From a virus (Duplodnaviria; Caudoviricetes), in IMG/VR virus record IMGVR_UViG_3300028792_000009, positions 1-26,996 of that record: 26,996 nucleotides of DNA; one strand, written 5' to 3'. Numbering within the stretch: the stretch's first letter is position 1; each line of letters begins with the position of its first letter. The translations under genes and the position numbers were made by a program. The notes under the pieces are model-generated. The model saw only the letters and a program-made list of their open reading frames with translations, ran no database searches and was not told the origin of the DNA. Shown here piece by piece: positions 1 to 26,996 of the stretch.

Positions 1-138
1 GGAACGCAGTACTCGGACTGGATCGTGGTGCAGGCGACAGCGGAACCCGACGTTGCAGGTGTCGGCCCGGTCCTCGGCTTCACGGCAGAAGGAACGCTGA
101 TTCCCATCACGTTCAACATCAACTGGATCGAAGACTGA
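1..138 (+). CDS. 3' end of an upstream virion/tail gene (partial)
   Basis: Frame 1 is open from base 1 (GTQYSDWIVVQATAEPD...ITFNINWIED) to TGA 136-138, with phage-like codon usage. It is followed by GAGGTAGGA and the ATG at 150. Confidence 0.7.
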   Translation, partial: GTQYSDWIVVQATAEPDVAGVGPVLGFTAEGTLIPITFNINWIED

Positions 139-149
139 GGTAGGACAAC

Positions 150-563
150 ATGGCTGGTAGTAAGGCGCAATATCTCCAGAACGCGGCGCTGAACACGGTG
201 CTCGGAGGCCCGCAGTTCACTCTCCCGTCGTTCGTGCACATCGCTTTGTCGACTGCTGCGTTCACGAGCACGGCCACAGGCTCAGCGATGACAGAGGTCA
301 ACGCTGGTGGCTACTCCCGTGTGCAGGTGCAGAACAACACCTCCAACTGGCCGAACGCTTCGAACGGGTCGAAGGCGAACAACGCCGTCTTCACGTTCAC
401 CAGCGCCACCGCCAACTGGGGCACGGTCCTGTCCTTCTACATCGTCGATGCCAGTTCGGCAGGCAACGTTCTTTATGGCGCTGACCTGACGACCTCTCGC
501 ACGATCAACTCCGGTGACACCGCGTCCTTCGCGGTCGGTTCCATCACCCTCACCGAGAACTAG
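150..563 (+). CDS. Conserved small phage tail/virion structural protein
   Basis: 137 aa. Motifs YLQNAALN, EV.xGGYSRV and F.SATANWGTV..F.I.DA..AGN.L match a widespread phage tail-associated family as recalled by eye. An RBS is present. Confidence 0.75.
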   Translation: MAGSKAQYLQNAALNTVLGGPQFTLPSFVHIALSTAAFTSTATGSAMTEVNAGGYSRVQVQNNTSNWPNASNGSKANNAVFTFTSATANWGTVLSFYIVDASSAGNVLYGADLTTSRTINSGDTASFAVGSITLTEN

Positions 564-572
564 GAGACGGAC

Positions 573-881
573 ATGCAGGACACGGTTGCAGCCCTTGAGG
601 CCGCTGGCTTCAAGCACGATGACGAAGGCAAGCAGTACCTGGAGGAGTTCGCCAACAAGGCTGAGATGCACAACGGCGGCGAGTACGTCGTTCACGGCTT
701 CTGGAAGCGCGGGATGGTCTCTGTTCACATCGAGCAGAACACGACCACCGAAGTTCAGGACGGCATTTCTTCTGTTGTCACTCACCCGACCGTTGCCGCT
801 GTTTCAGGACCCAACGGTCGTGTCGCGGTCAACGCGTCAGACATCGAAGGCATCCTGTACGCGGCTGACCAGTTGGGCTAG
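573..881 (+). CDS. Hypothetical acidic protein (102 aa) in the tail region
   Basis: RBS AGGAG 10 nt upstream. It fills the gap between its neighbours and has typical codon bias. Confidence 0.75.
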   Translation: MQDTVAALEAAGFKHDDEGKQYLEEFANKAEMHNGGEYVVHGFWKRGMVSVHIEQNTTTEVQDGISSVVTHPTVAAVSGPNGRVAVNASDIEGILYAADQLG

Positions 882-888
882 ATAGCCC

Positions 889-3330
889 ATGGCAGATCTC
901 TATCGGGATTTCGTCTTCACCCGGTGCACTACACCGGTTGCCTCTACTGACCTGAATGTGTCGGTAGAGGATGTCTCGTTGTTCCCGAGCAACAACGTCT
1001 TGGCTCGTGGCGAGTTCTATGTCGCCTTCGAGTCCAGCCTGTCGTACCCGCACACTTTTGAGATCTGCCGCGTTGTCAGTGTCAACACGGCCACCAAGAC
1101 CCTGACCCTACTGCGCGCGCAAGGTGGTAGCACAGCGCAGGCGCACCCCATCGTCACGTACATCAAGGGCACGCTCACTGCTGACATGGTGCGGCGGGCA
1201 CGCCAGGGATTCCAGGGTGCTACGGCACCTTCGCCAGATCTGGATGTCTTTGTCGTCGGTGACCGCTACTTCAACACCACTGAAAACCGGTACTACGCTT
1301 TCACCGGCAAGGCTGGTTGGTTTGTAGACACGTTTACTCGCGCTGCCAGTGCGCTGACTCTCGGCAACACCGAGACGGTCACAACAAACGTTTTCAACGC
1401 TGCACCACAGGTTCCGTACAACCTGCCCTACGTGGGCACCTGGCAGCCTGTCACTGGAGTCTGGGGCGTCAACGCCAGCGGACAGGCGTACTACGTTTCG
1501 GGTGCTGTCAGTAACACGGCAGTGGCAACGCTGAACGTCGGTGGCATCGACGTTGACTTCTCGTTCGACATGTTCGCCAGCACCACAGCAGGGTCGGACT
1601 ACGGACTCGTTTTCCGATCCAACACCGACTTCACATACGGGTACTACCTCCAGTGCGCTGGGACCACAGCGACGCTGTACCGAATGAACAACGGTACGTT
1701 TGGCACAACGTCACAGACGACCACGTACACCACAAACACGGCGCACACCTGGCGTGTCACTGCCATTGGCAACGCCATCACCGTGTACCGGGATGGCACG
1801 TCGGTGATCTCGTACACCGAAGCCGTGAACGCCATGTTGGCGACGACTGGCAACGTCGGTGCCAGTCTCGGCATGCGCATTGGCACCGCCTCAGGTATTT
1901 CAGACACCAGTCTGTACTGGGACAACTTCAAGGCAACGACCCCTGGTAACACCGCGCCGAACAGCCCCACGCCACAGGGATGGGCTCCAACCTCAGCCAT
2001 CACCGGCAGCACAACTGACCCGACCACCTTCACGCAGGCGCAGTTGGCAAACATTGAAGGAAACCTGCTGAACGTTGTCCAGCAACTGGACGACGCTATC
2101 CAGGCTGACGCCAACGTCGAGTCAACGGTGCTCAAGCACGACATCGACATCGCTGCCATCTACGCAACGATGGATGACTGGCTCTCTGTCATCCAGGATC
2201 ACGAGACGCGGATCGCCAGTCAGGCAAACACCGACGTTGTGGTGGCAACTCAGGTAGATGAGTTGGCCGCAACCCTTGTGTCGAGTACGTCGCAGTATGC
2301 AATCGGTGCACCTAGCATCACAGGAACACTCGGTCAGATCTACGTAGATGGCACCAGTAAGCGAATCTGGTCACATGATGGAACCAACTGGCAGGTACTC
2401 ACATACTCCGGCCCTGGTGCGACCATTTCACCGGTCTCGTTTGTCGGCTCTACGACCAACGGTTCTTCGGCGTCCTACACGCTTGCGCTTCCTTCCGGTA
2501 GCGCAGTCGGTGATACCGCGCTTTTGTTCTGGTCGTACTACGTCGACTCAGATCGAGGCACCCCGACAGGCTTCACTCGCCTGACGTACAACAACATCGT
2601 CCCGTACTACTGGGGTGGTGGTATTTCGGCGTACAAGATTCTGACAGCCAGCGATATCTCTACTGGAAGTGTCTCCGTTCCGTCGTACGACCAGGGCAAC
2701 GGCGTTTTGCGTGTGTACCGCAACTGTTCTACGCCAGTGGCAACTAGCAACGTTTCTGCTCCTGGTAACAACGGGCTGGTCACGGCTCCTGCTGCCACTT
2801 CGGTGAATCCAAACAGCACCGTGGTGTCGTTCTTCTGGGTTGAGGCTCCTGGCGCGGTCGTCAACAGCCCTACAGGCGTCACCAGCAACATTTCATCGCG
2901 TCAGCAAGGAAGTCCGACTAACGCGATCTACAGCGGTGACACAACTTTCACCGGTACCGCACCTACTCGCACATTCCTCGCTGGCTCCCCTCAGGGCGGA
3001 TCTCCCGCGACCGGATCTATCAGCGTGGTCCTCTCACCAGTGGGCGGGGTTGTCCCGTCTCCATTCGGGTTGACCACATCTGTTGTTGCCAACTACAGCG
3101 CTGGTTCCGGCGAGGTCGTTCTGGTAAACGCAGCATCTGGTGCGGCGACGGTGGCTCTTCCCACACCCACGGCCAACACCACTATCACTGTGAAGAAAAC
3201 AGACGCCGGTACAAATGCTGTGACTGTTTCGTCTGCGGCGTCGATTGACGGAGCAGGCACGTTTGTTCTCCGCAATCAGTATGACGCGGTTTCCATGATC
3301 GCTGACGGAACCACTTGGTGGGTCTTCTAA
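889..3330 (+). CDS. Tail fibre / minor tail protein (813 aa) with lectin-like beta-sandwich, coiled coil and C-terminal fibre domain
   Basis: N-terminal tail-attachment motif (FEI..V..V....LTL.RAQGGSTAQAH), a concanavalin/DUF1080-like segment (DYGLVFR...HTWRVTAIGNAITVYRDG...WDNF), a heptad-rich acidic stretch, and C-terminal V.LP.P.....ITVKKTD...IDG...L..QYD.V...DGTTW. Confidence 0.85.
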   Translation: MADLYRDFVFTRCTTPVASTDLNVSVEDVSLFPSNNVLARGEFYVAFESSLSYPHTFEICRVVSVNTATKTLTLLRAQGGSTAQAHPIVTYIKGTLTADMVRRARQGFQGATAPSPDLDVFVVGDRYFNTTENRYYAFTGKAGWFVDTFTRAASALTLGNTETVTTNVFNAAPQVPYNLPYVGTWQPVTGVWGVNASGQAYYVSGAVSNTAVATLNVGGIDVDFSFDMFASTTAGSDYGLVFRSNTDFTYGYYLQCAGTTATLYRMNNGTFGTTSQTTTYTTNTAHTWRVTAIGNAITVYRDGTSVISYTEAVNAMLATTGNVGASLGMRIGTASGISDTSLYWDNFKATTPGNTAPNSPTPQGWAPTSAITGSTTDPTTFTQAQLANIEGNLLNVVQQLDDAIQADANVESTVLKHDIDIAAIYATMDDWLSVIQDHETRIASQANTDVVVATQVDELAATLVSSTSQYAIGAPSITGTLGQIYVDGTSKRIWSHDGTNWQVLTYSGPGATISPVSFVGSTTNGSSASYTLALPSGSAVGDTALLFWSYYVDSDRGTPTGFTRLTYNNIVPYYWGGGISAYKILTASDISTGSVSVPSYDQGNGVLRVYRNCSTPVATSNVSAPGNNGLVTAPAATSVNPNSTVVSFFWVEAPGAVVNSPTGVTSNISSRQQGSPTNAIYSGDTTFTGTAPTRTFLAGSPQGGSPATGSISVVLSPVGGVVPSPFGLTTSVVANYSAGSGEVVLVNAASGAATVALPTPTANTTITVKKTDAGTNAVTVSSAASIDGAGTFVLRNQYDAVSMIADGTTWWVF

Positions 3331-5441
3331 TGTCCTACTCAAAGAACGGCTTCCTGGCTACAGGCTCTGGTGGTGGTGTCGGTACCAGTGCCACCATCGT
3401 CCCTACTGCACGTCAGATCGTTATTGACGATTGCAGTTCGGTGGGAACTCCGGCTGGAATCACGGTCGGCGGTTCCATCACGTTCGACGGAACACGCCTG
3501 GCTCGTCTGTTCAACGGTGTCACCCTCTACCAGACTTCGAACTTTACGTTCAATGAGTTTGTCGCCATCGAAGTTTTGACGCAGCGCATCAGTTCACTCG
3601 CCAGTGGTGAGTTTCAGATCCACCTCAAGCGCGCATCTGACAACGCTGAACTGGGCTACATTTCTTTGCAGAGCGATGGCAACCTGGTCATCTATGCAAC
3701 TTCTGCTTCTGGGTCAGGCACTGTTGGTGCACAAGGTGATCGCTACAAGATCAACCTGAACTTCAATGGCTCAACAGTTGACGCAGTTATCCGCCGTGGA
3801 TCTTTCTCTGATGTCGGAGGAACTCTCGCGCTCAACCAGACCGGTTACGCCTCCACAACCATTGCGGATGGAACGTCCGTCTATTTGACGCTCTCCACAA
3901 CAGGCACAGCCCAGTTTGCCCTACACGGACTTCGCGTCTTCAACGGTCCGATCACCTACGGTGCGGACACTCTTTCCGGATCCGTCCTCCAGGGCGTCAC
4001 ATACGCGTCACCGTCAATGAGTAAGCCGCAGGGTGTGATCTCTCGGCAGTACACCTTCGACAACGACAACAACGGGTTCGTCAATGACGTAGGCACGATG
4101 ACTGTCGTCAACAGTCGTCTGCAACTGGCGTCGTCCGGCAACAACAACATGACGGCCCTTGAGCCTTCGGCGACAGCCAACGTTGCTGACGGAGAACTAT
4201 GGGCTGACATCTACCCGATCTCTGCTGACAGCAGTGGGCAGTATGACTACGGGCTGGTGTTCCGAGCGACAGATGCCAACAACCACTACCTTCTCGCTCT
4301 TCGCCAAGGGACCACTGGCTCGTCGTCGTCAGAGTTCGAGGTCTACAAGAAGGTTGCTGGCACCTACACCAGCATCCGAGGCACAGTCGGTGTCACCACC
4401 TACAACAACCCGATGGCCCTGTCTGGGACCACGCCCGCCCGAGTCATGGTTCGTTTCGTGGGTTCTCAGATCAGCGTGTACTGCAACGAAGTCTTCGTTC
4501 TTGGTACGACAGATGGGACCTACACCACCGGTCGTATTGGCGTCCGTACTGCTGGCTCAACTGGCGGTGTCACGGCACAGTTCGACAACCTGAGCGTCTA
4601 CTCGCTGTCATCCACCTGGACGCCACTGGCGTACACGCCGCAGTCTGCCGCCGCTGCGGTGCAGTATCAGATTCCGACGAACGGCCAAATCAACTACTGC
4701 GAAGTCACGTCGTCGGCTAACGGATCGCTGACCAACCAAACATGGTCCACGATCAACAACCTCGACACCATCGTCGCTGACCCGAACAACCTCTACAACA
4801 CGACGACCAAGCAGTACACGGTGCCAGTGGCTGGCACCTATCAGATCAACATGTACTTCCGGTCTGATGCTGCGGCAGGATCGAACGTCGGGTTTGCTGT
4901 TCACACCAGCAACGCTGACAGCCCCTACACGGTGTGGCGTCAGGACAGTGCCGGTACAGGAAACCGACACACGTACAACTACTCGCGGGTCAGCAAGTTC
5001 AACGCAGGAGACCAACTACGCGCCTTTGCGTACGTAGATGTGGCTGGCACCACGGTGATCCAGGGAGCCATCCTGGTGATCCAGCAGGTGGCTACCTCAG
5101 CGACGCTGGCTGCGGCATCAACTGTGCCGGAGACGGTATCCACCACCTCAGTGGGATCGGCCTACTCGCTTCCGGATCCTGCCGTAGCAAGCATCTCCAA
5201 CATCACGATGACGGCGAACACTGTCTTCACGTTCCCAACACCTGCTGCCGGTAAGTCCTTCACCCTCGTCCTGTCCCAGGACGCCACCGGTTCACGTGTA
5301 CCGACGTGGCCTTCCAGCGTGAAGTGGCCGAGCGGGAACGCTCCTACCGTCACGTCTACCGCGAACAAGACGGATGTCCTTTTCTTCCTGGCTGTGGACG
5401 CTGTGTCGTGGCTGGGCTCCATGGGTGGGCGTAACTACTGA
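3330..5441 (+). CDS. Tail fibre / receptor-binding protein with DUF1080-like lectin, C1q-like and C-terminal fibre domains
   Basis: The likely start is ATG 3330 (TAATG overlap), not 3315. Motifs: DYGLVFRATDANNHY...GRIGVR...FDNL; YNTTTKQYTVPVAGTYQI...FNAGDQL (C1q/TNF-like); FTLVLSQDATGSR..TWPSSVKWP. Confidence 0.85.
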   Translation: MSYSKNGFLATGSGGGVGTSATIVPTARQIVIDDCSSVGTPAGITVGGSITFDGTRLARLFNGVTLYQTSNFTFNEFVAIEVLTQRISSLASGEFQIHLKRASDNAELGYISLQSDGNLVIYATSASGSGTVGAQGDRYKINLNFNGSTVDAVIRRGSFSDVGGTLALNQTGYASTTIADGTSVYLTLSTTGTAQFALHGLRVFNGPITYGADTLSGSVLQGVTYASPSMSKPQGVISRQYTFDNDNNGFVNDVGTMTVVNSRLQLASSGNNNMTALEPSATANVADGELWADIYPISADSSGQYDYGLVFRATDANNHYLLALRQGTTGSSSSEFEVYKKVAGTYTSIRGTVGVTTYNNPMALSGTTPARVMVRFVGSQISVYCNEVFVLGTTDGTYTTGRIGVRTAGSTGGVTAQFDNLSVYSLSSTWTPLAYTPQSAAAAVQYQIPTNGQINYCEVTSSANGSLTNQTWSTINNLDTIVADPNNLYNTTTKQYTVPVAGTYQINMYFRSDAAAGSNVGFAVHTSNADSPYTVWRQDSAGTGNRHTYNYSRVSKFNAGDQLRAFAYVDVAGTTVIQGAILVIQQVATSATLAAASTVPETVSTTSVGSAYSLPDPAVASISNITMTANTVFTFPTPAAGKSFTLVLSQDATGSRVPTWPSSVKWPSGNAPTVTSTANKTDVLFFLAVDAVSWLGSMGGRNY

Positions 5442-6646
5442 TGCCCATTCCCGCAGCAGCACGCTGCCGTCCTGCCCTTGACTGGCGTTACCGCCTAGAG
5501 GTCATGGACGACGCCCCTGCCCTCTACTGGCCTTTCGATGAGACAACCGGTTCCACGGCTACGGGTCGCGGTGGCGTGAATAGTCCTGGCACGCACCGAG
5601 GCACGTACGTGCTGTTCAACCGTGACTCGGTGCAACGCAGCCCAGTGATCTACTACAACGTCGGGTCGACGCAGATCACAAGTTCGTTCATCTCTGCTCC
5701 CACCGCCCTATCGGTGGAGTTGTGGGCAAGGAAGGCCGTGGACACCAGCCTCAACCACGGTTTCTACATCGAAGGGCAGGGGTCCGGGCAGCGCCTTGCG
5801 CAGGCTCACATCTCCTGGGTGGATGGGACCATCTACTGGGACTGTGGTACCGGTGCCGTTTCCGGTGACTACGACCGCATTAACAAGGTCCGGGACTTCA
5901 CCGTGACCGACTGGCATCACTACGTCTTCACCAAGAACGTCACCACGGGTGTCATGAACACTTACGTCGATGGCGTTCTGTGGAACACGGGGTCAGGTTT
6001 CACCAAGCCGATTGGCACATCCACCGTCTGCACGGTGGGAGCGTTCACAGATGGAACAACGAACCCGTTCAACGGATACATGTGCCACTTCGCGGTCTAC
6101 AACAAGGAACTGTCAGCCACTCGGGTGGCGGCACATTACGCAGCAGCGACTCGTGTTGCCGCCACCGGCACGCTCACGCTCGTTTGGGACATGCGTCCAG
6201 ATATCACCTCTGGCAATGCTGGTGACATCACCACTCAGACCTTGACTGTGAATGGCACGTCCATCGGACAGTTCTCCAGCAACGGAGCCAACGCCGCTGG
6301 CCCTGCTGTGTGGGTGACACGAAGCGCCGACGTGACCTCACTGGTGTCAGCGGGTCAGATGGTCAGCATTACCACGGCCTACACCAGCGGGGCTGACACC
6401 GGCTATTTCCGGAACATGTACATCCGGGATGGCAGTGGCAGGGCCTTCTACGGGGGTTATCCGAGCGGTGCTCTCTACCCTGAGCCGTTCACCCTGACAG
6501 GGGGCGCGTCGGAGTACCTGTGGATGCAGGGAGGTGGTGCGCCGAACCAGTTCAGCGTGCTTACCAACTCCTACGTGAGCAATCCATCTGGCGACAGCCT
6601 GGGCCACTACTACATCCCTGTGAACCCGTTCGTGAGGGCTTCCTGA
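5441..6646 (+). CDS. LamG / concanavalin A-like domain minor tail protein
   Basis: TGATG overlap with the upstream gene. Motifs P.LYWPFDETTG, SVELWA, WHHYVFT, YVDG and F.G.....AVYNKELSA.RV.AHY are typical of LamG_3. Confidence 0.85.
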   Translation: MPIPAAARCRPALDWRYRLEVMDDAPALYWPFDETTGSTATGRGGVNSPGTHRGTYVLFNRDSVQRSPVIYYNVGSTQITSSFISAPTALSVELWARKAVDTSLNHGFYIEGQGSGQRLAQAHISWVDGTIYWDCGTGAVSGDYDRINKVRDFTVTDWHHYVFTKNVTTGVMNTYVDGVLWNTGSGFTKPIGTSTVCTVGAFTDGTTNPFNGYMCHFAVYNKELSATRVAAHYAAATRVAATGTLTLVWDMRPDITSGNAGDITTQTLTVNGTSIGQFSSNGANAAGPAVWVTRSADVTSLVSAGQMVSITTAYTSGADTGYFRNMYIRDGSGRAFYGGYPSGALYPEPFTLTGGASEYLWMQGGGAPNQFSVLTNSYVSNPSGDSLGHYYIPVNPFVRAS

Positions 6647-6699
6647 TGCCTCCAATCCCATGGTCGGCCCAGCCGATGACTACCTCTGGAGGTAAGTGA
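6646..6699 (+). CDS. Possible 17-aa micro-ORF (MPPIPWSAQPMTTSGGK)
   Basis: Its ATG overlaps the upstream TGA, and its TGA overlaps the downstream ATG (TGATG at both ends). Confidence 0.35.
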   Translation: MPPIPWSAQPMTTSGGK

Positions 6700-9600
6700 T
6701 GGCAAAGACCGCAGCACAGTTGGTGCCGCTCAAGAACCAGTTGAGCGGCTCCATGTCGATCTTCCGTTTTGCGGACTCGACCACCGACTTCGCTGGAAGC
6801 GTGGCCTACCAGGGGTTCCTCTACGACAACTCCGGCTGCTCGGTCACGCCGAACGGCACGACAGGCGTGCAGTCCACGGCTGGCACGATGGTCCCCGCGA
6901 CACCGTTGGCGATTCCAGGCGCGCCGGTTCTGACGAGCAACCAAAACGGCGCGTACACGATCAGCAGCGGGCTGAACCGTTATCAGACGCAGCAGTACTA
7001 CCACGTCGTCTTCTACGACTCCTCCTACCGTGAGTCGCAGGCGATGGTGTACCTCGCCAACATTCCTGGGCCGACCACTACGGGATCGGTGGCTTTCCAG
7101 TTCAACTGGCCTGCGAATGCTGCTGGCGCAGTGATCTACAAGCCGTACAGCGGCCAGGGCTACTACGCCGCTGTCGTTCCGAACACTGTCGGGTCTTATG
7201 TCGATGGCGGTGCGTACGCCGGTGGCATGTCTGGCGCTTCCGGCGTCTCGATCTACGGTCCTACGACTTACATGAACGCTGCTCCGTACAACGTCAACCG
7301 CTATCCGTCACCGTCGCCGAGCGCCCAGTCCATTGCTCCGACTATCAGCACCACGTCGTGTGTGATCACCGCAAACTCGACGGGTGGCAGTTTCCGCGCC
7401 AGTGGCTACACCTACGGACTGTCCGCGTTCAACACTCTTGGCGAGACCACGCTCTCTGCTGAGACAGCCATTGCCAACATCACCGGAGTGCCGTGGATCA
7501 GCGGTGCCAGTTCTGGTGTGATGAACAACGTCACCTTGGCGCAGAGCACCGCCTCTGGCGCACTGCCTATTGGCAAGTACTACTACCAGGTAACGGCCTA
7601 CACGCAGACGCCGTTCGGTGTCGGTGGCGCTAACCAGAACGGGTTCACGAACAGCAACGGTTATGGCAGTCCTTCGTCTGGTGCTGGATGGACCGAATCC
7701 CTGCCTTGCGCCGAAGTCAACGTCACCACGACAGGAGTAGGAAACGTCACGCTGTCCTGGACAGCCGTCACCAACGCTGCCGGTTATGTGATCTACCGCA
7801 GCCGCGATCTGCCTCCCCCTGTGGTCAGTGCACCGACCACAGCCACGACAGGCGGCACGCTTCCTGCTACGACTGCCTACTACTACGTGGTCACAGCAAC
7901 CAATGCGCTGGGTGAGACCCTCGCCAGCAACGAAGTGACCATCACAACGGGTGGCACATCAACGAACACCGTCACCTTGTCCTGGGCGAACGTGCCGAAC
8001 GCCTACGGCTACAAGGTGTACCGGGGTACGTCGGCTGCTGGCGAGAATGCACTTCTGACGACCATTACTTCTGGTGCCACAGTCACGTACACCGACACCG
8101 GCACGGCTGGTTCAGCGGCAACACCGCCTGTTACCAACACCGCCACAGGCGCGGGCCAGGAGACTTACATCGGCCAGGTCGCATCTGGCACCACCAGTTT
8201 CATCGACAGTGGCTACGGCTCTTACCCGGCTGCTCAGAACTCCGGATTCCAGCCACCGAAGACGTACAACGGGATCTACTCGTCCGCGACCGTGCAGGCT
8301 TCTTGGACTTCTGTGTCGGGTGCCACTGGCTACAACCTTTACCGCAACCAGCCTGGCTTGGTCGCCAACCAGGTCAATATGTCTTACTTCAACGTAACGA
8401 GCGGTGTGACGGTCACCGACTCTGGTAGCAACATCTCAGGTACGAAGTACTCGCCTCAGATCAACTGGTCTGGGTCGAACAACATCACTCTTGTCGGGCG
8501 CTACATGCAGGTACCCGCTAACGCTCCGTACATCGACAAGATGGGGTTCACGGCATCACTGGTGCCTGGACAGACGTACCGGTTCAACATTTACAGCCAG
8601 ACCAGTCAGACGAACATCTACAACTCTGGTTACTTCACTGCAACCACGTCAGCGTTGCAGTATTACGAGATCGTCCCTAACGCGAACCTGGCTTCCTACG
8701 CCGGGCATTACGTCTTCTTCTACATCCAGGGACAGAACACCACATCGACGATTGCGTGGGGTCCGAACGCCAAGCCTGGGCTTGTTGACAACGCCACCAT
8801 TGGAATCCAGAGCGAGAACAACACCTGGGCTGGGTACTACAACGGTTCCAACTACGGCGTAGTCAACAGCAGTAACCAGTTGGGCACCGCAGCCCGTGAC
8901 GGCAATGTCCCGACGCAGGTGTACAGCGAGACTGCGTGCAACTTCCCGATGCGCATCAACTTCCGCTTGCCTTTCAGCGGGACGAACATCAACGGCGTGC
9001 GAGGCACCATGCTTGGTGGTCCTCGCGTGCCGCAGTACGCCTATTCCAACAACACCACCTACACGACACCGATCAAGTCTCTGGTGCCGAACTGGAACGT
9101 TCTTGCACCGAACACTTCCGGCAACCCAGTGCTATTCGCTAATCGTTGGGTGACTGTCGAAGTTTCGACGGACGGCGGTTCTACCTACACCGCGTTGACG
9201 AACCAGTCGCGGTACGTCTTCCCGTCTCCTGTGACGCAGTTGCAGTACCGCTACACGGTGCCGCAGAACAGTATGGCGATGTCGTTCGACCGCCGCCTCA
9301 TGACGGGTCTTCCCGCCACTGACAACACATCTATCAACTCGAACTCGTACAACTACTACTACACGCCTGACACGAGCCAGGTGACGGGCTACTACTACCA
9401 GGTTCAGAACCGTGGCGACGACCTGTACATGTATTCGAACGGCAACATGCTGTTCGGAAACGTCTACAACAACTGGCAGTACAACTTCTGGTCGGTCCAA
9501 AGTTTCTCTGTTGACGTTGATATGTCTATGACGTGTTACTTCAACCAGGGTGGCAACATCGGCCTCCGCTTCCGCAATGACGGGTCAAACAACTCGTACG

Positions 9601-9956
9601 GCGGCTACTACGCCTACATCGACAACGCTGGCAACTGGGGCCTGAACCGCGCTACCTACAGCAACGGTTCAACAACGCTGGCATCCGGTTCAGGTGCTAC
9701 AAACGGCATCCTGAACCAGTCGCACATCCTGCGTGTGATCGCCATCGGCTCACACATTCAGTTCTTCGTGGATGGTCTGCGCGTCCTGGACTACACCGCC
9801 ACTGACACCGGCAACTACCTGACAGGGCAGAACGTCGGCATCTCCGGTGGCAAGGGAATCGCTCAGTCCTTCCAGGCAACAGCGCTGACCACTGCGAGCC
9901 TTGCCAACTCTCCCGCTTGGGAGTTGGAGTACGTCAGCGCCTACCTGGAGACCTAA
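6699..9956 (+). CDS. Large tail/receptor-binding protein (~1085 aa) with FN3-like modules and a C-terminal lectin-like domain
   Basis: RBS GGAGGT at 6688-6693, with the start at ATG 6699 or GTG 6696. Repeated YYY.VTA.N..GET...VTLSW..V..A.GY..YR modules. C-terminal GLRFR...H.LRV.AIGS.IQ.FVDG resembles DUF1080/LamG. Confidence 0.85.
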   Translation: MAKTAAQLVPLKNQLSGSMSIFRFADSTTDFAGSVAYQGFLYDNSGCSVTPNGTTGVQSTAGTMVPATPLAIPGAPVLTSNQNGAYTISSGLNRYQTQQYYHVVFYDSSYRESQAMVYLANIPGPTTTGSVAFQFNWPANAAGAVIYKPYSGQGYYAAVVPNTVGSYVDGGAYAGGMSGASGVSIYGPTTYMNAAPYNVNRYPSPSPSAQSIAPTISTTSCVITANSTGGSFRASGYTYGLSAFNTLGETTLSAETAIANITGVPWISGASSGVMNNVTLAQSTASGALPIGKYYYQVTAYTQTPFGVGGANQNGFTNSNGYGSPSSGAGWTESLPCAEVNVTTTGVGNVTLSWTAVTNAAGYVIYRSRDLPPPVVSAPTTATTGGTLPATTAYYYVVTATNALGETLASNEVTITTGGTSTNTVTLSWANVPNAYGYKVYRGTSAAGENALLTTITSGATVTYTDTGTAGSAATPPVTNTATGAGQETYIGQVASGTTSFIDSGYGSYPAAQNSGFQPPKTYNGIYSSATVQASWTSVSGATGYNLYRNQPGLVANQVNMSYFNVTSGVTVTDSGSNISGTKYSPQINWSGSNNITLVGRYMQVPANAPYIDKMGFTASLVPGQTYRFNIYSQTSQTNIYNSGYFTATTSALQYYEIVPNANLASYAGHYVFFYIQGQNTTSTIAWGPNAKPGLVDNATIGIQSENNTWAGYYNGSNYGVVNSSNQLGTAARDGNVPTQVYSETACNFPMRINFRLPFSGTNINGVRGTMLGGPRVPQYAYSNNTTYTTPIKSLVPNWNVLAPNTSGNPVLFANRWVTVEVSTDGGSTYTALTNQSRYVFPSPVTQLQYRYTVPQNSMAMSFDRRLMTGLPATDNTSINSNSYNYYYTPDTSQVTGYYYQVQNRGDDLYMYSNGNMLFGNVYNNWQYNFWSVQSFSVDVDMSMTCYFNQGGNIGLRFRNDGSNNSYGGYYAYIDNAGNWGLNRATYSNGSTTLASGSGATNGILNQSHILRVIAIGSHIQFFVDGLRVLDYTATDTGNYLTGQNVGISGGKGIAQSFQATALTTASLANSPAWELEYVSAYLET

Positions 9957-9959
9957 GCC

Positions 9960-10181
9960 ATGTGCGGGGATGGGCGTCACCCGCCTGACTCATGGGGTCA
10001 CCTAACCCTGGTCGAGTTCAGCCTCGATGTGTACAGCAACTGGACGGTACACATCGAGGCTGACGACATGCCAGAAAAAAACTACGTCCGTCTGAACGAC
10101 ATTTGGGTCGATGCGGAAGGCGTCGAGGTCGACCACGAGGGGTCGCACTACCTCGACGTGCGCTGCTTCGGTAAGTACTAG
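9960..10181 (+). CDS. Hypothetical acidic protein (73 aa)
   Basis: Fills the gap between two tail genes with 2-3 nt spacing. The RBS is weak. Confidence 0.6.
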   Translation: MCGDGRHPPDSWGHLTLVEFSLDVYSNWTVHIEADDMPEKNYVRLNDIWVDAEGVEVDHEGSHYLDVRCFGKY

Positions 10182-10183
10182 TC

Positions 10184-12625
10184 ATGGGTACGTACTACGT
10201 ACGGACCTTCGACGATCAGGTTGTTCCCAGCGATTTCGTCTTCGGCAATGCTCCTAGCCCGACCATCGTTTCTGATGGTCCCGGCACGATCACATTGCAC
10301 ACTCCCGGCAGCACTGTCGCGGCTAACACGACGACGAATAACTCTGTCGGCTACTCGATCTACACCAAGTTCAACGGCAACAGTGACTCGTCTTCTATTT
10401 CTCTGACGATTGTCACTGAGGCACCTAACGCGACCTTCTCGTACTGGCGAAACGTGCAGTCCGAAGGTTGCTGCGACTACATGCGCACAAGCGTCGACGG
10501 AACGCAGGTCGAAGCGATCTCGGGCAATACCGGCTGGGTTCAGAAATCTCTGACTATCGCCACCGCTGGCACACACACCATCGTCTGGTCTTTTTCGACT
10601 GACGGTTCTGTGCTCATCGGCTTCTCCGGGTTCCACCTGACGGGCATCGAAATCTCCGATGTCAGCGACCTGACCAATCCCACCAAGCCTGTAGGTGGTG
10701 GCAGCGGGACCACTGTTACCACCTCTGGTGGCAGCGGTACCGGCAACATGGTTGGTTCCGTCTTCTTCGGCGAGACGATGCTGGGCTCTGACCCAGGATC
10801 TGACTCTGGCAGCGGTGGCAGCGGCACCGGCGTCGGCAACATGGTCGGTGGGTTCTTCGTCGGTGAGACGATGCTCGGTGGTGACCAGGCTGCCGGGACC
10901 GGTTCCGCGCCTGTCATCAGCGGTGGTGCTGTCTACTCGATGGGTGGTGCTGTCACTGGACGCACCACAGTTACTGCTACGCCACAACTGGCCGTCAGCC
11001 TTCGTACGTCTGGACTGACGAACCTTCGGACGACCGTCAGTGCTTCGCTCACTCAGTCTTCGCTGCGTGCTGGCTACGTCACCTGCGGTACGACTGTCAC
11101 GGGTCGCCTCAGCACAGCAAGTTACCTTTCGGTTCAGAACGTCACGTGCCGTACCACCGTTACGGCGAACATGCGCAAGGTCATCCCTGCGCTGTCGGCT
11201 ACCGCCATCAACTGCCAGACCATCGTCACAGCGGCGCTTACCAGGAGCACGCTGCGCGGCCAGAACATCTACAGCCCGTTCAACGTTGTCGCCACGCTCA
11301 ACCTGCGTGAGGCCATCAACGTCGAGGGCATCCGTGGATCGACCACACCCATCACCGGACGCTTGGGTCTGGCTCGCGCCTTCACCACCACGTCGAACAT
11401 CGCGTGCGGCACTACCGTCCACGCCGACCTCACCTACTCCTCACGGCTGTCGGGTGGGTCGGTTGTCGACTACACGACGGTCGCAGGAGAACTCACCCGG
11501 TCGTACCTGCGCGGTGCGGTTATCTGCTCCACCACGGTCACGGCTGCTACGCCGACAGTTCGCAGTGCCTACAACGGCACGATCCACTGTGGCACCACGG
11601 TGGCCGTTCCTGAGGGCGGCTTCCGGCGCACCCTGCGTTCGCTGCTTTCGACGGATGTCCAAACTTCTGTCGGCAGCACAACGGTCCATGGTCGGATCTA
11701 TGTCACACCGCTGGACTTCGTGCCGATCTACCTCAACACCTCGACACGGATCGTCGCCAACCTCGGCCTGCAACTGCGTTTCGGTTCGGCTGCGCTGTCG
11801 AACTTCTCGCGTGGTCGGACGACCGTCAGTGGCTTCATCACCGGCCTCCAGACCCTCAACGGCATCATCCACGGCAAGACCACCGTCAGCGGCAAGGCGA
11901 AGGCTGGGTTCGGTGGCGAGGTCACCGCCTACGGCTACGTGATCGGTGCACTCGGCATCCGGTTCCTGCTCACCAACACCCGCGTCTCCAGGATCCAGTG
12001 CAAGACGACCATTGTCGTCGGTGCGCCTCGCAATGGAACCTCTGGTCGAGCCTGGGGCGGTACTCGATTCGCCTACACCTACGGTCTACCTGACTCCGAC
12101 GTGCCGTATGGCTACGACTATTCGTACAGTCCACCGCTGCCTGTGTTCGGTCACTACATCGGAAGTGACCGTGCTTACGACTACGGCGGTGGCCCGTACT
12201 ACGCGCACTATTACGAGCCGCATTTCCCAACGCTCGGCATTTACATTGCCATCAAGCCGAACGTCGCCGCAGGCAGCACTCGTCTGCGGTCACTGGTTGT
12301 TCCGTCACGAGCCTGGGCTCACAACATGAAGGGCAACCCGCCGTTCTACGGTCCGTACGGATCCGTCTCCCTCTACATTTCGCCGAAGGGAGACGTGGGA
12401 CTCGGAGACTTCATCGACGGTTCGACAGTCGTGGCAAGCAACATGCTCGCTCTGCGGCATCGCCTGCTCCAACTGTTCGGAGCGACAGGGCTCCAGGCCC
12501 CAGGGCAGATCATCTTCACAGGTGACGCTGCTCGTGGACTCGGAACGAAACTGGTAACTGGCGGTCCTGCTGTGAAGATCTTGGCCGAACGTGCTCCGGT
12601 CAAGCAGAACGCCTACTACGTGTAA
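10184..12625 (+). CDS. Tail-associated protein (813 aa): N-terminal beta-sandwich plus ~15 degenerate TTV repeats
   Basis: N-terminal SE..CDY....DG.....SG..GW......AGTHTI.W....D.S motif as in bacterial surface-protein domains, a duplicated GNMVG..F.GETMLG, and ~20-23 aa xC/GxTTVxA/GxL repeats. Confidence 0.8.
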   Translation: MGTYYVRTFDDQVVPSDFVFGNAPSPTIVSDGPGTITLHTPGSTVAANTTTNNSVGYSIYTKFNGNSDSSSISLTIVTEAPNATFSYWRNVQSEGCCDYMRTSVDGTQVEAISGNTGWVQKSLTIATAGTHTIVWSFSTDGSVLIGFSGFHLTGIEISDVSDLTNPTKPVGGGSGTTVTTSGGSGTGNMVGSVFFGETMLGSDPGSDSGSGGSGTGVGNMVGGFFVGETMLGGDQAAGTGSAPVISGGAVYSMGGAVTGRTTVTATPQLAVSLRTSGLTNLRTTVSASLTQSSLRAGYVTCGTTVTGRLSTASYLSVQNVTCRTTVTANMRKVIPALSATAINCQTIVTAALTRSTLRGQNIYSPFNVVATLNLREAINVEGIRGSTTPITGRLGLARAFTTTSNIACGTTVHADLTYSSRLSGGSVVDYTTVAGELTRSYLRGAVICSTTVTAATPTVRSAYNGTIHCGTTVAVPEGGFRRTLRSLLSTDVQTSVGSTTVHGRIYVTPLDFVPIYLNTSTRIVANLGLQLRFGSAALSNFSRGRTTVSGFITGLQTLNGIIHGKTTVSGKAKAGFGGEVTAYGYVIGALGIRFLLTNTRVSRIQCKTTIVVGAPRNGTSGRAWGGTRFAYTYGLPDSDVPYGYDYSYSPPLPVFGHYIGSDRAYDYGGGPYYAHYYEPHFPTLGIYIAIKPNVAAGSTRLRSLVVPSRAWAHNMKGNPPFYGPYGSVSLYISPKGDVGLGDFIDGSTVVASNMLALRHRLLQLFGATGLQAPGQIIFTGDAARGLGTKLVTGGPAVKILAERAPVKQNAYYV
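10950..12020 (+). repeat. Degenerate protein-level tandem repeat (xTTVxA/GxL, ~20-23 aa period)
   Basis: Units include GRTTVTA, LRTTVSASL, TCGTTVTGRL, TCRTTVTANM, NCQTIVTAAL, ACGTTVHADL, ICSTTVTAA, HCGTTVAV, GSTTVHGRI, RGRTTVSGFI, HGKTTVSGKA and QCKTTIVVG. Boundaries are approximate. Confidence 0.75.
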
Positions 12626-12634
12626 GGGGAAAAG

Positions 12635-14362
12635 ATGTCGGAGCAGACGCCGGAAACCAACCACTTCGGTCTGACGCGCATTGGTCAGGGAGAGCAACTC
12701 TCCAAAAATGGATACGCGTTCAGTGACCTGGACCGAGTGTCGCTCGACAACATCCTGTACGCAGCCATCACGCACAGCCACGACGGTTCGAACCGACTCG
12801 CTGACCCTGTGGTGCCAGCCACGCTGGCTGCTGCCCCGCTAGGCGGCACGCTGCCTGCTGGCACGACCTTCTACTACCGCGTCAGTCTGGTGGACCGTTA
12901 CGGCCTGGAGACCGCTGCGAGCCCTGAGACCTCGGTGACCACTGCACCCCCACTGAGTGCCCCAACGCCTCCCAGCGCGGTCGTGGAGACGACCAGCGGC
13001 AGCATCTCGCCAGGTACCTGGTCATACATCCTCACGTACATCACCAGCACGGGCGGCGAGACGACCATCTCGTCCCCGAACAACGTGCAGGTCACCACCG
13101 GCAACACGAACCGCATCCGGCTGACCTTGCCGGTCATGCCGACCGGGGCCTCAGGGTTCCGGATCTACCGCTCCCGGCCTGGTCAGAGCCAGTTCTACTA
13201 CCTAGACCAGACCACGAGCACCTCGTACTACGACCCCGGCAACGCCGAGGACCAGACGATCACCAACCCGACCGTCAACACCACGAACAGCACCAACGCC
13301 ATCACAGTGACGATCCCTGGTGGCACCATCCCGGTGGACTGCATGGGCTGGAAGGTCTATCGCGCGCTCGACTCAGGCGGCTACGACGGCAACAGCCTCG
13401 TGCACTTCGTGGTCGAGGGCAGTTCAGACACCAGTACAGATGTGAACACGACCTTCGTGGACACGGGCGCTGCGCTCGTCCAGGGCTTTCCTAAGGATGT
13501 CTCGTCGACGATTCCTGGCGGGACTGTCGTCAACCTCAACCAGTTGACTGGCCAGATCCCACTGAACTCCGCGCCGCGTGGTTCTCGGGTCGTCTCAGCG
13601 TTCGCCCCAGGGCTTACGGCAGATCAGACGGTCGTCACAATCACGAACACCCCGATCCCAGTGCGTCCGCTGCGCCTGACGGCGTACTTCCAGCACGCTC
13701 TGACCGACACCGGTGTCGACATCAAGATCCGGGTGCTCGACTCAGCGGCGACGCCCAACTACATCGAACTGGACTGCCCGACAGCCCCGGCGACGCCGAC
13801 TGGGCCTCCCGGCTACTTCGTCCTGAACTACCCGGACTACCTGGGTCAGGTCTTCGAGGCTGAGGAGGGCACACGCAGCGCCAACGAAATCGTGCCCATC
13901 GTGACCGACGTGGCTGCTTCTAACGGCCAGGCAGTGGCTCTGGATGCCCAGAACGAGTACGTCCAGCAGTCTCTCGGGGTCCTGACGCAGGGCGACTACC
14001 AGTTCTTCGCCACCGTGCGGGTGCCTGCGTACACGTCGAACACGAACGACCTCACCATCCAGGCCGTCAATGGCAGCGACAACAGCGTGATTGCTGCGGT
14101 GTCGATGTCGCCAGGACAGGCTCCATATGGACAGACGGCCAACTACATCGAGTACACCGGGCCGTCCTTCACTGCGCCAGGAAATGTGGAGGTCATCCTG
14201 CGAGTGGTGAAGTCGACTACGGCTGCTCAGGCGTACTACGTCGACACGATGCGCTACGCCGCGACCGTGCCGCTGCTCCAGCCAGGCACGTTGACGTTCG
14301 AGACGTACGTATCGGGCGTTAACACCACAGCCCGTGACTGCAACATCGCTCTTTGGTTCTAG
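12635..14362 (+). CDS. Tail fibre / minor tail protein (575 aa) with FN3-like modules and a CBM6/35-like domain
   Basis: N-terminal T.HFGL.R anchor-like motif, GGTLPAGTTFYYRVS.VD.YG.ET modules, and FEAEEG...D.AASNGQAV typical of CBM6/CBM35-like domains. Confidence 0.8.
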   Translation: MSEQTPETNHFGLTRIGQGEQLSKNGYAFSDLDRVSLDNILYAAITHSHDGSNRLADPVVPATLAAAPLGGTLPAGTTFYYRVSLVDRYGLETAASPETSVTTAPPLSAPTPPSAVVETTSGSISPGTWSYILTYITSTGGETTISSPNNVQVTTGNTNRIRLTLPVMPTGASGFRIYRSRPGQSQFYYLDQTTSTSYYDPGNAEDQTITNPTVNTTNSTNAITVTIPGGTIPVDCMGWKVYRALDSGGYDGNSLVHFVVEGSSDTSTDVNTTFVDTGAALVQGFPKDVSSTIPGGTVVNLNQLTGQIPLNSAPRGSRVVSAFAPGLTADQTVVTITNTPIPVRPLRLTAYFQHALTDTGVDIKIRVLDSAATPNYIELDCPTAPATPTGPPGYFVLNYPDYLGQVFEAEEGTRSANEIVPIVTDVAASNGQAVALDAQNEYVQQSLGVLTQGDYQFFATVRVPAYTSNTNDLTIQAVNGSDNSVIAAVSMSPGQAPYGQTANYIEYTGPSFTAPGNVEVILRVVKSTTAAQAYYVDTMRYAATVPLLQPGTLTFETYVSGVNTTARDCNIALWF

Positions 14363-14376
14363 TACTAGCGACCATC

Positions 14377-14429
14377 TGAACCCGAACATAACCGACTGTC
14401 CTTTAAGGACAAGGAGGGTTCGGTGTTCA
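14377..14429 (+). promoter_or_regulatory. Predicted RNA stem-loop covering the start codon of the first lysis-region gene
   Basis: TGAAC-CCGAAC (14377-14387) pairs with GTTCGG(T)GTTCA (14418-14429), which contains GTG 14423. Inner stem TGTCCT/AGGACA (14397-14411). Confidence 0.5.
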
Positions 14430-14872
14430 TCCACACGCTGATGCTTTGGGCAGCGGATCCTTCACCGATCCCGTCACCCACGGGTAGCGGGGGGTCGGAA
14501 GGAGGTGGCTTTCACTTGGATCTGAACCAGATCTTCACGTTCGCTCAGTTCGGTCTGCTGGGCGTCTTCTTCGTCATGCTCATCTCCAAGAAGTACGTCG
14601 TTCCAAAATGGACGCTCGACTCTTTGGAGCAGACTCATGAACGTGAACTCAAGGACAAGGCTGATGCTCACGCCCGCGAACTAGCGATCCGTGACCAGCA
14701 GTTGGCAGCGTCAGAACAACGCGAGAAGGACCTCAAGAAGAACCTGGACGACCTCCAAGATCTCACCCGGCAGCAGATGCTTCCGGCCATGATCGAAGCC
14801 AACCGTCTTACTGCGCTGTACGTCGACACGTTGGCGCGTCGTGGTGGGTCTGGAGGCGGTGATGGCCGATAA
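14423..14872 (+). CDS. Membrane protein (1 TM plus coiled coil), holin-like or lysis accessory
   Basis: Strong RBS AAGGAGG and GTG start. TM segment IFTFAQFGLLGVFFVMLI followed by YVVPKW and a charged coiled coil, a layout typical of actinophage pre-lysin membrane genes. Confidence 0.75.
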   Translation: MFIHTLMLWAADPSPIPSPTGSGGSEGGGFHLDLNQIFTFAQFGLLGVFFVMLISKKYVVPKWTLDSLEQTHERELKDKADAHARELAIRDQQLAASEQREKDLKKNLDDLQDLTRQQMLPAMIEANRLTALYVDTLARRGGSGGGDGR

Positions 14873-15017
14873 GCAGTATGAGGATCTAAGTGTTGAGAGC
14901 CTTCGACTGATCGTCCAAAGCCAGATGGTTCTGGCTGATCTCCAGCGCAATCAACACCGCCTGGAAGAACTGATTGACGATCTTGAAAACACAGCAGAGG
15001 AGAAAAACAGTGAGTAG
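14862..15017 (+). CDS. Small coiled-coil protein (51 aa), absent from the ORF track
   Basis: RBS GGAGG at 14852-14856, ATG 14862, TAG 15015-15017. Sequence MADKQYEDLSVESLRLIVQSQMVLADLQRNQHRLEELIDDLENTAEEKNSE. It overlaps both neighbours. Confidence 0.7.
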   Translation: MADKQYEDLSVESLRLIVQSQMVLADLQRNQHRLEELIDDLENTAEEKNSE

Positions 15018-15630
15018 TCGAGCAGAACGCGAGGCCGTCACTGCTGTCACGAAGGCCGAAGCCGCCAAGAGCAAGCAAGAAGCAGAGAACATCATTCAGG
15101 CGGCAGTGACCGCTAAGGATGTTGACGAACTGCGTACTGCTGTTGTCACGCTGGCTGGTCGAGTGACCTCCCTGTCTGATGCACTTACCGCCGTCAATGA
15201 AATCCAGCAACGCCAGACCGAGACTGAGCGCAAGACGGCAGCCATCGAAAAGGATGCCGCTAGCGCTAAGCAGGTTGCTATTGAACTGGCTGACACCACG
15301 GTGACCAAGGTTGATGCCGCGAAGGCAGCCCAGGCCCAGTTGGAGAAGGAGAAGCACGCCCGCAAGGAGACGATGACCAAGATCTACCAGTCAGTAGGTG
15401 CGGTCAGCCTGCTGTTCCTGGCGATCATCGTCGGCCTGGTCAACTACCAGCAAGGTAAGCAGAGTTCGCTTTACACGGTGTGCCAGCAGCGCAACATCCA
15501 GAACCAGAAGGTTCTCACGGTGTTGAGCCGTACCGATCCTTCGTACCCGCCACCCACGGAGGTTCAGAAGAAGAACCTTCAAGACCTTCGTGACGCCTTC
15601 GCTGTCACTGATTGTGGGAAGTTGAAATGA
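15010..15630 (+). CDS. Membrane protein: N-terminal coiled coil, 1 TM, short C-terminal domain with two Cys
   Basis: The likely start is GTG 15010 after GAGGAG. TM segment VGAVSLLFLAIIVGLV. C-terminal VCQQRN...TDCGKLK. Confidence 0.75.
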   Translation: MSSRAEREAVTAVTKAEAAKSKQEAENIIQAAVTAKDVDELRTAVVTLAGRVTSLSDALTAVNEIQQRQTETERKTAAIEKDAASAKQVAIELADTTVTKVDAAKAAQAQLEKEKHARKETMTKIYQSVGAVSLLFLAIIVGLVNYQQGKQSSLYTVCQQRNIQNQKVLTVLSRTDPSYPPPTEVQKKNLQDLRDAFAVTDCGKLK

Positions 15631-15995
15631 CGCACCCCGCTGTAGCCCTTTTTGTCGTGTCCAACCTGGTGATCGTGTTGGGCTACATGTTCTTGTCGGT
15701 GTTCGTGGTTCCTCGGGTCACCGTGCATCTGAATCGCACCAAGATCGGCGGGATCATTTTCTTCGCTACCTGCGGCTTGCACCACTTGGAGAACGTTTTC
15801 CACGTGCTCTACCAGCCGTTGGAGTCGAACCGGGAAACGATGACCGCCATTCATATGCTGCTCATTGACGTACCACAGGCTGTGGCTGTCTGGCTGTTCG
15901 TTTCTGGCCTGTACCTGGAGGTCGTTCGGTGGGGTCCGTGGGCCACGCCGCAAGCCATTGACGAAGGCCCCGCTGAGGACCTCGCTCAGTCCTGA
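15627..15995 (+). CDS. 3-TM membrane protein resembling the ethylene-receptor (ETR1-type) ligand-binding domain
   Basis: ATGA overlap at 15627. TM1 SNLVIVLGY, TM2 FFATCGLHHL and TM3 LIDVPQAVAVW align by eye with ETR1 SDFFIAIAY, FIVLCGATHL and TAKVLTAVVS. Confidence 0.6.
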   Translation: MTHPAVALFVVSNLVIVLGYMFLSVFVVPRVTVHLNRTKIGGIIFFATCGLHHLENVFHVLYQPLESNRETMTAIHMLLIDVPQAVAVWLFVSGLYLEVVRWGPWATPQAIDEGPAEDLAQS

Positions 15996-16012
15996 ACGTT
16001 CGCATGTCGAAA

Positions 16013-16043
16013 CTTTCCAGAGCAGCAAGACACCTCTGGAAGG
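16013..16043 (+). promoter_or_regulatory. Hairpin occluding the endolysin Shine-Dalgarno
   Basis: CTTTCCAGAG (16013-16022) pairs with CTCTGGAAGG (16034-16043), 10 bp with one G-U. The ATG is at 16050. Confidence 0.55.
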
Positions 16044-16049
16044 AAGCAC

Positions 16050-16769
16050 ATGGCTACAGCACAGGACCTGGATCGCGTTGTCGAAGGCCAGGTCGGCTAC
16101 GTGGAGAAGGGTGGTCGGGACGGTAAGTCCGGCAACCTGACTAAGTTCGGTGCTGCGTACGGCCTCGACGGCTATGCGTGGTGCAGCATGTTTGTCTGGT
16201 GGTGTTTCAAGCAGGTCGGCATCGACGTGCGCCACGACGTGTCTGGTTCCTACGCATCCGCTGAGGGTGCGATGGAAGGCTTCCAGAAGCACGGTTGGAA
16301 GATCGTCAAGAGCCCGCGCCTCATGGACGTGGTGTTCTTCCACTTCCAGGGTGAGCACGCGGGTGCCAACCACACTGGGTTCGTCGTTTCTGCTGACGCT
16401 GGCGGCGTGCACACCATTGAGGGGAATACTTCTGCCGGTGATGGCGGCTCACAGGTAAACGGTGGCGGTGTCTACCGTCGTTACCGTCCGTACAGCGTGA
16501 TCATCGGCTACGGGCGCTACCCGCTTGCTGGTGGATCTCCTGCCGTTCCTCGTCCTGCGCCGGTTGGTCCTGGCAAGAAGTACCCGACGCTTCACGAGGG
16601 TCTAAGTAACGACAACAACGTGAAGCGCATGCAGACGTTGCTGCACATCGCTGCTGACGGCGACTTCGGTCCTGCCACCAAGAAGGCCGTCATGACATTC
16701 CAGAAGACGCACCACCTTGCGGTGGATGGCGTGGCTGGTCCGGCAACTCTCAAGGTGATGGGATTCTGA
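16050..16769 (+). CDS. Endolysin: CHAP domain plus C-terminal PG_binding_1 domain
   Basis: CHAP catalytic motifs AWCSMFV, HTGFV and TIEGNTS, then a Pro-rich linker, then DGDFGPAT..AV..FQ..H.L.VDGVAGPAT. Confidence 0.92.
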   Translation: MATAQDLDRVVEGQVGYVEKGGRDGKSGNLTKFGAAYGLDGYAWCSMFVWWCFKQVGIDVRHDVSGSYASAEGAMEGFQKHGWKIVKSPRLMDVVFFHFQGEHAGANHTGFVVSADAGGVHTIEGNTSAGDGGSQVNGGGVYRRYRPYSVIIGYGRYPLAGGSPAVPRPAPVGPGKKYPTLHEGLSNDNNVKRMQTLLHIAADGDFGPATKKAVMTFQKTHHLAVDGVAGPATLKVMGF

Positions 16770-17281
16770 TGGCCGTCTCAAAGAACACACAGGCACTGAT
16801 CGACAAGGCTGTTGCCGAGGCTCTTGCTGATGCTGGCAAGGGCCTGGTCGTTGCGTCGAGCAAGCCCAACCAGATCAACAACCTGCGGGCCACCTGGCGT
16901 ACGAGCGCCGAGCACGGTGCGGAGCAGGTCAAGCGCTTCCTGCGTCTGACCGTCGTCTCTGCGGTGCCAGCCATCGTGTCAGCCATCGTGGCTGCGACGA
17001 CCGCGCACACGTCCTTCGACTGGAAGACGCTGCTGGCGTTGATCGTCCCGTTCGCGGAGACGGCCTACCGTCAGGTCTTCCCGGCACTGGGGGCTGCGGC
17101 TGCTGACTCAGCACCCGGAGTGACCATCGTGCCCGACCAGGTTGGTGCACAGACTGTGGATGTCGCTGTGGATCCCGCGACCGTTCAGGTGGCGGTAGGT
17201 GACAGTGGCGCTGGAGGTACAGGTGGTGACGGTGGCACGACTGACATGTCCGGTATGACCGATCCGGGCGGCACTCAGTAG
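16769..17281 (+). CDS. Putative holin
   Basis: TGATG overlap with the lysin. Two hydrophobic segments (LTVVSAVPAIVSAIVAA; WKTLLALIVPFA) and an acidic Gly-rich tail. Confidence 0.65.
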   Translation: MAVSKNTQALIDKAVAEALADAGKGLVVASSKPNQINNLRATWRTSAEHGAEQVKRFLRLTVVSAVPAIVSAIVAATTAHTSFDWKTLLALIVPFAETAYRQVFPALGAAAADSAPGVTIVPDQVGAQTVDVAVDPATVQVAVGDSGAGGTGGDGGTTDMSGMTDPGGTQ

Positions 17282-17289
17282 CACTCACG

Positions 17290-17338
17290 AGCACCGAAGC
17301 CCCGCTCTCTCTGATCAGGAGCGGGGCTTCGTGCTGTT
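17290..17338 (+). terminator. Intrinsic terminator ending the late/lysis operon
   Basis: Perfect 13-bp stem CGAAGCCCCGCTC (17295-17307) / GAGCGGGGCTTCG (17319-17331), extendable with AGCA/TGCT, just after the holin stop. The U-tract is weak. Confidence 0.8.
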
Positions 17339-17365
17339 CACAGCGTGTGGACATCCTGGGGATAA
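17334..17365. promoter_or_regulatory. Cluster of three DnaA-box-like 9-mers
   Basis: CTGTTCACA (17334-17342, +), ATGTCCACA (17346-17354, -) and TTATCCCCA (17357-17365, -), each 1-2 mismatches from TT(G/A)TCCACA. Confidence 0.5.
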
Positions 17366-17387
17366 CGACACTCGTGTGATTCGGTCC

Positions 17388-17418
17388 TTGACAGGCTGCA
17401 CACACACCCCGTAGGACT
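17388..17418 (+). promoter_or_regulatory. Possible sigma70/HrdB-type promoter for the replication module
   Basis: Perfect TTGACA at 17388-17393, an 18-nt spacer, then an imperfect -10 TAGGAC(T). Confidence 0.4.
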
Positions 17419-17532
17419 TGATACCTCAACTCCGGAGCCGAACCTCGACCCGTCTCCGGCTGGCGTTGAGCGAACTGTCAGAGGTGCCTGATTGGCTACC
17501 TCCATGCCTGAAAACGGACGGGAGCGCGTTCT

Positions 17533-18339
17533 GTGATCGTTCGTCAGAGCACGCTCAAGACGTGGATGGAGTGCAACCTCAAGTACTACTGGCAGCACGA
17601 GCAGTCAGCACAACGTGACCAGTCGAGCGCGCTCTCATGGGGCTCGACCATTCACGAGGCGGTACTGGCGATGGAGGTCGCCGGTGATCTACAGGTAGGA
17701 CTCGACAAGTTCTGTGCGGTCTGGGATGACCTTCCGGCTCACGGCCTTGACTACGACTACCTCCTTCCCAGGAATACTCACCTGGGCTACCGAGAAATGG
17801 GGATCAACTCGCTCCGCGCATGGTGGGGGCTGATCCAGTGGGAAAGTGATGTCGTTCTCGGACGGGAGTACCCGTTCTCGGTTCCGTTGGGGACCCACAC
17901 GCTGACGGGCACCATCGACAAACTTGCGCTTCGTCAAATGAAGCACGGGGAGTGGGTGGTGCTGGTCAGCGATTACAAGACCAGCGCCAAAGCACCGACA
18001 CGCGATTATCTCGCACACGACATTCAGTTCTCGGCGTACTGCTACGCAACTACACAGCCCGAGTTTTGGGTCAACATCCCTGACGGGGATCTCTTGTACG
18101 AGAAGTACAAGGACGCTCGTCGGTTCGGTGAGTGGGCGCACCTGCGTACCACGAAGCGCATCGACGCTGGAGTGCGGGAGGACTACCACTACCGCCGCTT
18201 GCAGTACCTGATCGACAACATGGAGAACTCCATCGCCATGGGGATTTTCAACCCTCAGGTGACTGGTGCCTCCTGTGAATACTGTGAGTTCCGTAAGGTC
18301 TGTGGCCTTCCTTCCCGCGAGGAAGAGGGTCTGGAATGA
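17533..18339 (+). CDS. Cas4/RecB-like PD-(D/E)XK exonuclease
   Basis: N-terminal S.LKTW.EC, G..IH, E.PF, G.ID, DYKT, Q..AY and C-terminal C..C.F...C (four-Cys Fe-S staple). Confidence 0.9.
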   Translation: MIVRQSTLKTWMECNLKYYWQHEQSAQRDQSSALSWGSTIHEAVLAMEVAGDLQVGLDKFCAVWDDLPAHGLDYDYLLPRNTHLGYREMGINSLRAWWGLIQWESDVVLGREYPFSVPLGTHTLTGTIDKLALRQMKHGEWVVLVSDYKTSAKAPTRDYLAHDIQFSAYCYATTQPEFWVNIPDGDLLYEKYKDARRFGEWAHLRTTKRIDAGVREDYHYRRLQYLIDNMENSIAMGIFNPQVTGASCEYCEFRKVCGLPSREEEGLE

Positions 18340-18686
18340 GCGCAACGCTGGCCATTCAGAACCGCAATGCCGCAGTGGCTCAGGTTGCTGCGAACACTCA
18401 GCCCACATGGGCTGACGTTGCCTTCCGGGCGACAAAGTGGGTTGCCGAAAACAACTACACGTTCACATCTGACGACGTGTGGGACGCGGTGATCCAGTAC
18501 TACCCGCACATCACGACGCATGAGCCACGGGCGATGGGTCCTGTGCTCATGAAGGCAGCACGAGCAGGTTTCTGTGTACTCCTCGACTGCGACTCCTGCG
18601 GTACGCGCAAGGTGATGGTCATGTCGCGCCGTTCTCAGGCGAACGGCATGGACACACCGGTCTACCGCTCACTCATCAAGAAATAG
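18336..18686 (+). CDS. Conserved phage hypothetical protein, possibly DNA-binding
   Basis: ATGA overlap. FTSDDVW...EPRAMGPV...A...G...VYRSL pattern with an internal CDSC. Confidence 0.75.
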   Translation: MSATLAIQNRNAAVAQVAANTQPTWADVAFRATKWVAENNYTFTSDDVWDAVIQYYPHITTHEPRAMGPVLMKAARAGFCVLLDCDSCGTRKVMVMSRRSQANGMDTPVYRSLIKK

Positions 18687-18741
18687 GCATCTGACCAAAC
18701 TGCATCAGGCATATGGCAGACGCATGACGCAAAGAGAGTAG

Positions 18742-20151
18742 GTGAAAATGGCAGCATTTGCATTCCAGCGGACGGGCGACGCGAACTACCCGCGCACCAT
18801 GAACATCCTGCTGATGGGTCCCCCGAAGTCGGGCAAGACCACGTTCATCAGCACGATGCCCAACGTCGTTGTCGCTGACTGCGAAGCGGGCCTCATGTCC
18901 ATCGCCCACCTGAACGTGCCTTACGTCCAGGTGGACGGGACCGACAAGTTGCAGACTCTGCTCCTCATCCTCGGCGACGAGAAGATGCGCAAGCAGCAGG
19001 CTGCGAACATGGGACTGCCTGACATCGAGAGTGTTGCCATCGACACGACTGATGCGCTCCAGGAACTCATGAAGAAGGAGATCCTGCGGGAGAACCGTCG
19101 CACGCAGTTCCAGCGTGACGACTGGGGTGTTCTCAAGGAGCGCATGAACAGTGTGCTCAAGGCGTTCGCCGCTCTGCCGATCAACGTCGTGTTCACGGTG
19201 CACACCGAGGTCACGCAGGATGAGAACGGCAAGCAGATCTACGCGCCGGGTCTCCAGGGTGCGATCAAGAACGAGATCGCTGGCCTCGTGGACTTCTCTC
19301 TGATGACCTTCCGTCAGAAGGAGACCGACGCGCAGGGCGTCTCGAAGATCGTCTACTACCTCAAGAACGAGGGCGACGACAAGAACCCACACCTGGGCAA
19401 CCGGGCGCAGGGTCGTGTGCCGGAGATCTGTGAGCCGAACTTCCAGACGCTCCACGCGCTGACGTTCTCGGGCATCAACCCGAGCGTCATCGAGGAGCAG
19501 CCGGAACTGACGACCGTCGAAATGCCAGCGACGCTGGGCATCCCGCAGCCACCGGCTCAAAGTGTGAGCCAGCCTGCCGCACCTGCTGGACCGCCTCCGG
19601 TCAACGACGCTGACCAGCCGATCAACGCTGGCGGCATCACGATGCTGACTAAGGAGTACGCCGCACAGGGACTGGTCAAGCCGACCGATCTTGACCAGTG
19701 GACGCTTGGAAAGGCGCGTTCCATCGCCAAGTTCTTCACGGCATGGAAGGCTGACATGACGGTCGGCAAGTCCTCGAAGGAGGAGTTGATCGGCTTCCTC
19801 CAGGCGGCAGAGGCGTACGTCGCCACTGTCGAAGAGGTTTCGCCGCCCGTCCAAACACCTGCTAAGGCTGCTGCGACCGCCTCGACCGAGGTTGCACAGC
19901 CCGAGCCGGTTGCCGATACGACCTCCACGCCTGAGTCAGAGGCACCTCCTGTGCCCGACGACAGCAAGGCCGCAGTTGCTCTCGTCCAGGAGCAGTTGGG
20001 CGGAAAGGTCATCGGCATGGAGATCGCAGAAGACGCGAAGTGCGAAGTCTGCGGCAACCAGATCGACGATCCCGACATTGCTCGACTCGGTTGGGGCCGT
20101 CTCCAGAAGGTGCTCTGCGTATCTGACTACAAAGACCTGATCAAGAAGTAG
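18742..20151 (+). CDS. Sak4-like AAA_24 P-loop ATPase (ssDNA-annealing recombinase) with a long C-terminal extension
   Basis: Walker A GPPKSGKT, ADCEAG, Walker B VAIDT, DWG and VVFTVH. Lies between the nuclease and the SSB. The start is GTG 18742 or ATG 18748. Confidence 0.85.
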   Translation: MKMAAFAFQRTGDANYPRTMNILLMGPPKSGKTTFISTMPNVVVADCEAGLMSIAHLNVPYVQVDGTDKLQTLLLILGDEKMRKQQAANMGLPDIESVAIDTTDALQELMKKEILRENRRTQFQRDDWGVLKERMNSVLKAFAALPINVVFTVHTEVTQDENGKQIYAPGLQGAIKNEIAGLVDFSLMTFRQKETDAQGVSKIVYYLKNEGDDKNPHLGNRAQGRVPEICEPNFQTLHALTFSGINPSVIEEQPELTTVEMPATLGIPQPPAQSVSQPAAPAGPPPVNDADQPINAGGITMLTKEYAAQGLVKPTDLDQWTLGKARSIAKFFTAWKADMTVGKSSKEELIGFLQAAEAYVATVEEVSPPVQTPAKAAATASTEVAQPEPVADTTSTPESEAPPVPDDSKAAVALVQEQLGGKVIGMEIAEDAKCEVCGNQIDDPDIARLGWGRLQKVLCVSDYKDLIKK

Positions 20152-20163
20152 GAGAAGAGACGA

Positions 20164-20712
20164 ATGGCGAAATACACACTGGAAGAGGCACCGGAGTACG
20201 TCGTACTCCCGGTGGACTCGATCATCCAGGTCACATGCACTGAGATCAACGAGAAGCAGGTTCCTGGCAAGGACGGCAAGGACGGCTGGGTGAAGTTGGA
20301 GTTCACCTTCCAGATCGACTCCGTGCCGAACAACATCGAGGGTGGCAGCACCATCGAGGGTTCGAAGATCTGGGGCTCTGTCCCGGCTCGCTTCACGACG
20401 CACCCTGACAACAAGTTGCGTCAGTGGACTGCGGCGCTGCTCGGGATGGACCTGAACGAGGGCTTCGAGTTGGACACCGACATCCTGCTCAACCGCAAGG
20501 CTCGTGCCGTCATCGGTCAGTACCAGAAGCAGAACGGCAACTTCCAGCACCAGGTGAAGGGTCTGCTGCCGCTCGTCCCGTCAGCGGCTCCGCAGCCTGT
20601 GCAGGCGCAGCGCCCCGGTGACATCGCGTCGGAGGCGCTGGCTCGTGCCGCTGCTCCGCTGACGCCGCAGCCGGTGCTCTCCAGCGGCTGGGACGACGAG
20701 CCGCCCTTCTAG
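20164..20712 (+). CDS. Phage single-stranded DNA-binding protein (DUF669/gp2.5-like OB fold)
   Basis: Follows the Sak4-like gene. Beta-rich core, Pro/Gln/Ala linker and acidic tip WDDEPPF. Confidence 0.75.
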   Translation: MAKYTLEEAPEYVVLPVDSIIQVTCTEINEKQVPGKDGKDGWVKLEFTFQIDSVPNNIEGGSTIEGSKIWGSVPARFTTHPDNKLRQWTAALLGMDLNEGFELDTDILLNRKARAVIGQYQKQNGNFQHQVKGLLPLVPSAAPQPVQAQRPGDIASEALARAAAPLTPQPVLSSGWDDEPPF

Positions 20713-20724
20713 GCCGCTCAACAC

Positions 20725-20759
20725 GGAGGCGGGCTTGCCTCGACCGCAAGCCCGCCTCC
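20725..20759 (+). terminator. Perfect 14-bp hairpin (attenuator, terminator or mRNA-stabilising stem)
   Basis: GGAGGCGGGCTTGC (20725-20738), 7-nt loop, GCAAGCCCGCCTCC (20746-20759). No U-tract. Confidence 0.65.
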
Positions 20760-20804
20760 CCAGCACAACCGTCCCGTCCACCCGGAGAAGAGAAGTAGGA
20801 AGAC

Positions 20805-22982
20805 ATGGCACGTCTGGTGCTGGTTGGCGACCAGCGTAAGTCCCAATCCGAACAAAAGTCCAGTCATCGTCATGCGCCCACCGAAGGTGAGGCTGCGAAG
20901 ATGCTGCTGGAGGCTCACGACTACCCGGCGCGTGCGACGAAGCAGGGCGGTCAGTACCAGTTCCGCTGCCCCTTCCACGAAGAGCCTGGACCTCTGGGTC
21001 GTGGCGAGAAGACCAACTTCTACGTCGATTCGAACACCAGTCAGTACTACTGCCAGTCAGCGTCGTGCGCTGAGAAGGGCAACCTGCTGACGCTGGAGCG
21101 GTTCTTCGGCGTCGCCAACGACCCGAGCCTCAACACCGTCTACACGTCGCTGGAGCAGCGCCTCAAGCAGTTCGAAGCGCAACTCCCGAAGGGAGACCGT
21201 CGCAAGCCCTTCTACGACAAGGGCCTGACTGACGCGACCATCGAGCGCTTCCGCTTCGGCTACGACCAGGACAAGGGTCACTATGTCCTGCCGTATCTGG
21301 AGGGTCGCCGACCGGTCGCGTTCCGTTACTACTCGCCTGAGGGCAACGGCCCGAACGGTTCGAAGTACTGGTGGGAGTCAGGAACAGAGGCCCGTCTGTA
21401 CAACGCTGGTGACGGCATCGGTCACCAGGTCACCGGCGAGGTGTTCATCGCTGAGGGTGAGGCGAAGGCTGCGCTGCTGTGCCAGTTGGGCTACGCCTCG
21501 GTGGCGATCCCCGGTGCTTCCATGTGGAAGCCGGAGTGGTCGCAGGCTTTCAACCTCGCCAAGAAAATCTACGTGTGTCTGGATAACGACAACCCGGACT
21601 TCCACAAGTACAAGAACTGCCGGAAGTGCGGCACTGTCGAGCCTGAGGACTGCCATGGCCACAACCCAGGCCAGGAGAACGCTGCGAAGTTGATGGACCT
21701 GTTCGGCCATCGTGCGCAGAACGTCGTGCTCCCGCTCTCTGCTGACGAGAACGGCGAGGCGTACAAGAAGACCGACATCAACGAGTACTTCATGCGTGAT
21801 GGCGGCAACGGCAACGACTTTGCTGCGCTGGCCATGGGCCACGGCAAGACCAGCCCGTTCGTCGTCCGCTCTCTCAAAGACATCCGCGAGAACCCACCGG
21901 ACGAGGCGGTGTTCCTGGTCGACCAGGGTCTGCTTCCGAAGGGCGGTCGTCTGCTGGTGACCGGTGCTCCGAAGGCCGGTAAGTCGATCTTCGTGGAGAA
22001 CCTTGCACTGAGCATTGCGTCGGGCATCCCGTTCCTGCGCCGGTTTAACATCGCCAACACCAATCCGACACCCGGTCACCGCGTGCTGCTGCTGGACCGT
22101 GAGTTGTCAGAGCGCAGTTTGTTCGACCGTCTGAATGCACTGATCGCTGAGCGTCCTGGCTACGCGGCGGCTGAGGACAAGTTGCTGATCGACCACAAGA
22201 TGCAGTTCCGTCTGGACGAGCCAGACGCTGCCACGCACCTGATCGGTCTCATCCAGGCGAACCAGGCTGAGGTCGTCATCCTCGACACGGCCTACAAGTT
22301 CTTCTCCGGTGACATGGAGAGCAGCAAGAACGTTGCGAAGGCGCTCGCAACGCTGGACGCCGCGATCATGGAGACCGGTGTCTCGGTCATCCTCACGCAC
22401 CACCACCGCAAGAAGAGCGGCAACATGAACGGCAAGGAAGCCGCTCCTGACCCAGACAGCGTGGTCGGTTCGTTCCTGTGGACCGGCTGGCCGAACGGCA
22501 CGGTGCTGCTCAACTTCCTGAACCGCCGCGTCGAGTCGCCGTTCAACACGATCTGCTCGTTTGCTGCCTTCCGTGACGCTGCACCGCCCGACCCGCTGGC
22601 GCTGTACCGCGACAAGGAGTCCATCGCCTACACGTCTGTCGTGCCGTACTCCTTTGATGACGACGACAGCGGTAACGGCAACGCATGGTCGCCGGACAAG
22701 AAGAAGTTGGACTACGACAACATGGCCAACTTTGTCCTGGAGAACGTGCCAACCACCGAAGAAGACCTGCTGCACATGGCTGCTGGTGCCTTCGGAGTGA
22801 AGACCGACACGGCGCGCCTCGTTCTCTTGGACGTGCTCGACCGCCATCCTGACTTCTTCAAGGACGGTCGCGGCACTCGCAACTCTCCGTACATGGTCAA
22901 GTACAAGTACGACAAGGAAGAAGAGCCGTACACGGCTCCGGAAGTGGACATGGGCACGCAAACAGAGATTGGAATGCCATGA
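20805..22982 (+). CDS. Primase-helicase: zinc-binding domain, TOPRIM and SF4/RepA-like (AAA_25) helicase
   Basis: CPFH...YYC...C, FIAEGE.KA, CLDND, KTDINEY, Walker A GAPKAGKS, Walker B VVILD and THHHRK. Confidence 0.92.
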   Translation: MARLVLVGDQRKSQSEQKSSHRHAPTEGEAAKMLLEAHDYPARATKQGGQYQFRCPFHEEPGPLGRGEKTNFYVDSNTSQYYCQSASCAEKGNLLTLERFFGVANDPSLNTVYTSLEQRLKQFEAQLPKGDRRKPFYDKGLTDATIERFRFGYDQDKGHYVLPYLEGRRPVAFRYYSPEGNGPNGSKYWWESGTEARLYNAGDGIGHQVTGEVFIAEGEAKAALLCQLGYASVAIPGASMWKPEWSQAFNLAKKIYVCLDNDNPDFHKYKNCRKCGTVEPEDCHGHNPGQENAAKLMDLFGHRAQNVVLPLSADENGEAYKKTDINEYFMRDGGNGNDFAALAMGHGKTSPFVVRSLKDIRENPPDEAVFLVDQGLLPKGGRLLVTGAPKAGKSIFVENLALSIASGIPFLRRFNIANTNPTPGHRVLLLDRELSERSLFDRLNALIAERPGYAAAEDKLLIDHKMQFRLDEPDAATHLIGLIQANQAEVVILDTAYKFFSGDMESSKNVAKALATLDAAIMETGVSVILTHHHRKKSGNMNGKEAAPDPDSVVGSFLWTGWPNGTVLLNFLNRRVESPFNTICSFAAFRDAAPPDPLALYRDKESIAYTSVVPYSFDDDDSGNGNAWSPDKKKLDYDNMANFVLENVPTTEEDLLHMAAGAFGVKTDTARLVLLDVLDRHPDFFKDGRGTRNSPYMVKYKYDKEEEPYTAPEVDMGTQTEIGMP

Positions 22983-23197
22983 GTATCGAATCTGGATGGG
23001 TGTTCGATCCCGTCCCGAAGCACGTCTGCATCACGCCGACGCAGGCTGACATGCAGGGCCACTTCGAAGGCGCGATCTGGAAGTGCGGTGACTGCGGGCT
23101 CTTCCAGGAGTTGTTCTGGGACAGCGACAAGCGCGAGAAGGCGCTGCGTCCTCTCTCTCCTGTGAGTGCTGAGGCACGCATGGCTGGTGCCGCGTGA
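22979..23197 (+). CDS. Hypothetical small protein with HxC...CxxC
   Basis: ATGA overlap with the primase-helicase. HVC...WKCGDCG. Confidence 0.7.
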   Translation: MSIESGWVFDPVPKHVCITPTQADMQGHFEGAIWKCGDCGLFQELFWDSDKREKALRPLSPVSAEARMAGAA

Positions 23198-23442
23198 GCG
23201 ACACCTTCTACCTCGGAAATCTGAATGCCCGTCCGTTGACGGTGAAGTTGGAAGGGCTGCCTACGCCCGTGTTCAACAGCACCGTCAGCACCACCCGCTC
23301 GAACCGTGTGGAGGCTCTGTACGCCGCGCTGGCGTACCACCGGGACCATCAGGACGACACCGTGCCTGACGTGGAGGAGATCTGCGGGACCGCTGGCGTC
23401 TTCGAGTACTACTTGGACAAGGGTGAGTTCCCCGCAGGCTGA
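23194..23442 (+). CDS. Hypothetical protein (82 aa)
   Basis: GTGA overlap with the upstream gene and typical codon bias. Confidence 0.7.
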   Translation: MSDTFYLGNLNARPLTVKLEGLPTPVFNSTVSTTRSNRVEALYAALAYHRDHQDDTVPDVEEICGTAGVFEYYLDKGEFPAG

Positions 23443-23557
23443 GGTCTGCGACGGGTGCTGGAAGCGTGGCGTCTGTAGCGCTCCAGGAACCTGTCGTTGC
23501 CCTTGCACCCGAGATGGCTGGCTGCACGCCGATGACCCGCGTGCGCGGCCTACATGA
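23423..23557 (+). CDS. Small Cys-rich protein (44 aa)
   Basis: GTG 23423 in the 23306-23557 frame gives MSSPQAEVCDGCWKRGVCSAPGTCRCPCTRDGWLHADDPRARPT. The stop overlaps the next ATG (ATGA). Confidence 0.55.
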   Translation: MSSPQAEVCDGCWKRGVCSAPGTCRCPCTRDGWLHADDPRARPT

Positions 23558-23796
23558 GCACACCGGATCTGCCTACCAGTGGTCGTGAGTTCCACACCCT
23601 CAAGTGCTCCACCTGTAAGAGGGACACCAGGGTGTTGACCACGACCCCGAAGGCGACGTGTCGCTGGTGCCGCACGACGTGCTCATCCTGCGGCTCTGAC
23701 GCCATCACCGACGAACAGATGCGTGTCTTTATTCATCGCACCTGTCACGCATGTGGCTTCCTCAGCGTCATGCCTCCCGTACCGGAGGACAAGTGA
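23554..23796 (+). CDS. Double zinc-ribbon-like protein (80 aa)
   Basis: Four CxxC pairs (CSTC, CRWC, CSSC, CHAC), with overlapping start and stop at both ends. Confidence 0.7.
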   Translation: MSTPDLPTSGREFHTLKCSTCKRDTRVLTTTPKATCRWCRTTCSSCGSDAITDEQMRVFIHRTCHACGFLSVMPPVPEDK

Positions 23797-23978
23797 GTCA
23801 GATGCTGCTGCTATGCGCAGCGTGTATCGCTGCCCGTCCGAACGATCAGGACGCTGCGTTCGGCAGTGAGTGGGCCACCACGATCTACCGAGGCAACGCT
23901 CTGTGTCTGACGCACTTCCGTGAGGTTCGCGTAAAGGAGCAAGACGCAGCCTTGCGTGCTGCAAATCCTCCCGCTTAG
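23793..23978 (+). CDS. Small zinc-finger-like protein (61 aa)
   Basis: RBS GGAGG and GTGA overlap at 23793. CAAC...A.TIY.G.ALC..H. Confidence 0.7.
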   Translation: MSQMLLLCAACIAARPNDQDAAFGSEWATTIYRGNALCLTHFREVRVKEQDAALRAANPPA

Positions 23979-24660
23979 GAAAACAACTTCACAGGCTTAC
24001 GTATCAGCCGTAAATAAATGCGGCCCGAGTCTTTATGTATCGGGTAAACCCCCGTTGTAGGGTTCTACTGCTGTGCCCAGCCAGGGGCAAAAGAAATACG
24101 GTGCAAGACAAACGCGGAAAGACGGCGGCTCGCTCGAACCTTTGAGCGAGTGAGGGGCCGGTGGCGGTTCCAAGCCGCAGGCTTGGTCCCCCGGAAGGGT
24201 CGGGCCGAAGGCCGCTCCACACATCAAGCGGCTAGAGCACACAGATGATCAAGCATCCTGGAGAAGTGGCTCACTGATGGAGCCGGATCCCTTACACCAC
24301 AGGGCTTCCTGGAAGCAAGGCCGTTCGTCGTTCCAGGACGCTGACCAGCGAGTTCAGGTGCTCTTGGCCCTCCGGGCAGGGTCAGGGGCTACGCCCCCGA
24401 CACCCCCATGCGGCTTGTCCACAGGGTTGTTCACATGTCCACAGGGACACATCGCTGAATCCGGCAAAGTGAACATTCTAGGAGGGTGCACACACGTATC
24501 AGGAGGGTGTACGGTCGATGTGCGCGTGTGACGGGAGTCACTCAACGCCCACGATCAAGTAGTTCTTCTGGACAGTACCGATCAAGACCGGTGTGTGTGA
24601 GCCTGTAACTCCTCCGCACACTTTTACTGGGCTTTTCTTATTCACCTCTCAAGACCTTGG
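23979..24660. other. Long structured non-coding region (candidate replication origin and/or ncRNA)
   Basis: No convincing ORF. About a dozen consecutive short inverted repeats, AT-rich patches, DnaA boxes and short direct repeats. Confidence 0.5.
24415..24443 (+). promoter_or_regulatory. Three tandem DnaA-box-like 9-mers
   Basis: TTGTCCACA (24415-24423, exact actinobacterial consensus), TTGTTCACA (24427-24435) and ATGTCCACA (24435-24443). Confidence 0.65.
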
Positions 24661-24674
24661 AGGTCACCCGCTTC

Positions 24675-24860
24675 ATGAGCACAAAGACATCTCCGTTCCT
24701 TTTGACGGAGGACGCTCTGGATCGTCTCAAGACTGCTGCGGTGGCCCACGGGGAGCCTGCGGTGGTGGATCTGATCGGCTGGTACGAGCAGGCTGCGGAG
24801 TCTGCCAACGAGTTCGCCACCATGATCACCGCCGAGATGGAACACTTCGGCGTCGTCTAG
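24675..24860 (+). CDS. Hypothetical acidic protein (61 aa)
   Basis: RBS GGAGGT at 24659-24664 and ATG 24675. MSTKTSPFLL...EHFGVV. Confidence 0.7.
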   Translation: MSTKTSPFLLTEDALDRLKTAAVAHGEPAVVDLIGWYEQAAESANEFATMITAEMEHFGVV

Positions 24861-24952
24861 ACCTGCACGAACGACGTGCAGGGAACTCGACCTCTCTTCA
24901 CGTCGGCCAACTGTCGACCCAAGTCCTCTCAAGGGACTGACTGGAGAAGAGA

Positions 24953-26996
24953 ATGCTGTCGTTCACGCTGCCCGATGAGTTCGTAGAGGGCTATGCGAAG
25001 ACCCCCGTGAAGTGGGGCTACCCGGATGCTGGTGGCAACTCCATCGGCGAGATCACCTACCTGCGTTCGTACAGCCGTCTGAAAGAAGACGGCACGAAGG
25101 AACGCTGGCACGAGACCTGTGCTCGTGTCGTCAACGGCATGTACTCGATCCAGAAGGACTGGTGCAAGAACAACAGCCTTCCCTGGAACGAGAAGCAGGG
25201 TCAGAACTCCGCACAGGAGTGCTACGACCGCATGTTCAACATGAAGTGGCTGCCGCCTGGTCGTGGCATCTGGATGATGGGCACGCCGTTCGTGCACGAG
25301 CGTGGCAACTCTGCTGCGCTCCAGAACTGCGCGTTCGTGTCGACCTCCGACATGAACAAGCGCCACCCTGAGAAGCCGTTCGCCTTCCTCATGGAGGCGA
25401 GCATGCTGGGTGTCGGCGTCGGCTTTGACACCGAGGGTGCACTCAAGGGCATCCAGATCCAGAACCCGACTGGCAAGCCTGACGTGTACGTCGTGCCTGA
25501 CACGCGCGAGGGCTGGGTCGAGAGCATGTCGCTGCTGCTCCGCTCCTACATGGTGCCGAAGCAGACGCCCGTCTCTTTCGACTACAGCGAGGTACGTGAG
25601 GCTGGCCTGCCCATCAAGGGCTTCGGCGGTACGGCTGCCGGACCTGACCCGCTGATCAGCCTGCACGACCGCCTACGCGAGCAGTTCAACGGTCGTGGTG
25701 GCGAGACGGTCGGCGTCACTGACATCGTGGACATCGCCAACCACATCGGCGTCTGCGTCGTCGCTGGCAACGTGCGCCGCTCGGCTGAGATCGCACTAGG
25801 TGAGCCTGGCGACAAGGAGTTCCTGGACCTCAAGAACTACGGGACCATGGACGAGGACGGCATGGTCCTCCCAGGCATGGAGGGTCCGTCCTTCCACCGC
25901 ATGGCGTACGGCTGGATGTCCAACAACAGCATCCGCGTCACCGGTGACATCGACTACGGCCCGTACGTTCAGCCGATCCAGACCAACGGCGAGCCTGGCT
26001 TCCTCTACATGGACCTGGCTCGTGCATATGGACGCCTGGTAGATCCGCCGAACAACAAGGACTACCGCGCTAAGGGCGTCAACCCGTGCGGTGAGCAGAC
26101 GCTGGAGTCCTACGAGTGCTGCACGCTCGTGGAGACGTTCCCGACCAACTGCGAGGACAAGGCTGACTTCGAGCGCACGCTCAAGTTCGCCTACCTCTAC
26201 GCGAAGAGCGTGACCTTGGTGGCGACGCACTGGCCGGAGACGAACGCTGTCATGCAGCGCAACCGTCGCATCGGTACGAGCGTCTCCGGCATGGCGCAGT
26301 TCGTGGAGCAGCACGGCTGGACCGAACTGCGCACCTGGTTGAACGACGGCTACTCCGTCGTCCAGGACTGGGACACCATGTACTCGGAATGGCTGGGTGT
26401 CCGTACGTCCATCAAGACCACCAGCGTCAAGCCCTCAGGCTCGGTGTCGCTGGTCGCTGGCGTCACGCCTGGTGTGCACTGGCCGGTCTACGGCGACTAC
26501 ATCCGTCGCATGCGCCTGGGTAAGAACGACCCGCTCACGCTGGCCTGTGAGAAGGCTGGCTACAAGATCGAGCCGTGCATCGGCACCGAAGAGACGACCG
26601 TCGTTGTCGAGTTCCCAGTGCGTGGTCTGAACGTGCGCACCGAGAAGCAGGTGTCGGTCTTCGAGAAGGCTGCACTGGGTGTGTTGGCTCAGCGTTACTG
26701 GGCTGACAACCAGGTCTCCATGACGCTCACGTTCGACCCGGAGACAGAGGCTCAGCACATTGGGACGATCCTCCAGATGCACGAGGGTCAGTTGAAAAGC
26801 CTGTCGTTCCTCCCGATCAAGCCTGACAAGCAGTACAAGCAACTGCCGTACGAGGCGATCACCGAGGAGCAGTTCGACACGTACAAGGGCCTCCAACGAC
26901 TGGACCTTGAACTGTTGTACAACGGGGAAGGTGTTGTTGAGGCCGCAGGTGAGGCTTACTGCACCACTGATAAGTGTGAGATCAAGATCATCCCCC
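24953..26996 (+). CDS. nrdJ: Class II adenosylcobalamin-dependent ribonucleotide reductase, monomeric RTPR type (stop lies beyond the window)
   Basis: My translation from ATG 24953 gives TYLRSYSR, WLPPGRG.W, ALQNCAF, LGVGVGFD, GNVRRSAEI, NPCGEQ.LESYECCTLVE, RNRRIG, TSVKPSG and C-terminal YCTTDKC. It is missing from the ORF track because there is no stop in the window. Confidence 0.95.
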   Translation, partial: MLSFTLPDEFVEGYAKTPVKWGYPDAGGNSIGEITYLRSYSRLKEDGTKERWHETCARVVNGMYSIQKDWCKNNSLPWNEKQGQNSAQECYDRMFNMKWLPPGRGIWMMGTPFVHERGNSAALQNCAFVSTSDMNKRHPEKPFAFLMEASMLGVGVGFDTEGALKGIQIQNPTGKPDVYVVPDTREGWVESMSLLLRSYMVPKQTPVSFDYSEVREAGLPIKGFGGTAAGPDPLISLHDRLREQFNGRGGETVGVTDIVDIANHIGVCVVAGNVRRSAEIALGEPGDKEFLDLKNYGTMDEDGMVLPGMEGPSFHRMAYGWMSNNSIRVTGDIDYGPYVQPIQTNGEPGFLYMDLARAYGRLVDPPNNKDYRAKGVNPCGEQTLESYECCTLVETFPTNCEDKADFERTLKFAYLYAKSVTLVATHWPETNAVMQRNRRIGTSVSGMAQFVEQHGWTELRTWLNDGYSVVQDWDTMYSEWLGVRTSIKTTSVKPSGSVSLVAGVTPGVHWPVYGDYIRRMRLGKNDPLTLACEKAGYKIEPCIGTEETTVVVEFPVRGLNVRTEKQVSVFEKAALGVLAQRYWADNQVSMTLTFDPETEAQHIGTILQMHEGQLKSLSFLPIKPDKQYKQLPYEAITEEQFDTYKGLQRLDLELLYNGEGVVEAAGEAYCTTDKCEIKIIP

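Follow-up and report, generated by a model that had tools for sequence, protein, structure and literature searches.

Background

In the ethylene receptor ETR1, Cu(I) is held by Cys65 and His69. The timing of phage lysis is usually viewed as the work of an internal holin clock, and lysis inhibition in T4 is the main exception in which an outside input takes part: with the T4 holin T and antiholin RI, an outside signal acts via a one-helix holin that has a Cys-containing outer domain, the signal being superinfection and not a metal or a gas. According to the available part of a report on F1 mycobacteriophages (PMC13056207), these phages encode a two-helix LysF1a and a one-helix LysF1b with a long charged helix, in genes joined by a -4 ATGA overlap, and both proteins are required for efficient lysis. 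AzoEtr1 carries all seven residues required for ethylene binding and binds ethylene, as stated in the accessible portion of PMC11819568. Here we describe a phage gene that an earlier note, made from the DNA letters alone, had taken for a stand-alone relative of the ethylene-binding domain embedded in a lysis cassette.

The locus and its surroundings

The window, that is, the whole stretch of DNA analysed here, is a linear virus record of 27 kb (26,996 nucleotides), about 25% complete, from a phage of soil type. It runs from tail-like genes (to 14362) through a membrane/lysis block (14423-17281) and a hairpin to replication genes. At 24953-26996, the start of a large ORF, ribonucleotide reductase-like by eye, is cut at the contig end. 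A BldC-like gene in a related complete phage (G002) and the nearest cellular homologue of the protein under study, found in a Solirubrobacteraceae genome, point to an actinobacterial host. The membrane/lysis block and the hairpin comprise the following features.

14423..14872 (+): single N-terminal transmembrane (TM) helix and charged helical tail, resembling LysF1b in topology only
14862..15017 (+), alternative start 14841: small acidic coiled-coil ORF, 51 aa
15010..15630 (+): coiled coil (cytoplasmic), single TM helix and short outer domain with two Cys, candidate partner
15627..15995 (+): ETR1_N-like three-helix membrane protein, stand-alone, of the His-rich Asn25 clade, 122 aa
16050..16769 (+): endolysin, CHAP and PG_binding_1
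16769..17281 (+): putative holin-like membrane protein, sharing 1 bp with the endolysin gene
17290..17336 (+): strong hairpin closing the cassette, -35.9 kcal/mol

The endolysin is recognised by Pfam (E 2.9e-10 and 3.1e-13) and by PHROG (endolysin, E 2.3e-27). The gene that follows it gave no confident profile match in Pfam or PHROG, and its product is a putative holin by position and hydrophobicity. The hairpin, whose stability was equalled by none of 200 shuffles (z -4.76), is a probable terminator; no sigma-70 promoter consensus was found in 14200-17600. Upstream, Pfam, PHROG and NCBIfam scans returned no known family for the products of 15010..15630 and 14862..15017, and a Pfam scan returned no DUF2746 match for that of 14423..14872, to which a similar gene is present in another locus of the clade (L003).

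The ETR1_N-like ORF lies, as had been claimed, directly upstream of the endolysin, ending 54 bp before the endolysin start at 16050, and its own start sits in a 4-bp ATGA overlap with the stop of 15010-15630. Both motifs described earlier are present (S12-N13-x-x-I16-x-x-x-Y20 and F45-F46-x-x-C49-G-x-x-H53-L), and an AlphaFold2 model (mean pLDDT 91.9, pTM 0.79) places the three expected TM helices at residues 4-30, 36-62 and 75-102. The protein stops about 20 residues past helix 3 and has, as the earlier note held, no output domain. The basic loop at 30-40, between helices 1 and 2, suggests an N-out/C-in topology, as in ETR1.

Relationship to the ethylene-binding domain

Judged by sequence comparison, the 15627-15995 protein is a real but remote and divergent relative of ETR1_N. 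This family is its sole Pfam match (E 0.0055), at 17.4 bits against a gathering cut-off of 27 bits; no PHROG or NCBIfam family was found for it. A profile match to the ethylene-binding domain, the test set beforehand for this kinship, was obtained with hhalign at 96.6% (E 6.6e-10) over 63 columns when the family profile was compared with that of 23 canonical viral ETR1_N sequences, the alignment spanning helices 1-2 only; a second comparison over these helices gave 95.0%. N13 is paired with Asp25, Y20 with Tyr32, and the CxxxH of one profile with that of the other. The family HMM matches a canonical copy with E 1.6e-10 over profile positions 8-107 (Z=5000), and PF25487 is matched at E<=0.01 by 17 of 150 family members. 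The top ESM Atlas clusters for the protein score 0.91-0.92, and in two of them ETR1_N is found on 37% and 53% of the members. Structure searches returned generic helical bundles only (best Z 8.7, rmsd 6.2), in lists that contained no solved membrane domain of the ETR1 receptor. Readings of the protein as an MHYT or heme-binding protein found no profile match in support.

In a quick, unrooted tree of 76 rows with long branches, the canonical copies split from the clade of the window's protein and actinobacterial host sensors with 100% SH-aLRT. Most canonical viral copies have a P-H/R-x-x-C-x-x-W motif before helix 1 that is missing from the window's clade; His59 and His76 may substitute for it.

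The family of the window's protein

A word-seeded search limited to lengths of 67-214 aa gave 31 proteins out of 38 candidates, and a length-free search gave 146 matches, 143 of them of 180 aa or less, the three long ones carrying a receiver, IMPDH or EamA domain; in P0095, the clade's domain is fused to a receiver domain. Searches aimed at longer, fused proteins came back empty; this is weak evidence, and fusions surfaced by other routes. The alignment used below holds 150 of 176 proteins, after removal of the 3 long proteins, of 3 fragments and of 20 close relatives.

The Cys and His that the earlier note had singled out are conserved among these homologues (C49 in 130 and H53 in 142 of the 150, and both in all 31 close relatives), as are Y20 (140/150), F45 (147/150) and Q84 (139/150). 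The proposed Asn at the Asp25 position is borne out by the profile-profile pairing of N13 and recurs in 141 of 150 members, and the extra His residues mentioned as lying nearby, H59 and H76, are kept in 112 and 107. The claim that Lys91 is replaced by Asp stands in part: Asp81 falls at this place by spacing, on which the equivalence rests since hhalign left helix 3 unaligned. Among the 150 members, 106 have His at position 81 and 18 have Asp, with Lys outside the five commonest residues there. By helical-wheel angle, the conserved polar residues occupy a single face of each helix. As aligned, the clade is one of nearly all stand-alone proteins with Asn for Asp25 and added conserved His59, His76, His/Asp81 and Gln84.

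Locus searches with the close alignment returned no viral, no genome and three metagenome loci, the window included, and later pattern searches yielded clade members in 1/10, 2/38 (one a repeat), 1/22 and 1/5 (a repeat) and none in the last. Among cultured phages, tblastn with P0001, P0046, P0174, a canonical copy and two neighbour genes found no relative; we regard two Vibrio phage matches (E 0.5 and 1) as chance. On the host side, 301 genomes of the class to which the host of L018, a fused clade member, belongs gave 11 matches, of which 4 are apparently real. Three proteins of this class (L080-L082; two fused to GGDEF, the third short and kinase-like) share an N-x2-I-x3-Y / C-x2-HH-x2-H / WD input domain that scores below the Pfam ETR1_N cut-off, and are apparently an unnamed sensor subfamily.

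Canonical ETR1_N genes in viral contigs

Three motif scans gave at least 120, 38 and 18 loci, and after removal of chance matches and four duplicates at least 28 canonical ETR1_N genes in viral contigs remained, all above the Pfam cut-off. Among the matches listed, 23 of these 28 lack an output domain and five are fused to a kinase or STAS domain. Their Cys and His were fixed by the search pattern and therefore give no evidence of conservation. Asp25 is kept in 14 of 23 and Lys or Arg is found at position 91 in 13 of 23 among the matches listed, in a 23-row alignment that includes four kinase fusions. Full ETR1_N receptors fused to histidine kinase/STAS occur in the viral contigs L263, L260, L238, L255 and L228, three of which exceed 90 kb and two of which have a receiver gene directly downstream.

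Metal or ethylene

The conserved Cys and His make a metal site likely in the window's protein, whereas high-affinity ethylene binding appears unlikely. Of the seven residues required for ethylene binding, three are identical in the protein (Y20, C49 and H53) and four differ (N13, L23, S24 and F46), in the register of the profile-profile alignment. Asn at position 25, together with the lack of a basic residue at the Lys91 position as placed by spacing, argues against ethylene as the signal, and the extra His, Asp and Gln residues indicate some other ligand.

It could nevertheless be supposed that the protein is a true ethylene sensor of low affinity by which the phage times lysis to root or soil ethylene. 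The equivalents of Cys65 and His69 are retained, and the canonical viral copies listed often keep Asp25 and the basic residue at 91. In the accessible parts of PMC10266040 and PMC11971883, the Asp25Asn form of ETR1 is described as functional with about 100-fold lower affinity, and Asn is given as natural at this position in 3.67% of ETR1-like sequences. The same sources, to that extent, put the binding left in K91A at about 1%, which counts against a protein without a basic residue there, as does its retention of three of the seven residues; we consider an ethylene sensor very unlikely.

Neighbourhoods within the clade

Five stand-alone loci of the clade (the window, L002, L003, G002 and G003) and one fusion (L018) were reached. 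Two of these, L002 and L003, are short contigs from metagenomes, assigned to phage from synteny alone, and in each a homologue of 15010-15630 with both Cys kept lies directly upstream of the ETR1-like gene, at which the L003 contig ends; in L002 the next gene downstream encodes a stand-alone GAF domain (E 1.8e-13). In G003, the ETR1-like gene lies near the end of the tail genes and overlaps a TM-coiled-coil gene, and a lysin-family profile search recognised no lysin within the 37-kb fragment. G002 is a complete 104-kb phage with five full-length genes in common with the window phage; its ETR1-like gene stands between a TM-EAL gene and a convergent TM-GGDEF gene whose GGDEF motif is intact, 4 kb downstream of the BldC-like gene, and lysin-type matches lie 10.7 kb and 58 kb away. 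A one-TM coiled-coil gene abuts the ETR1-like gene in four of the five stand-alone loci (the window, L002, L003 and G003).

Two arrangements in these loci deserve separate mention. In G002:C1 1969-7294 (L090), the BldC-like regulator, membrane EAL, ETR1-like and membrane GGDEF genes lie together in 5.3 kb and may form a phage c-di-GMP module. In G003:C1 21611-21988 (L097 1611-1988), directly upstream of the family member, a His-rich membrane gene matches the family profile weakly (E 1.8e-4), lacks CxxxH and is a possible tandem divergent paralogue. A search of literature listings found no account of such an EAL/GGDEF phage module and no work on phage ETR1-like genes; the words 'copper' and 'ethylene' are absent from PMC9671378.

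These loci bear on whether the protein is a split receptor carried as signalling cargo, which would sense a metal or gas and signal in trans to GAF, PAS, EAL/GGDEF or a host kinase, or act as a decoy of host receptors, its place beside the lysis genes being a late-operon cargo site. The adjoining GAF gene in L002 and the gene order of G002 with its BldC-like gene speak for this, as do the fusions of the clade's domain to PAS-SpoIIE-HATPase in a host protein (L018) and to a receiver in P0095, the PAS genes that follow canonical copies in L264 and L248, and the five fusions to kinase/STAS among the 28 viral copies listed. However, none of the 20 window proteins scanned (to 22982, in a contig 25% complete) has a GAF, PAS, kinase or cyclase domain, and output genes abut a minority of the loci whereas one-TM coiled-coil genes abut the majority. 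On balance we judge the cargo reading unlikely.

A further alternative is a plain holin-like or scaffold component of three helices, in which the Cys and His bind a structural metal or pack the helices and nothing is sensed. The size, helix number and position of the protein suit holin-cassette proteins, Cys49 is missing in 20 of the 150 family members, and the paralogue-like tandem gene of G003 does without CxxxH. Against this, we know of no holin with such a conserved buried Cys/His set, and the use of the clade's domain as the input of a host phosphatase (L018) implies a switchable site. A component that senses nothing is, in our estimate, quite improbable.

Partner genes and distance to lysins

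Among the matches listed, a one-TM coiled-coil gene abuts 13 of the 23 output-less canonical copies and none of the five fused ones. The corresponding background rates are 46 of 926 genes (Fisher P 4e-11) and 2 of 24 other small multi-TM genes (P 5e-4), for a partner call made by our simple hydropathy and heptad rule and a background of genes from 180 viral loci that include the same ETR1_N loci. Three loci (L252, L281 and L249) show the same partner arrangement by eye and were kept out of this count. In single-sequence scans, the coiled-coil partners of the window and other loci matched neither DUF2746 (PF10874) nor a holin family.

Among the matches listed, 10 of the 23 output-less canonical copies have a lysin or holin recognised by profile at a distance of up to about 4 kb (L104, L272, L271, L257, L281, L252, L254 and L269, and weakly L244 and L264), the PHROG scan having taken 124 of about 188 called neighbours. 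The other 13 have no recognised lysin or holin within this distance, and in two counter-examples the distance to the lysins is 24 kb (G327) and 51 kb (G315). Because many random control loci were copies of the same genes, distances were controlled within contigs, five lysin families being used to search 30 records. Ten contigs (window included, canonical copies taken from among the matches listed) have both an output-less gene and a lysin, and in 6 of them the two are no more than 2.5 kb apart, against 1.6 expected (P 6e-4), with lysin family phrog_465 and the distance limits picked after the neighbours were seen. Without the window the count is 5 of 9 (P 0.003); with G312, which was taken as circular from a terminal overlap of 146/147, treated as linear, it is 5 of 10 (P 0.006).

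Linkage of homologues to lysis genes, another test set beforehand, is borne out in part: ETR1_N genes without an output domain lie near lysins more often than expected, and do so in unrelated phages, but in the protein's own clade an adjacent lysin is found in one of the five stand-alone loci, the window, two of the others being short fragments. The link of output-less ETR1_N genes to lysis is real but not universal.

Several neighbours of the canonical copies are of interest in themselves. The lysozyme gene beside the copy in G308 (G308:C1 6851-7279, minus strand) is broken by one in-frame TAG, which reflects read-through, recoding or an assembly error. Canonical ETR1_N genes have additional multi-helix membrane genes, which belong to no known family, beside them at L269 9278-9598 and L241 5917-6681. 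At L272 8606-9259, an insert of two genes on the opposite strand, toxin-antitoxin-like by eye, separates the endolysin gene from the lipoprotein gene in a lysis cassette that contains ETR1_N.

Proposed role

Output-less ETR1_N genes occur repeatedly in the multi-helix slot of a LysF1a/LysF1b-like pair, and we therefore adopt, tentatively, the reading that the protein carries a metal site and tunes lysis as the membrane partner of a holin component like LysF1b. The likeness to LysF1a/LysF1b is one of topology and gene order, by analogy. The divergent ETR1_N domain, without output, would hold a metal, probably Cu(I), and the protein, presumably made late together with the lysis genes, would partner neighbouring single-helix coiled-coil proteins of the lysis module, filling the slot that LysF1a holds beside the one-helix LysF1b. 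A change in the state of the metal site, through oxidation, a small gas or the supply of copper, would shift helix 3, and this shift would hold back or release the partner; the protein would likely tune when, or how strongly, lysis triggers.

Homology, the conserved Cys and His, the overlap-coupled position among membrane genes and the endolysin, and recurrence in unrelated phages support this lysis-tuning reading. It is weakened by the own-clade gene of G002 amid EAL/GGDEF genes and that of L002 beside a GAF gene, by the canonical copies with no recognised lysin or holin within about 4 kb, by partners that match no DUF2746 or holin family, and by the window's abutting partner, whose coiled coil lies ahead of its TM helix, unlike in LysF1b. 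The ETR1_N domain may serve more than one of these roles across different phages. A bolder version, which we find doubtful as a whole, is that unrelated phages infecting hosts of many phyla took up ETR1_N again and again, removed its output and coupled it to a one-helix coiled-coil holin component to form a lysis switch gated by gas, redox or copper. The His-rich clade would then be a second version, from actinobacterial phages, with a remodelled metal site and another ligand.

If a metal-site sensor does act in lysis cassettes, phages would gain a direct chemical input into the time of killing, an input that would matter in soil and around roots, where levels of oxygen, ethylene and copper change. 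Should no gating take place, these output-less proteins of 120 residues are still natural minimal versions of the receptor domain, and the His-rich clade is a natural experiment on how the Cys/His site selects its ligand.

Comparison with known systems

ETR1, SynEtr1 of Synechocystis and AzoEtr1 of Azospirillum (PF25487) share with the window's protein the three membrane helices, the D/N-x2-I-x3-Y of helix 1 and the F-x3-C-x3-H of helix 2. Unlike them, the protein has no GAF, kinase or receiver domain, is encoded by a phage and scores below the Pfam cut-off, and its clade has Asn25, no Pro36, no Lys91 by spacing, and the extra His59, His76, His/Asp81 and Gln84. The actinobacterial host sensors L018 and L080-L082 resemble the clade in the Asn of helix 1, a helix 2 of CxxHHxxH type and the His/Asp of helix 3, but these uncharacterised proteins are fused to output (SpoIIE in L018) and are not phage-borne. 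With LysF1a/LysF1b, as described in the available part of that report, the window shares a multi-helix membrane gene that overlaps a one-TM charged-helix gene in a lysis cassette. LysF1a differs in having two helices and, in that part, no reported metal motif; in the window the abutting partner lies upstream, has its coiled coil first and gives no DUF2746 match. The ETR1_N domain is known, and its free-standing phage form tied to lysis cassettes was not met in the literature listings or the cultured phages searched. New here are the recognition of the His-rich clade with Asn25, a count that links ETR1_N genes to one-TM coiled-coil genes, a test of lysin distance within contigs, and the counter-example among EAL/GGDEF genes.
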